This document shows, one piece after another, positions 1 through 42,899 of a DNA stretch of 42,899 nt. Numbering within the stretch: position 1 is the first letter of the stretch; every line of letters begins with the position of its first letter. Source of the DNA: a virus. Made by a program: the position numbers and the translations under genes. The DNA lies in IMG/VR virus record IMGVR_UViG_3300045988_037272, positions 1 to 42,899 of that record; one strand, 5' to 3'. The notes beneath the pieces are model-generated. The model had not been told where the DNA came from. It did no database searches and saw nothing but the letters and a program-made list of their open reading frames with translations.

Positions 1-55
1 ACTTCGAGGTCTATAACGGTGCGAACGGTCAAGGCGCTGGCGATATGCTCGCAAG
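1..55. repeat. 55-nt terminal direct repeat identical to 42845..42899 (assembly overlap of a circular or circularly permuted molecule)
   Basis: acttcgaggtctataacggtgcgaacggtcaaggcgctggcgatatgctcgcaag is present at both ends; read directly. Confidence 0.95.
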
Positions 56-995
56 CGTCTACGACCCGCGGGGCAAGCGGACGGACATCTACAAGTACGT
101 GGATGACGCTATTGGTAAGATTCCCACGCCGGACGTATCCGCGCAAATCAAGGCGCACAACGAAAGCGAGACGGCGCACCCTGACATTCGCGAAGCGGTC
201 AACGGCAAGCTCGATAAGCCCGCCAACAATGCAACCGCGACAGCGGGACAACTGCTCACTAAAACCGCGGACGGGCAGGAATGGAAAGACCGCGAAGAAG
301 ACCTATTTGTTGTGAATATGACAATGAATGAGGGTAAAATCAATTCCGCGGACAAGACCTTTGAAGAAGTGCAGGCGGCACTTGTCGCAGGAAAGACCGT
401 AGTGGCGCGTTTACACGCAACTGGGTCCAGTACTGACTATAAACTCATGAGTACAGCATGGAGTAAAGATCAATACATACTGTTTTCGGCAGCGGCTAAT
501 GGTCGTGAACTGTGGAGTATTTTAATGCAGACACAGCGTACTGATTTTATAACAACTACTGTACAGTCTCGAATTAGAGTCACAGGACTTCTCAAGGGTG
601 ATGGTGACGATATCAGCGCCGCAATCGCAGGTACAGACTACGTTGCCCCCGATGGTGACGGCAGTAATGTCACAGCGGCGTTCTCGGCAGCGGAAACACG
701 GGAAAACATCGCAACTGGTGAGAAGTTGTCGATACTGCTTGGTAAGATTGCCAAGTGGTTAGGCGACCTCAAAGCTCTTGCATTCAAAGATACAGTTGCG
801 AAGACTGACCTTACAGAGGACGTACAAGAATCTCTGAATAATATACCTACAATTCCTAAGACAACTAATCTGTTGAAAGGCACAAGTGCAGGGACCGTAA
901 CTGAGGCAACTCCAGGTACTGACTACATTACACCAGATGAGCTGACAACTGCCATTCAGGCAGCCATTCAGAATACATGGGAGGCGAGTTACTGA
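1..995 (+). CDS. Tail fibre protein, C-terminal part (continuation of 41968..42899 across the circular junction)
   Basis: Position 45 equals position 42889 after collapsing the overlap, and both lie in the same phase as ATG 41968. Track ORF 45..995 is its distal part. Ends at TGA 993-995. Confidence 0.8.
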   Translation, partial: FEVYNGANGQGAGDMLASVYDPRGKRTDIYKYVDDAIGKIPTPDVSAQIKAHNESETAHPDIREAVNGKLDKPANNATATAGQLLTKTADGQEWKDREEDLFVVNMTMNEGKINSADKTFEEVQAALVAGKTVVARLHATGSSTDYKLMSTAWSKDQYILFSAAANGRELWSILMQTQRTDFITTTVQSRIRVTGLLKGDGDDISAAIAGTDYVAPDGDGSNVTAAFSAAETRENIATGEKLSILLGKIAKWLGDLKALAFKDTVAKTDLTEDVQESLNNIPTIPKTTNLLKGTSAGTVTEATPGTDYITPDELTTAIQAAIQNTWEASY

Positions 996-2032
996 TGAGC
1001 GTGCAGGAAACCTATTTACAAGGTATCGCCGATGCTATTCGAGCAAAGACCGGAGAAACCAGCACTATCCAAGCCTCTAAGTTTGCAGAAAAAATTGCTG
1101 CTATCTCAACGGGAGCATCACTTCCTGTTTGGACAAAGACTACTCTTCCTGAAAGTCTTAAATGGAACGCTTTAGCTTATGGTAACGGGATGTTTGTAGC
1201 CCTTGGATACCGGGACACAGGCGCATCAGGTACTCCTGTACAGATATGTGCACGAGGTACGGGTTACTCTTGGTCAAGCATTGCTATAACTGGTGCTTTA
1301 TGGCAGGGAGCTACTTATGGCAAAGGAGTTTTTGTAGTTGTAGGTACGGATGCAGCAGCTTATAGTACAGATAATGGTGCATCTTGGATTAAGCCTACTG
1401 GTATACCTTCTGGAGCGTGGATAAGTGTCGCCTACGGCAATGGTGTATTCGTGGCCGTAGCTTCAGGTAGCTCAGGCGCTGCAATGTATTCTTCAGATGG
1501 TAAAACCTGGACCAAAGTGTCTATTAGTGCACTAAGGCAACTACAAAAAGTTATTTACGGTAACGGTATCTTTGTAGCAATAGGATATAGCATGAGCTCT
1601 ATTCTGACTTCTAAAGACGGAAAAACTTGGACTACTGTATCTTTAGGAGTTAGCAAGCCTTGGAGGGATATTGCCTATGATAAAGGCTACTGGGTAATCA
1701 TAGAAGAAAATGGTACTATCATGTACTCAATTGATGGTACTGATAACTGGTATCAAAGTAGTCTACCAGCAAGTTCTTGGTGGAATTCAGTTGTCGGAGG
1801 TAATGGCAAATTTGTTGTGTTCTCGAGTAGCAAAGATAACAAGTTCGCTTATGTTTCTACTCACTTAGTAGCTACTACATCCAGGTGGACTGAGATCATA
1901 ACCCCTTTTACTGTGAGTGCCCCTCATGCAGTTTTTGGAGATGGGTTATTCGTTATGGTAGATGCAGGAGGTTATGCACAAAATAAAAACACTGCTGGAT
2001 ACTTAAGAGATTCATTCTCTGCATGGGCTTAA
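995..2032 (+). CDS. Tail-associated BNR/Asp-box beta-propeller protein, putative receptor-binding protein
   Basis: ATG 995 overlaps the upstream TGA (TGATG). About seven repeats of YG(N/K)G.FVA(V/L/I)G are followed by Asp-box-like S.DG.TW motifs (YSTDNGASW, YSSDGKTW, TSKDGKTW, YSIDGTDNW). The gene is visibly AT-richer than its flanks. Confidence 0.7.
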   Translation: MSVQETYLQGIADAIRAKTGETSTIQASKFAEKIAAISTGASLPVWTKTTLPESLKWNALAYGNGMFVALGYRDTGASGTPVQICARGTGYSWSSIAITGALWQGATYGKGVFVVVGTDAAAYSTDNGASWIKPTGIPSGAWISVAYGNGVFVAVASGSSGAAMYSSDGKTWTKVSISALRQLQKVIYGNGIFVAIGYSMSSILTSKDGKTWTTVSLGVSKPWRDIAYDKGYWVIIEENGTIMYSIDGTDNWYQSSLPASSWWNSVVGGNGKFVVFSSSKDNKFAYVSTHLVATTSRWTEIITPFTVSAPHAVFGDGLFVMVDAGGYAQNKNTAGYLRDSFSAWA

Positions 2033-2045
2033 ATAAGGAGTTGTT

Positions 2046-2831
2046 ATGTCTGAATTCATCAAAGTAGATGGGCAGGAATATCCTGCTGAGGTTATCTATC
2101 TGTACAAGGATAGAAATTGGAACGACCGCGATGTTCGAAACGTGTTCCTCAACCTTCCGTATGACCAAGTGGTAGCTCTGCTACCTACTGGTACTAAGTG
2201 GAGCAGCATCCTCAAAGAGGATGACGTGATGGTTGAAGAGACCGATATGTCCGAGTATTCCATCGCTGGTCAGGTTGTGGATTACCGTAACGGTACGGTA
2301 TCCATCAAGATGGGCAAACCTACCGAAAGCGAAAAGTCCAGTTATACGGTTGAGGCGTTGATGAGTGAATCTATTACCCCTCAACGAGCCGTCGAGCTGC
2401 GCCCGATGATTGAGCTGGCTGCAAAGTCTTTTACGGATGCAGAAGCAGCCAAGTCTCCTGAGTTGGTTGCGCGGTGGGAAGACCACATCGGTGAAGTGGT
2501 TGAACCGGGAAACCGCATGAGTGATACTGACAACGACGGCGTTTTGCACGTATATCGCGTCAACGATGGTCACGGTCACACCACGCAAGAGAACTGGCCG
2601 CCGCACTCCACCCCTGCCATGTGGACGATCATCAACGTCGACCACGCGGGCACGCAGGATGACCCGATTCCGGCCGCTCGTGGTATGGAATATGAGTACG
2701 GCAAGTATTACCTCGACGGTGAGGACGGCAAGACGTACAAGTGCGAGCGTATCGGCGAGGCCGCGGGCGGCAAGATCGTCTTGCAGTATTTGCCGCACGA
2801 GCTGGTAGGGAATTATTTCACGGCGGGCTAA
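2046..2831 (+). CDS. Tail-fibre-associated protein, possible carbohydrate-binding C-terminal region
   Basis: SD AAGGAG lies upstream. The C-terminal half has a Y.V..GH.TT.E.WPP...PAMW pattern reminiscent of CBM5/12-type modules (weak, recognised by eye). Confidence 0.55.
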   Translation: MSEFIKVDGQEYPAEVIYLYKDRNWNDRDVRNVFLNLPYDQVVALLPTGTKWSSILKEDDVMVEETDMSEYSIAGQVVDYRNGTVSIKMGKPTESEKSSYTVEALMSESITPQRAVELRPMIELAAKSFTDAEAAKSPELVARWEDHIGEVVEPGNRMSDTDNDGVLHVYRVNDGHGHTTQENWPPHSTPAMWTIINVDHAGTQDDPIPAARGMEYEYGKYYLDGEDGKTYKCERIGEAAGGKIVLQYLPHELVGNYFTAG

Positions 2832-2853
2832 GGCCGCAGAAAGGGAGCGGGAT

Positions 2854-3159
2854 ATGGGAGATTTGGCAAGGGTCGCGTCGGTGTGCTCGGAGATCACGGT
2901 CATTTTGGGCGCGCTGGCGCTGCTCATCAAGCCGCTGCGCAACAAAATCCTCGGCTTTGACAAGCTGACGGACGCGCTCAAATGCGAGCTGCGGCACGAC
3001 ATGCTGCATACATACTACCGGCACAGAGAGGACAAGTTCATCCGGCAGTATGAGCTTGAGGACTTTTTGTACCTCTACAGGGGCTATAAGGCGCTGGGCG
3101 GCAACAGTTTTATCGACAAAATCAAGTCCGAGATCGACGAATGGGAGGTCAGGACGTGA
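2854..3159 (+). CDS. Small membrane protein of the lysis cassette (one N-terminal TM segment)
   Basis: SD AAGGGAG. Hydrophobic segment VASVCSEITVILGALALLI. First of three membrane proteins upstream of the endolysin. Confidence 0.65.
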   Translation: MGDLARVASVCSEITVILGALALLIKPLRNKILGFDKLTDALKCELRHDMLHTYYRHREDKFIRQYELEDFLYLYRGYKALGGNSFIDKIKSEIDEWEVRT

Positions 3160-3401
3160 AGCACCTTATCAAAAAGGTATCGAAATTGCGAACGAGGAAC
3201 ATCATTTTGATTATCGTTGGCATTTTCATCGCCGCTTTTGTGATCTACACGGTCATATTTTACAGCATCAAGGGGTGGCAGTGGGACAACATTTTCCCGT
3301 ATCTGCTGGGTACGGGCGGCATTATTGAAGCCTTTACCGGGCTTCTGACACTGGTGGAAATTATCGTTGGAAGACGAAAGGAGAAGAAAAATGAAATTTG
3401 A
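3156..3401 (+). CDS. Holin-like membrane protein (two TM segments)
   Basis: GTG 3156 lies 7 nt after GGGAGG and overlaps the upstream TGA. Two hydrophobic helices (NIILIIVGIFIAAFVIYTVIF; GGIIEAFTGLLTLVEIIVG) and a charged C-terminus RRKEKKNEI. Confidence 0.6.
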   Translation: MKHLIKKVSKLRTRNIILIIVGIFIAAFVIYTVIFYSIKGWQWDNIFPYLLGTGGIIEAFTGLLTLVEIIVGRRKEKKNEI

Positions 3402-3615
3402 AATGAGCAACAAGGTATACGACGTCCTCAAGTGGCTGGTGCTTATCGTACTGCCCGCCTGTTCCGGCCTCTACGCCGCGCTCGCGGGCGTGTGGGGCTG
3501 GGGCTATGTCGAGCAGGTGACGACCACCATCAGCGCGATTGCGCTCTTCATCGGCGCGCTCATCGGTGTGTCGACGTCCAGCTACAACAAGGAGAGCAAA
3601 AATGTATCACAGTAG
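3391..3615 (+). CDS. Holin (LL-H/Dp-1-like small holin of Firmicutes phages)
   Basis: ATG 3391 follows AAAGGAGAAG. KVYDVLKWLVLIVLPACSGLYAALAGVWGW plus a second TM segment. Lies immediately upstream of, and overlaps, the endolysin gene. Confidence 0.65.
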   Translation: MKFEMSNKVYDVLKWLVLIVLPACSGLYAALAGVWGWGYVEQVTTTISAIALFIGALIGVSTSSYNKESKNVSQ

Positions 3616-4210
3616 GGACATTGCCGACTTGCGCGCGGACGTGCGGCGAAACTGCGCCATTTTTCTCGACCTCTGCAAGGAGGCGGGGCTTCCGGTTCTG
3701 GTGACCGAGACGGTCAGGGATAACGAGTACCAGCGCTATCTTGCTGCAAACGGCTACGCGGCAAAGACCGCGACGCGCCCGACGTTTCACGGTGTCAAGG
3801 CTGGGCTTGCGTTCGACATCTGCAAAAACGTCAAGGGGCATGAGTACGACGATCCGTCGTTCTTCGCCCGCTGCGGGCAGATCGGCAAGCAGGTCGGCTT
3901 TTCGTGGGGTGGCGACTGGAAGAAGTTCCCTGACAAGCCGCATTTTCAGTGGGACGACCATATGCGATACACAGGGAGCATGATTTTGGCGGGCAAGTAT
4001 CCGCCGGAAATGGAGGAGTATATGGACCAGGCAACGTTTAACAAGATGATGGACAGCTATTTGGCGCAGCTCGGCACCAAGCCCGTCTCTTCGTGGGCGG
4101 CCAAAGACTGGGCGGCGGCAAAGGCTATGGGCATTACAGACGGCAGCGCGCCGCAGAGACTTATCACGCGGCAGGAAGTCGTGACGATGATCCAGAGAGC
4201 GACAAAATAA
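3602..4210 (+). CDS. Endolysin, peptidase M15 (VanY / L-Ala-D-Glu peptidase-like) with SLH-like C-terminal repeat
   Basis: ATG 3602 follows AAGGAGAG. Motifs VTETVRDNEYQ, HGVKAGLAFDI and FSWGGDWKKFPDKPHFQW match the Zn-ligand pattern of the M15 family. The C-terminus WAAKDWAAAKAMGITDG..ITRQEVVTMIQR resembles an SLH/cell-wall-binding motif. Confidence 0.8.
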   Translation: MYHSRDIADLRADVRRNCAIFLDLCKEAGLPVLVTETVRDNEYQRYLAANGYAAKTATRPTFHGVKAGLAFDICKNVKGHEYDDPSFFARCGQIGKQVGFSWGGDWKKFPDKPHFQWDDHMRYTGSMILAGKYPPEMEEYMDQATFNKMMDSYLAQLGTKPVSSWAAKDWAAAKAMGITDGSAPQRLITRQEVVTMIQRATK

Positions 4211-4286
4211 CGTGTCCTAATCGGGCACAGGAAGGAGCGGGCGGCGAAAGCCCACGCGCAAGCGCCTCTGCAAGCCCTACACGGGC

Positions 4287-4532
4287 ATGGACAGTCAGCA
4301 CAGGTCAATCCGCGCGCAATTATCCTCTATGGCCCCCAAGCGGGCCGTGGCGTATATCTTATCGTTTGAGCTGCCCGAGGACGAGGCGGCGTGCATCATT
4401 GAGTGCGACGTGCGGCGTAAGAGTTACGCGCAAGTGTGCGATGCGCTGCACCTGTCGCCGGAGGCAGTCAACCGCTGCCGCAGGCGGGCATACAAAAAAA
4501 TCGCAGATGGACAAAGAGAGCACCGATGTTAA
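4287..4532 (+). CDS. Small sigma-70 region-4-like HTH protein
   Basis: The SYAQVCDALHLSPEAVNRCRRRAYKKI pattern resembles sigma region 4/LuxR-type HTH. No convincing SD precedes ATG 4287, so the start is uncertain. Confidence 0.5.
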   Translation: MDSQHRSIRAQLSSMAPKRAVAYILSFELPEDEAACIIECDVRRKSYAQVCDALHLSPEAVNRCRRRAYKKIADGQREHRC

Positions 4533-4555
4533 TCGGTGCTCTCTTTTCGTTTTTT
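4515..4555. terminator. Rho-independent terminator shared by convergent genes
   Basis: Perfect 13-bp stem agagagcaccgat/atcggtgctctct with a 4-nt loop, followed by tttcgtttttt. The stop codons of both convergent ORFs (4530-4532 plus strand, 4529-4531 minus strand) lie in the loop. Confidence 0.85.
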
Positions 4556-4720
4556 CTTGTTGCAGTGCTTTTCCAGGTATTCCCTGGCGCATTCTGCGAG
4601 GTAACTGCATTTCCATCCTTCGGCGGTATTCAGGCCGCAATTTCCGCAGTCACGGCATTTTCTAAATTCTTCGAGGATCGCTTCTGCTTGGGTTTCGCTT
4701 GCAATAAAAAAGCTGCTCAT
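4529..4720 (-). CDS. Small Cys-rich protein (63 aa)
   Basis: ATG 4720 follows GGGAG. CRDCGNCG...WKCSYLAEC...HC cysteine pattern. Last gene of the minus-strand cassette. Confidence 0.6.
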   Translation of the reverse strand: MSSFFIASETQAEAILEEFRKCRDCGNCGLNTAEGWKCSYLAECAREYLEKHCNKKKRKESTD

Positions 4721-4736
4721 TTGATCCACTCCCTTG

Positions 4737-5018
4737 TTACAACAAAGATTTTGCATCTACGCCGAGCACGTCGGCAATGGCAATCAAGTTCCTGGCCGTC
4801 AAATTCCCAGCGTCGGATTCTCCCAGCTCCACGCGCTGGATCTGGCGGATATTTACGCCGGATTTATCGGCGAGGCTGGTCTGCGTCATGTCTGCCATGC
4901 GGCGGGACCACTCAAGCTTGGTAATGGGACGGTTGTGGCAGTCGCGCCCGCAGTTGACCAAGGAGCAGACGGTGCAATCGCCGTCTTCTCGCTGGCAGTC
5001 AGCATATTTCCTGCGCAT
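4737..5018 (-). CDS. XRE-family HTH regulator with Cys-rich N-terminal extension
   Basis: ATG 5018 follows GGGAGGG. N-terminus C..EDGDC.VC...NCGRDCH, then MTQTSLADKSGVNIRQIQRVELG....NLTARNLIAIADVLGV (HTH_3-like). Confidence 0.7.
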   Translation of the reverse strand: MRRKYADCQREDGDCTVCSLVNCGRDCHNRPITKLEWSRRMADMTQTSLADKSGVNIRQIQRVELGESDAGNLTARNLIAIADVLGVDAKSLL

Positions 5019-5031
5019 CAGTTGCCCTCCC

Positions 5032-5226
5032 TCAGAGTTTGATTTCCGGCGCGTAGTAAAGCATCTCGCACTCCCGGTATTTCGCGCCGACGGGTTTCCT
5101 GACAATGGCGGTCGTTTCTTCTCCGGTTGCCCGCTTGATGAGCGCGTAGCCGTAAAAATAACCGTCTTCCACAAAGTTTTCGCCGGGGGCCTGTTCCAAT
5201 TTCCGGATCAATTCCTCTTTCTCCAT
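5032..5226 (-). CDS. Hypothetical protein (64 aa)
   Basis: Track ORF with SD GGAGGAAAG before the ATG. Second gene of the cassette. Confidence 0.6.
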   Translation of the reverse strand: MEKEELIRKLEQAPGENFVEDGYFYGYALIKRATGEETTAIVRKPVGAKYRECEMLYYAPEIKL

Positions 5227-5239
5227 TGTTCTTTCCTCC

Positions 5240-5509
5240 TTATTTTAAATAGCGATTGGTCTGGGAAACCACAGCCATGCCAACCTTGCCCGGGGTGTCG
5301 TTAAAATTCACGAAGCGAAGTACGTCAATCAACTTGCCGGCATATTCTACGGAGTTAATGCGGCCGATCTGGAAGTCAATTCCCTTGTTCCACATTTCGA
5401 TGTTTGCCTTACCGGGGTCACTGGGGTTCTCTCTCATCCACTCTAATGCGGCGATGGACTTCGCTTTTAGTTCTTCGGCCCACGCAATCTGTTTCTCAGT
5501 ACCCTTCAT
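5240..5509 (-). CDS. Hypothetical protein (89 aa)
   Basis: Track ORF with SD AAGGAGGAG. First gene downstream of the consensus promoter at 5550-5578. Confidence 0.65.
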   Translation of the reverse strand: MKGTEKQIAWAEELKAKSIAALEWMRENPSDPGKANIEMWNKGIDFQIGRINSVEYAGKLIDVLRFVNFNDTPGKVGMAVVSQTNRYLK

Positions 5510-5549
5510 AGTTCGCTCCTCCTTGGGTTTCCCCTCTCTTTATGCTCTT

Positions 5550-5578
5550 ATTATACGCTAATATTAGCGTAATGTCAA
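5550..5578 (-). promoter_or_regulatory. Consensus sigma70-type promoter (TTGACA-17-TATAAT) with an 18-bp perfect palindrome in the spacer
   Basis: The minus strand reads ttgaca ttacgctaatattagcg tataat. The palindrome tacgctaat/attagcgta occupies 5554-5571. Confidence 0.75.
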
Positions 5579-5677
5579 GGGATTTTTGAAATATTTTTTG
5601 ACCAAACAATGACCAAACTGCGGCTAAATGCAAATGGCAGTTTGCGATACCATAGACGTAACAAAGGAGGTGCGGCG

Positions 5678-5818
5678 ATGTACGACCGACTTTTAGCTGT
5701 GGGATTTACCGAGCAGATGGCAATGGACATTTTGACGCTGTTCCCCGACCCTGACGAGCTGAGACAGTACGTTTATTTTGCCGAGCTATTCCACGCCTGC
5801 CGAGAAAGGACGGAGTGA
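5678..5818 (+). CDS. Hypothetical small protein (46 aa), first gene of cargo operon
   Basis: ATG 5678 follows AAAGGAGG. The stop overlaps the start region of the next gene. Confidence 0.55.
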   Translation: MYDRLLAVGFTEQMAMDILTLFPDPDELRQYVYFAELFHACRERTE

Positions 5819-5819
5819 T

Positions 5820-6212
5820 ATGCCTTATCCGTATTATCAGACCCCGTATCAGCCGATGGGCTACGGGTACAACAACTATGCCCCTGTAAGCGCGCAGAGC
5901 GCCGCAGGAGCGCAGCAGATATACAGCGGTCAAATTACCCGCGTGAATGGGAGAAACGGTGCAGACGCGCTCAGGCTCGCGCCGAACAGCTCCGTTTTGC
6001 TGATGGACGAGAACGACCCAATCGTGTGGCTCAAAGTGACGGACGGCGCGGGATATGCAACGGTCACGCCGTACAGCATCGCGCCGTATCAGGCGGCGGC
6101 TCCGGTTGACGTTAACAGTCTTGAGGAACGCGTAAAGAGATTGGAGGAAAAGCTCAATGCCAAATCCGATGATGCAAATGCTGATGGGCGGCGGAAGCAG
6201 AAGGCCGAATAA
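5820..6212 (+). CDS. Tyr/Pro-rich N-terminus protein with beta-rich core and C-terminal coiled coil (130 aa)
   Basis: ATG 5820 follows GGAG. MPYPYYQTPYQPMGYGYNNYAPV..., then ITRVNGRNGADALRLAPNSSVLLMDENDPIVWLKVTDGAGY, then LEERVKRLEEKL. Confidence 0.65.
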   Translation: MPYPYYQTPYQPMGYGYNNYAPVSAQSAAGAQQIYSGQITRVNGRNGADALRLAPNSSVLLMDENDPIVWLKVTDGAGYATVTPYSIAPYQAAAPVDVNSLEERVKRLEEKLNAKSDDANADGRRKQKAE

Positions 6213-6375
6213 TCCCCTTGCGATGATGGCAGAGTTTCGCAAATTCGCAGCGGGCATGACGCCGCAGAAAGCACAGCAGGAGATCGAGCAGCTTTTGGCG
6301 TCAGGGAAAATGTCGCAGGAGCAGTTTCAGCAGCTCCAACAGCAGGCAAAAGACTTTATGCAATTTTTGAAATAA
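6157..6375 (+). CDS. Met/Gln-rich small protein (72 aa)
   Basis: ATG 6157 follows GGAGG. Overlaps the 3' end of the previous gene by 56 nt in another frame. Confidence 0.55.
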   Translation: MPNPMMQMLMGGGSRRPNNPLAMMAEFRKFAAGMTPQKAQQEIEQLLASGKMSQEQFQQLQQQAKDFMQFLK

Positions 6376-6407
6376 GCTGGGTCGACACGGTTTATTGATA
6401 AATTATT

Positions 6408-7064
6408 TTGAAAGGAGTGTTTCCCATAGATAATTACTCTTTGAGCGATCTCGCGGCAGTGACCCGCGATAACGACGGTAACGGCTGGGGCTCCGGTTGG
6501 TTCCTCATCGTCGTTCTGTTCCTGTTCATGTTTGGTTTCGGCGGAAACGGCTGGAACCGTCAGGGCGAATTTGGCCAGTACGCCACCGCTGCGAGCCAGC
6601 AGGAAATCTTGTTTGGCCAGCAGTTCGGGCAGATCAACGACCGCCTGACTAACATCGGCAACGGCATCTGCAATCTCGGCTACGAGATGCAGGGCAACAT
6701 CGGTCAGCTCGGCAAGGAGGTTGCGCTTGCGCAGGCAGGCACCAACACCACCATCATGCAGACCGGCAACAGCATCCAGAGCCAGATCGCGTCTTGCTGC
6801 TGCGAGCAGCGCCTTGCGACGGCCAATCTGTCCGCGCAGATGGATCGTCAGACCTGCGACATCACCACGGCTATCCACGCCGAGGGCGAGGCTACTCGCG
6901 CGCTGATGCAGGCCAACGAGATGCAGGCTCTCCGCGACAAGGTGGCAAGCCTTGAAATGGACAACCGTATGTGTGGCGTTGTCCGCTATCCCAGCGGGCT
7001 GACATACAATGCGGGTAGTTCCCCCTTCTGTGGCTGCAATAGCGGCTGCAACGGCAATATCTGA
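6408..7064 (+). CDS. Membrane protein with Gly/Trp-flanked TM segment, coiled-coil region, CCC motif and Cys/Gly-rich C-terminus
   Basis: Track ORF. GNGWGSGWFLIVVLFLFMFGFGGNGW, ...IASCCCEQR..., ...SSPFCGCNSGCNGNI. The start is uncertain: SD AAAGGAG (6411-6417) is followed at 8-nt spacing by ATA 6426, while TTG 6408 and GTG 6417 precede or overlap the SD. Confidence 0.65.
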   Translation: MKGVFPIDNYSLSDLAAVTRDNDGNGWGSGWFLIVVLFLFMFGFGGNGWNRQGEFGQYATAASQQEILFGQQFGQINDRLTNIGNGICNLGYEMQGNIGQLGKEVALAQAGTNTTIMQTGNSIQSQIASCCCEQRLATANLSAQMDRQTCDITTAIHAEGEATRALMQANEMQALRDKVASLEMDNRMCGVVRYPSGLTYNAGSSPFCGCNSGCNGNI

Positions 7065-7164
7065 GCAACTATTTCCAAACCGGAAACAGTTCAGGCCCTC
7101 TTTGGCCGGGTAAATGGGCGAGGGCTTATCCCCTCGCCCTTATATTTTGAAAGGAGACTTTACC

Positions 7165-7566
7165 ATGTCTTGTAAATCCGCTCTTTACACTGCCATGCAG
7201 ACGCCGACTGCGGTTGCCGTCGATGGCGTTATCCCCCTTGGCAGCCTGATCCGTCGCTACGGCTGCGATATCACGCTTAACGGCAATGCCGTCAACATCG
7301 TCGGCAAGGGCTATTACGACGTTGACGCGTCTATCACCGTCGCGCCGACGGCAGCAGGCACAATCACGGCGACGCTTTATAAGGACGGCGTTGCCGTTCC
7401 CGGCGCTACCGCTTCTGCTGCGGGCGCTGTCGGTGCTCCTGTCGTGCTGGCATTCCCCGCGCTGGTGCGTCAGGCGTGCTGCGCGTCCGGCGCTGCGCTG
7501 ACGCTGGTGCTGACCGGCGCGGCATCGACCGTCAGCAACGTTGCCCTGCGCGTGCAGCGCATTTGA
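7165..7566 (+). CDS. BclA C-terminal-domain-like (C1q/TNF-like jelly-roll) protein, 133 aa
   Basis: ATG 7165 lies 8 nt after GAAAGGAG. The pattern ITLNGNAVNIVGKGYYDVDASITVAPTAAGTITATLYKDGVAVPGA....GAPVVLAFPALV....LTLVLTG....SNVALRVQRI parallels the BclA CTD strand pattern (recognised by eye). Confidence 0.55.
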   Translation: MSCKSALYTAMQTPTAVAVDGVIPLGSLIRRYGCDITLNGNAVNIVGKGYYDVDASITVAPTAAGTITATLYKDGVAVPGATASAAGAVGAPVVLAFPALVRQACCASGAALTLVLTGAASTVSNVALRVQRI

Positions 7567-7567
7567 T

Positions 7568-7777
7568 ATGCAACCGGACGAGCAAGGGCTTGAATTTCTT
7601 GATATCCTGACGGTCTTATCGTTTGTGCTGCAGCTGCAAAACCAGTCAAAAATATTTGGGTTGCAAGAAGTGCAGAACGACAATAACCGCGTGGCACAAG
7701 AGATACACAAGCACCTTGAATCGCAGGACGAAAAAATAGACCGAATATTGGAGGTGTTAGCCCATGAAACTAATTGA
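7568..7777 (+). CDS. Hypothetical small protein (69 aa)
   Basis: ATG 7568 lies 1 nt after the upstream stop. LDILTVLSFVLQLQNQ hydrophobic segment followed by a coiled coil. Confidence 0.55.
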   Translation: MQPDEQGLEFLDILTVLSFVLQLQNQSKIFGLQEVQNDNNRVAQEIHKHLESQDEKIDRILEVLAHETN

Positions 7778-8072
7778 AAAACTATCCGAGATGATCGAAG
7801 AAGAGATCGAAGATGCTGAGAAGTACGCCAAGTGCGCGCTGAAGTACAAGGATACCGACAGCGCTCTTGCAAAGACTTTTTACGACCTGTCGACCGACGA
7901 GATGCGGCACATGAATCTGCTGCACGATGAGGTCGCGCGCATCATCACCCAGTACCGCAAGGAGACCGGCGAGCCGCCTACCGCGATGCTGGCTGTATAT
8001 GACTATCTGCACGGAAAGCAGATCGAAAAAGCGAAAGAGGTCAAAGACTATCAGGCAATGTATCGCGGGTGA
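7764..8072 (+). CDS. Ferritin-like/rubrerythrin-like small protein (102 aa)
   Basis: SD GGAGG. EEEIEDAEKY...STDEMRHMNLLHDE resembles the E...E..H di-iron helix-pair motifs of ferritin-like proteins. Confidence 0.55.
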   Translation: MKLIEKLSEMIEEEIEDAEKYAKCALKYKDTDSALAKTFYDLSTDEMRHMNLLHDEVARIITQYRKETGEPPTAMLAVYDYLHGKQIEKAKEVKDYQAMYRG

Positions 8073-8383
8073 CGCCCATGATCGACTTTGACGAGATTGA
8101 GAAAGAGATCATCAACATGGAAGCAAACCGCGACACGTCTTATGCCACGATGGAGAGATTAGCCCCTCTCTATGCCGCTATGACCTACAAGCGGCTCTGT
8201 GCCAATCCAGAAGTGTACGAGCCGCAGGCCGTGTCTGCGGTTGGAGACAGCGCATTTTTGCTTGCCGTCAGCGGCATGGACAGCGTCAAGGCGTGGGAGA
8301 TTATGGACGAGTTGATGGACAGTTTGAAAATTGTAAACGAGCGCGTCTATAATAGCGTCATGCGAAAGCTTGGTAGCGAGTAA
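8069..8383 (+). CDS. Hypothetical protein (about 101-104 aa), last gene of cargo operon
   Basis: Track ORF. GTG 8069 overlaps the upstream TGA; ATG 8078 is an alternative start. Confidence 0.55.
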   Translation: MTPMIDFDEIEKEIINMEANRDTSYATMERLAPLYAAMTYKRLCANPEVYEPQAVSAVGDSAFLLAVSGMDSVKAWEIMDELMDSLKIVNERVYNSVMRKLGSE

Positions 8384-8429
8384 AATGCTTTGAATATTCA
8401 CGCATACGCAAATCTATAGGTGAATTTTA

Positions 8430-8451
8430 TGGCTAACAAATGGCTAACAAA
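8430..8451 (+). repeat. Tandem 11-bp direct repeat tggctaacaaa x2 (putative arm-type integrase binding sites, P arm)
   Basis: Read directly. The same core TGGCTAACA recurs twice at 8660-8680 on the other side of the tRNA-like core. Confidence 0.7.
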
Positions 8452-8485
8452 AGCCTAAAAAACGCTGTAAAATAAAGGGATTTTG

Positions 8486-8552
8486 CTCCCCTGCTAAGGG
8501 AGTAGGACGTGTAAAAAGCGTCGCGGAGGTTCAAATCCTCTCTTCCGCGCCA
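8486..8552 (+). other. attP core: 3' two-thirds of a tRNA-Ser(GCU) (anticodon arm, long variable arm, T arm, acceptor 3' strand, G73, CCA)
   Basis: ctccc-CTGCTAA-gggag (anticodon GCT at 8493-8495, U33 and A37 present). Long variable arm gacgt..gcgtc. T arm ggagg-TTCAAAT-cctct. cttccgc-g-cca ends at 8552. No matching 5' acceptor strand (gcggaag) or D arm lies upstream, so this is a fragment. Confidence 0.7.
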
Positions 8553-8561
8553 GTTCGAAAA

Positions 8562-8596
8562 AACCTTGGAATCTCAACGGTTCCAAGGTTTTTTCT
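8562..8596 (+). terminator. Rho-independent terminator directly after the tRNA-like fragment
   Basis: Stem aaccttggaa/ttccaaggtt with a 9-nt loop, followed by a T tract. Confidence 0.8.
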
Positions 8597-8659
8597 TGTT
8601 TTTATCCAAAAACGTTTTTGCAACTTTTGGGGTTCTTTGGGTTGAAAAGTTTTAACCTA

Positions 8660-8680
8660 TGGCTAACAAAATGGCTAACA
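8660..8680 (+). repeat. Direct repeat tggctaaca x2 (putative arm-type sites, P' arm)
   Basis: tggctaacaaaatggctaaca, between the tRNA-like core and the 3' end of the integrase gene. Confidence 0.7.
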
Positions 8681-8708
8681 TATTTGCTATCGAATAACCA
8701 GCATAGAT

Positions 8709-9851
8709 TCATTTGTCATTACGACTAAGCTGATTAACCCCTTTATGCGCGGCTTCGGTGGAAACATGGACATATCGTTGTGTCGATGATAACTTTGCGT
8801 GGCGCATAATCTGTTGCAGCACGGGCAGCTCTACGCCCTTTTTAACGGCCTCTGTAGCCGTTGTGTGGCGGCAGGAGTATGGATTTAGGTCTCGCACTCC
8901 AACCGCGCTTGTAGTGGCGTGATAGGCCGTATAAAAGGTATTTTCATCGCCACCAAATATCTTTCCCGTTTTGCTGGTAGACTTTTCGCTTAACTCTTGC
9001 AGCACCGGTGCAATGAACTCAGGGAAAACGATAGGGGTATCTTTTCTTTTCTTTGTCTTTTTCCCGCAGCCGTAAATTTCAAGCCGGTCATAGTCAATCA
9101 TATCAGATTTGCACGCAAGCAATTCTCCCGGCATCATTGACGTGTAGATCATTAGCAGCATATAGCCGACAAAAACATTCCCTTCGTCCCATGCTTTCCA
9201 CATGGCGTTGACTTCGTCTTCGGTAAATGGTTCGGGGACTTTTTCTTCCAGCTCAGGCAAAACAATAAATCGCGACAGATTAACGGTTACTGGCCCATTG
9301 CTACCGCCGCTTGCCATAGCGCGCTTGTATAGATGAGATAGCAGGGACTTCATGTCTCGAGCGGTATAATATGACTTTGCTGCGGAGTTTACCGCGCCTT
9401 GTAGATCATCAATCGTTAGCTCATCTATTTTCCGGGCTATAATCGGTTCTAAACGCTCACGAGCTTTTTTGAATGCTATTTGCTTATCCTTTGACCGTGT
9501 CAGCATATCGTTTTCGCTCCACCCTTGCCAAAGCTCTAAGAGGGTCGGAGCTTCTTTTTGGAATTTTCCAGGGTCTTGAGAAGCGGCCCATTCCAAAGCA
9601 GCAGTTTTTGTAGGGAATCCCCCTTTAGTAGGCCTTCGACGAATTAGTCTAGGGGGTCCATCGTCGTCTTGCACGGTATATGAATATCCGGCAGCTTGAG
9701 CAGTCCATGTCTTACCGCGCCGAAAAGCTGTCCCCGTCCCGCTTCCGCGCTGTCTTCCACGCCGCTTTTCGACTATCTGCTTTTTGCCGCACATAGGACA
9801 AAACAGCGCGCCATCCGGCAGCGCTGCTTTACATTTGATGCAGTTTCCCAT
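8709..9851 (-). CDS. int: Tyrosine integrase with N-terminal zinc ribbon
   Basis: ATG 9851 follows GGAGGGG. N-terminus CIKC...CPMC. C-terminus SCRHTTATEA....IMRHAKLSSTQRYVHV (R, H-x-x-R and Y catalytic signature). Adjacent to attP. Confidence 0.9.
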   Translation of the reverse strand: MGNCIKCKAALPDGALFCPMCGKKQIVEKRRGRQRGSGTGTAFRRGKTWTAQAAGYSYTVQDDDGPPRLIRRRPTKGGFPTKTAALEWAASQDPGKFQKEAPTLLELWQGWSENDMLTRSKDKQIAFKKARERLEPIIARKIDELTIDDLQGAVNSAAKSYYTARDMKSLLSHLYKRAMASGGSNGPVTVNLSRFIVLPELEEKVPEPFTEDEVNAMWKAWDEGNVFVGYMLLMIYTSMMPGELLACKSDMIDYDRLEIYGCGKKTKKRKDTPIVFPEFIAPVLQELSEKSTSKTGKIFGGDENTFYTAYHATTSAVGVRDLNPYSCRHTTATEAVKKGVELPVLQQIMRHAKLSSTQRYVHVSTEAAHKGVNQLSRNDK

Positions 9852-9852
9852 G

Positions 9853-10266
9853 TCAGCCCCTCCAAAAACCATAGTCGGTGCAGTGCAGATCGATATACAC
9901 GCACCATGCGGCCAGCAGCACCACCGCGATGAACAAAATTAAAATCACGCCGTTGCGGATGCGGACGCCACGCCGCATGATCTCGATCATGTCGGCTTTT
10001 GCATCAACGTGGCGTTCCAATTCGTCATTACGCGCCTGCAATGTTTCCTCGGTCGGCGTCAAGTGTTCGGAAATCCCGAACACTTCATCAAGAGATATTC
10101 CCATTGCCTTGCAGATCGGCGCGACAGTGTAGATCGATGGTGCTTTGGAAAACTTAGAAAAGAAATTCTGCACGGTGGACAGTGGCACGCCGGAAGCGTT
10201 GGAAATGTCTTGATATGTTAGTTTCAGTTCTTCTTTACGGATTCTGCACACTTCTTGAATGTTCAT
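9853..10266 (-). CDS. XRE-family HTH protein with C-terminal transmembrane anchor
   Basis: LTYQDISNASGVPLSTVQNFFSK...ICKAMGISLDEVF is the HTH. A coiled-coil linker follows, then GVILILFIAVVLLAAWCVYI as the TM segment. The stop lies 1 nt before the int ATG, so the two are co-transcribed. Confidence 0.8.
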   Translation of the reverse strand: MNIQEVCRIRKEELKLTYQDISNASGVPLSTVQNFFSKFSKAPSIYTVAPICKAMGISLDEVFGISEHLTPTEETLQARNDELERHVDAKADMIEIMRRGVRIRNGVILILFIAVVLLAAWCVYIDLHCTDYGFWRG

Positions 10267-10435
10267 TTATGCCACCTTAATTTCTCCGATTTTTGCGCCG
10301 CAAAGTCGCAAGATATGGGTTTGTCGAACCACGTCGAGCGCTGTCTTATTGCAATGTTTCGGCATTGAATTACCAAACCAAAGTGGGCTACGGTGAAGGC
10401 AAGCAGCGGCGACCGCTCCCCGCTGGCTGCAAAAA

Positions 10436-10469
10436 GGCCCCGCCGTTTGTTGCAGAGGGCGGCGGGGCC
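10436..10469 (-). terminator. GC-rich hairpin; T tract only on the minus strand
   Basis: Stem ggccccgccg/cggcggggcc with a 14-nt loop. aaaaa lies 5' on the plus strand, giving ttttt after the stem on the minus strand. Confidence 0.55.
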
Positions 10470-10553
10470 TTACTTGGAGATATTGATGCTTGCACCGCTA
10501 TGTGCAACAATTGACATATAGCCCCGTTACTATAAATATTGGAGGGACACAAA

Positions 10554-10742
10554 ATGTTGTGTAATAGCGCGAAAGATGGTACAATAAAAAAGCAGATTAT
10601 GCGGAAAGACAATAAAAACAGCAAGAACGATCAAGCTTACCTTGAGGAATTGCGCGGGCAAATCCTTGGAATGATAGACAAGCTATCTGCTGCGGATTGC
10701 GCAGAAGTATTTTCAAAATTAAAAGAAAGAGGTGTGCTATGA
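10554..10742 (+). CDS. Hypothetical small protein (62 aa)
   Basis: ATG 10554 follows GGAGGG. AT-rich region. Confidence 0.5.
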   Translation: MLCNSAKDGTIKKQIMRKDNKNSKNDQAYLEELRGQILGMIDKLSAADCAEVFSKLKERGVL

Positions 10743-10930
10743 AGGGCTACGAGATTGACATTTCCAAGTTGGCAGAGAACAGCATCATCATGAAAGGCCA
10801 GATCAACGACGTTGTATTTGGATTGAAGGAAATCTCAGACAAGATCGACACGCTAATCGCGCTCAAGCAAGTTGAATTATCACTCCTGCAACAGCAGCGA
10901 GCGCCGCAATGCCAGAAAGAACAGCAGTAA
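10739..10930 (+). CDS. Hypothetical small coiled-coil protein (63 aa)
   Basis: ATGA overlap with the upstream gene; SD AGAGGTG. Its 3' end overlaps the convergent minus-strand ORF 10863..11054 by 68 nt. Confidence 0.5.
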   Translation: MKGYEIDISKLAENSIIMKGQINDVVFGLKEISDKIDTLIALKQVELSLLQQQRAPQCQKEQQ

Positions 10931-11054
10931 TAATGAATTGCGTTTTCTCGCGCCGTTCTTTTTCTGCTTGATCTTTTTGCTGCCGCTCATGGTCTTTTCG
11001 CTCCGCTTCGGTTTTCATGCGGTCTTGCGGATTTGATGGGTAGAACGTAAGCAT
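10863..11054 (-). CDS. Tail-anchored small membrane protein (63 aa)
   Basis: TAATG coupling to the repressor-like gene. Charged N-terminal half, then C-terminal TM segment FIITAVLSGIAALAAVAGVIIQL. Confidence 0.6.
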   Translation of the reverse strand: MLTFYPSNPQDRMKTEAERKDHERQQKDQAEKERREKTQFIITAVLSGIAALAAVAGVIIQLA

Positions 11055-11497
11055 TACATCAACTCCCGCATTTTTTTACTAAGCTCATCGAAAACGGCAA
11101 GCGCCGTATCTTTATCGGTTATTCCTCTGACAGCTTCAATAAGCGCGTCTTTTTCGCCCTCGTCCTCTGTGGCGGGGGCGTTTTTTATGCCCTCGGCCTC
11201 GACCAGTTTCCGCACCGTCTCGATATCCTCTAAGCACTTTGCGGTTTCTTCCGGGGTTTTCCCCTCGTGCAGGAGAATGTCATCTGGGGAGACGTTGAGG
11301 GTTAAGCACATCTGCACGGCAATTTCTTTTGACGGCAAGTTTGTATTTTTCCCTCTGCGCAGATCAGACACCCATCTATTGTTTTTCCCAAATTTTCGAG
11401 AAAATGCGGCTTCGCTAATATCTTTTCTTTTGCAATAAGTCTCTATAAATTTAATGCAATCATTACTAAGAGTAACGCTATTTAATGTTTTCGGCAT
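11054..11497 (-). CDS. CI-like repressor candidate (HTH, XRE-like)
   Basis: N-terminal HTH-like segment (ISEAAFSRKFGKNNRWVSDLRRGKN.NLPSKEIAVQMCLTLNVSPDDIL) plus an acidic C-terminal domain. Divergent from the cro-like gene across a 270-bp switch region. Confidence 0.65.
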   Translation of the reverse strand: MPKTLNSVTLSNDCIKFIETYCKRKDISEAAFSRKFGKNNRWVSDLRRGKNTNLPSKEIAVQMCLTLNVSPDDILLHEGKTPEETAKCLEDIETVRKLVEAEGIKNAPATEDEGEKDALIEAVRGITDKDTALAVFDELSKKMRELM

Positions 11498-11508
11498 ATT
11501 AAATTCCT

Positions 11509-12174
11509 TTAGATTATATTTACTCCGTCTAATGCCGCTTGGGCTAATATTTTTTGATAGTTTTTAGAATTAGAGTTTTTCATTCTGGAATATTCGGATA
11601 ATGATTTTGGGCACAATGCAGGGAGATATTCTTGCAATCGATAATATTCATGTCGAATGGAACGCTTTCTGATTCTTTCTTCTTCCATTTCTTTGATTAA
11701 ACGCTTCCATTTGAAATATGCAAATACGTTTGGGAAATCTTTTATGGAGAGATGCGGGTATATTCCGACTTTTTGAAAATAGGAATCCACTCGCGATTCT
11801 TCTTCCCATGCTTGCTTATGTGCGCCTAAATTGTGTAAATGCGATATGTCAGATATGTAAGCATCGTACTTCCAAATCATATCCGATATAAACATTAAAC
11901 TATGTGCTTTTCTTACACATTCTACAGCAAGTGCAACATTTTTTTCTTTGTAGTATTTTGAAAAACACTGACCGCGCAAATAATATTCTACACGACCCGT
12001 AGGGGAATCTCCGTTCACTTCTACGCATGGGACAGGGATATTCTTTATCCCCTCAACGGTTGAAAAATCATAAAAACTTTTCAATCTAACGACCTCTTGT
12101 TCTCTTATTTGAGAATAAGAGGCGTTTTTTTCTTCGAGCGTTTTAGATTCGTCATCAAAAATATTGCAAGCCAT
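11509..12174 (-). CDS. Orphan 221-aa protein, first gene of the repressor operon
   Basis: Track ORF. Markedly AT-rich by eye compared with the genome. No motif I can assign; no HExxH, so not ImmA/IrrE-like. Confidence 0.7.
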   Translation of the reverse strand: MACNIFDDESKTLEEKNASYSQIREQEVVRLKSFYDFSTVEGIKNIPVPCVEVNGDSPTGRVEYYLRGQCFSKYYKEKNVALAVECVRKAHSLMFISDMIWKYDAYISDISHLHNLGAHKQAWEEESRVDSYFQKVGIYPHLSIKDFPNVFAYFKWKRLIKEMEEERIRKRSIRHEYYRLQEYLPALCPKSLSEYSRMKNSNSKNYQKILAQAALDGVNII

Positions 12175-12240
12175 ACTTTTATAATAACCGCCAAATCCAA
12201 CGGCATACGTTTAGTCATTCCGCTAAATCCTACATTTCGT

Positions 12241-12280
12241 TGTCAAAGGCGTTGACATCCACCATTATGTGGGCTATAAT
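12241..12280 (+). promoter_or_regulatory. Consensus early promoter (TTGACA 12252-12257, 17-nt spacer, TATAAT 12275-12280) with overlapping inverted repeat tgtcaa-N5-ttgaca
   Basis: Read directly. Points toward the cro-like gene about 165 nt downstream. TTGTCAA recurs at 12402-12408. Confidence 0.75.
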
Positions 12281-12444
12281 AACCTTACAGAACTTAATTA
12301 AGGCAACAAAAAACCAAGCCCCCAACGGATTTCCCGTTTTTGCGGACTTATAACCGATATTTTGTTGGCTGACACTTACATAATAGCGGTGTGTTTCTCG
12401 TTTGTCAATATAAAGTTCTGAATTTGATAAGGAGGGGCAAACGC

Positions 12445-12669
12445 TTGGAATTAAAAGGAATTCGAGAAAATGCCGGTTTGCGTCAGGCGGATGTAGCAAA
12501 AAAGCTCCGTGTGAACATTTCCGCCGTGTCGAACTGGGAACGCGGGCTAAACGGCATCGCAAGCAAGTACATTAGACCGCTTACCCGATTGTACGGCGTG
12601 ACCGAAGCGGAAATCAGAGCGGCATCGGAAGCCGCGCAGACCGCAAGAGCAGAAGAGGAGGGCGAATGA
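12445..12669 (+). CDS. Cro-like XRE HTH regulator
   Basis: TTG 12445 lies 7 nt after AAGGAGGGG. LKGIRENAGLRQADVAKKLRVNISAVSNWERG is the HTH. Confidence 0.75.
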   Translation: MELKGIRENAGLRQADVAKKLRVNISAVSNWERGLNGIASKYIRPLTRLYGVTEAEIRAASEAAQTARAEEEGE

Positions 12670-12851
12670 ATCACGAAAAAATGAAAAATCTACTTGAAGA
12701 ACTGGCAATTCATTTATCGGAAAACGCCAAGATGTCTGCGGGCGGCGATCTTGTTGAATTGACGAGAGCGCTGATTCAAACCTGTGACGCGATCATGAGG
12801 ATCGAGTATTCAGAAGCGAACGAGTACCCGGCGCCATATCCGGCAAATTAG
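12666..12851 (+). CDS. Hypothetical early protein (61 aa)
   Basis: ATGA overlap; SD GAGGAGGG. Confidence 0.6.
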   Translation: MNHEKMKNLLEELAIHLSENAKMSAGGDLVELTRALIQTCDAIMRIEYSEANEYPAPYPAN

Positions 12852-12864
12852 AAGAGGAGGGCGT

Positions 12865-13227
12865 ATGAACTGGGTTATCGTATTGGTTGCGAGCATCATT
12901 AGCGCCGGCGTTTCGGTACGAGCGTATATTAAAAACGATTCCGATTTTGGATTTTTTGTCGGGCTTATTAGCATTTTGGCTTTGATTGTATCGGTGGCAA
13001 TTATCCTCGTCGGCGTACTCCAAACGCCACAGAGCATCAATAACTTTACCAAACAGAAATCTTACATTGAAATGCACGAAGCAAAAAACGCCGTAGAAGA
13101 CGCGGCGTTGACTTCCAAGAAAATCGAGCTGAATGAGTGGCTTTATGACGCACAGTGCAGCAAATCCCGATTCGGCAGTTGGAGTTTTTACCCCGACAGT
13201 ATTTTTGACTTGGAGCCGATCGAATGA
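12865..13227 (+). CDS. Early membrane protein (two TM segments, 120 aa)
   Basis: SD GAGGAGGG. WVIVLVASIISAGVSV and FFVGLISILALIVSVAIILVGVL. Confidence 0.65.
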   Translation: MNWVIVLVASIISAGVSVRAYIKNDSDFGFFVGLISILALIVSVAIILVGVLQTPQSINNFTKQKSYIEMHEAKNAVEDAALTSKKIELNEWLYDAQCSKSRFGSWSFYPDSIFDLEPIE

Positions 13228-13351
13228 AAGGGGCAAAAGAAAAGCCCTGTCCGGTCTGGTACACCGAACAGGGCAGCGGAACGAATCTTCACCACAAGAT
13301 ATTGTGTTCCTGCGGCTATTGTAACATGCCCGCAGGGGAAAGGCAAGAGGT

Positions 13352-13567
13352 ATGACACTTGAAGAAATGAAATCATGTGGAAAAGCGACTTTGACCGCTG
13401 CTGACATTGCGTCGGTTCTGGATTGTGACCCTCACGCGATTCGCTTAGCGGCGAAAAAAGACCCTGACGGTCTCGGTTTCCAAGTTATCCGTATGGGGTC
13501 GAGGGTGAAAATTCCGACGCTTCCATTCATCGAATTTATGACGAAACTGAAAGGGGCGGAAAGCTAA
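13352..13567 (+). CDS. Excisionase/HTH_17-like DNA-binding protein
   Basis: LTAADIASVLDCDPHAIRLAAKK.....FQVIRMGSRVKIP...FIEFM matches the Xis/MerR-like winged-helix pattern. The function call is inference. Confidence 0.55.
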   Translation: MTLEEMKSCGKATLTAADIASVLDCDPHAIRLAAKKDPDGLGFQVIRMGSRVKIPTLPFIEFMTKLKGAES

Positions 13568-13659
13568 TGGACTTTACAACATTCCTTGCCGTCATCGGCG
13601 CGGTGGCGCTGGGCTGCTTGTTCTCCCGCTTAATCGACGTTTTGGAGGGCAAGAGATGA
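13567..13659 (+). CDS. 30-aa hydrophobic peptide
   Basis: TAATG coupling upstream and ATGA coupling downstream. MDFTTFLAVIGAVALGCLFSRLIDVLEGKR. Not in the track because it is short. Confidence 0.45.
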   Translation: MDFTTFLAVIGAVALGCLFSRLIDVLEGKR

Positions 13660-14186
13660 AGAAGCCAGACAAGCGCACGAGAGAGCAGCGCAAGGCCGAC
13701 GAATCGGCGCTGATTGCGGCGGCATGTCTGGGCGCGACGATCCTTTTGATCGTGATCTCGATCCTCGCCACCAGCGCACAGGCAGTTGATGCGGAACCGG
13801 AAGAATCCCCCATCGTAGAAGAGTATGACCCCGCGTGGGACATTCCCGCGACTGAAAGCGCGGTATGCAACGATGTGTTTCTTGGTGAGTTTACGCTCAC
13901 GGCCTATTGCCCCGATAGTTGCTGCTGCGGCAAATGGGCAAGCGGCTACACCGCGACCGGCACGCTTGCGACCGAGGGGCGCACGATCGCGGTCGACCCC
14001 GACATCATCCCTTATGGCACGCACATCTTGCTGATCTGGCCGGACGGCACGCAGCATAGCTATATTGCCGAGGACTGCGGCGGCGGAGTGAACGGCAACC
14101 ACATCGACGTGTTTTTCAACGACCATCAGACGGCGCGCGTATTCGGCGTGCAGAGCGCGATGGTTTACATGGAGGTGGAGGAATGA
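13656..14186 (+). CDS. Membrane-anchored 3D-domain protein (MltA/YuiC-like cell-wall-acting domain)
   Basis: SD GGAGGG. N-terminal TM segment. FTLTAYCPDSCCCGKWASGYTATGT.A.EGRTIAVDPDIIPYGT....DCGGGVNGNHIDVFF fits the 3D-domain pattern. Confidence 0.75.
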   Translation: MKKPDKRTREQRKADESALIAAACLGATILLIVISILATSAQAVDAEPEESPIVEEYDPAWDIPATESAVCNDVFLGEFTLTAYCPDSCCCGKWASGYTATGTLATEGRTIAVDPDIIPYGTHILLIWPDGTQHSYIAEDCGGGVNGNHIDVFFNDHQTARVFGVQSAMVYMEVEE

Positions 14187-14347
14187 TGCACTGCTGGACT
14201 TGCGGTGCGGATTTCTGGGAGCCTGCGCTCTATGCGTACCGCGAAAATCTGGATGATGAGAACTGGACAATCACTACTCAAACCGTGTGCCCTTACTGCG
14301 GCACAGACAATATTACGAAGGTGAAAGATGAACCTTTATCAGATTGA
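14183..14347 (+). CDS. Small zinc-ribbon protein (54 aa)
   Basis: ATGA overlap. CWTC...CPYC. Not in the track because it is short. Confidence 0.5.
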   Translation: MMHCWTCGADFWEPALYAYRENLDDENWTITTQTVCPYCGTDNITKVKDEPLSD

Positions 14348-14813
14348 TTCCGCGCTTGCGGAGTGCGTAGACGCCGAGACCGGCGAAATCCTTGACGTCG
14401 AAAAGCTTTTGGAGCTGAACATGGCGAGAGAGCAGAAGATCGAGAACATCGCGCTTTGGATTAAAAACGACGTTGCCGAAGCAAAGGCGATCCGCGAAGA
14501 AGAGAAGACCCTTGCAGCGCGCAGACAGGCTTTAGAGCGCGCGGCAGAGAGCAAGAAAAAATATCTCGATTCCGTGCTAAACGGCGAGAAGTTTTCGACT
14601 CCCAGGTGTTCCATCAGCTATCGCAAAACTACGAGCGTTGAGGTCTCCGACATGGGCGCTGTGGTGGCGTGGATGCTTGCCAATGGGCATGACGGCGAGG
14701 TTACATACAACGCCCCCACGGTGAGCAAGACCGACCTTGCCCCGCTGCTGAAAAACGGCGCTGAAATCGACGGTGCGACGCTCGTACAGGGCATGAGCAT
14801 GGGGGTAAAGTGA
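14328..14813 (+). CDS. Siphovirus Gp157-family protein
   Basis: The overall pattern (N-terminal LYQI...E, IENIALWIKN..AEAKAIREEEK.LAARRQALE, C-terminal GA.LVQG.S) matches PF05565 as I remember it. Confidence 0.75.
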   Translation: MNLYQIDSALAECVDAETGEILDVEKLLELNMAREQKIENIALWIKNDVAEAKAIREEEKTLAARRQALERAAESKKKYLDSVLNGEKFSTPRCSISYRKTTSVEVSDMGAVVAWMLANGHDGEVTYNAPTVSKTDLAPLLKNGAEIDGATLVQGMSMGVK

Positions 14814-15580
14814 TGGAGTACAACTTTGGCGAAAACGAAGTGGAATACAGCCAAAAGCAGGGGAAGAAAATTCCCGTTTGGCAATCTGACAAGTACAAGG
14901 AGAGCAAGAAGAAAGCTTGCGAGATCATCGAAAGCGGGAAGTATGGACTTTCCCCCGCAGATTTTTGGATTCTGATGAACGAGACGAAAAGCGGCAAAAT
15001 GGGCTACACAGGTTTGATTATCTCTCACAACGGTTGCTTGAAAATCAACGATAAGTTGGAAAAGCCGTTTAATCCGATGTCTGTCACTGAGGACAAATGC
15101 GGATACGGCGGCGCGCTGGTGTTTACTTATTGCGATAAAGATCAGGGGTTATATGAGGTGGGCGAAGTCACGCAGAAAAACTGCAAGAACGATTACCCTT
15201 ATGCGATGGCATTTAAGCGAATGTTTGACCGCGTTGTTTTGAAACTCTCAAAACTGGCGTATTCCGGCATTTACAGTGAAGCAGAAAGCGATACATTCCG
15301 CGACCCGGTTGATGACACCAGAACCCCGACCAATGGCAAATCAGAAAACCCACCTAAGCAGGAGAAGAAACCGAGCAAGGAAGAGATGGACGAATTTAAC
15401 GCGCAGTACAAGCGCGAGGTCGAGAAAAACACCTGCAAGGACTGCGGCAAGCCTATCTACCCGGTGACGCACGGCGGCAAGAAATATTCTGTTGCAGATG
15501 TCGCCAAGAACGCGAAGAAAACTTACGGTGAGCCGCTCTGTTGGGCGTGCATGATGGCAAGGAGAAAAGCAAATGAATGA
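14813..15580 (+). CDS. Early protein with C-terminal CxxC..CxxC zinc ribbon; possible recombination/replication role
   Basis: TGATG overlap. NCKNDYPYAMAFKRMFDRVVLKL motif. The position between Gp157 and SSB suggests the function, which is inferred. Confidence 0.6.
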   Translation: MEYNFGENEVEYSQKQGKKIPVWQSDKYKESKKKACEIIESGKYGLSPADFWILMNETKSGKMGYTGLIISHNGCLKINDKLEKPFNPMSVTEDKCGYGGALVFTYCDKDQGLYEVGEVTQKNCKNDYPYAMAFKRMFDRVVLKLSKLAYSGIYSEAESDTFRDPVDDTRTPTNGKSENPPKQEKKPSKEEMDEFNAQYKREVEKNTCKDCGKPIYPVTHGGKKYSVADVAKNAKKTYGEPLCWACMMARRKANE

Positions 15581-15905
15581 CCTTGTCACTGAGATCAAAG
15601 ACCGTTGCCGTCTGCTTGATGTTGCGGTCAGTGAATCGAAAAAGCGCGGGCAGAAATACGCGGAAGCGGAACAGGCTTACCGCGTAGCCCTCGCAAAAGC
15701 GATTCTTTCGGCTCGAGACAACGGGACGCCGGTAACGATCATTTCCGACGTATGCCGAGGCAGCGCGGAGATTGCAAAGCTCAGATTTGACCGCGACTGC
15801 GCCGAGGTAGTTTACAAGTCCGCGCAGGAAGCCATTAACTCGATGAAACTGCAAATCCGATTGCTGGACAACCAGCTTGAACGGGAATGGGGTGCGGCGA
15901 AATGA
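15573..15905 (+). CDS. Hypothetical early protein (110 aa)
   Basis: Track ORF overlapping both neighbours by a few nt. Confidence 0.65.
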   Translation: MNDLVTEIKDRCRLLDVAVSESKKRGQKYAEAEQAYRVALAKAILSARDNGTPVTIISDVCRGSAEIAKLRFDRDCAEVVYKSAQEAINSMKLQIRLLDNQLEREWGAAK

Positions 15906-16201
15906 GTAAAAGCATCATGCAGGGCAAAAAAGAGTGCTACATGAGCGCGTCTACAGAAAATCTCGCAAGGCACCATATTTACGGAGGTGGGCGTCGTCAG
16001 TTGTCCGATGTTTGGGGCTGCTGGGTATGGCTGCGCGCCGACTGGCACAACATGGCCGACTACGGCGTGCATGGGAAGAACGGCCACGCGCTGGATATGC
16101 GGCTGAAACGCGAGTGCCAGAAGCGTTTCGAAGAACTTTATGGACATGACACTTTCATGGCGGTATTCAAAAAGAACTATTTGGAGGATGAATCATGCTG
16201 A
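15902..16201 (+). CDS. Conserved phage protein (HHIYGGGRR..S motif)
   Basis: ATGA overlap; SD GGGGTG. LARHHIYGGGRRQLSDVWG...VHG.....LKRECQKRFEE resembles a recurrent Firmicutes-phage family of unknown function. Confidence 0.6.
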   Translation: MSKSIMQGKKECYMSASTENLARHHIYGGGRRQLSDVWGCWVWLRADWHNMADYGVHGKNGHALDMRLKRECQKRFEELYGHDTFMAVFKKNYLEDESC

Positions 16202-16596
16202 ACAGAATTTGCATTATGGGGCGCATTACGCGCGATCTAGAACTGCGGCGCACGCAGGACGGCACGGCGGTCACGAGCTTTACCGTCGCCGTCGATGACG
16301 ATTTCAAAAGTAAGGCAACCGGCGAGAAGAAAACCTATTTCCTCGACGTGGTAGCGTGGAGACAGGCAGCCGAGTTTGCCTTCCAGCATCTCTGCAAAGG
16401 CCGCATGGTCGTGGTCGAGGGCAAGCTCACCGTCCGTGACTGGACTGACAAAGACGGCAATAAGCGCCGCAACGCGGAGATCATCGCCGACAACATCTAC
16501 TTCGGCGACAGCAAGAAAGATAACGAGCCTCGATATGATGCATCCCGCCAAGAGTATGCCGAAGTAGATGACGAGGCTGGCGAGCTTCCATTTTAA
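16195..16596 (+). CDS. ssb: Single-stranded DNA-binding protein
   Basis: OB-fold pattern MLNRICIMGRITRDLELRRTQDG.AVTSFTVAV...YFLDVVAWRQAAEF and an acidic C-terminal tail DDEAGELPF. Confidence 0.9.
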   Translation: MLNRICIMGRITRDLELRRTQDGTAVTSFTVAVDDDFKSKATGEKKTYFLDVVAWRQAAEFAFQHLCKGRMVVVEGKLTVRDWTDKDGNKRRNAEIIADNIYFGDSKKDNEPRYDASRQEYAEVDDEAGELPF

Positions 16597-16608
16597 GGCG
16601 GGGCTTAG

Positions 16609-17307
16609 ATGGCAAGAAACTATGCAGCACTCCCCTATGATTACTTAGAGGAGATGGATGCGCTCAACGATGCAGAGTTCGGTCGGCTAACGCGGGCATT
16701 GCTGGTTTACAGCATGACGGGAGAGCAGATAGCGCTCTGTGGCAATGAGAGATTCTATGTCAAGCGCATGATGGCGCAGGAAGACCGCTTTAAGGCAAGC
16801 TACGACGATATCGCCACAACAAGAAGTGAAGCTGGTAAGGCGGGGGCTGCCGCGAGATGGCAAAATGGCAAACGCATTTTTGCTAATGGCAAAGATAGCA
16901 AAGCCATGTCTGCTAATGGCAAAAATGGCAATACCGAAACCAATACCGAAACCAATACCGAAACCAATATCCAGCTATCTAACGATAGCAAGGGAGATTA
17001 TTGCGCTGGGCCGCAAGCGGCTGACGCGCCGCCGGTGATTTCTTTGCCGCTGAATGACGGGACTTTTTTCGACGTGTCGGAGAACGACAGGGCCAAATGG
17101 TCGCAGCTCTATCCGAACGTTGACGTTCTGCAACAGCTCAGAAACATGGCGGGATGGTGCGATTCGAACCCTACCAAGCGAAAGACACGCGGAGGGATTA
17201 AGCGTTTCATCACCGCTTGGCTTGCCAGAGAGCAGGACAAGGGCGGCAAAGCGCCGCAGAATAAGCCGTTTGTCTACGACTACGGCAACACGGAGGGAAG
17301 CCTATGA
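16609..17307 (+). CDS. Replication initiator/replisome organizer (DUF1376/YdaU-like N-terminal domain)
   Basis: YDYLEEMDALNDAEFGRLTRALLVYSMTGE pattern. Low-complexity linker encoded by iterons. Lies directly upstream of the DnaC-like loader. Confidence 0.65.
   Translation: MARNYAALPYDYLEEMDALNDAEFGRLTRALLVYSMTGEQIALCGNERFYVKRMMAQEDRFKASYDDIATTRSEAGKAGAAARWQNGKRIFANGKDSKAMSANGKNGNTETNTETNTETNIQLSNDSKGDYCAGPQAADAPPVISLPLNDGTFFDVSENDRAKWSQLYPNVDVLQQLRNMAGWCDSNPTKRKTRGGIKRFITAWLAREQDKGGKAPQNKPFVYDYGNTEGSL
16856..16970 (+). repeat. Iteron cluster inside the initiator gene: ATGGCAA x5 (16856-16931) and 12-bp ataccgaaacca x3 (16931-16966)
   Basis: Read directly. Encodes the NGK...TETNTETNTETN linker. 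Confidence 0.8.
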
Positions 17308-18128
17308 ACGTTGACGCATTGATCGACAGCATCGCGAAAAAGACCGAGCCGGTACGCTCGCCCGTCGACTATGAGAAAGACGGGCTGCTGTACTGCGGCC
17401 ATTGCAACACGCCGAAGCAGTGTCGCATCCCCATCGGCGGGGACGTCCGCCTTGTCGGGTGCCAGTGCGCTTGTGCGGCGCGAGAGTACGAGGCGGAAAA
17501 GAAAGCTCGCGCTGATCGCGAGAAGCGCTTGCGCATCGAAACGCTGCGTGCCGACGGAATCCGTGACAAGAGCCTTACGGCGTGCCGGTTCGACAAGGCA
17601 ACGATGAGCGAAGAGATCGTCAAGTGCAAGCGCTATGCCGACGCATGGGACGATATGCGGCGCGAGAACAGCGGCCTGTTGCTGTGGGGCAACACCGGCA
17701 ACGGCAAGACTTTCGCGGCGGCGTGCATCGCCAACGAACTGATTGACCGCGGCATTCCGGCGATGATTACGAGCTTCCCTCGAATACTCAACGCGGGATA
17801 CGACAAGCAGGAGATCATTGAGCAGGTGCGTTACTACCCGCTTCTGGTGATTGACGATCTTGGCGCGGAACGCAGCAGTGAGTACGCGATGGAAACGGTC
17901 TACACGGTCATCGACGAGCGCTACAAGGCCAAGAAGCCGCTGATCGTCACCACAAACCTGACGCTTGACGAGCTGTGCAAGCCGAAAAACATGGACTACC
18001 AACGCATCTATGACCGCGTGATCGAGATGTGCACGCCGCTGGTGTTCAAAGGAGATAATCTGCGGCGTGACAAGGCAAATAAGCGGTTGCGGTACGTCAA
18101 ATCGGTTTTGGAGGGGAAAGGGGATTAA
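17304..18128 (+). CDS. DnaC/IstB-like AAA+ helicase loader
   Basis: Walker A GNTGNGKT and Walker B LLVIDDLG, with an N-terminal Cys cluster. Confidence 0.85.
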   Translation: MNVDALIDSIAKKTEPVRSPVDYEKDGLLYCGHCNTPKQCRIPIGGDVRLVGCQCACAAREYEAEKKARADREKRLRIETLRADGIRDKSLTACRFDKATMSEEIVKCKRYADAWDDMRRENSGLLLWGNTGNGKTFAAACIANELIDRGIPAMITSFPRILNAGYDKQEIIEQVRYYPLLVIDDLGAERSSEYAMETVYTVIDERYKAKKPLIVTTNLTLDELCKPKNMDYQRIYDRVIEMCTPLVFKGDNLRRDKANKRLRYVKSVLEGKGD

Positions 18129-18131
18129 ACC

Positions 18132-18722
18132 ATGAAAATTGTAATCATGGACACCAACGTGTTCAACACGATCATCGCCGCCGTAAAAGGGGCGGTATCA
18201 GCGAGCGAGAGAAAGCCGATGTACAAGAATATCCGGCTGGAATTCCGCAAGGAGAACAATGCGGTTACGGCTATTGCCACAGACGGTTTCCGGCTTTTTG
18301 TGGAGCACGCGACCTGTTGCGAGGTCGAAGAGGATTTCGATTGCTACATCAAGCCGAGCGTCCACCTGCCACGCGGTAATTTCATGCGCTTGGAGCTGAA
18401 AAAACGGGACGAGACGGAGAGCGTGGTTGAGATTGAATGCCTCGGCTGCATCTTCGGCTTCGTTCAGCCGACCGGGGCGTTTCTGGATTGGGGAAAAGTC
18501 CTGCCCGATTCGCCGACATTCCGTATCGGCGTGAATGCCGAGTATCTTCTCTCGGCGTTGCAGGCGGCAAAGGCCAGCACCGGCGGCGCTTTCAAGCAGC
18601 CTGCTATTCTGGAATTCCGCGGGCCGATTGGCCCCATTACGATCAAGACCAACCGTGAGGACGTCAAAATGCTCCTTCCGGTGCGAATCAGGGAGGCCGA
18701 CGATGGCGCTGACGTCAGCTGA
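18132..18722 (+). CDS. Half-size DnaN (beta sliding clamp)-like protein, two clamp-type domains, 196 aa
   Basis: AIATDGFRLFV parallels the ATDGHRLA motif. FRIGVNAEYLLSALQA.....ILEF.....ITIKT.....MLLPVRI parallels DnaN domain III (IGFN..YL.D.L......MPMRL). Confidence 0.6.
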   Translation: MKIVIMDTNVFNTIIAAVKGAVSASERKPMYKNIRLEFRKENNAVTAIATDGFRLFVEHATCCEVEEDFDCYIKPSVHLPRGNFMRLELKKRDETESVVEIECLGCIFGFVQPTGAFLDWGKVLPDSPTFRIGVNAEYLLSALQAAKASTGGAFKQPAILEFRGPIGPITIKTNREDVKMLLPVRIREADDGADVS

Positions 18723-19149
18723 TCTTGCACGGCTGGGGCCCGCGGCGCAGAAGCAAGTGCTTAATAAGCTGGCGGGCGCGCAGCAGACAAAGAAGAGCAA
18801 GTATGGCAATCGCAAGGTCGTGCGCGACGGCATCAAGTTCGATTCCGAACGAGAGGCGGCACGATTCTCCGAGTTGAAAGTGCTGCGCGCAATGGGCAAG
18901 ATTCGCGACCTGCGGCTGCAAGCCAATTTCACCCTCGTGGATGGCTATAAGACCATCGAGGGCGAGCGCATCAAGCCGATGGTCTACCGCGCGGATTTTA
19001 CCTACGAGCGGGCAGTCGAGCCGGACTGCAACGGCACGGTTTACTGGTTGCGCGAGGTCGAAGACGCGAAGGGCGCGAAAACAAAGGACTATCTGCTGAA
19101 AAAGAAGCTGATGCAGGACAAGTATAACATCACGATCCGCGAGGTGTGA
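18703..19149 (+). CDS. DUF1064-family protein (putative structure-specific nuclease/resolvase)
   Basis: ATG 18703 follows GGGAGG. KYGNRKVVRDGIKFDSEREAARFSELK....GKIRDLRLQ..F.L.......YRADF.Y........EDAKG..TKDY.LKKKL. Confidence 0.7.
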   Translation: MALTSADLARLGPAAQKQVLNKLAGAQQTKKSKYGNRKVVRDGIKFDSEREAARFSELKVLRAMGKIRDLRLQANFTLVDGYKTIEGERIKPMVYRADFTYERAVEPDCNGTVYWLREVEDAKGAKTKDYLLKKKLMQDKYNITIREV

Positions 19150-19150
19150 T

Positions 19151-19351
19151 ATGGCAGCATTTGAGCATTGCCACTTCTGCAAGCCGCCTGTGAGGCATCC
19201 GGGCTGCCACAGCGAATGCCCGCACTATCAAGCGGATATCGACCGCTATTACGCGGCGAAAGCCGTGGAGGCGCGGCAGTTGCAGGAGAAAGACGATTAT
19301 CTGTCTGCGCGCAAATTCAAGACGCGGCGCATGCAGGACTTGAAAAAATAA
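19151..19351 (+). CDS. Small Cys/His-rich protein
   Basis: SD GAGGTG. HCHFC....HPGCHSECPH. Confidence 0.6.
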   Translation: MAAFEHCHFCKPPVRHPGCHSECPHYQADIDRYYAAKAVEARQLQEKDDYLSARKFKTRRMQDLKK

Positions 19352-19367
19352 AAGGGAGCAAGAAAAG

Positions 19368-19814
19368 ATGTTGACTTCAAAGGAGCTGGGAGAACGACTC
19401 AGAAATATTCGTAAAATCAAAAATATCAGCCAATACCGCATGGCGGAGTTGATGGACTGTGACTGCTCGTCCATTGGGAGGCTGGAAAGCGGTAAAAATT
19501 ACCCGTTGATGGGGACGCTGTACAAATACAGCGAAGCCGTTGGCGTTCCGGTGAGTGACATTCTGGCAGAATCGCCGACGCCGAAAAACGACATGTTGTC
19601 ACCGGAAGAGATCGGCAAGAACATCAAGAGATGGTCTATGCTGCGCGGCATTAGCATTCGAAAGCTCGCAGAAAAGGCGGGACTGGGACATACCAGCGTG
19701 CAAAACATCAGAGAGGGGCGCTGCGTGAGTTCCATGCTGACGTACTGGTATATCGCCAAAGCATTGGACGTGACCGTGGGGACGCTGCTCGGCGAGACAG
19801 GAGGGGTGGAATGA
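19368..19814 (+). CDS. Regulator with two XRE-type HTH domains
   Basis: Two HTH_3-like units (LGERLRNIRKIKNISQYRMAELM...; IGKNIKRWSMLRGISIRKLAEKAG...). Confidence 0.75.
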   Translation: MLTSKELGERLRNIRKIKNISQYRMAELMDCDCSSIGRLESGKNYPLMGTLYKYSEAVGVPVSDILAESPTPKNDMLSPEEIGKNIKRWSMLRGISIRKLAEKAGLGHTSVQNIREGRCVSSMLTYWYIAKALDVTVGTLLGETGGVE

Positions 19815-20038
19815 TGAAAGCTGTGCCATTTAAGACGGTGGCGTATCCACAGCTCAAAAAAGCCTTGCAGTCATCGGGCATGACACCACCGGAGTTGAGC
19901 AAGAAGCTCGGCGTTTCCCCGCTCTGCGTGTGGCGATGGACAACGGGGAAGAACGAATTCAGCATCGGCGTTATCAAGGCGATCCTTGCGGTGACTGGGC
20001 TGACATTTGAAGAGGCTTTCGGGGAGGTGCGCGCATGA
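19811..20038 (+). CDS. Small HTH protein (paralog 1)
   Basis: Y.QLKKAL..SGMT..ELSKKLGVSP..VWRW..G........ILAVTGLTFEEAFGE. Confidence 0.65.
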   Translation: MMKAVPFKTVAYPQLKKALQSSGMTPPELSKKLGVSPLCVWRWTTGKNEFSIGVIKAILAVTGLTFEEAFGEVRA

Positions 20039-20280
20039 GCAAAATCGCGAGACCGAAAACGCCGTTTGAGTTCTGCACTTATCCGGTGCTCAAGGAGGCG
20101 CTGGGAAAGATGAATTACAATCAAACCGAACTGGCGCAATCCCTCGGCACGTCGCAGTTTACGGTGTCGGCGTGGGCACGTGGCGACAGAGATGTGACGG
20201 TGCGGTTGCTGCTGGCGCTGGAAGATTTGACGGGGATGACGTTCCGGGAGCTGTTTGGGGAATGCGAGGGGAGAAGATGA
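20035..20280 (+). CDS. Small HTH protein (paralog 2)
   Basis: Same architecture as 19811..20038: YPVLKEALGKMNYNQTELAQSLGTSQFTVSAWARG......LLALEDLTGMTFRELFGE. Confidence 0.65.
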   Translation: MSKIARPKTPFEFCTYPVLKEALGKMNYNQTELAQSLGTSQFTVSAWARGDRDVTVRLLLALEDLTGMTFRELFGECEGRR

Positions 20281-20960
20281 AAGTCTTAGTAGCCTGCGAG
20301 GAATCGCAGGAAGTCTGCAAGGCGTTCCGCGAGCTGGGGCATGAGGCATATTCCTGCGACATTCAGGAGCCGTCCGGCCGACATCCGGAGTGGCATATTT
20401 TAGGCGACGCGCTCAAGGCCATTGAGGAGGGGCAAGTGGTTACCATGGACGGGCAACTGCATGACGTCGGCAGGTGGGACTTGCTGATCGCGCACCCGCC
20501 GTGCACATATCTGACAGCAAGCAGCGCCGTCCGGCTGTTCAACTCAGATCATACCATCAAAGACTATGGCAGAGAGCAAAAGGGGTGGGAAGCGAGACAT
20601 TTTTTCTTGAGTATGTTGTCTTGCGGGATCGAAAGAATCGCAGTAGAAAACCCAGCCCCGCTACGATGGTTCAAACTGCCAAAGTATAGCCAGATCATAG
20701 AACCTTACATGTTCGGCGATCCGTGGAAAAAGCGGACATGCCTCTGGTTGCGCGGCTTGCCTGATTTGGTCGAGACCAACGTGGTTGAGCCAAAGGGACT
20801 GTGGGTGGGAAGCACATCGGGGCGTGACGGATGTACCGGACGGATCAAGTCTGGATATACGTTGTCGTCACATAGGGATGCGAAGACCCGCGCAAAGACC
20901 TTCCCCGGCATCGCCCGAGCCATGGCGGAGCAATGGGGCGGAGACGTTAGGGAGGAATGA
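20277..20960 (+). CDS. Compact C5-cytosine DNA methyltransferase-like protein (227 aa)
   Basis: ATGA overlap. LLIAHPPCTYLT (motif IV PC), IAVENPAP (motif VI ENV-like) and C-terminal TFPGIARAMAEQW. I see no FxGxG motif I and no long target-recognition domain. Confidence 0.6.
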   Translation: MKVLVACEESQEVCKAFRELGHEAYSCDIQEPSGRHPEWHILGDALKAIEEGQVVTMDGQLHDVGRWDLLIAHPPCTYLTASSAVRLFNSDHTIKDYGREQKGWEARHFFLSMLSCGIERIAVENPAPLRWFKLPKYSQIIEPYMFGDPWKKRTCLWLRGLPDLVETNVVEPKGLWVGSTSGRDGCTGRIKSGYTLSSHRDAKTRAKTFPGIARAMAEQWGGDVREE

Positions 20961-21148
20961 CCGTGTACATCGGCGAACCATTTAGCTGGAAGCCTGCCTC
21001 GTTTGAAGGCAGCAACGGCATTATGAGCGTGACCACGAAAGAGACGACTGCGCACGGGCGCGTCGTCTACATCAACGAGGCGCACCGCTACTTTACGGCG
21101 GAGGCCGATATCAACGGGAATAAGCTCAGAGAGAGCTTCAAATTTTGA
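20957..21148 (+). CDS. Hypothetical protein (63 aa)
   Basis: ATGA overlap with the upstream gene. Confidence 0.55.
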   Translation: MTVYIGEPFSWKPASFEGSNGIMSVTTKETTAHGRVVYINEAHRYFTAEADINGNKLRESFKF

Positions 21149-21158
21149 GGAGGTAAAG

Positions 21159-21476
21159 ATGGACGCTGTTGAATTTGTCGAGCAGTGGAGACGCATGGAT
21201 AAAAACGGCTACAGAAAATATAGTATTTTCAACGATTCCCCAGAGGACGTTATTGCCGAAGTTGAGGAGTGGGCAAAGATGAATCCTGTCAAGACGCGGC
21301 AGAGCGTGTTTTTGAAGCAGTGGCCGAATGCTGCTATTAGTGATGACGGACTGCCAGATGTCGCGCCGTGTCAGCTATGTGTCGGGTTGACTCATGGTGT
21401 ATCCATAGAAGATTGTGAGAACAGAGGATTATGTGTTGAATGCCGCCGCAAGTTCTGGTTGCAGGAGGTGGAGTAA
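21159..21476 (+). CDS. Hypothetical Cys-containing phage protein (105 aa)
   Basis: SD GAGGAGG. C-terminus C.LC.......C...GLCVECRRKFW. Confidence 0.65.
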   Translation: MDAVEFVEQWRRMDKNGYRKYSIFNDSPEDVIAEVEEWAKMNPVKTRQSVFLKQWPNAAISDDGLPDVAPCQLCVGLTHGVSIEDCENRGLCVECRRKFWLQEVE

Positions 21477-21937
21477 TGGTTTCGGACGAAGCATTGAAAA
21501 AGCTGCAAGAGCAGATCGCAGCGTGGCCGATGACGCAGCGGTTCGTGGTGCAGCAGCTCATCGAGGACTACCGGAGGAATCGAGAGGACCTGCGCGCCTA
21601 TAAGGACACGGGGTTTGAGCCAGAGGAAGTAACCGCGTTGGGAAACCTGTTTGATTACGCGCTGGAAGAATCGAAAACGCTGACGGAGCAACTTGAATTG
21701 CTCAAGCGTCTGCGCGAGCTGGCCGAGGCCGACAGGGAGGGGCGGCTGGTGGTGCTGCCGTGCAAGGCGGGCGATACGGTATACCGAATTTTTAACCCTC
21801 CATCCCGTGAGCCTGTAATTTCAGCGCACACACTCATGTCCGTTGATTACATTGTTCGATGGATTGACAAGTTCGGCAAGACTGTATTCCTCACCCGTGA
21901 GGAGGCGGAGAAAGCCTTAAAAACAAAGGAGGGGTAA
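21476..21937 (+). CDS. Hypothetical phage protein (153 aa)
   Basis: TAATG coupling. GRLVVLPCKAGDTVY motif, common in Firmicutes-phage proteins of unknown function. Confidence 0.65.
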   Translation: MVSDEALKKLQEQIAAWPMTQRFVVQQLIEDYRRNREDLRAYKDTGFEPEEVTALGNLFDYALEESKTLTEQLELLKRLRELAEADREGRLVVLPCKAGDTVYRIFNPPSREPVISAHTLMSVDYIVRWIDKFGKTVFLTREEAEKALKTKEG

Positions 21938-21938
21938 T

Positions 21939-22445
21939 ATGCCGCATGGTAGCGCAAGTCAGTCTGGCGAGCATAATGGCAACTATAAGCATGGTGGGAA
22001 AGGAACAAAACTATACAACGTCTGGCGCGCTATGCGTAAAAGATGCTCCCTTAAGACTGATGCGCATTATAAGCGATACGGGGGCCGAGGTATCTCGGTA
22101 TGCGAAGATTGGCAAAGTTTTTTAGCGTTTAAACAGTGGGCGAATGAGAACGGGTATAAAGAAGGCCTTACCATTGACAGGATAGATAATAATGGGGATT
22201 ATTGCCCAGAAAATTGTCGTTGGGTTGACAGAAAAACTCAGGCGAACAATTTGGAAGTGACTGTGAAAATTAAAGTAATAGATACCGAAAAGACGTTGCA
22301 TGAGTGGGCTGACTTTTTAGGTATAAACCCGTATACGTTATATGATAGGCTGAGGGCTGGATGGCCGCCAGAACGTGCTCTTTTTGAACGTGTAAGTTTA
22401 AATAAATATGAGCACCAAAAGAAAGCATTGGAGGCGATGAAATAG
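21939..22445 (+). CDS. Free-standing HNH/AP2-associated homing-endonuclease-like DNA-binding protein
   Basis: SD AAAGGAGGGG. LYNVWRAMRKRC.....HYKRYGGRGISVCEDW..F..F..W....GY..GLTIDRIDNNGDY.PENCRWV....Q.NN. AT-richer than the flanks. Confidence 0.6.
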   Translation: MPHGSASQSGEHNGNYKHGGKGTKLYNVWRAMRKRCSLKTDAHYKRYGGRGISVCEDWQSFLAFKQWANENGYKEGLTIDRIDNNGDYCPENCRWVDRKTQANNLEVTVKIKVIDTEKTLHEWADFLGINPYTLYDRLRAGWPPERALFERVSLNKYEHQKKALEAMK

Positions 22446-22615
22446 TGGATTGCTTTAATTATTCATGCCCTTTTCGAGAAAACACGTCAAGTAGTTGCAA
22501 TAGGTGTGAGTGTGTAGCCTGTCAAAACAGAAGTGAGGCTGTGACATATATTGCAAGCAACCGCACATTGACAGAGGCGGATATAAGAGCATTGGAGGCG
22601 AAGAAGAATGAGTAA
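22445..22615 (+). CDS. Possible small Cys-rich protein (56 aa, GTG start)
   Basis: GTG overlaps the upstream TAG and the stop overlaps the next ATG. C..SC......SSC.RC.C..C. Not in the track; weak call. Confidence 0.35.
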   Translation: MDCFNYSCPFRENTSSSCNRCECVACQNRSEAVTYIASNRTLTEADIRALEAKKNE

Positions 22616-23183
22616 GGCTGTCATGCTGAGCATCCGCCCAAAGTGGGTGGAAAAGATCGCCAACAGCGAAAAGACGATTGAAGTGCGCAAGACGCGCCCG
22701 AAGATGGAGACGCCGTTTAAGGTGTACATCTACTGTACGGCAGAAATGGTGGGGTATGATGAACTCTGGGTTTTGGATGCTCCGTCGAGAGAAAAATATT
22801 TAATTACGGCGGTATGTGCTTACTTACAGAGAGCAGAAGGAGCGAACAAGGGAAATCGTAAGGTCATAGGGGAGTTTATCTGCGACCGCATTTACGAGAT
22901 TGACAAGGACAGTACGGATTTTCTTTTTAAGGCCGGGGGACTATCCGTTTACAAGCAAGCTGCCGAAGAAAAGTGTGGCCTGTGTGTGGCTATGACAGAC
23001 GATGAGTTGCACGGCTATCTTGGACATTACCAGGGCTACGGCTGGCATATCTCCGGCTTGAAGGTCTACGACAAGCCGAAGGAGATGGACGATTTTACCG
23101 GTCTGCGTGAAACGAAATTCGGTGCGAAGCCGGTGACGATCAAGCGTCCGCCGCAGAGCTGGTGCTATGTGGAGGAGGGCTGA
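22608..23183 (+). CDS. ASCH-domain (PUA-like) protein
   Basis: AVMLSIRPKWVEKIANSEKTIEVRKTRP matches the N-terminal signature of ASCH proteins. Confidence 0.65.
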   Translation: MSKAVMLSIRPKWVEKIANSEKTIEVRKTRPKMETPFKVYIYCTAEMVGYDELWVLDAPSREKYLITAVCAYLQRAEGANKGNRKVIGEFICDRIYEIDKDSTDFLFKAGGLSVYKQAAEEKCGLCVAMTDDELHGYLGHYQGYGWHISGLKVYDKPKEMDDFTGLRETKFGAKPVTIKRPPQSWCYVEEG

Positions 23184-23185
23184 CA

Positions 23186-23389
23186 ATGGCTGAATTGAAG
23201 CGCTGCCCTGAGTGCGGTGGAGTTGCAACCGTTATCCATATGTACGATACCTACGATAGAGCAGACTTTGGGTGGGATGCCGGTTGTGGGAGATATAGGG
23301 CTGGTGATGGCCTCCACACAAAGAAGATGAAAGTATCTGGGCTTCCCAGCAAAGAAAAAGCAATCGAAGCATGGAACAGGAGGGTGTGA
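23186..23389 (+). CDS. Lar-family restriction-alleviation-like protein
   Basis: MAELKRCPECGG... at the N-terminus and ...KEKAIEAWNRRV at the C-terminus match the Lar_restr_allev signature (LKPCPFCGG...AI.AWNRR). Confidence 0.65.
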   Translation: MAELKRCPECGGVATVIHMYDTYDRADFGWDAGCGRYRAGDGLHTKKMKVSGLPSKEKAIEAWNRRV

Positions 23390-23391
23390 CA

Positions 23392-23724
23392 ATGGATGAA
23401 TTCATCAAGCGAGAAGCGGCGATTGCGATAATTGAAGAAAAGCAAAAAGAACTATGCCCTGTCGGACGATACGGCAGAGGTTATGTTTATGGCTCAGACA
23501 GGGAGAAGTATGACGCTTGGGATGAGATTATTGATGCTTTAAAAAATATACCAAGCGCTGACGTTGCGCCGGTGATTCATGCGCGGTGGGTAGAGGGAAA
23601 GTGCTCTAACTGCGGAGTAGATATCCCGACAGATGATGCACACGACGCAATCTTTGAGAGTGAGTGCCGTTTTTGCTATTACTGCGGTGCCAAGATGGAC
23701 GGAGGCGACAAGCGGTGCGGTTGA
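23392..23724 (+). CDS. Hypothetical phage protein with C-terminal zinc ribbon
   Basis: DVAPVIHARWVEGKCSNCG.....CRFCYYCGAKMDG. Confidence 0.65.
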   Translation: MDEFIKREAAIAIIEEKQKELCPVGRYGRGYVYGSDREKYDAWDEIIDALKNIPSADVAPVIHARWVEGKCSNCGVDIPTDDAHDAIFESECRFCYYCGAKMDGGDKRCG

Positions 23725-24017
23725 TTGACGCTGATGAAGCATTGAGACTGTTTGGCGAAGAACACAAGAAAACGAAAGAATTGATACACAACGGTGAAAC
23801 TCAGCTTGATAGTCTTGCCGAGGGATTTACAGAAGCACATCACATAATCAAGTATGTTCTTCCCACTGTTGATGCTGTGGTCGTTACTCGGTGCGAGGAC
23901 TGCGAGCACAAAGAGCGCGCGACGGTCAACGGGAAAGGCTTCCTCATCTGCCCAGCAAGCGGAATGGAGATCACGCCGGACGATTTTTGCAGCTACGGCG
24001 AGCCGAAGGAGGGGTAA
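23715..24017 (+). CDS. Hypothetical phage protein with Cys cluster
   Basis: GTG 23715 lies 9 nt after GGAGG. RLIDADEAL... at the N-terminus; CEDCEH....ICP....FCSYGE. Confidence 0.6.
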   Translation: MRLIDADEALRLFGEEHKKTKELIHNGETQLDSLAEGFTEAHHIIKYVLPTVDAVVVTRCEDCEHKERATVNGKGFLICPASGMEITPDDFCSYGEPKEG

Positions 24018-24020
24018 CGC

Positions 24021-24278
24021 ATGGACGTTGTTGGGCGGAAGGTTGTTAAAACGCGGGCGGCTCATGTGTGCTTCGGTTGCGGGCGCAAATTCGAGCAAGG
24101 GGCTATGATGGAACGCAGTTGCGTTTTCGATGGGACGCCGTGGACGTGCTATCTGTGCGAGAGCTGTCAGAAAGCGTCTTCTGAGTTAGGATGGCAAGAC
24201 GAGTATGGATTTGGGGACTTGCGCGAACGTTCGCTCGAGATTGAGAGGGAGGCATTCCATGCTGACGATCACGATTAA
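24021..24278 (+). CDS. Small zinc-finger protein
   Basis: SD GAAGGAGGGG. CFGCG......CYLCESC. Confidence 0.6.
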   Translation: MDVVGRKVVKTRAAHVCFGCGRKFEQGAMMERSCVFDGTPWTCYLCESCQKASSELGWQDEYGFGDLRERSLEIEREAFHADDHD

Positions 24279-24411
24279 AGCCAACGTTCCCGCCGCTGAT
24301 GCGCAAGGAATCAAGGAGCGTATCGCCATGGACATTGAGCGATATGGCGACTGCAAGGTCGTGAGCATCGTAAGCGACCGGGGGCGGGAAGAACAGCTAC
24401 GAATGAAATAA
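24259..24411 (+). CDS. Hypothetical small protein (50 aa)
   Basis: ATG 24259 follows GAGGGAGG. Confidence 0.5.
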   Translation: MLTITIKANVPAADAQGIKERIAMDIERYGDCKVVSIVSDRGREEQLRMK

Positions 24412-24444
24412 CGCCTGCGGGCGAAAATAGAAAGGAATTTTGCT

Positions 24445-24912
24445 ATGAAAAAGTATATCGGAACGAAACTTATTGAGGCGGCACCGGCTATCCGCAAGGG
24501 AGGCAAGGTCTATGAGAAGACCCAGCCCATCCCGAGAAGCATGGACCCCGAGGAAGATGGCTACAAAGTCCGCTACCCTGACGGATACGAATCTTTCAGC
24601 CCGAAGCAGGTTTTTGAAGAGGCGTATCGACTGACTGACGGGCTGAGCTTTGGACTTGCTATCGAGGCGGCAAAGAAAGGAATGAAGATCGCACGCCGCG
24701 GCTGGAACGGTAAGAACCAGTACGTCGAGCTTGCGGAGCGTATCAGCTACGAGAACGCCGCGCACGAGGTAATTAACGCCAAGCACGAGGCCATCGGAAA
24801 CAAAGCGCTTGCCTTTGTCGGCACGTCCGGCGTACAGCTCGGATGGCTGGCCTCGCAGGCCGACATGCTGGCTGATGACTGGGTGATCGTCGGGGAAGCG
24901 GTGGCCGAATGA
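24445..24912 (+). CDS. DUF2829-domain protein (Tad2-like Thoeris anti-defence candidate) with N-terminal extension domain
   Basis: C-terminal half LSFGLAIEAAKKGMKIARRGWNGKNQYVEL......GWLASQADMLADDWVIV fits the DUF2829 signature. N-terminal half YIGTKLIEA.P.....GYKVRYPDGYESFSPKQVFEEAY is a domain often fused to it. Confidence 0.65.
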   Translation: MKKYIGTKLIEAAPAIRKGGKVYEKTQPIPRSMDPEEDGYKVRYPDGYESFSPKQVFEEAYRLTDGLSFGLAIEAAKKGMKIARRGWNGKNQYVELAERISYENAAHEVINAKHEAIGNKALAFVGTSGVQLGWLASQADMLADDWVIVGEAVAE

Positions 24913-25430
24913 GCATCAACATCAAGAAGTACACCAAAGACCAGATGGCAAAGATGGTGGAGGACGCTGTAGAACGGTGCGAATCTCTGAAAAGCGAAAA
25001 TGCCGATTTGATTGAGAAGGTGAAGAAAGAAATGGCGGAAAAGATTGCGCTGCGAAACGACCTGATGGCTATGACCCATTCGCATGAGAATTTGAAAGCC
25101 AAGAATGTTGTCCTGACCGAACAGATCAGCCAGATGAACGGAGAAGCCATCAACCGCGCCAACGAGATCGCGAATCTAAAAGCGGACGCGGATGCGCTGA
25201 GAAACAAGCTCGCCGACACCGAGGCGGCGCTGGGGCGGGCGAACGCGTGCATTGCTACCATGCAGGTCGAAAAAGATCAGCAAACGAAAGAGATTTTCGA
25301 ATGGCAGGGAAGCGCGCAAGCATTGCATGATGACCTTTTGGATGCTCGAGATCGCGCCAATTACGCAGAAGCCCATCCATGGCGTAACCTGTGGGCGTGG
25401 GTGAAGAGAAAGCTGGTGCGCCATGAGTAA
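24909..25430 (+). CDS. Coiled-coil protein (173 aa)
   Basis: ATGA overlap. Long heptad-like charged sequence. Confidence 0.65.
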   Translation: MSINIKKYTKDQMAKMVEDAVERCESLKSENADLIEKVKKEMAEKIALRNDLMAMTHSHENLKAKNVVLTEQISQMNGEAINRANEIANLKADADALRNKLADTEAALGRANACIATMQVEKDQQTKEIFEWQGSAQALHDDLLDARDRANYAEAHPWRNLWAWVKRKLVRHE

Positions 25431-25734
25431 ACCGCGCTACAGTTGGTGGGGATATGTAAAAGCCATTATCCGCCGCTACGGCCCCGACCGAGAACAGGAG
25501 TTGCATGGAGTGGCTTTGTTAGAAAACAACGCAGTGCGCAAGGCAGTGAGCGAAACGAGGTCAATGCAAGACGGAGAAGAGCGCTTGAAATTTATCCGAC
25601 TTGTGTTCTGGGACAAGACCCACACGCTCGAAGGGGCGGCAATGGCGGTCAACTGTTCCGACCGGACGGCAAGGCGCTGGCATACGGATTTCATTAAGTG
25701 CGTCGCCCGGAATTACGGCCTGCTCGATGATTAA
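25423..25734 (+). CDS. Late-gene transcriptional activator candidate (RinA/ArpU-like, sigma region-4-like C-terminus)
   Basis: Last gene before the packaging module. LEGAAMAVNCSDRTARRWHTDFIKCVARNYGLL is HTH-like. The function is inferred from position and pattern. Confidence 0.55.
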   Translation: MSKPRYSWWGYVKAIIRRYGPDREQELHGVALLENNAVRKAVSETRSMQDGEERLKFIRLVFWDKTHTLEGAAMAVNCSDRTARRWHTDFIKCVARNYGLLDD

Positions 25735-26216
25735 AAGTTGGCCTTAAAAAGCCATTTGTTTATGAGATAATAGAATCGCAGAGGTGTAAAAGCCTTTGCG
25801 GTTCTCTCATTTATGGCGTTCACCTCCTGCGCCATAGCGGGGCGCGGTGCTTTTCATCTTTTCACACCGCCCCCGCGATATGCCGCACGCACGATGCAGC
25901 CCACGATCAGGGCCGAAAGGTCGCGCCTTTCATGCGGCACAGGACCCCGCGCACCTCTCAACGATGTGGCCCAGCGGGGACATACGCGGCATAGGTGCCC
26001 CGTGAGGGGAGACCACAGCGAGTGACGGGGACTTTCCCCGAAGCGCTAAAGCAGGGCAGGACTGCAATGCCGTACCAAAAGAGGAGAGCCGCTGCCTTTG
26101 GCAATGGGCAAAGCCCGCCTGAAAGTGCGGCAAGTGTAGCCCATACGGGCGGGGAAGGACTGTTACTGTAGCCAAGGGGCGGGGGCTGGTAGCAAAATTG
26201 ATTTGAGGTGGTGGCA
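25735..26216 (+). other. 482-nt GC-rich non-coding region upstream of terS (candidate structured RNA / late leader / packaging signal)
   Basis: Largest gap in the genome. The only ORFs are SD-less Arg/Pro/Ala-rich junk. Many short GC helices are present, some with GNRA-type loops (see findings). Confidence 0.5.
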
Positions 26217-26609
26217 ATGGCTGCGCGTCTGACAGACCGGCAGAAAAAGAAAATACTGGCGGACTATGTGCAGACGAACAACTATTGCGCCACAGCGAAA
26301 ATCAACGGCGTGTCCGCAACGACCGTTAAGAACCTTGTGCGGGCAAATGCTGACATTGTGGAAAAGTGCGAGCAAAAAAAGGAAGAGAACACCGCCGATG
26401 TGATGGAGTACATGAACGACCACAAAGACCTTGTGTGTTCGTTCATCGGCAAGGGGCTTGAAATGCTCAACAACCCGGAGAAACTGGCGGCGGCAAATCT
26501 CAGCCAAATCACAACGGCAATGGGAACGCTGATCGACAAGTGGGCGATGGTGCAAGAGAAAACCGGAGATAACAAGGACGATGGTGTGATGGTGGTTATC
26601 GATGTCTAA
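26217..26609 (+). CDS. terS: Terminase small subunit
   Basis: ATG 26217 follows GAGGTGG. LTDRQKKKILADYVQTNNYCATAKINGVSATTVKNLV is the HTH. Overlaps the terL start. Confidence 0.75.
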   Translation: MAARLTDRQKKKILADYVQTNNYCATAKINGVSATTVKNLVRANADIVEKCEQKKEENTADVMEYMNDHKDLVCSFIGKGLEMLNNPEKLAAANLSQITTAMGTLIDKWAMVQEKTGDNKDDGVMVVIDV

Positions 26610-27846
26610 GATACTTCTTTCGCAAAAAATCGCGCCGGTGTTCTATGGCATTGCAAAAGACGTGTTTCAACATGGGCACACGCATTACGATTTCAGCGGC
26701 GGTCGAGGTTCGCTAAAGTCTTCGACGGTATCTATCCTTGTCCCGCTGCTCCTAATGCAGAGGAAAAACCGAAATTGCCATGCGCTGGTACTGCGTAAAG
26801 TAGCAAATACTATCCGAGATAGTGTGTATGCTCAGTACATTTGGGCAATCGGAGAACTGGGGGCGGCTCAGTATTGGGAAGCCAAGGTTTCCCCGATGGA
26901 GCTGATTTATAAGCCTACCGGCCAAAAGATTATGTTCCGCGGCGCGGATGACCCCATGAAGATTAAGTCCATCAAAGTGCCGTTCGGTTATATTGCTGTG
27001 ACGCACTTTGAAGAAAAAGACCAGTTTGCCGGACGCGCGGAAATCCGAACAATTTTGCAGTCCACCATGCGCGGCGGCTCGGTGTTTTGGAACTTTGAGA
27101 GCTATAACCCGCCTATCTCGCGTGACAACTGGGCAAACAAAGACAGTTTGGAGGAACGCGCCGACCGCCTGTGCCACAAGTCAACATATCTGCAAGCACC
27201 GCCCGAGTGGCTGGGGCAGCAGTTCCTTGATGAAGCGGAACACCTGAAAGCCACAGACGAGCGGGCATATCAGCATGAATATTTGGGCGTGCCTGTTGGA
27301 ACTGGCGGCAATGTGTTTGAGAATTTGGAACTGCGGGAGATTACAGACGAGGAAATCAGCCACTTTGATAGGATTTATCAGGGCGTGGACTATGGGTGGT
27401 TCCCTGACCCGTTTGCATTTATCCGCGTGCACTACGACAAGGCGCGGGAGACAATTTACCTGATAGATGAGATATATCAAAACAAACTTTCCAACGAGCA
27501 GAGCGCGGGCATGATTAAGGCAAAAGGATACGCCAGCGCCTATATCATCTGCGACAGCGCAGAGCCTAAAAGCGTAGCCGACTTCCGGGCTATGGGATTG
27601 CCTGCCAAAGCTGCCGTAAAGGGACCAGACAGCGTGGCTTACGGCATGAAGTGGCTGCAACGCCGGAAGATTGTTATTGACCGTAGACGCACGCCGCACG
27701 CCTATGACGAGTTTGTAAACTACGAATACGACCGTGACAAAGACGGAAACTTTATCAGCGGCTACCCAGACGAGAAGAACCATTTGATAGACGCACTGCG
27801 CTATGCAGTTGAGCCAATTAGCCGCAGAATGGGAGTTATCGCATGA
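26602..27846 (+). CDS. terL: Terminase large subunit (PBSX/Terminase_3-like)
   Basis: GGRGSLKS Walker-A-like motif. Size of 414 aa and position between terS and portal. Confidence 0.9.
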   Translation: MSKILLSQKIAPVFYGIAKDVFQHGHTHYDFSGGRGSLKSSTVSILVPLLLMQRKNRNCHALVLRKVANTIRDSVYAQYIWAIGELGAAQYWEAKVSPMELIYKPTGQKIMFRGADDPMKIKSIKVPFGYIAVTHFEEKDQFAGRAEIRTILQSTMRGGSVFWNFESYNPPISRDNWANKDSLEERADRLCHKSTYLQAPPEWLGQQFLDEAEHLKATDERAYQHEYLGVPVGTGGNVFENLELREITDEEISHFDRIYQGVDYGWFPDPFAFIRVHYDKARETIYLIDEIYQNKLSNEQSAGMIKAKGYASAYIICDSAEPKSVADFRAMGLPAKAAVKGPDSVAYGMKWLQRRKIVIDRRRTPHAYDEFVNYEYDRDKDGNFISGYPDEKNHLIDALRYAVEPISRRMGVIA

Positions 27847-29273
27847 GTAATGCAGTAATCCAAAAACTGAATGAATTAGGCTATTCCACCATCCCCGAAG
27901 CGTTTTACAGTAAGGTGGCGGAGTGGAAAAGCTGGTATCAGGGCAACGTGAAAGGCTTTCATAACTACCGCGTGCGCAACGGCGAGAGCATGGTTAACTG
28001 CAAGCGGTACTCCCTCGGCATGGGAAAGAAGCTGTGCGAGGACTGGGCCAATCTGCTGATGAATGAGAAAGTTCAGATCACCCTTGAAGGCCAGAAGGAA
28101 CAGGAGTTCATCGACCGGGTTTTAACCGAGAATAATTTCACGGTCAAGGCAAACGAGATGCAGGAGATGAAATCTGCGCTTGGCACAGTGGCATATATCC
28201 CCCGCGTAATCGGGCAGGAGATCAACGAGGGCGGTGAGATCGTCCCCGGAAATGCTTCCGGTATCATTCTGGACTATGTGACCATTGAGAACATTTACCC
28301 GCTGGCATGGCAGAACGGCTTTATCAGCGAGTGCGCGTTTTCTTCCGTTGTGACGCGCAATGGCCATGATTATCTGTATCTCCAAATCCACCACAAGGAC
28401 GAAGGCGGCAGCTATATCATCGACAATCGCATTTACCGATATGATAACGAGATGCTGGCTGATGAGCAGCTTACCAACGTCAAAGGATTTGAGAATATTC
28501 CGCCCGTGGTATATACCGGGAGCGACAAACGGCAGTTTGTCATTGACCGGCTCAACATTGCCAATAACTTCAACTATCTGCTGCCGACCGGCATTGCGGT
28601 GTATGCAAATGCTATCGACGTGCTGAAAGGCGTGGACATTGCCTATGACAGCTATGTCAACGAGTTCCGGCTCGGGAAAAAGCGCATCATGGTCAAGCCC
28701 TCTGCGGCAAAGTATCTTGACGGTGAGCCGGTATTTGACCCATCCGATGTGGCGTTCTATGTTCTGCCGGAGGACGTGAGCGATGGCGCGATTATCACCC
28801 CTATTGATATGACGCTTAGGACGGCGGAACACAATACTGGTATTCAAGACCAGCTCAATATCCTGTCCAGCAAGTGCGGTTTCGGCGAGACCTATTACCG
28901 CTTTGACGGCGGCAGTGTAGCAACGGCTACACAGGTCATCAGTGAGAACAGCACCATGTTCCGCACGATTAAGAAGCATGAAATCATCCTTAAAGATGCA
29001 CTTGTGGAGCTGTGCCGTATTCTTCTCCGGCTTGGCAATACCGCGATGGGCGCGGGGCTGAATGAAGATGTGGAAATCTCCATCGACTTTGATGATAGCA
29101 TCATTGAGGACAAGCAAACCGATTTTTCCCGTGATATGCAGCTCTTGCAGGCTGGCATTATGAACGATTGGGAGTTCCGCATGAAGTGGATGAACGAGGA
29201 CGAGGCGACAGCAAAGGCAGCGCTGCCGAAGATGCAGGACATGACGGCCGAAGAAGAAACGGAGGTAGAGTGA
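27843..29273 (+). CDS. Portal protein (SPP1 gp6-like)
   Basis: 476 aa, ATGA coupling to terL. The position and acidic C-terminus are typical of portals. Confidence 0.8.
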   Translation: MSNAVIQKLNELGYSTIPEAFYSKVAEWKSWYQGNVKGFHNYRVRNGESMVNCKRYSLGMGKKLCEDWANLLMNEKVQITLEGQKEQEFIDRVLTENNFTVKANEMQEMKSALGTVAYIPRVIGQEINEGGEIVPGNASGIILDYVTIENIYPLAWQNGFISECAFSSVVTRNGHDYLYLQIHHKDEGGSYIIDNRIYRYDNEMLADEQLTNVKGFENIPPVVYTGSDKRQFVIDRLNIANNFNYLLPTGIAVYANAIDVLKGVDIAYDSYVNEFRLGKKRIMVKPSAAKYLDGEPVFDPSDVAFYVLPEDVSDGAIITPIDMTLRTAEHNTGIQDQLNILSSKCGFGETYYRFDGGSVATATQVISENSTMFRTIKKHEIILKDALVELCRILLRLGNTAMGAGLNEDVEISIDFDDSIIEDKQTDFSRDMQLLQAGIMNDWEFRMKWMNEDEATAKAALPKMQDMTAEEETEVE

Positions 29274-29315
29274 TGGGATTTGGGGAAAATACTGGGACTT
29301 TTGGGGCTGTGAAAA

Positions 29316-30491
29316 ATGAGCCGGTATCCGTTTCAGCCGGAAATTCTTGACGCGCTGCCAGAAGAACTGGCAGAGCTGTTCCACGCTCTTGAAGATACGC
29401 TGCTCGATGAGATATGCAGCCGCCTGAAACTGGCAGACCAGCTCAACGAGGTCACAGTACAGGATATTCGAGCATTGCGGTCGCACGGAATCGACCTAAA
29501 GGATATTGAGAAAGCAATCCGCAAGACAACCTGCATCAGCGAGAAGAAGCTGAAAGAGTTGCTTGACGATGTGGTGGAGCGCAACCAAAAGTATTACACC
29601 GACCTTATCGACCTTGCACACATCACCCAGCCGGAAACGCTGGTAAGCGTAGAAGATACTTGGGCAATATACGAGCAGACAAAGCAAACGCTGCGCAACA
29701 TAACGCGCTCAATGGGCTTTTTAGTGAACGCTGGCCGCACAATGCTTCCGCCTGCCAAAGCGTACCAATGGGCGCTTGATAACGCCACAATGCAAATCCA
29801 GAGCGGCGCTATCAGCTACAATCAGGCTATCAAGATGGCAGTAAAGCAGCTTGCAGACAGCGGGTTGAAGGTAGTTGACTATGAGAGCGGGCATCGAGAT
29901 CAGATCGATGTGGCAGCGCGCAGAGCCGTAATGACTGGCGTAAATCAAATTTGCGCTAAATATACGGAGCAGTCGGCGCAGTATCTCGAAACTCCGTATT
30001 TCGAGGTTTCTGCCCATGCTGGAGCGAGAGATAAGCCGGGGCCGTCACCGTGGTCAAGCCATAAGGATTGGCAAGGCAAGGTATACAGTATTCACGCAGG
30101 GGACATCTACCCGAGCATCTACGAGGTGTGCGGTCTGGGTGCCGTGGATGGGCTGGAAGGGGCCAACTGCCGTCACAAGCGCAGCGTTTGGGTTGAGGGT
30201 GTGTCGGAGCGCAGCTATACCGATAAGCAGCTTGAGCATATCGACGATGGCCTTGGATGCACCTTCGAGGGCAAGACATACACGGCATACGAGGCAACGC
30301 AGATGCAACGGCGCGTAGAGCGGACAATCCGCAAGCTAAAGCGCGAGAAAGCCGCTTATAAGGTCGCAGGATTGAAGGAAGATGAACGGTCGGTAAACAT
30401 CCGTCTAAGACGCTTGAACGCCAAATATAAGGCGTTCAGCGAGGCTGCTGGACTGCCGGAGCAGTGGGAAAGGACGAAGGTGCAATATTGA
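29316..30491 (+). CDS. Minor capsid / head morphogenesis protein (SPP1 gp7 / Mu F-like)
   Basis: Lies after the portal. 391 aa with a C-terminal basic coiled region. Confidence 0.7.
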   Translation: MSRYPFQPEILDALPEELAELFHALEDTLLDEICSRLKLADQLNEVTVQDIRALRSHGIDLKDIEKAIRKTTCISEKKLKELLDDVVERNQKYYTDLIDLAHITQPETLVSVEDTWAIYEQTKQTLRNITRSMGFLVNAGRTMLPPAKAYQWALDNATMQIQSGAISYNQAIKMAVKQLADSGLKVVDYESGHRDQIDVAARRAVMTGVNQICAKYTEQSAQYLETPYFEVSAHAGARDKPGPSPWSSHKDWQGKVYSIHAGDIYPSIYEVCGLGAVDGLEGANCRHKRSVWVEGVSERSYTDKQLEHIDDGLGCTFEGKTYTAYEATQMQRRVERTIRKLKREKAAYKVAGLKEDERSVNIRLRRLNAKYKAFSEAAGLPEQWERTKVQY

Positions 30492-30619
30492 ACTTTGACG
30501 AAGCCATCAAAACCGTGCAAGCCATCTTAAAGCGCGGCAACGATGCTGAAATACGCCGAAAAGGCGATGGGTATATCGTCTTGGAGGTCAAAAAGACAAT
30601 CAAATACACTTCCGCGTAA
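30488..30619 (+). CDS. Possible small protein (43 aa, TTG start)
   Basis: TTG overlaps the upstream TGA; SD GAAGGTG at 7 nt. NFDEAIKTVQAILKRGNDAEIRRKGDGYIVLEVKK reads as protein. Not in the track. Confidence 0.45.
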   Translation: MNFDEAIKTVQAILKRGNDAEIRRKGDGYIVLEVKKTIKYTSA

Positions 30620-30646
30620 AAGAAAACCGCCCCGGTTAAGGGGCGG
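30618..30646 (-). terminator. Terminator of the minus-strand two-gene unit
   Basis: Stem ccgcccc/ggggcgg with loop ggttaa. The A tract on the plus strand gives a T tract on the minus strand. The stop codon of 30636..30812 lies in the loop. Confidence 0.65.
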
Positions 30647-30812
30647 GGAAATCGTTATCTTTACTGTCTTGAATGTCCAACTGTTCCTTGATTTTGTCGT
30701 GTAACGCGTTCCACCCTCCACTTTCGTAGTTGGTATCAAGCATAAGGAGTAAGTCGATTACTTCACGACGGGACAGTTTAATCGTCCTTGTTTTTAAGTT
30801 AATATTCATCAT
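30636..30812 (-). CDS. Small protein (58 aa)
   Basis: MMNINLKTRTIKLSRREVIDLLLMLDTNYESGGWNALHDKIKEQLDIQDSKDNDFPAP. Not in the track because it is short. AT-rich island. Confidence 0.5.
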   Translation of the reverse strand: MMNINLKTRTIKLSRREVIDLLLMLDTNYESGGWNALHDKIKEQLDIQDSKDNDFPAP

Positions 30813-30858
30813 TTTGTTTCCCTTTCTTCCCTCGTGACCTCCGGGGCGGGGTTTTGAG

Positions 30859-31056
30859 TTAAAAACCGAGTTTCATTTGACGATTGATCTCGTAAGCAAC
30901 TCCTGCATCATAAGCCTTAATAAGTGGCAAAAGTCCGTTTTCTACTTCTTCCATGAGACCGTACATCGCGTTACTTTTGCAAGCGGGAACAATTTTCCTT
31001 TGCTCGTGTGCCTCCTTAATGCCAATTTCATAAGCTTTTATTTCAATGGCGTTCAT
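30859..31056 (-). CDS. Small protein (65 aa)
   Basis: Track ORF with SD GGAAAGGAA. First gene downstream of the operator-bearing promoter at 31107-31135. Confidence 0.6.
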   Translation of the reverse strand: MNAIEIKAYEIGIKEAHEQRKIVPACKSNAMYGLMEEVENGLLPLIKAYDAGVAYEINRQMKLGF

Positions 31057-31106
31057 GTCAATTTCCTTTCCGGCTTTTGCCTGTCACATTTGTTCCTTGT
31101 GAGTAT

Positions 31107-31135
31107 ATGATAATATAAGTTTACTTATATTTCAA
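31107..31135 (-). promoter_or_regulatory. Sigma70-type promoter (TTGAAA-17-TATCAT) whose spacer is a 20-bp palindrome aatataagt-tt-acttatatt (31112-31131)
   Basis: The minus strand reads ttgaaa tataagtaaacttatat tatcat. Confidence 0.7.
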
Positions 31136-31181
31136 GATGGGATATTCACCAATAAATTGCAGATTGGATTGTTGAAAATGT

Positions 31182-31215
31182 ATAAGTTGACTTATTGCTT
31201 GAAACGTGATACCAT
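31182..31215 (+). promoter_or_regulatory. Second copy of the operator (ataagt-tg-acttat, 31182-31195) overlapping a candidate promoter TTGACT-17-TACCAT for the RHH gene
   Basis: Read directly. Shares the core TATAAGTTnACTTAT with 31112-31131. Confidence 0.6.
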
Positions 31216-31237
31216 GTTGCAAAAGGAGGTTTGCAGC

Positions 31238-31414
31238 ATGGCAACAGAGGCGCAGATAAGGGCAAGCACGAAGTACAACAGAAAACAGGACACCATAACG
31301 GTGAGGGTGGATAAAGAAATCGGCAAAAAAATACGCGATGCCGCAGAACGGCAAGGCGTAAGTGTGAAAGAGTTTATTCTTGCGGCGGTAATGCCGCACA
31401 TCAACGATAAGTAA
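31238..31414 (+). CDS. Ribbon-helix-helix (Arc/CopG-like) DNA-binding protein
   Basis: ATG 31238 follows AAAAGGAGG. DTITVRVDKEIGKKIRDAAERQGVSVKEFILAAV is a beta-strand plus two helices, as in RHH repressors and antitoxins. Confidence 0.7.
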   Translation: MATEAQIRASTKYNRKQDTITVRVDKEIGKKIRDAAERQGVSVKEFILAAVMPHINDK

Positions 31415-31455
31415 ATAACATCTTCCGCGCAATAGGGCGCGGGAAAGGGCAATAG

Positions 31456-31501
31456 GAGCCAAACAGTACGCAGTTCTTGCGTGTTGTTTGGCTCTTTTTT
31501 T
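31456..31501 (+). terminator. Strong rho-independent terminator
   Basis: Stem gagccaaaca...tgtttggctc, extended internally, followed by ttttttt. Confidence 0.85.
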
Positions 31502-31616
31502 CGGTAAAAGCCGCAACTGCGGATTTTATACAAATTTGGCTATCTGCAAGCCTAAAAGTGCAGGCGGGACGGTCACGGCAACGACCTAAAAAGCCTATCC
31601 CGTAAGGAGATGAAAC

Positions 31617-32183
31617 ATGAAGAAAGAGGATTTGCTGAACATCGGCCTGACGGAAGAGCAGGCGGACAAGGTTTTTGCCATGAATGGCAAAGACATCGAG
31701 AAGCACAAGAAAGCCGCAGAGGACGCGAAAGCGGACAAAGAAGCGCTTGAGCAGCAGGTAGCTGATCGCGATAGGGACATCGAATCCCTGAAAAAGGCGA
31801 ACGGTGACGCGGACGGCATCAAGAAGCAACTCGAAGAGTTACAGGGCAAGTACGACAAGGAAACCGAAGCGTACAAGGCCCAGCTTGCACAGCGTGACTA
31901 TCAGTCCGCTATCGACAAGGCAATCTCTGACAGCGGCATCAAGTTCACTTCCAAGTCTGCGGAAAAGGCATTTCGCGACGGTATCGGTGACAGCAAGCTC
32001 GAAATGAAGGACGGCGCTTTGAGTGGGTTTGACAAGTACCTCGAAAAAGCAAAGTCCGATGACCCCAGCGCATTTGTCAAAGCCGGTGCGCGTGTTGACA
32101 CGCAAGGCTCGCTTGAGGGCGGGCAGCATGAAAACAAGCCTATGACTTTGGCGGCCGCGCTCCACGAACAATACGATAAGTAA
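31617..32183 (+). CDS. Scaffolding protein (Phage_GP20-like)
   Basis: MKKEDLLNIGLTEEQADKVFAMNGKDIEKHK followed by coiled coil. Lies immediately upstream of the major capsid gene. Confidence 0.8.
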   Translation: MKKEDLLNIGLTEEQADKVFAMNGKDIEKHKKAAEDAKADKEALEQQVADRDRDIESLKKANGDADGIKKQLEELQGKYDKETEAYKAQLAQRDYQSAIDKAISDSGIKFTSKSAEKAFRDGIGDSKLEMKDGALSGFDKYLEKAKSDDPSAFVKAGARVDTQGSLEGGQHENKPMTLAAALHEQYDK

Positions 32184-32197
32184 AGGAGAATTTTAAC

Positions 32198-33196
32198 ATG
32201 GCTATTACTCTTGCAGAAGCAAAGGTCGGCATGGCAAATCATGTCGATCAGATGATCGTTGACGAGTTCCGCCGTAGTTCCCTGCTGCTGGACAGACTGG
32301 TGTTTGATAACGCCATCTCTCCGGGCACTGGCGGCTCGACTCTGACCTATGGCTATATCCAGCTCAAGACCCCCTCGACCGCTGCCGTCCGTGCGATTAA
32401 CGCGGAATATACCGCTGGCGAGGCCAAGCGCGAGGAAAAGACCGCAAAGGCCGTTATCATGGGCGGCTCCTTCGAGGTCGACCGTGTTCTTCAGAACACT
32501 TCCGGCGCTGTGGATGAGCTGGCATTCCAGGCACAGCAGAAGATCAAAGCGACCAGCAACTACTTCCACAACCTCGTCATCAACGGCACTTCCGCCGCCA
32601 GCGGTACCGGCTTTGTGGCCAACACCTTTGATGGCCTGCGCAAGCTGCTGACCGGCACGTCCAATGCGCTGACCACGGACATTGACCTGTCCTCTGCCGC
32701 AAAGCTGGACAGCAACAGCAACGCTTTTATCGATCAGCTCGACCAGCTCGTCCACGCCATCGACGGCGAGACCTCTATGCTGCTCATGAACGGCGATATG
32801 CTGCTGAAAGTCCGCGCCGCTGCTCGCCGCGCCGGTTACTACGAGCGCACGAAGGACGACTTCGGTCGAATCGTTGAGACCTTTGCCGGTATCCCCCTGA
32901 TGGATGCGGGCAAGTATTACAACGGCACCAATTCCGTTGACGTTATCGGCACTTCCACCGCCACGCAGAGCGCCAATGGCACGACCAGCATCTACGCTGT
33001 TAGCATCGGTCTTGACGGCTTCCACGGCATTTCCCCGACCGGCAACAGCGTCATTTCCAGCTATATGCCCGATATGACCGCCCCCGGCGCGGTAAAGAAG
33101 GGCGAAGTCGAGCTTGTGGCCGGTGTCGTCCTCAAGAACACCCTTAAGGCGGCTGTTCTGGATGGCATCGTCATGTCCCCCAAGACTGGCGCCTAA
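32198..33196 (+). CDS. Major capsid protein
   Basis: 332 aa, SD AAAGGAG. Position after the scaffold gene. Confidence 0.85.
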   Translation: MAITLAEAKVGMANHVDQMIVDEFRRSSLLLDRLVFDNAISPGTGGSTLTYGYIQLKTPSTAAVRAINAEYTAGEAKREEKTAKAVIMGGSFEVDRVLQNTSGAVDELAFQAQQKIKATSNYFHNLVINGTSAASGTGFVANTFDGLRKLLTGTSNALTTDIDLSSAAKLDSNSNAFIDQLDQLVHAIDGETSMLLMNGDMLLKVRAAARRAGYYERTKDDFGRIVETFAGIPLMDAGKYYNGTNSVDVIGTSTATQSANGTTSIYAVSIGLDGFHGISPTGNSVISSYMPDMTAPGAVKKGEVELVAGVVLKNTLKAAVLDGIVMSPKTGA

Positions 33197-33216
33197 TTTG
33201 AAAGGAGATGGCCCGC

Positions 33217-33654
33217 ATGGTCTACGCTGATTATACATACTACTCCGGCACCTATATGGGAGCCGTGAGCGAGGAAGATTTTCCGCGACTGGCTGTGCGG
33301 TCCAGTTCCTTCCTCGACTACTACACGCGCAACAGAGCGAAAGACAACGCTGATTTGGATGCGGTAAAGATGTGCTGCTGCGCGCTGGTTGACAAGTATG
33401 CGGTCATCGAGGCGGCGCAGGCGCTTGCCATGAAGAACCTCGCCAACGCTGCGGCAAATGACGCGGAAGTCAAAAGCGAAACGGTAGGCAGCTATTCCAG
33501 AACGCTTGCAACAAGCGGGGAATCCGCCCTGTCTGCACTCAGCGCAACGGACGGTGCGAAGAAACTGCTTGCGGAAACGTGTATGGAATACCTTGCCCAT
33601 ACTGGGCTGCTGTATCGCGGAGGTGGTTGTAGATGTACGCTCCCCACACTGTAA
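33217..33654 (+). CDS. Head-tail connector/adaptor protein
   Basis: ATG 33217 lies 9 nt after AAAGGAG; ATG 33208 abuts the SD. Position after the MCP gene. Confidence 0.65.
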   Translation: MVYADYTYYSGTYMGAVSEEDFPRLAVRSSSFLDYYTRNRAKDNADLDAVKMCCCALVDKYAVIEAAQALAMKNLANAAANDAEVKSETVGSYSRTLATSGESALSALSATDGAKKLLAETCMEYLAHTGLLYRGGGCRCTLPTL

Positions 33655-34082
33655 CGATTTACAACATCGTGCAGGAGATCGACCCGACAACGCTTGATGA
33701 GGTCGAGAAAGTTTATACCACAATCCTGCGCGGCGTGATGCTGCAAGCGTCGAAGGGCGTGAACGTGCGCGAAAGCGGTCTTGAGGGAGCTGACGCTGTG
33801 AATCTGTATATCCCGTTCGCCGTGGAAGCGGTGGACGGGATAACGGGTAAGCCGAAAACCTATATCGGACCGCAATCGTTTTTCAAAGCGACGGACAAAT
33901 CCAACCTGTGGACGCTCTCATACAAGGGAAACGGTGGCATGACGTGCTTTGTAAAGGGCGAATTCGTTTCGGACGACATGACCGTCGTATTGAGCCATGA
34001 CGATTGCTACAACGTGACGAAAGTTGACGCGATGGACTACGGGAGCCTCGATATGCAGCATTTTCTCGTCGGAGGTGCGTAA
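33633..34082 (+). CDS. Head-closure / minor capsid protein (Minor_capsid_1-like)
   Basis: SD GGAGGTGG. Assigned by position in the connector block. Confidence 0.6.
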   Translation: MYAPHTVTIYNIVQEIDPTTLDEVEKVYTTILRGVMLQASKGVNVRESGLEGADAVNLYIPFAVEAVDGITGKPKTYIGPQSFFKATDKSNLWTLSYKGNGGMTCFVKGEFVSDDMTVVLSHDDCYNVTKVDAMDYGSLDMQHFLVGGA

Positions 34083-34501
34083 TGGGCATCAAGTTTTCCG
34101 TGCATACCGATGGGATGGACGCTGTAAGAACCGCCATTGCAAAGGCTTGTACGCGCGCTGAGCACGTTTTAGCCGAGCAGATGGAGAAAGACACGCAGCC
34201 TTTCGTGCCGATGCTCACAGGCTCGTTAACGCAGCGCACAAGGGTAGTTGGCAACGACATCATCTACCCCGGCCCTTACGCGAAATTCCTGTATTACGGG
34301 AAAGTCATGGTTGACCCGAATACCGGCAGCACATATGCGCCGAAAGGCGGTACAAAGGTCGTGACTGACCGTAATTTAGTATTCAACCACACGGCGCACC
34401 CACAAGCACAAGCCCATTGGTGCGAAGCATCGAAAGCGCAGAATCTTAGCAAGTGGGCGCGCGTAGCAGAAAAGGCGGTGAAGAAGTACGAAACAGATTA
34501 A
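34082..34501 (+). CDS. Minor capsid / tail-completion protein (Minor_capsid_2-like)
   Basis: TAATG coupling. YPGPYAKFLYYGKVMVDPNTGS motif. Confidence 0.65.
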   Translation: MGIKFSVHTDGMDAVRTAIAKACTRAEHVLAEQMEKDTQPFVPMLTGSLTQRTRVVGNDIIYPGPYAKFLYYGKVMVDPNTGSTYAPKGGTKVVTDRNLVFNHTAHPQAQAHWCEASKAQNLSKWARVAEKAVKKYETD

Positions 34502-34586
34502 AAAGACGGTATCGGCAGCGGAAGAAGATCAAGTATCGCGAAAGCTGCTTGCGTGGTTAAACACATTCCCTGACAATCCGGTTGAT

Positions 34587-34943
34587 TTGATTCGGTTCGA
34601 ATTTCTCCCCGCTGATACTGCGGCGATGGCGCTGTCAACGATTCAGGCGGCGTACATTGTCAAAAAATACATTCTCGGCGGGTATCAGGCGGAATACCAA
34701 TTTAAGGTTATCTACCGCATGAAGCCGGGGAACAGTAACGACAAACGGCTCAAAGCTGACGAGCTGCTTAACGCCTTGGGCGATTGGGCGGCAAGCGAAA
34801 CGCCGCCTGACATTGGCGACGGTCGCCGCGTCATTCGCATTGAGCCGACAACGCGATCCTCTCTTTTTGCCGTGTATGAAAACGGCGACGAGGATCACCA
34901 AATCCTTATGAAAATGAACTACGAGGTGATTAAAAATGGCTGA
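34587..34943 (+). CDS. Minor capsid / tail terminator-like protein (Minor_capsid_3-like); the true start is probably upstream
   Basis: The track start is TTG 34587, but the frame is open from 34482 and reads as protein (EEDQVSRKLLAWLNTFPDNPVD) with no ATG/GTG/TTG. See the finding for 34497-34586. Confidence 0.65.
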   Translation: MIRFEFLPADTAAMALSTIQAAYIVKKYILGGYQAEYQFKVIYRMKPGNSNDKRLKADELLNALGDWAASETPPDIGDGRRVIRIEPTTRSSLFAVYENGDEDHQILMKMNYEVIKNG

Positions 34944-35460
34944 TACGACCTTTAACACCACGGCGGGGCAGACCGTAGACCGCGAACTTCTGATCGCGTA
35001 TCTCAACACGGGCGAAACCGGAACCCCCACGTGGTCTCCCCTCGGTACGCGCGTCACGGATTCCAGCATGGAGTACGACTGGCAGGAGGATTCCTCGAAG
35101 GATATTCTCGGCACGACGCGCACGACCATGAAGAAACCCATTATCACGCAGACCTTTGACCCGTCTGATCTGGACGCTGGCGATCCTGCCATCGTCAAGG
35201 TTTGGAACCTTGCGGTCAAGGAGCAGAACGCGGCGGCGCTGGCGAATCAGGACGTGCTGATTGTCCACGCTTATGCAGGCACGGCAAAGACCGCAGTATT
35301 TGCGGAACGTTATTCGTCCTGCATGGTTAAGCCCTCTTCCCTCGGCGGCGAGGGTGGCGGCTTTATCGGTATGCCTATCGACGTGACGCTTGGCGGCACG
35401 CGCACGGTCGGCACTGCCGCTATCTCTGGCAATACGGTTACTTTTACCGAGGGCGAATAA
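34936..35460 (+). CDS. Major tail protein
   Basis: 174 aa, SD GAGGTG. Followed by a hairpin and then the chaperone and tape-measure genes. Confidence 0.75.
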   Translation: MADTTFNTTAGQTVDRELLIAYLNTGETGTPTWSPLGTRVTDSSMEYDWQEDSSKDILGTTRTTMKKPIITQTFDPSDLDAGDPAIVKVWNLAVKEQNAAALANQDVLIVHAYAGTAKTAVFAERYSSCMVKPSSLGGEGGGFIGMPIDVTLGGTRTVGTAAISGNTVTFTEGE

Positions 35461-35466
35461 ACCATA

Positions 35467-35495
35467 GAGGGCTGGCATCTGTCAGCCCTCATTTT
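35467..35495 (+). terminator. Hairpin plus short T tract after the major tail gene (partial terminator/attenuator)
   Basis: Stem gagggctg/cagccctc followed by atttt. Confidence 0.55.
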
Positions 35496-35505
35496 GGAGG
35501 AATAT

Positions 35506-35931
35506 ATGGAACTTAGTTTTGATTCTGGTGTAAAGGAATATACCATTCGCGGCGTGAACGGCATCGTAACAGTGTACTTCAACCCTGCGGATGTTAACTT
35601 CGCAAAGAAGGCATACAAAACCTTTGACGATCTGCGCAAGAAGCAAGAGACCCGCGCAAAGACACTCGAAAAGGATATCCCCGACGACGAGCTTTTTGAC
35701 ATGGTGGATTCTCTCGACAAGGAAATGCGTAGCATCATCAATGATTTGTTCGGACAGGACATTGCCGATACGCTTTTTGGCAGCGTCAACGCCTATTCCG
35801 CGGCCAATGGTGCGCCGGTTTGGCAGAACTTTATGACCGCCATTATCGAGCAGTTTGATGAGGCAGTAAAGCGCGAACAGGCGCTTGCCGATGAGAAAAT
35901 CCGCAAGTATACGCAGAAATACCGTAAATGA
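35506..35931 (+). CDS. Tail assembly chaperone-like protein
   Basis: ATG 35506 follows GGAGG. Position between the major tail and tape-measure genes. Confidence 0.6.
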   Translation: MELSFDSGVKEYTIRGVNGIVTVYFNPADVNFAKKAYKTFDDLRKKQETRAKTLEKDIPDDELFDMVDSLDKEMRSIINDLFGQDIADTLFGSVNAYSAANGAPVWQNFMTAIIEQFDEAVKREQALADEKIRKYTQKYRK

Positions 35932-36497
35932 TGTACGATCTCCCGACATCGCTGAGCGTCTGCGGCGTTGGCTATGAAATTCGCTCAGACTATCGCGCGG
36001 CATTGGACGTGCTGGCGGTATTTGCTGCGGCCGATCTGACCAACGAGCAAAAAGTGATTGCGGCGCTTGATATCTTTTATCCGGACTTCTTAAAAATGCC
36101 GGATGAGCACATTCCAGAAGCCGTGAAGCAGATGACATGGTTTCTCGACTGCGGTGACGAGGGCGATAATCAAAAGCGTCCTAAGTTGATGGACTGGGAG
36201 CAAGACTTTCAATACATCGTTGCCCCCATCAACCGTGTTGTAGGGCAAGAGGTACGCGCAATGCCTTATTTTCACTGGTGGTCTTTCATTTCGGCGTACT
36301 ACGAGCTGGGAGATTGTCTGTTTGCGAACATCGTCCGCATCCGAAGCCTAAAGTCCAAAGGGAAAACGCTTGACAAAGCCGACCGTGAGTTTTACCGAGA
36401 AAACAGGCGGATTGTCGATCTAAAGACGCCGATGACGGAAGAAGAAAACGACACGATCAATGCGTGGTTGGGCAAAAAAACGCCCGACGCAAAATAG
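35928..36497 (+). CDS. Bacteriophage Gp15-family protein
   Basis: ATGA coupling. LPTSLSVCGVGYEIRSDYRAALDVLAVFAAADLTNEQKVIAALDIFY matches the Phage_Gp15 signature. Confidence 0.75.
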   Translation: MMYDLPTSLSVCGVGYEIRSDYRAALDVLAVFAAADLTNEQKVIAALDIFYPDFLKMPDEHIPEAVKQMTWFLDCGDEGDNQKRPKLMDWEQDFQYIVAPINRVVGQEVRAMPYFHWWSFISAYYELGDCLFANIVRIRSLKSKGKTLDKADREFYRENRRIVDLKTPMTEEENDTINAWLGKKTPDAK

Positions 36498-36513
36498 CAT
36501 CGGGCGAGGGTGG

Positions 36514-37092
36514 TTACTTGTCTGCAATGAATGTAATTTCGTTTCCAGACCAAAAGTCGGGAGTAAAGCGAATTTCAATTTCTTTCCAGTCTTTTGGGAC
36601 TTCGTATCCGACAACGCCGGTCATTTTCTTACCGGCAGCAATAGCGCCGTCCAACTGAGTTTTATCGGTTGCGATGGTGGCCGAAATGCTCAGATTTGTC
36701 GAGTAGTCATCAACATAAGCGTTGAACGATGCGATAGAGCTAACGGCAATATCCTTATCCGACTGGTTATCAATGGAAAATTCGCAAAGCAAAAACACAT
36801 TGCCATCATCAGGGGTGTTGAACTGCGACCCATTGCTTTCGGTGCAAGAATCAAACTTTACACTGATTCCGTTTAGCTCGGCGGTTTCTCCAACGCTAAA
36901 CGTTTGTTTCTCCGCACCAGAATCATCGCCCATGTCGTTTAATGCGGCGGCAATTATGCAAATGCCAAAAATAGCAATGATAATCCCCAATACTGGGTGG
37001 CGCTTTTTCTGCTTTGCTCCACACTGCGGGCAAGTGGTAGCGGATTTTGCGATAGATGCCCCGCATACCTTGCAAGTAGTCATCTTATCCAT
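36514..37092 (-). CDS. Zinc-ribbon + TM + DUF4352-like extracellular domain protein (lysogenic-conversion/superinfection-exclusion candidate)
   Basis: CKVCG....CPQCG, then TM segment VLGIIIAIFGICIIAAAL, then GISVKFDSC.....NVFLLCEFSIDNQSDKDI....F.AYVDD......GKKMTGVVGYEVPKDWKEIEIRF. Only minus-strand gene in the tail block. Confidence 0.75.
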   Translation of the reverse strand: MDKMTTCKVCGASIAKSATTCPQCGAKQKKRHPVLGIIIAIFGICIIAAALNDMGDDSGAEKQTFSVGETAELNGISVKFDSCTESNGSQFNTPDDGNVFLLCEFSIDNQSDKDIAVSSIASFNAYVDDYSTNLSISATIATDKTQLDGAIAAGKKMTGVVGYEVPKDWKEIEIRFTPDFWSGNEITFIADK

Positions 37093-37129
37093 TTTTCATT
37101 CCTCCTTGCCATTATTTATGGCTTCTTGG

Positions 37130-37158
37130 ATGATATCACGCAAAAAACCAAAAAGCAA
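37130..37158 (-). promoter_or_regulatory. Sigma70-type promoter TTGCTT-17-TATCAT for the DUF4352 gene
   Basis: The minus strand reads ttgctt tttggttttttgcgtga tatcat. SD AAGGAGGA follows downstream. Confidence 0.6.
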
Positions 37159-37170
37159 GAAGGTGATATT

Positions 37171-39132
37171 ATGGCTGACGGCGAAGTCGTTTTTGAAGCG
37201 ACTATTAGCGACAAAAAACTCCATCAGGAGTTGAACAAAGTAAAAAGCAATATCGAATCCTTACAAAAGGAGTTCAACCAGCTCGGCGACCAGAAAACGC
37301 CGATGGAAGACCGGCTGCGTAACATCGGTGCAGAGCTGGATGCGGCAAAACAGGTGCTTGCCGATATGCGCACAGCGCCAAAAGGCACGTATGAGAAAAT
37401 CGACGTGTCCGAGCAGGCCGAGCGCGTGCGAATGCTGCAAAGCGAATTTAATAAAACTGCAAATAGCATTGATAAGCTCAACGAAAAGCTCAACAAAACC
37501 GGCGATAATATTTCTGACGCGAAAACGCAGGCAGTCGAGCTAACACAGCAGATCGAGGGCAGAGCCAAAGGCGCAGGGCTGCGTAATGCAACCGAAGCGG
37601 CGGCAGATTCCATGAAAGTATTTGGACAGCGCTTAAAATCTGTTGTCCGCAGTGCACTTGTTTTCACAGTTATTACCCAAGCATTAACAAAGGTGCGTGA
37701 CTGGGTAAAAAATGTCGTAATGGTAAACTCCGAGGCAAGAGAATCCATTGCGCAGTTTAAAGGAGCGCTTTTGACGCTGGCACAGCCTCTTGTAAGTGTA
37801 ATTGTCCCCGCTTTTACACTGCTTGTAAAAGTTATCACGGCAGTAGTCTCACAGATCACTCGTCTTGTGGCGCTTATCTCTGGCAAGAGCGTCAAGGCAA
37901 CTGCTAACTCGGCAAAGGCGCTGAACAAAGAGACCAGCGCATTAAAGGGAACGGGCAGTGCCGCGAAAAAAGCGGCAAGTCAGCTTGCGGCGTTTGATGA
38001 GATCAACCAGATTTCCACCGATACCGCAAACGATGCGGGCGGAGGCGCATCCGCCGACGCAATCACTCCAGACTTTAGTTACATGGACGACATCAGCGAC
38101 CGCTTAAAGAAAATCGCGGATGCAGTCATGCTCATTGCGGCAGGCTTAGCGCTGTGGAAAATCAGCAGCAGTTTGCCGGGTGTGCTTGGCACTATTCTGC
38201 AAAAGCTCGGCGGCATCCTCATCGCTGTTGGAGGTTTGATTCTTCTGTGGGACGGCTTATCCGACGCATGGAATAACGGCGTTAACTGGGGGAATCTGCT
38301 TGAAATGCTTGCAGGCACAGCGGCGCTTGCAGGGGGGCTTGCAATCGCATTCGGCAAAGTCGGTGCGGGCATCGGCCTTGTAGTAGCTGGCGCAGCAATG
38401 ATTATCACAGCGTTCAAGGACATTTGTGATAACGGTGCAAATCTTCAAAATACGCTGCTAATGATCGCTGGCATTGTGGCAACGGGGTTGGGATTTTTCT
38501 TTTTGACCGGCAGTGTCATCCCACTTGTGATTGCGGGAATTGCTACGGTAGTTACCGCTGTGCTTGCGCTGACTGGCAATCTGACCGAGTTTGCGAGAAA
38601 CCTTAAAGATAACATCCTTGGGGGCATTATCCAGTTTATCAAGGGCGCGTTTACTGGCGACTGGAATTCTGCATGGGATGGTGTCAAAAAGGTATTTAAA
38701 GGCATCTGGAATAGCATCGTCATTATTGCTGAGAGCGCGGTGAACGCTATTATCAAGGGATTGAATTGGCTTATCAGCAAGATCAACACGATTAAGTTTA
38801 CCGTCCCGAGCTGGGTTCCGGGGGTTGGAGGTAAAAGCATCGGCGGGCATCTTTCCTCGCTTTCTGAAGTACATCTTCCGCGTCTGGCGACCGGCGAAGT
38901 CATCCCTCCTAACAGGGAATTTCTTGCTGTACTGGGTGACCAGAAGAGCGGAACGAACATCGAAACGCCACTTGCCACGATGGTTGATGCATTTAAGCAG
39001 GCAATGGCAGAATCGGGCGGCGGCACAACCACGGTCGTGGTGCAACTTGACGGCAAGGAGATCGCGCGCAGCACCGTGAAGAACATCAACAACATGACAC
39101 GCGCGGCGGGTAAGCCCGTGCTGCTGTACTAA
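37171..39132 (+). CDS. Tape measure protein
   Basis: ATG 37171 follows GAAGGTG. 653 aa with an N-terminal coiled coil and central Gly/Ala-rich hydrophobic segments. Confidence 0.85.
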   Translation: MADGEVVFEATISDKKLHQELNKVKSNIESLQKEFNQLGDQKTPMEDRLRNIGAELDAAKQVLADMRTAPKGTYEKIDVSEQAERVRMLQSEFNKTANSIDKLNEKLNKTGDNISDAKTQAVELTQQIEGRAKGAGLRNATEAAADSMKVFGQRLKSVVRSALVFTVITQALTKVRDWVKNVVMVNSEARESIAQFKGALLTLAQPLVSVIVPAFTLLVKVITAVVSQITRLVALISGKSVKATANSAKALNKETSALKGTGSAAKKAASQLAAFDEINQISTDTANDAGGGASADAITPDFSYMDDISDRLKKIADAVMLIAAGLALWKISSSLPGVLGTILQKLGGILIAVGGLILLWDGLSDAWNNGVNWGNLLEMLAGTAALAGGLAIAFGKVGAGIGLVVAGAAMIITAFKDICDNGANLQNTLLMIAGIVATGLGFFFLTGSVIPLVIAGIATVVTAVLALTGNLTEFARNLKDNILGGIIQFIKGAFTGDWNSAWDGVKKVFKGIWNSIVIIAESAVNAIIKGLNWLISKINTIKFTVPSWVPGVGGKSIGGHLSSLSEVHLPRLATGEVIPPNREFLAVLGDQKSGTNIETPLATMVDAFKQAMAESGGGTTTVVVQLDGKEIARSTVKNINNMTRAAGKPVLLY

Positions 39133-39142
39133 GGGGGTCAAT

Positions 39143-39502
39143 ATGGAAGTCCTTATTATCAACGGCACGGACTACTCGTCCGTAATCGCAACTAAGGGGT
39201 ATGGGTGGAGCAGAAACGATCTTGACAGCGACAAGACCACCCGTACCAAAGATGGCAAGATGCGCCGCGACAAGATCACCACCAAGCGGAAACTGAGCTA
39301 TACAACGCGCTCTATGCCTCGCGATAATCTGGCAAAGCTCGATGATGACCTCAATAAGACAACGTGCACGGTCAAGTATCTTGACTTGCATGGCGTGAGA
39401 ACAAGCACGTTTTACTGCTCGTCGATGGAATGCACGCTTGAAGAAGCGGCGGACGACAATGAGGTGTGGGGCGGCGCGACGTTTAACCTGATCGAGGTGT
39501 GA
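39143..39502 (+). CDS. Small tail protein (distal-tail-protein position)
   Basis: SD AAGGGGG. First gene after the tape measure; short for a Dit at 119 aa. Confidence 0.5.
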   Translation: MEVLIINGTDYSSVIATKGYGWSRNDLDSDKTTRTKDGKMRRDKITTKRKLSYTTRSMPRDNLAKLDDDLNKTTCTVKYLDLHGVRTSTFYCSSMECTLEEAADDNEVWGGATFNLIEV

Positions 39503-39503
39503 T

Positions 39504-40181
39504 ATGGGGCAGACAACAAGTGCGCTGTGGCGCGAGCTGCTTCACAAGCCCGGCACAGAACGAGAGCACAAATTTGACGTTGCGGGCACGGAATATGGCA
39601 AAGATGCGGAAGTGTCGCATTCTGTCGAATCGCAGTTGTTTGAAGAATTCGGCATTGGAAACGCCTGTTGCGCAACATTAAAACTGGCCCTGTATGCGGA
39701 CAACGTACCGCGCGCCGCGACGATCAAGCGTTATCTCAGGCTTGTTAATGGCAGTCAGGCGACAGACTGGATCCCAAAAGGCGTGTTTTTTACCAACCGC
39801 CGTTCCTGCGATGGAGATTATTGGGAACTCGAAGCATACGACGCTATGAGAAAGGCTGACGTTGTGTGGGAGCCTGACCAGTCGCTTACGTTTCCGATGA
39901 CCATGCCCGCGGCGGTAAACATTTTTTGCCAGCTGATGGGCGTGGAATTGGACAGCCGTACCGTGCTGAATAGCTCGTATACCATCGACTATCCCGCAAA
40001 TGATTACACCATCCGCAATGAGCTATGTTTCATCGCAGCGGCGCACGGCGGAAACTGGATTATCACCGACGCAGGAAAGCTGCTGCTTATTCCTCTGCTG
40101 TCTATGCCGGACGAGACAAATTATCTTATTACAGAAGCGGGCAGCGCTATCACGTTTGGAGGGGTGAGGATTCTTGTCTGA
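39504..40181 (+). CDS. Tail/baseplate protein
   Basis: SD GAGGTG. Assigned by position. Confidence 0.6.
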   Translation: MGQTTSALWRELLHKPGTEREHKFDVAGTEYGKDAEVSHSVESQLFEEFGIGNACCATLKLALYADNVPRAATIKRYLRLVNGSQATDWIPKGVFFTNRRSCDGDYWELEAYDAMRKADVVWEPDQSLTFPMTMPAAVNIFCQLMGVELDSRTVLNSSYTIDYPANDYTIRNELCFIAAAHGGNWIITDAGKLLLIPLLSMPDETNYLITEAGSAITFGGVRILV

Positions 40182-41280
40182 TAAATATTACGTCGGCGGA
40201 GACATTACGAGCTTTGCCGACAATGGCAAGTATAAGCCTATCTCCCGCGTGACGCTGCTTGTGGATGACGAAAACAGCCTGACAGCGGGCGATGACACCG
40301 GCATGGAGATTGTCGCAAGCTGCCCGCACGCTACACAAGCGATGGTAAATGCTTTACTGCAAACCATGAAAGGTTATCAGTATCAGGCATACGAGGCAGG
40401 CGCAGCAAACATCGATCCAGCGGCAGAGCTGGGCGACGGCGTGACGGTCGCTGGCGTGTATTCTCCGTTGTCTAAAATCTCCGACGATGGGCGCGGATAT
40501 GCTGGTATTTCTTCCCCAGGTGAAGCGGAGATGGAAGATGAATACCCGTCTGAGGGGTACATCACGCAGGAGTTCAACCGCAAAATTGCTGAAACGCGCT
40601 CGATTATCACCAAGACCAGCGAAGAGATCATGCTCAAGGTCGAGGGGCTGGACGGTAAGTACACCGAGGTTAAAACCACGGTAGACGGATTTACCGTCAC
40701 TGGCCCTGATGGTACCACCTTGATCGATGGCGGAAAGCTCAAGGCAAATTCGGTTACTGCCGATCAGATTGACGCTACAAACCTTAAAGTGGCTGCGGCT
40801 AACATTACCGGCACGCTAACAGCGAGCCAAATCCAGACCGGCAGCATCCGCGTGGGCGACCTCAAGGACGGCTCGAGCTACGCGACGAAGACCTATGTCA
40901 ACGATAACGCGGGTCTAAGCGCAAGCGAAGTCGACAGCGCTATTGAGACGTACATCGACGAGACGAGCATCACGGCGGAAAAGCTGCGCGGACGCTACGT
41001 CCAGCTTTTGGCGAGCAGCGACAGGCAAGTCGGTCAGCTCGGCATTGAGTACACGACGACCGGCTACGGCGTGAGCATTAAGACCGACTATGGCGGCATC
41101 CAGCTTATCGCGGGCGGCAATGTGTATCTCGCAGCAAACAGTGACAATGGCGGATTTGTTACCGTTTCAGACAGCTACGTGTCGCTCGGTGGCGGCAAGC
41201 TGATAATTGGCTCGAAGATGTACGGGCCGAGCTTGCCGTCTAATCCTCAGTACGGTCAACTGTTTTTCTTGAAAAAGTAA
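40174..41280 (+). CDS. Tail-associated fibre/hub protein
   Basis: TTG start follows GGAGGGGTGAGGA. Repeats of the type SVTADQIDATNLKV/ANITGTLTASQIQTGSIRV are typical of fibre shafts. Confidence 0.65.
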   Translation: MSDKYYVGGDITSFADNGKYKPISRVTLLVDDENSLTAGDDTGMEIVASCPHATQAMVNALLQTMKGYQYQAYEAGAANIDPAAELGDGVTVAGVYSPLSKISDDGRGYAGISSPGEAEMEDEYPSEGYITQEFNRKIAETRSIITKTSEEIMLKVEGLDGKYTEVKTTVDGFTVTGPDGTTLIDGGKLKANSVTADQIDATNLKVAAANITGTLTASQIQTGSIRVGDLKDGSSYATKTYVNDNAGLSASEVDSAIETYIDETSITAEKLRGRYVQLLASSDRQVGQLGIEYTTTGYGVSIKTDYGGIQLIAGGNVYLAANSDNGGFVTVSDSYVSLGGGKLIIGSKMYGPSLPSNPQYGQLFFLKK

Positions 41281-41292
41281 GGCGGTGGGCTT

Positions 41293-41718
41293 ATGGCAAC
41301 ATTAAGGGTCTACGTCGATGTGACAGGGCCGACCACCGCAACGCTGACGGCGTCCTTTTCGGGCGGTTCGGAATCTTACCAGTATGCGCGTGCGCTGGCA
41401 ATCTCCGGTATCTATGACTATACATTTTACGAGGAATCCGCTGAGACAAGCGGCGGCAGTAACACGTGGGAAGTAGAGCTAACCGACCTTGACCCCGATA
41501 CCACATACCGTTGGACGGTTGAGCTGTGCTCGTGGACAACGAGCGGCTGGACGGTCGTAAGCGGGTACACAAAGACCGGTTCGTTTACGACAGAGGGCGG
41601 CGGCTCGGACGACCCCACGGCTTACATCAACAATGAAGCATACACGCCTTACATCTATACCGGCTCATGGGACATCTACGAACCAAACTGGTATACGGGC
41701 GCATGGAATTCCGGCTAA
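41293..41718 (+). CDS. FN3-like small tail accessory protein
   Basis: LTDLDPDTTYRWTVEL fits the fibronectin-III pattern L.P.T.Y...V. Confidence 0.55.
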   Translation: MATLRVYVDVTGPTTATLTASFSGGSESYQYARALAISGIYDYTFYEESAETSGGSNTWEVELTDLDPDTTYRWTVELCSWTTSGWTVVSGYTKTGSFTTEGGGSDDPTAYINNEAYTPYIYTGSWDIYEPNWYTGAWNSG

Positions 41719-41729
41719 AGGAGCGTACT

Positions 41730-41975
41730 ATGAACGACATTAAACAGAAAATCAACCACGCACATGCATTGCTCGCCGGTGTGCAGATCGCGGGAGTCTA
41801 CGCTAAGCTATTCGGCGCGGCAATGCAAGAGATTGAAGACGCATACGCGGGCGTAGAGAGAGCCGAGCGCGAGCTTATCACGCTGAGACATCAGGTCGAG
41901 GAAGCGAAAAAGGTGGAAGACGGCGAGGCAGAAACCGCAAAAGCGCCCGAGGAAAGCGAGGTAGCCGATGGCTGA
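41730..41975 (+). CDS. Small coiled-coil protein (81 aa)
   Basis: ATG 41730 follows AAAGGAG. Overlaps the tail-fibre start by 8 nt. Confidence 0.55.
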   Translation: MNDIKQKINHAHALLAGVQIAGVYAKLFGAAMQEIEDAYAGVERAERELITLRHQVEEAKKVEDGEAETAKAPEESEVADG

Positions 41976-42899
41976 TAAAGCGATAAGTGACCTTACCCAA
42001 GCGACACAGATCACGGGCGAAGACCTTTTCGTCTTGCAGCAGAACGGCGAGGCGAAAAAACTCAAGGGCAGTCAGGTAGTGCAATACGCAAAGGATTCCG
42101 TTGCGGCGGAGGTGCAGGGCGTCAAGGAGTATGCTGACAGCGCCAAAGCATCGGCTGATGCGGCGGCAAAGGACGCAACCAGAGCGGCGACCGCAGCACA
42201 GGGCATCGACGACAAGGTTGCTGCGGCTGACGCTTCCGCAAAGGCGGCGGCATCTTCTGCGGCGGCGGCTGCTGCATCGGCGACCGGCGTCGATGAGAAG
42301 GTACAGGCCGCGCAGACGGCGGCGGACAATGCTGCCAAGTCTGAGACGGCGGCAAAGGCTGCACAGACCGGAGCCGTCAACGCGCAGAAAGCGGCGGAGA
42401 CGGCGCAGACCGGCGCACAGACCGCTAAGACGGCAGCGGAATCAGCACAGGAAGCCGCGGAGAGCGCAAAAGACGCTGCGGCAGAAAGTTCGACCGCTGC
42501 GGGGCAGAAAGCCACAAAGGCCGCTCAAAGCGCCGAGGACGCGGCATCTGCCAAGTCTGCGGCGGAGACGGCGAAGACAGACGCACAGGCGGCACGCGAC
42601 GCCATTGTCAACATGATCGTCGATGCGGTGACGCTTGAGACGGGCGAGCCCGCGACGGTGAGCAAATCTCTTGTGGACAACGTTTACAAGCTCGTCTTCG
42701 GCTTGCCGCGCGGCAACACGGGCGCAACCGGCCCGCAGGGTGCAACAGGCAACGGGATTTCCGGTATCGCTCTCAAGAGCGGCAACCATGCTCCCGGCAC
42801 AAGCGATGTGTACACCATCACCCTGACAGACGGCAAGACGTTTGACTTCGAGGTCTATAACGGTGCGAACGGTCAAGGCGCTGGCGATATGCTCGCAAG
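41968..42899 (+). CDS. Tail fibre protein, N-terminal part (runs off the window end, continues at 1..995; about 623 aa in total)
   Basis: ATG 41968 follows GAGG. A conserved N-terminus ADKAISDLTQATQITGEDLFVLQQNG, about 160 aa of Ala/Lys/Glu-rich coiled coil, then collagen-like GNTGATGPQGATGNG. No stop before the window end. Absent from the track. Confidence 0.8.
   Translation, partial: MADKAISDLTQATQITGEDLFVLQQNGEAKKLKGSQVVQYAKDSVAAEVQGVKEYADSAKASADAAAKDATRAATAAQGIDDKVAAADASAKAAASSAAAAAASATGVDEKVQAAQTAADNAAKSETAAKAAQTGAVNAQKAAETAQTGAQTAKTAAESAQEAAESAKDAAAESSTAAGQKATKAAQSAEDAASAKSAAETAKTDAQAARDAIVNMIVDAVTLETGEPATVSKSLVDNVYKLVFGLPRGNTGATGPQGATGNGISGIALKSGNHAPGTSDVYTITLTDGKTFDFEVYNGANGQGAGDMLA
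42845..42899. repeat. Copy of the 55-nt terminal repeat (same as 1..55)
   Basis: Identical sequence; read directly. Confidence 0.95.

Follow-up and report, generated by a model that had tools for sequence, protein, structure and literature searches.

Parts of the locus described here recall systems that are already familiar. The BclA C-terminal domain and the F-BclA head (PF18573; 1WCK, 3TWI, 9H38) are single jelly-roll domains, trimeric in the cited structures (PMC12357932), and the Ena1A/B and F-ENA appendages (PMC12357932) are built of small beta-rich subunits whose terminal extensions bear Cys, with the potential to cross-link; the subunits assemble in the cytoplasm, without signal peptides, and a C1q-like tip protein is part of the same system. 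In phage lambda, the gene for a small DNA-binding regulator, Q, is followed by a terminator, tR', and then by the lysis genes under its control, and morons—bracketed by terminators—can be placed anywhere in a phage genome. The i-spanins (lambda Rz, P2 LysB) combine an N-terminal hydrophobic segment with a long helical region and conserved Cys, and the ferritin-like superfamily includes bacterioferritin and the encapsulated half-ferritins. Less can be said of PHROG families 21718, 22984, 16490, 17454 and 17879 and of Pfam DUF7841, all annotated 'unknown function'. These correspond, respectively, to g2, g3, g4, a g8-like protein, a ferritin-like tail protein and another tail protein of a single ordered cassette, a connection that none of the PHROG or Pfam entries records.

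The window—the whole 42,899-nucleotide stretch of viral DNA that was analysed—carries eight small genes (g1 to g8; Table 1), all of them open reading frames where the initial annotation had placed them, between the lysis genes and attP. An endolysin gene (Peptidase_M15_4) lies 5' of the block, and the tRNA-like attP core and an integrase gene lie 3'; ARAGORN detects no complete tRNA at this attP-like site, and relatives have a different tRNA-like core at the equivalent place, followed by the same terminator. The genes overlap in part, as had been noted (g2/g3, g6/g7), but the claim that they are SD-preceded fails for g6, which starts directly after the g5 stop and is translationally coupled to it. 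For g4, the ATA at 6426, 8 nt 3' of AAAGGAG and kept in the nine closest loci, is the most likely real start because the very same codon is ATG, GTG or TTG in relatives. Seven of the eight genes are clearly under purifying selection, with dN/dS values against relatives of 0.05–0.2 (0.06–0.11 for g1, which is lineage-restricted and present in 8 of 171 loci); g6 differs from its relatives at too few positions for dN/dS to be judged.

Table 1. Genes and control elements of the cassette in the window.
Feature	Positions	Strand	Details
sig4, sigma-70 region-4-like protein (LuxR/GerE-type HTH)	4287..4532	+	81 aa; Pfam Sigma70_r4_2 E=3.4e-9
Intrinsic-terminator-like hairpin and T-run	4513..4546	+	at sig4 end
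Two exact TGACCAAAC direct repeats	5599..5618	+	11-bp period; candidate sig4 (activator) site
TACCAT, -10-like element	5648..5653	+	canonical -35 absent; ~25 nt 5' of g1 start
g1	5678..5818	+	46 aa; ATG 5678; SD AAAGGAGG
g2	5820..6212	+	130 aa; ATG 5820; AAAGGACGGAG 5' of start
g3	6157..6375	+	72 aa; ATG 6157; GGAGGA 5' of start; 56-nt overlap with g2
g4	6426..7064	+	212 aa; probable start ATA 6426; ORF opens TTG 6408
Terminator- or attenuator-like hairpin	7116..7149	+	between g4 and g5; 9 bp (8 GC), T-run
g5	7165..7566	+	133 aa; ATG 7165; AAAGGAG 5' of start
g6	7568..7777	+	69 aa; ATG 7568, one base past g5 stop; no SD
g7	7764..8072	+	102 aa; ATG 7764; GGAGGTG 5' of start; overlaps g6
g8	8078..8383	+	101 aa; ATG 8078, 5 nt past g7 stop
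tRNA 3'-end-like sequence (T-arm, acceptor, CCA)	8523..8552	+	probable attP core; read in sequence
Strong terminator	8557..8595	+	17-bp stem; closes cassette

This block is the local copy of a larger ordered accessory cassette of gut viruses, as is shown by the 171 loci examined, on which the counts given here rest. The limits first set for it, 5678–8383, were incomplete: the sig4 gene, the terminator at its end and the repeats upstream of g1 also belong. The order runs sig4, terminator, g2, g3, g4, a second terminator or attenuator, a small beta-rich protein, and then a variable tail. In more than 150 of the 171 loci, g2, g3, g4 and the small beta-rich protein occur together in this fixed order, which bears out their treatment as a unit; taken singly, sig4 is present in 138 loci (by family HMM), almost always directly 5' of g2, and g2 in 161, g3 in 154 and one or other beta-rich protein in 165. 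The beta-rich slot is occupied by the BclA-C/C1q-like g5, which in half of the loci gives way to an unrelated protein that is Cys-rich as well as beta-rich. The tail consists of g6, the half-ferritin g7 and g8 here, and includes DUF7841 or a full ferritin-like protein elsewhere.

The cassette is common to thousands of gut viruses, whose hosts span many bacterial phyla and the archaea. The g4 family comprises 4314 clusters at 90% identity and 844 representatives at 50% identity, and all identifiable sources of the cassette are gut samples or gut organisms. The distribution shows it to be autonomous, moving between unrelated phage backbones and genome positions. Its 5' neighbour is an endolysin gene in ~29 of 82 distinct cases, others being genes for tail proteins of >800 aa, and its 3' neighbour is an integrase gene in 20 of 83. 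Some copies lie within replication-gene regions, others between tape-measure-like and baseplate-like genes, and an identical cassette can be paired with lysins and integrases that differ. Temperate phages carry it, as do phage records without an integrase in the annotated stretch, and it is found on contigs labelled sipho-, myo- and podovirus; the copies of C. perfringens phages and of a Bacteroides phage lie among early or replication genes and have no sig4. The eight window proteins matched no phage family of known function and no defence or enzyme family, and the block has no virion or replication homologues, in keeping with the remark that none looks structural or replicative, and no description of the cassette was found in the literature searched; that this is an undescribed system, as had been suggested, is supported.

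The g2 protein is Tyr/Pro-rich, as described initially. In its AF2 model a disordered N-terminal part, rich in Y/Q/N/P, precedes a small alpha+beta core (pLDDT >90), and a helix forms the C-terminus. Its fold has no PDB match with E<0.3, and its structural matches in BFVD are uncharacterised gut-phage proteins only. The g3 protein (phrog_22984, E=4e-13) is indeed Met/Gln-rich, with Q at 16% and M at 10.6% across the family, and M at 16%, Q at 15% and N at 12.5% in the first 30 residues. In g4, the signature protein, a hydrophobic segment flanked by Gly/Trp is followed by a helical region and then by a C-terminal Cys cluster; C82, CCC124–126 and C144 are invariant, the AF2 model has a pLDDT of 45, and searches of Pfam and PDB gave no match. 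The hydrophobic 15-mer is conserved (mean KD 2.18), with 0.9 K/R per flank. The initial annotation was correct about the segment, the CCC motif and the Cys cluster, but its comparison with YjcZ found no NCBIfam match. Bacteroidales g4 proteins have a Met-rich N-terminal extension that is marginally similar to g3.

The g5 profile matches the BclA-type heads along nearly all of its length (E=1.6e-6 to 9H38, the F-BclA CTD; 3e-5 to 9e-5 to BclA; 0.04 to C1q-related proteins) and agrees with them in size and in its single jelly-roll domain; calling it BclA-CTD-like is right at the level of fold or superfamily. Close homologues have a precomputed PF18573 match, the window protein itself falling under the Pfam cutoff (17.4 vs 38 bits). 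Unlike BclA, g5 has no collagen-like stalk or exosporium leader, stands alone with a Cys in its N-terminus, and is phage-encoded, also where the host is a non-sporulator. Neither g5 nor the Cys-rich family matches the Ena or DUF4183 families in sequence, and the cassette differs from Ena, too, in that its hosts are mostly not spore formers and its polymerisation is putative. The optional g6 protein begins with a hydrophobic helix and contains a coiled coil; it is present in 21 loci, among them Dulem virus 36 and C. perfringens phages, and is missing from 85%-identical relatives (L004–L007).

Invariant E14, Y21, E46 and H49 in g7 (28 loci) form an E...ExxH half di-iron motif, in a protein with the helical length of a half-ferritin. 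Its scores are borderline against bacterioferritin and ferritin-like entries of PDB (E=0.004–0.006) and under cutoff against Pfam Rubrerythrin (E=0.015), so we treat it as a borderline half-ferritin-like protein with putative iron binding. The earlier ferritin-like assignment thus stands at superfamily level, but not the likeness to CotJC, for which no Mn-catalase/CotJC match appeared at E<=1; in contrast to encapsulated half-ferritins, moreover, g7 is not accompanied by an encapsulin shell gene. An alternative tail protein of 175–260 aa matches ferritins at E=6e-5; the full ligand set is not conserved in this longer family. The g8 protein (24 loci) is helical and is related to a 131-aa protein of C. 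perfringens phages (BLASTP E=4e-5; phrog_17454). To judge by these searches, fold-level assignments are limited to three—sigma region 4, BclA_C and ferritin-like—and the rest are without a characterised homologue.

The initial annotation took this assortment for a spore-coat and exosporium module, its products built into the surface of a sporulating lysogen. The best solved relatives of g5, within the BclA_C/C1q-like superfamily, are exosporium and endospore-appendage proteins, Cys-rich and Tyr-rich proteins are present along with a regulator with a GerE/LuxR-type HTH, and CATA occurs within the -10-like box of the window. But the same cassette is carried by contigs of the Negativicutes Dialister (a 2.5 Mb contig), Megasphaera and Phascolarctobacterium, and by six Treponema and six Gastranaerophilales contigs; crAss-like phages have g4 and DUF7841, and a Bacteroides uniformis phage and viruses of Methanomassiliicoccales (archaea) have g4. 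To our knowledge, none of these hosts sporulates. Nor do the cassette proteins show an exosporium leader, a collagen repeat or a YjcZ/CotJC family match, and upstream, where a search for sporulation-sigma promoter motifs had been proposed, the -10-like elements of most lineages are of the TAcAAT/TATAAT type and not of a sporulation-sigma type. We rejected the spore-surface module, the cassette not being tied to sporulating hosts: as a general function it is already contradicted, and it is very unlikely that the products enter coat or exosporium at all. Because Dulem virus 36 carries a copy and has no integrase in the 50 of its 53.8 kb whose annotation was read, and because the C. perfringens copies lie in the replication-gene region, the cassette is not specifically lysogenic-conversion cargo.

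The sig4 protein, present as a single copy in the window, is presumed to be a dedicated cassette regulator. Of 67 distinct intergenic regions between sig4 and g2, 50 have an equivalent of the hairpin at the sig4 end, with unrelated stem sequences (shuffled controls: 9), and of 102 distinct ones downstream of g4, 69 have a hairpin with a T-run (shuffled controls: 3). The two copies of TGACCAAAC are the only exact ones in the window; the box occurs three times in L091, and in other lineages the boxes differ but keep the 11-bp period. The -10-like element, a probable promoter, is kept as TACCAT or TATCAT in the closest relatives, and other lineages have TACAAT, TATAAT or TATACT at the equivalent position. 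Several lineages combine such an element with direct repeats of 11-bp period and have no -35. The arrangement recalls that of lambda Q, tR' and the lysis genes, and some sig4 proteins have weak Q-like matches (Pfam Phage_antitermQ E=0.005; PHROG 'anti-termination protein Q-like' E=8e-5). The HTH of sig4, however, is of the sigma region-4/LuxR type, and the placing of direct repeats 5' of a promoter without a -35 is more suggestive of activation than of antitermination. In such a scheme sig4 would bind the 11-bp-spaced repeats and activate the promoter just 5' of g1/g2, so that the cassette would be transcribed as a unit of its own, with the first terminator separating it from the lysis genes. 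Read-through into g5 would be lowered by the second hairpin, leaving g2, g3 and g4 in excess over g5 to g8.

Our best guess, held with low confidence, is that a hydrophobically anchored Cys-rich helical protein and a TNF/C1q-like partner act, under their own activator, in the infected cell. Tentatively, they may form a membrane-anchored, Cys/metal-stabilised structure at the cytoplasmic membrane that acts on the envelope late in infection. The core component would be g4, whose hydrophobic segment, having no positively charged flanks, suggests a latent element for membrane insertion or anchoring more than a usual signal anchor; g3 might shield this segment until use, a holdase role suggested by composition alone. 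The long Cys-bearing helical part of g4 is predicted to make an oligomeric stalk, and its C-terminal Cys cluster would pair with the Cys-bearing N-terminus of a trimeric g5 jelly-roll cap. Since g2 and g5 have no signal peptides, any such structure would be assembled on the cytoplasmic side, or else once the cell has lysed. The envelope suggests itself as the site of action because the lipid bilayer is the sole target common to monoderm, diderm and archaeal hosts; late action there, in which both timing and localisation are inferred, might be associated with egress or with superinfection. The fit is imperfect. An egress role would be redundant, as canonical holin and endolysin genes already exist in the window phage and many relatives, copies in early or replication regions that lack sig4 (C. 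perfringens and Bacteroides phages) suit a strictly late role poorly, and the ferritin-like proteins and DUF7841 are left outside the scheme.

The same stalk and head might instead decorate virus particles, with g4 anchored through its hydrophobic N-terminus in the manner of reovirus sigma-1 and the g5 head binding gut glycans or particles: a gut adaptation that unrelated viruses would have passed on horizontally. Heads of the C1q/TNF type bind ligands, and an environment-directed rather than host-directed function would fit identifiable sources that are all from the gut and yet cross host phyla and domains. The attenuator after g4 would suit the stoichiometry of major and minor subunits, the cassette often lies 3' of tail-fibre genes, and the crAss annotation of a g4 homologue, an automatic label only, is 'viral fiber/spike'. 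We nevertheless find such a fibre rather unlikely. The cassette is independent of virion type, and its spread over sipho-, myo- and podovirus-labelled and crAss-like phages leaves no common docking site evident; some phages have it in early or replication regions; it has a regulator and terminators of its own, unlike structural genes; and a strongly hydrophobic segment of 15–20 residues is unusual for soluble virion fibres.

Could g4 be a lysis protein, Rz- or P2 LysB-like, or a late membrane disruptor timed by sig4, in an accessory egress device of the spanin or fusogen type? It has the i-spanin layout, in roughly one in three distinct loci the cassette directly follows an endolysin gene, crAss-like copies adjoin genes annotated holin and LysB/FtsL-like, and the Q-like order of regulator, terminator and genes points the same way. 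But g4 has no sequence match to i-spanins, carriers of the cassette include phages with monoderm hosts and viruses of archaea, for which spanins would be superfluous, and no lipoprotein partner was noticed on reading the cassette proteins. Cassette-bearing crAss-like phages also encode a LysB-like protein separately, canonical holins are there already, and the copies in early regions fit badly, all of which makes such a device doubtful indeed.

Superinfection exclusion or immunity had been the alternative reading of the initial annotation. A membrane complex, made from the prophage and early in lytic infection, would block the entry of competitors' DNA. This, too, is unlikely: the exclusion systems we know of consist of one or two small proteins, as against five to eight here, and have no jelly-roll, ferritin-like or low-complexity partners, PADLOC finds no match, and sig4, 3' of the lysis genes and with no promoter of its own evident, would leave the cassette silent in the lysogen if sig4 is required. 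On the other side, the layout is moron-like, with an upstream terminator, its own promoter and a strong downstream terminator, and the hydrophobic segment of g4 points to the membrane. The cassette lies beside attP and the integrase gene in many temperate phages and among early genes in virulent-looking ones, and both positions are usual for exclusion genes (T4 imm/sp, P22 sie, lactococcal sie). In one locus, L006, where the remainder of the prophage has been lost, a cassette remnant persists next to a tRNA att site.

Homologues of g4, the signature protein of the eight-gene set g1–g8, are found by tblastn in phages of Clostridium perfringens and in phages from lemur and rodent guts, each flanked by genes of like size and composition in the same order. 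Besides the window itself, the loci gathered comprise 10 phage records, 80 contigs from IMG/VR and 80 from GTDB, 171 in all; a genome collection was scanned with a five-sequence alignment. Iterative HMMs were then built for each slot. What emerges is an ordered cassette—sig4, encoding a sigma-70 region-4-like regulator, then g2, g3 and g4, then a small beta-rich protein, and lastly a variable tail. The initial annotation had treated the genes as one unit, and the neighborhoods of the 171 loci agree; g1 is limited to the window's close relatives.

Composition of the cassette among the 171 loci
Slot	Component	Loci
1	sig4	138/171
2	g2	161/171
3	g3	154/171
4	g4	171/171 (by construction, all loci having been gathered via a g4 match)
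5	g5-type BclA_C-like protein	85/171
5, alternative	unrelated 110–135-aa beta-rich protein with Cys-rich N- and C-termini	80/171
6, variable tail	DUF7841	99/171
6, variable tail	g7	28/171
6, variable tail	g8	24/171
6, variable tail	g6	21/171
6, variable tail	175–260-aa ferritin-like protein (PDB ferritin E=6e-5)	16/171

Much of the interest of the cassette lies in its abundance: thousands of gut-virus genomes carry it, and at source every component is named 'hypothetical protein'. The g4 family comprises 4314 clusters at 90% identity, none of them named, and 844 representatives at 50%; the g5-type profile collects 6154 clusters, which may include chromosomal BclA_C proteins from outside the cassette. 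In hhalign comparisons the homology of g5 to the Cys-rich beta-rich family found no support, nor did that of g7 to DUF7841 or to the longer family of ferritin-like proteins, nor that of g8 to DUF7841. Among the DUF7841 proteins of loci L102–L170 and L178–L181, many end in long Arg/Tyr/Asp/Glu-rich low-complexity C-terminal tails, e.g. ...RRGRRRYRNESDD...YRNDDR..., and the Bacteroides phage C3_41T2LP encodes such a tail on its own, in a 77-aa gene.

The products themselves are reticent. Scans of g1–g8 against Pfam, NCBIfam and PADLOC place no product at a curated threshold, yielding only sub-threshold BclA_C and Rubrerythrin; g2, g3 and g4 fall in PHROGs of unknown function, no enzyme domain was detected among the window's cassette products, and profile searches of PDB sequences with g2, g4 and the Cys-rich beta-rich family return nothing. 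The AF2 model of g2 (63 sequences) has a disordered, Y/Q/N/P-rich N-terminus, a small alpha+beta domain at residues 40–90 with pLDDT >90, and a helix at 98–114. Foldseek finds no match to it in the PDB at E<0.3, and in BFVD only uncharacterized gut-phage proteins; resemblances to SH2 domains and to tailspike N-termini we judged to be noise. g3 is rich in Met, Gln and Asn. g4 (212 aa) contains a conserved hydrophobic 15-mer, of mean Kyte–Doolittle value 2.18, whose flanks are Gly/Trp-rich, acidic and almost without Lys or Arg on either side; a helical region follows, in which C82, CCC124–126 and C144 are invariant, and beyond it the C-terminus holds a Cys cluster. Its AF2 model is of low confidence (pLDDT 45, from a shallow alignment). 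The compositions and features described in the initial annotation thus stand. Its likening of the g4 segment to YjcZ sporulation peptides does not: NCBIfam gives no YjcZ match at E<=1, and g4 is 212 aa long versus ~30–50 aa.

Homologues of g4 in Bacteroidales-phage and archaeal-virus loci (L178 5756–6679, L181 4725–5642, L180 4650–5573) are longer by ~90 residues. Directly N-terminal to their hydrophobic segment lies a Met-rich segment with a composition like that of g3, to which its similarity is marginal (phmmer E ~3e-4 in a 111-sequence set). We treat this as a hint that the long homologues may be g3–g4 fusions. In another contig, L095, a 375-aa ORF (5238–6365) joins a putatively DUF4417-like N-terminal region in frame with a homologue of g4, whether as a genuine fusion or through an error of ORF calling.

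Three products can be placed by fold, g7 only tentatively. The g5 profile (21 sequences) matches 9H38, the C1q-like head of F-BclA, which is the fibrillum at the tip of endospore appendages in Bacillus thuringiensis (PMC12357932), with E=1.6e-6 over query positions 3–132 of 136, and BclA itself less strongly (3TWI, 3.4e-5; 1WCK, 8.7e-5). Because this similarity spans the jelly-roll domain, g5 is rightly called BclA-C- or C1q/TNF-like. The window's own g5 falls below the gathering threshold of PF18573 (17.4 bits, cutoff 38, E=0.004), and many homologues at 62–92% identity have a precomputed match to that family. BclA-type exosporium glycoproteins have a leader and collagen-like GXY repeats, whereas g5, at 133 aa, has no GXY repeats, and Pfam and NCBIfam give it no Collagen or exosporium-leader match. 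g7 has invariant E14, E46 and H49 (E...ExxH) and borderline profile matches in the PDB to bacterioferritin (E=0.0036) and TM1526 (E=0.006); Pfam Rubrerythrin, at E=0.015, is under its cutoff. The annotation had compared g7 to CotJC, and Pfam Mn_catalase is absent among its matches at E<=1. sig4, with a LuxR/GerE-type HTH, exceeds the gathering threshold of Sigma70_r4_2 (36.7 bits, cutoff 25.7, E=3.4e-9); its 81 aa are region 4 only, not a complete sigma factor, and region 2, for –10 recognition and core binding, is absent. These fold-level assignments—sigma region 4, BclA_C, ferritin-like—are already known; for the remaining families the catalogues offer no more than a DUF or a PHROG of unknown function.

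Hosts assigned to the loci include Dialister (a 2.5 Mb contig), Megasphaera, Phascolarctobacterium, Coprococcus and Dysosmobacter, with six Treponema and six Gastranaerophilales contigs besides; a bin label may at times be wrong on a phage-sized contig, but this is unlikely for labels that recur. Homologues of g4 occur also in viruses assigned to Methanomassiliicoccales archaea; adjacent to DUF7841 homologues in crAss-like phages (HMM E=8e-40 and 9e-30), where the pair adjoins genes annotated as holin and LysB/FtsL-like; and together with DUF7841 in the cultured Bacteroides uniformis phage C3_41T2LP. Partner genes in these crAss-like, Bacteroides and archaeal versions are similar in size and composition, with no detectable homology; hhalign comparison of the Bacteroidales partners with g2 and the Cys-rich family gave no support. 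Two of the crAss-like phages, Buchavirus cr52_1 and cr109_1 (L178 and L179), have in-frame stop codons in ORFs called under table 11, and their genetic code is therefore recoded there. Their g4 homologues are labelled 'spike protein/glycoprotein' or 'outer capsid protein/viral fiber', and their DUF7841 proteins 'RNA polymerase sigma factor/ubiquitin-like'; these automatic labels are probably misleading.

Most of these hosts do not sporulate, and on this the idea that the cassette remodels the spore coat or exosporium founders. Given the hosts, we consider spore conversion most improbable. The cassette does hint that phage proteins and those of the exosporium or of appendages may be linked by evolution. 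To our knowledge, few accessory modules span bacterial and archaeal viruses and both crAss-like and Firmicutes phages. With such spread, the cassette probably addresses something that all of them share, for instance the gut environment, competition, egress or the membrane lipids.

The cassette appears to be under its own control. A strong hairpin with a T-run lies between sig4 and g2 in 50 of 67 distinct intergenic regions, versus 9 in shuffled controls; since the stems differ in sequence without evident relation, it is the structure that is conserved. In most lineages a –10-like element (TAcAAT, TATAAT or TACCAT) lies downstream of this terminator, ~25–35 nt 5' of the first cassette gene; it has no canonical –35, and upstream of it are direct repeats with an 11-bp period. 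In the window the element is TACCAT, at 5648–5653, and the repeat is TGACCAAAC, present twice, its sole exact copies there; contig L091 has the box three times, and another lineage uses TGGCG[TC] three or four times. From this arrangement we infer that sig4 would activate a dedicated cassette promoter; the cassette would then offer a compact regulator–promoter pair for anaerobes. A sporulation-sigma promoter, looked for 5' of g1, was rejected: the window has a CATA-containing box, no sporulation-type –35 is conserved, and other lineages have TAcAAT or TATAAT. Downstream of g4, 69 of 102 distinct regions contain a second hairpin and T-run, versus 3 in shuffled controls. With spacers too short to accommodate a further promoter, it looks like attenuation, and its effect would be to make g2, g3 and g4 in excess over the downstream products.

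Position in the genome varies. Lysin domains occur in ~29 of 82 distinct upstream neighbors, a post-endolysin position; elsewhere the cassette follows tail proteins of >800 aa. Tyrosine or serine integrases account for 20 of 83 distinct downstream neighbors. C. perfringens phages carry the cassette among antirepressor, Gam and RecT genes, Dulem virus 36 between a receptor-binding protein and replication genes, and further contigs between tape-measure-like and baseplate-like genes. It does not seem to be tied to lysogeny: it occurs in plaque-isolated phages and in Dulem virus 36, which shows no integrase within the 50 of 53.8 kb read. A 655-kb metagenomic contig, L006, seemed at first sight to hold the cassette alone in a chromosome (six genes, g2–g5, g7 and g8, at 9401–11912, the rest of the prophage missing); it is a prophage remnant, lying between an IS3-family transposase and a tRNA-Thr att site with chromosomal genes around.

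The tail-gene neighbors, and the jelly-roll of g5, would suit a gut-adapted fibre or adhesin on the virion. Against this, placement extends to replication regions, and no cassette protein has a structural PHROG or Pfam match; indifference to virion type, together with its own regulator and insulators, argues against an ordinary structural set and for an autonomous accessory unit, and we think a virion role rather unlikely. A superinfection-exclusion structure, to which an anchored g4 would be suited, seems to us a little less likely again; PADLOC defence models find among the eight products only an insignificant ZorB match for g6 (E=0.012). The lysis-gene neighbors bring to mind a spanin- or fusogen-like egress device. 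Spanin pairs have an outer-membrane lipoprotein partner and a diderm host, whereas the cassette is present also in archaeal viruses and in phages whose hosts are monoderm Clostridia, and, read by eye, its proteins show no obvious lipoprotein signal at their start; such a device is more doubtful still. Searches of the literature on DUF7841, BclA with prophage, PF18573 and C. perfringens phages found no description of the cassette genes in what is searchable, and since it also lacks the defining features of each system compared, we regard it as a new kind.

The products resemble components that are assembled together: a helical, Cys-bearing protein with a hydrophobic anchor (g4), a jelly-roll protein from a family known to form trimers (g5), a protein that combines a coiled coil with a disordered, prion-like arm, a small protein rich in Met, and ferritin-like or DUF7841 accessories. 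The lipid bilayer is the only obvious target shared by monoderm, diderm and archaeal hosts, and in two unrelated phage groups the cassette often adjoins lysis genes. That the cassette exists, what it is made of, its regulatory signals and its distribution are established here; timing, localization, protein contacts and function we can only propose: tentatively, a membrane-anchored structure would be made in the infected cell and act at the envelope late in infection, with g3 possibly shielding the hydrophobic segment of g4. What probability these several readings leave belongs to something else. Put more broadly, and with somewhat greater confidence though still short of even, the cassette may be an unrecognized, horizontally mobile machine of the gut virome—in viruses of Firmicutes, Negativicutes, Spirochaetes, Melainabacteria, Bacteroidales (crAss-like) and methanogenic archaea—that builds a new membrane-active or fibre-like, Cys- or metal-stabilized structure under its own sigma-region-4-type activator, and is possibly a relative or source of BclA/Ena-type spore-surface proteins. 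Because homologues exist in cultured C. perfringens phages and a cultured Bacteroides phage, function is directly testable.

Features of the window in and around the cassette
Feature	Position	Strand	Remark
Two small overlapping ORFs	2854–3328		101 aa and 92 aa, 5' of endolysin
Endolysin	3539–4210		Peptidase_M15_4
sig4	4287–4532		
Minus-strand block, four genes	4529–5509	–	between sig4 and g1–g8
Minus-strand block, whole	4529–5590	–	genes of 75, 145, 64 and 89 aa
Promoter of minus-strand block	5578 to 5550	–	perfect sigma-70, TTGACA-17-TATAAT
Palindrome TACGCTAATATTAGCGTA	~5555–5572		perfect, 18 bp, in minus-strand block
TGACCAAAC repeats	5599–5618		two copies
g1 start	5678	+	ATG
g2 start	5820	+	
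g3 start	6157	+	
g4 ORF opening	6408	+	TTG
g4 Shine–Dalgarno	6411–6417	+	AAAGGAG
g4 apparent start codon	6426–6428	+	ATA
Hairpin and T-run after g4	7116–7149		
g5 start	7165	+	
g6 start	7568	+	1 nt past preceding stop codon
g7 start	7764	+	
g8 start	8078	+	5 nt past preceding stop codon
tRNA 3'-end-like sequence	8523–8552		in non-coding stretch; strong terminator follows
Tyrosine integrase	8709–9872	–	beyond non-coding stretch 3' of g8

In layout the window resembles the genome of a temperate phage, circularly permuted. Leftmost in the region are tail genes, assigned by position, that run into the endolysin; the two small ORFs before it, the longer in phrog_4105 (unknown function) and neither with a holin family match, are probably holin genes. 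The DNA agrees with the starts and Shine–Dalgarno sequences given initially for g1, g2, g3, g5 and g7, and g6 and g8 look translationally coupled to the genes before them. The g4 Shine–Dalgarno aims not at the TTG but at an ATA, which appears to be the start; the equivalent codon, behind the same Shine–Dalgarno, is ATG, GTG or TTG in other lineages, and ATA is kept in all nine loci of the window's sub-lineage. So rare a start codon may throttle g4 translation. Values of dN/dS versus relatives are 0.05–0.2 for g1–g5, g7 and g8, which are therefore real genes; g6 has too few substitutions for a verdict.

The minus-strand block is a 1-kb insertion between the sig4 terminator and the TGACCAAAC repeats. 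Its 75-aa protein is Cys-rich, with a weak DUF5981/zinc-ribbon-like match, and its 145-aa protein is an HTH_3 (XRE-type HTH). The closest relatives are without it, and in the lineage of L172 and L173 this spot is occupied by a different HTH_3 block, also on the minus strand; the window's block may mark an insertion hot spot or be a cassette repressor. Beyond g8, the attP call is reasonable, because related phages with other integrases have a different tRNA-like core at the same place. Near-identical eight-gene sets keep varied company: a CHAP lysin together with a tyrosine integrase, a serine recombinase, or host genes that they abut directly. In L174 and L175 a near-identical cassette goes with different integrases (tyrosine or serine) and a different tRNA-like core, which the same terminator follows: between the window and such relatives the integration module is exchanged and the cassette retained.

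Follow-up and report, generated by a model that had tools for sequence, protein, structure and literature searches.

The window analysed here is a viral DNA of 42,899 nucleotides (IMG/VR record IMGVR_UViG_3300045988_037272, positions 1 to 42,899), and this study concerns a gap at 25735-26216, which runs exactly from the stop of a 103-amino-acid RinA-like ORF (25734) to the conserved terS ATG (26217). The RinA-like ORF matches TIGR01636 with an E-value of 1.6e-4, which is under the family cutoff, and terL (26602-27846) has a Terminase_3 match. A Tad2-like anti-Thoeris gene is found 0.8 kb upstream of the gap. The original prediction described a non-coding gap between a late activator gene and terS, and both its location and its boundaries hold. 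The ORFs inside it had been considered artefacts. Indeed, none of the four gap ORFs has a match in Pfam, and close relatives carry indels of 1, 2, and 4 nt inside them, so that a degraded protein gene was dropped as an explanation. The claim that this is by far the largest gap of the genome was overstated, as a stretch of about 600 nt beside the integrase (10267-10862) also has only short ORFs.

The gap is real, non-coding, and structured on the plus strand. Its GC content is 58%, compared to 52% for the genome. The plus strand folds with -208.6 kcal/mol (z = -3.4), which none of 100 shuffled sequences equalled, and the minus strand with z = -2.3. ARAGORN found no tRNA in the window, and no Rfam family matched anywhere in the window at gathering score. 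When Rfam was run in E-value mode on the gap and three related loci, nothing was obtained for Md, Mb, Ma, Me, or Mf (the modules listed below). A weak match to CRISPR-DR28 (26107-26152) was dismissed because it required a 23-nt insertion. In a repeat search, no long-range repeats and no template/variable-repeat pair of a diversity-generating retroelement involving the gap were present. The features of the gap are as follows.

25735-25771, plus strand: spacer 3' of the RinA-like gene; small hairpin GGCCUUAAAAAGCC at 25739-25754, promoter-like match at 25744-25771
25762-25877, plus strand: module Ma, three stable hairpins
25772-25805, plus strand: Ma hairpin 1, with an outer extension (25762-25810)
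25812-25836, plus strand: Ma hairpin 2, loop UUCACCUCCUG
25837-25876, plus strand: Ma hairpin 3, 12-bp GC stem with a U-rich loop
25881-25939, plus strand: module Mb, 59-nt mini-cloverleaf in which a 7-bp closing stem (UGCCGCA/UGCGGCA) surrounds three hairpins
25940-25985, plus strand: module Mc, abiF-type hairpin, CAGGA-CCCCGC-G-CAC-CUCUCAACGAU-GUG-GCCCA-GCGGGG-ACAUAC
25986-26077, plus strand: module Md, 92-nt tRNA-shaped cloverleaf (RNAfold)
26078-26134, plus strand: module Me, purine-rich linker AAAGAGGAGA and a hairpin closed by GCCGC/GCGGC (26088-26131)
26135-26198, plus strand: module Mf, constant 3' element
26199-26216, plus strand: terS translation start region, Shine-Dalgarno sequence (SD) GAGGUGG at 26204-26210, ATG at 26217; the start ATGGCUGCGCGUCUG is conserved in relatives

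Modules of the gap and their tRNA neighbours

The gap is a mosaic of six modules and not one large RNA. The helices had been read as parts of a single large nested RNA. They fall instead into six autonomous modules that are shuffled independently and alternate with tRNA genes. A blastn comparison of the gap with 121 related loci gave six blocks with differing frequencies, and the modules recur separately and in many combinations at the same locus in at least 220 gut-phage contigs, whose array boundaries are hard to draw because spurious ORFs arise in the GC-rich RNA. Phages whose terS genes are 92-96% identical have different module sets. The smallest arrays, of about 160 nt, consist of Md and Mf only, and in another phage (L139) a 160-nt gap holds Md alone. 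Genuine tRNA genes are present among the modules in 43/121 and 43/99 arrays (up to about 43%), all on the strand of the array. The slot right after Mc is occupied by Md in 19 loci and by a genuine tRNA in 27; in the related phage L001, a tRNA-Gly takes the exact position that Md has in the window. Mb lies directly 5' of Mc for 52 of the 135 array-type Mc copies. Among 100 array tRNAs, 42 have AUAU and 17 have AUAC as the leader (positions -4 to -1), the base at -1 being U in 73 cases and C in 23, and at least 82 encode NCCA. Several of these tRNAs are odd, being 82-93 nt long or having A34 anticodons or an undetermined type. A bona fide drum RNA (77 bits) occurs in 8 of the 220 related arrays, often 6 nt upstream of Md.

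An 18-mer of Md is present in at least 120 IMG/VR contigs. Md has a 7-bp acceptor-like stem (GCGGCAU/AUGCCGU) followed by an encoded ACCA, a D-like arm capped by a GNRA tetraloop, a long arm with a conserved internal loop (AGYGA/AAG) and a variable end loop of 3-5 nt, and a T-like arm (GCAG-GGCAGGA-CUGC). The internal loop was compared by eye with the K-turn and loop-E motifs and fits neither consensus cleanly. In an alignment of 70 distinct sequences, 97.4% of the cells are paired and both-sided changes occur in 18 of the 28 pairs; 0 of 500 shuffles were as good, and slid controls reached 36-42%. A covariance model found one copy per locus (85-121 bits) and no second, divergent copy in any locus. 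Across at least 120 contigs and several Clostridia lineages, mean column identity is 86% and the loops have invariant nucleotides. Conserved loops together with covarying stems indicate purifying selection on an RNA and not decay. A contig scan with the 18-mer gave 5 true matches out of 30, all in Clostridia-type metagenome-assembled genomes; the others were mostly chance matches, such as a KH-domain gene and Actinobacteria.

Md has the shape of a tRNA, with four arms, a 7-bp acceptor stem, and a 3' NCCA. It does not have the conserved D- and T-loop nucleotides, the 5-bp T stem, or the 7-nt anticodon loop with U33; its T-like loop GGCAGGA sits on a 4-bp stem, and one extra base separates the T-like and acceptor stems. 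ARAGORN does not call it, and Rfam tRNA (RF00005) does not match it even at E <= 10. Cloverleaf RNAs that end in CCA and yet are clearly no tRNAs are rare, and Md is one of them. The tail is ACCA in 56 of 74 variants, and the leader is AUAU in 79 of 115, with U at position -1 in 85 and C in 28. The leader AUAU|G is common to Md and the true tRNAs of the arrays, with which Md swaps places.

The smaller cloverleaf, Mb, is flanked by AUAU at its 5' side and by an A-CAG tail without CCA at its 3' side. In an alignment of 27 distinct sequences, 97.2% of the cells are paired, and both-sided changes are found in the closing stem and two hairpins (CA/UG to UG/CA, GCCC/GGGC to CCCC/GGGG, and GAAAGG/CCUUUC to GGGAGG/CCUCCC to GGCGGG/CCCGCC). 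Pairing is weak in the 3-bp helix GCA/UGC (86%). Many of the pairs in the modules are G-U, indicating that the structures are specific to the plus strand. A test for covariation in related phages had been proposed, and conserved and covarying RNA structure was found on the plus strand. Nearly all of the helices proposed earlier are present, and most are backed by comparison: 25772-25805, 25812-25836, 25837-25876, UGCCGCA/UGCGGCA (25881-25939), CCCCGC/GCGGGG (25945-25979), CCCC-GUGA-GGGG, AGCG..CGGGG..CCCCG..CGCU, GCCGC/GCGGC (26088-26131), and GCCC-AUAC-GGGC. The exception is the inner pairing ggcc-GAAA-ggtc, which was wrong, as covariation backs GCCC/GGGC and GAAAGG/CCUUUC. That prediction lacked the two features that tell most about the gap, namely the cloverleaf ending in ACCA and the abiF-type hairpin.

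Ma, Me, and Mf have weak comparative support. The z values are -7.7 for Ma, -2.75 for Mb, and -3.4 for Md, and between about -1 and 0 for Mc, Me (-1.1), and Mf. Ma is found in 16 of the 121 related loci with one-sided changes only, mostly wobble-compatible; compensatory evidence is missing because the homologues are too similar. The spacer before it has a promoter-like match (TTAAAA-16 nt-TGaGATAAT, 25744-25771), obtained by a consensus scan only. RNAalifold pairs AUGRGA (25762-25767) with UCUCAU (25805-25810), with A-U to G-U variation, and this suggests that the spacer itself is transcribed from upstream. Hairpin 25772-25805 with its tail CUCAUUUAUG passes a lax terminator scan, which gave 3 sites against a chance expectation of 2.2, and the tail has an alternative pairing with the upstream AUGAGA. 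Me is present in 19-22 of the 121 loci, with indels in its apical part.

Mf has a fixed layout: a hairpin GCCC-NNNN-GGGC, the segment GGGKAAAGWCUG, a second hairpin with an invariant G-rich loop (AAGGGGYGGG), and then GCAAAA. Its core occurs in at least 120 viral contigs, about 43% of which also have Md. It is always the last module, with at least six different first genes downstream, and usually ends 5-25 nt before the ribosome-binding site and start of that gene, with a stretch of about 280 nt between them in some loci. In hairpin 1 the loops vary and one change is compensatory (GCCC/GGGC to ACCC/GGGU); in hairpin 2, 21 changes are one-sided and wobble-compatible, and 2 break a pair. As its z value is about 0, Mf may also have a role at the DNA level. 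Whatever their function, Md, Mb, and Mf are widespread RNA families without a match in Rfam 15, well supported for Md and Mb and with weak comparative support in the case of Mf.

An orphan abiF-type hairpin

Mc is, by sequence and predicted fold, a variant of the abiF RNA hairpin (RF03085). The Rfam score is 17 bits with an E-value of 4.5 (751-nt search against all families), compared to a gathering score of 37, and Mc stays below that score because its inner stem is CAC/GUG and not xGC/GCx. The apical loop CUCUCAACGAU is identical to the Rfam abiF loop. The two-tier hairpin, with a 6-bp outer stem, a 1-nt bulge, a 3-bp inner stem, an 11-nt loop, and a 5-nt 3' internal loop, agrees with the Rfam abiF consensus and with 93 abiF hairpins of viral contigs, and four of the six outer-stem pairs covary.

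The identical hairpin variant, including its flanks, is also present a short distance upstream of Abi_2 (AbiF) genes in 24 metagenome contigs; a 17-mer specific for Mc is found 12-58 nt 5' of Abi_2 genes (PF07751, E about 1e-50). At these loci there is a single hairpin each, preceded by a TTGACA-17-TATAAT promoter and followed by a U-tract, and the CAGGAC...ACAU flanks are kept. No Abi_2 ORF was found in the window or in the 220 array loci, using an HMM built from a limited set that a very divergent Abi_2 could escape. The two contexts never overlap: array modules are present in 0 of the 24 hairpin loci with Abi_2, and Abi_2 in 0 of the 34 hairpin loci with array modules or tRNAs, of which 33 also have no U-tract. 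The hairpin upstream of Abi_2 in the metagenome loci and the absence of Abi_2 from the arrays indicate that Mc is an orphan homologue of the AbiF-linked hairpins, which keeps the exact AbiF-type loop and bulge. Unexpectedly, in a control scan with a 14-mer, classical abiF hairpins were also common in viral contigs and there did not adjoin Abi_2 genes.

The abiF RNA motif, also called AbiFr or RCd22, serves as the antitoxin in a type III-like toxin-antitoxin system, with the HEPN protein AbiF/Abi_2 as the toxin. RCd22 carries abiF motifs and, by binding directly to AbiF, neutralises it in trans (PMC12373285). Each AbiF monomer is bound by one AbiFr RNA, and nucleotides of a single-stranded bulge inhibit the RNase (PMC12737573). 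RCd22 requires two abiF motifs; Mc is a single hairpin, and the AbiF loci found in this analysis also have one hairpin each.

Interpretation of the array

We consider it somewhat probable that the gap is a polycistronic small-RNA array punctuated by tRNA-like elements and placed before the late operon, in which Mc likely acts as an anti-AbiF decoy. The steps proposed here, from transcription and processing sites to RNA stability and all functions, we infer from the features described above. The array resembles phage tRNA islands, and its plus strand would be transcribed ahead of, and probably together with, the terS-terL operon. Mb and Md share the 5' leader AUAU|G, in which position -1 is U or C, with real tRNAs in the same slots of sibling phages, and host tRNA-processing enzymes may cut at these modules: RNase P at the 5' ends of Mb and Md, and RNase Z 3' of the discriminator base in Mb, which has no CCA, with 3' trimming at Md. 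The leader, the -1 base as in the neighbouring tRNAs, and the ACCA end are circumstantial signs of RNase P cleavage. Recognition of Md by RNase P is plausible only, because of the missing conserved D- and T-loop nucleotides, the extra base, and the 4-bp T-like stem. Such cuts would punctuate the transcript, releasing Md as a stable RNA of about 92 nt that ends in CCA and excising Mc as a 46-nt RNA (CAGGAC...ACAUAC). The ends of the excised Mc would be essentially those of the native AbiF leader RNA, where they are set by a promoter and a terminator. Mc would then be a captured, gene-less AbiF antitoxin hairpin that would bind a putative cognate AbiF (Abi_2, an HEPN RNase) of the host in trans and so block abortive infection. 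Md and Mb may do more than punctuate, for example as tRNA decoys, and the late mRNA probably has Mf as its structured 5' end or leader. Were expression of the array confined to the late phase, together with a RinA-dependent operon, the decoy might come late relative to AbiF activation.

Several other explanations of the gap were considered. That it is mainly a cis-acting leader of the late operon, with Ma as a terminator or antiterminator whose anti-SD-like loop pairs with the terS SD, Mf as a translation or stability element, and the middle modules as passengers, is in our view unlikely. It would fit the position between the RinA-like gene and terS, the promoter-like match and, after it, the 14-bp hairpin whose tail is U-rich, the complementarity of the hairpin 2 loop UUCACCUCCUG to GAGGUGG, the abutment of Mf on the ribosome-binding site of the first late gene, whichever gene that is, and a related locus (L008) in which an analogous promoter, hairpin, and clear U-run precede the array. 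However, the restriction of Ma to 16 of 121 related arrays and its tail UCUCAUUUAU, a poor U-tract that is able to pair with the upstream AUGAGA, argue against it, and the conserved, covarying, and independently mobile Mb, Mc, and Md are left unexplained. Of the six modules, only Ma at the 5' end and Mf at the 3' end may have a leader role as predicted earlier, and for these it is compatible with the small-RNA array and does not replace it. We think it rather improbable that tRNA genes in decay, or selfish RNA cassettes carried along in a recombination hot spot, make up the modules, with no benefit to the phage. The alternation of the cassettes with tRNA genes, the oddness of several of those tRNAs, and the extreme mosaicism would be expected in such a case, but Md combines 86% mean column identity, invariant loop nucleotides, and covarying stems across at least 120 contigs with no residual similarity to tRNA D- or T-loops and no Rfam tRNA score, and Mc retains the exact AbiF-type loop and bulge.

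The whole gap might also be one large "ornate" RNA of the GOLLD/ROOL type, with Mf as a conserved 3' domain and a variable 5' region able to embed tRNAs, forming one particle, either folded as a unit or oligomeric. Both GOLLD and ROOL occur in phages near tRNA islands, and in GOLLD a conserved 3' region goes with a variable 5' region, sometimes with tRNAs in the linker (PMC12286853, PMC5737381); the constant Mf at the 3' end of the arrays and the z value of the full-length fold point in the same direction. Proximity to tRNA genes is true of the related arrays, and the window itself is tRNA-free. This explanation is nevertheless very unlikely, as GOLLD and ROOL are not matched in Rfam, E-value mode included, the modules occur in any combination and order, down to Md plus Mf or Md alone, and every supported helix is local to a single module. 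The sole long-range pairing given by RNAfold (about 26088-26100 with 26205-26216) uses Me, which is missing from most arrays. Least credible, and to our mind close to dismissal, is a pac or terminase-recognition site at the DNA level with a repeated GCGGCA, as proposed earlier from the position directly upstream of terS. The gap does have three copies of this motif, about four times the genome density (1.5 per kb genome-wide). They turn out to be strands of three different closing stems (25933-25939, 25986-25992, and 26127-26131), where compensatory variation includes strand-specific G-U pairs (A-C mismatches if read on the opposite strand), and different arrays occur in phages that have near-identical terS (92-96%).

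A broader and more speculative extension of the small-RNA array, which we offer only tentatively, is that the locus is a natural "decoy array", a hypervariable island with RNA cargo in which cassettes mimic RNAs that host immunity needs or attacks and which host RNase P and RNase Z dice. Mc would mimic the AbiF antitoxin, the genuine and odd tRNAs would replace tRNAs cleaved by host defences, Md and Mb, as tRNA mimics, would sequester effectors that target tRNAs, and drum would point to a further RNA-associated system. If the small-RNA array model itself holds, Clostridia gut phages have a class of RNA counter-defence loci that is invisible to protein-centred annotation. Mc would be the first candidate inhibitor of AbiF, a toxin-antitoxin family that is now viewed as the ancestor of Cas13, and the virus would reuse host tRNA-processing enzymes to cut several small RNAs from one transcript, as is done in engineered tRNA-gRNA arrays.

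Comparison with known RNAs and processing systems

The tRNA cluster of phage T4 encodes stable non-tRNA RNAs, species 1 and 2, which arise from a common precursor and are matured by the tRNA-processing machinery. These RNAs have no known function either. The gap modules have no sequence relationship to them, and the T4 cluster is not known to lie before terminase genes. Engineered polycistronic tRNA-gRNA arrays use tRNA-shaped elements as RNase P/Z cleavage signals. In mitochondria, t-elements are tRNA-shaped RNase P/Z cleavage signals that define the ends of neighbouring RNAs (PMC1920247), and an RCCA 3' end aids the recognition of non-tRNA substrates by bacterial RNase P (PMC12710915). Compared to the t-elements and the engineered arrays, the gap would be a natural case in a bacterial virus, releasing small RNAs and not mRNAs.

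GOLLD, ROOL, and drum islands, like the related arrays, have structured RNAs that are co-oriented with and interspersed among phage tRNA genes (PMC5737381, PMC12286853). In contrast to them, the window contains no tRNA, nothing in it reaches the gathering score of a known family, and its modules are autonomous and 46-116 nt long, whereas a GOLLD- or ROOL-type RNA is one molecule of 600-800 nt. The covariance models of GOLLD and ROOL gave no match in the window or in 17 related loci.

For Mc, the closest relatives are the abiF leaders, from which it differs in lacking an Abi_2 gene, its own promoter, and a U-tract, and in being set between tRNA-shaped modules of a phage RNA array. Phage phiTE evades ToxIN by means of an RNA antitoxin mimic (PMC3594212), and phages carry orphan antitoxins against DarTG (PMC11825919). 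Like Mc, the pseudo-ToxI of phiTE and the DarG-like orphans are gene-less antitoxin copies carried by phages, which would act in trans to neutralise the toxin of an abortive-infection system. Mc differs from pseudo-ToxI in that its predicted target is the HEPN toxin AbiF and not ToxN, and in that it is a single hairpin and not a set of tandem 36-nt repeats.

The gap upstream of terS and its genome

The 482-nt gap upstream of terS is real, with a GC content of 58% against 52% genome-wide, and it is a tRNA-island-type array without tRNAs. Its parts are three modules that have no Rfam match and recur widely in related phages (Md, Mb, and Mf), two less well-supported modules (Ma and Me), and an orphan AbiF-antitoxin hairpin (Mc). 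At least 120 IMG/VR contigs contain an 18-mer from the Md block, and mapping of the window onto 121 loci selected by this 18-mer divided the gap into six blocks.

Features of the window; counts are loci, among the 121, containing the block
8709-9872, - strand, tyrosine integrase/recombinase
24445-24912, + strand, Tad2-like Thoeris anti-defence domain protein, 155 aa (PF11195, E 1.9e-19; phrog_872)
25423-25734, 103-aa ORF, weakly like RinA-family late regulators (phrog_36, E 6e-7; TIGR01636, E 1.6e-4, below the family cutoff)
25762-25877, + strand, Ma, 16 loci
25878-25942, + strand, Mb, about 35 loci
25940-25985, + strand, Mc, about 40 loci
25986-26077, + strand, Md, 120 loci, by selection
26079-26134, + strand, Me, about 22 loci
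26135-26200, + strand, Mf, about 86 loci
26217, conserved ATG of terS, at the 3' end of the gap

The first 55 nt of the window (1-55) are identical to the last 55 nt (42845-42899), and this exact repeat shows that the genome was assembled completely, as a circle of 42,844 bp. The encoded tyrosine recombinase identifies the phage as temperate. The large subunit downstream of terS was identified by a Terminase_3 match.

The + strand of the gap is structured, as predicted (-208.6 kcal/mol, z = -3.4 versus shuffled controls; z = -2.3 for the - strand). Three modules account for the excess stability, Ma (z = -7.7), Md (-3.4), and Mb (-2.75), and the other three (Mc, Me, and Mf) alone are thermodynamically ordinary. 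Nearly all helices of the original prediction are present, except for ggcc-GAAA-ggtc, which is replaced by GCCC/GGGC and GAAAGG/CCUUUC. The short ORFs in the gap are without a Pfam match and disrupted by 1-, 2-, and 4-nt indels in close relatives, and no Rfam family reaches its gathering score in the gap. The gap is large, but not by far the largest, as a second low-coding stretch of about 600 nt, at about 10267-10862, rivals it in size. That stretch lies beside the integrase module, contains only short overlapping ORFs (maximum, 78 aa), and may be the site of attP and regulatory sequence. At 42337-42593 there are imperfect direct repeats with a 42-nt period (GCGGCGGAGACGGCGCAGACCGGCGCACAGACCGC-like), probably a repetitive Ala/Gln-rich coding segment crossing the circular junction. 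A GP20-b RNA motif (RF03003) at 31538-31597 (+ strand; 57.3 bits versus a gathering score of 36.2), just 5' of the ORF at 31617-32183, is the only Rfam family at gathering score in the window.

Modularity of the arrays

A single novel large RNA, as originally proposed, does not agree with the distribution of the six blocks, which differ greatly in frequency and occur in nearly all combinations. When GenBank phages were searched by blastn, two uncultured human-gut phages matched, MT835513 (L001) and MT836871 (L002). In L001, window positions 25778-25987 (95%) and 26135-26197 (85%) are conserved, and the two blocks are separated by 407 nt versus 147 nt in the window; the 407-nt stretch opens with a tRNA-Gly exactly at the equivalent of position 25986. 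In L002, only 25982-26078 is conserved (91%), inside a noncoding region that measures about 1 kb, contains three tRNAs, and precedes terS. A scan seeded on the Mf core gave at least 120 contigs, with the Md 18-mer in about 43% of the matches listed, and these arrays contain essentially all kinds of module combinations. tRNA genes, all on the array strand, are present in 43 of 121 Md-seeded arrays and in 43 of 99 arrays of the Mf-seeded scan. The smallest arrays consist of Md and Mf (about 160 nt), and a rabbit-gut Clostridia metagenome-assembled genome has Md with no other module, flanked by a phage gene on each side. Among bacterial assemblies, the genuine Md copies come from Oscillospiraceae, Lachnospiraceae, and other Clostridia, and so assign the host to these groups. 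The pac or terminase site with a repeated GCGGCA motif, also proposed for the gap, was not confirmed; each of the three GCGGCA copies is a strand of a different closing stem.

The last module is invariably Mf, next to the ribosome-binding site of the first gene, whichever gene this is; with the processing proposed below, Mf would make up the 5' end of the late mRNA. The comparative evidence for Mf consists of wobble-compatible one-sided changes only, and it might also act at the DNA level. In many relatives (L117, L036, L017, L046, and others), an extra stretch of about 280 nt (AATAATTTGACAACGCTTATCGGCGTATCAAAGCG...) lies just 3' of Mf, before terS, and may be a small gene or a further RNA module. 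At the other end of the gap, a promoter-like site (25744-25771) and a terminator-like hairpin (25772-25805) are consensus matches only; the hairpin flanks can pair in another way, which suggests that transcription reads through from upstream. In the second Ma hairpin, the loop (25819-25829) is UUCACCUCCUG; this sequence is identical to the 16S rRNA anti-Shine-Dalgarno end and complementary to the Shine-Dalgarno sequence of terS, GAGGUGG (26204-26210). This could reflect translational control in cis or coincidence.

The cloverleaf modules and the abiF-type hairpin

The structural claims on the modules are made with high confidence. Md folds (RNAfold) as a cloverleaf with a 7-bp acceptor-like stem (GCGGCAU/AUGCCGU, then ACCA), a 2-nt linker, a D-like arm (3-bp stem and 4-bp stem, GNRA tetraloop cap), a long arm (4 bp, conserved internal loop AGYGA/AAG, 6 bp, and a variable 3- to 5-nt loop), and a T-like arm (GCAG-GGCAGGA-CUGC). 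In an alignment of 70 distinct sequences, pairing holds in 97.4% of cells, and both partners have changed in 18 of 28 pairs, the acceptor stem varying from GCGGCAU/AUGCCGC to GGGCUGU/ACAGCCC or GCGGAAA/UUUCCGC. None of 500 shuffles matched the observed values, and slid partners pair in only 36-42%. The invariance of the T-like helix is solely an effect of the search pattern, in which this helix was fixed; frequent G-U pairs tie the fold to the + strand. A covariance model found exactly one copy per locus (85-121 bits) and no copy in L001.

Md is not a tRNA, as it lacks D- and T-loop signatures and an anticodon loop, and it gave no ARAGORN call and no Rfam match even at an E value of ≤10. Although no tRNA itself, Md behaves like the surrounding tRNAs. 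Its ACCA tail is kept in 56 of 74 variants, despite downstream sequence from many different modules. The leader is AUAU in 79 of 115 Md copies, with U (85) or C (28) at -1; in 100 array tRNAs it is AUAU in 42 and AUAC in 17, with U in 73 and C in 23, and at least 82 have an encoded NCCA end. Md or a tRNA lies directly 3' of Mc in 46 loci, Md in 19 and a genuine tRNA (Gln, Trp, Thr, Ser, or Gly) in 27. Many tRNAs of related arrays are odd (L002 3388-3480, L001 3209-3290, L045, L020, L025, and L033, for example), with 82-93 nt and extra sequence in the anticodon or variable region; others have A34 anticodons (aat, atc, aaa, and aga) or are "undetermined" by ARAGORN. They form a continuum from canonical tRNAs to tRNA-shaped RNAs.

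Mb is a 59-nt mini-cloverleaf closed by UGCCGCA/UGCGGCA. Among 27 distinct sequences, 97.2% of alignment cells are paired, with compensatory changes in the closing stem and two of three hairpins; the 3-bp GCA/UGC helix was unsupported in this comparison. The 5' flank is AUAU, as in Md, and the tail in the window is A-CAG, thus without CCA. Mb lies directly 5' of Mc in 52 of 135 array-type Mc copies.

The only weak Rfam signal in the gap is abiF (RF03085; 17 bits versus a gathering score of 37), in Mc, where a 13-nt loop segment is identical. A scan of viral contigs with the classical abiF loop 14-mer gave 119 sites, of which 93 fold as abiF hairpins: a 6- to 8-bp outer stem, a 1-nt bulge, a 3-bp inner stem xGC/GCx, the loop CUCUCAACGAU, and a 3' internal loop of 4-6 nt. 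Mc has exactly this architecture, but its inner stem is CAC/GUG; four of six outer-stem pairs covary, and the loop and the NCCCA bulge are fixed. Decisive was a metagenome scan with an Mc-specific 17-mer (120 loci). In 24 loci, a TTGACA-17-TATAAT promoter is followed by the hairpin, a U-run, and, 12-58 nt downstream, an ORF of about 290 aa; all five ORFs searched on Pfam are Abi_2 (PF07751, E about 1e-50 to 1e-55). These hairpins have the same flanks as Mc in the window (CAGGAC 5', ACAU 3'). None of the 24 has array modules or tRNAs, and 19 have the U-tract; none of the 34 loci with array modules or tRNAs has Abi_2, and 33 lack the U-tract. There is thus zero overlap between the two contexts, and a search of the window and of 220 array loci detected no Abi_2 ORF. 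Hence Mc is an orphan copy of an AbiF leader RNA, devoid of the terminator.

Classical abiF-type hairpins are plentiful in viral contigs from many environments (IMG/VR loci L221-L340), with a detectable Abi_2 ORF in only 2 of 120 (L278 and L258), so orphan abiF RNAs seem to be a general phage feature; by eye, their neighbors include terminase-, portal-, HNH endonuclease-, and integrase-like genes. In marine and other metagenome samples (L345, L395, L413, L426, L360, and L375, for example), a minimal variant has the abiF loop closed by CCCAC/GUGGG only, with a U-run directly after and AUAGCAAUUU before it, and may represent another subclass of AbiF-type leader or terminator.

Putative processing and comparison with known systems

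In Firmicutes, CCA-less tRNA precursors are matured by RNase Z and CCA-containing ones by exonucleases. In Mb, which has no CCA, the predicted RNase Z cut follows the discriminator A (...UGCGGC-A|CAGGAC...); in Md, RNase P would cut just before G1 (...ACAUAC|GCGGCAU...). Both cuts would free Mc as a 46-nt RNA whose ends would mimic the promoter- and terminator-made ends in real AbiF loci. This model would make the array a natural RNA operon, polycistronic and tRNA-punctuated, within the late-transcript leader. We hold the processing and counter-defence claims, which we infer, with moderate confidence, the chances being about even. An RCCA end aids bacterial RNase P on non-tRNA substrates (PMC12710915), and in plant mitochondria tRNA-like "t-elements" set RNA ends (PMC1920247).

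In C. difficile, RCd22, an RNA with abiF motifs, acts on abiF as a repressor in cis and, by binding the toxin directly and tightly, neutralizes it in trans (PMC12373285). According to a review, the AbiF-AbiFr complex has one RNA per monomer, and nucleotides of the single-stranded bulge inhibit the HEPN RNase (PMC12737573). Our literature search found no phage-borne orphan abiF RNA as counter-defence; in cyanophage S-CREM1, an abiF RNA is annotated without interpretation beside other noncoding RNAs (PMC9964418). Lactococcal phage sk1 is reported to have a DNA region that confers protection from AbiF on phage 712 (Rince et al. 2000, as cited in PMC12737573), perhaps an early observation of a phage determinant against AbiF.

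Phage tRNA islands accompanied by further RNAs, among them GOLLD, ROOL, and drum, are known (PMC5737381, PMC12286853), and the locus is a case of this phenomenon. Of 220 related arrays, 8 contain a bona fide drum copy (77 bits), in many cases at 6 nt 5' of Md. The drum RNA (RF02958, 77 bits) lies at 4110-4215 (- strand) in L140 and is also found in L043, L106, L089, L125, L034, L027, and L051; these cassettes are usually directly 5' of Md and lack the usual terminator. L140 also has a borderline int-alpA match at 3942-4016 (36.3 versus 35.8). Circumstantially, hypervariable cassettes beside conserved flanking genes fit an arms-race locus, as does the Tad2-like anti-Thoeris gene two genes (0.8 kb) upstream of the array, and so does recent evidence, reported in PMC13096335, that phage tRNA regions act as anti-defence loci. 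Orphan phage antitoxins against DarTG (PMC11825919) offer a parallel, and the gap locus may, in its presumed working, resemble the pseudo-ToxI of phiTE, an RNA antitoxin mimic (PMC3594212).
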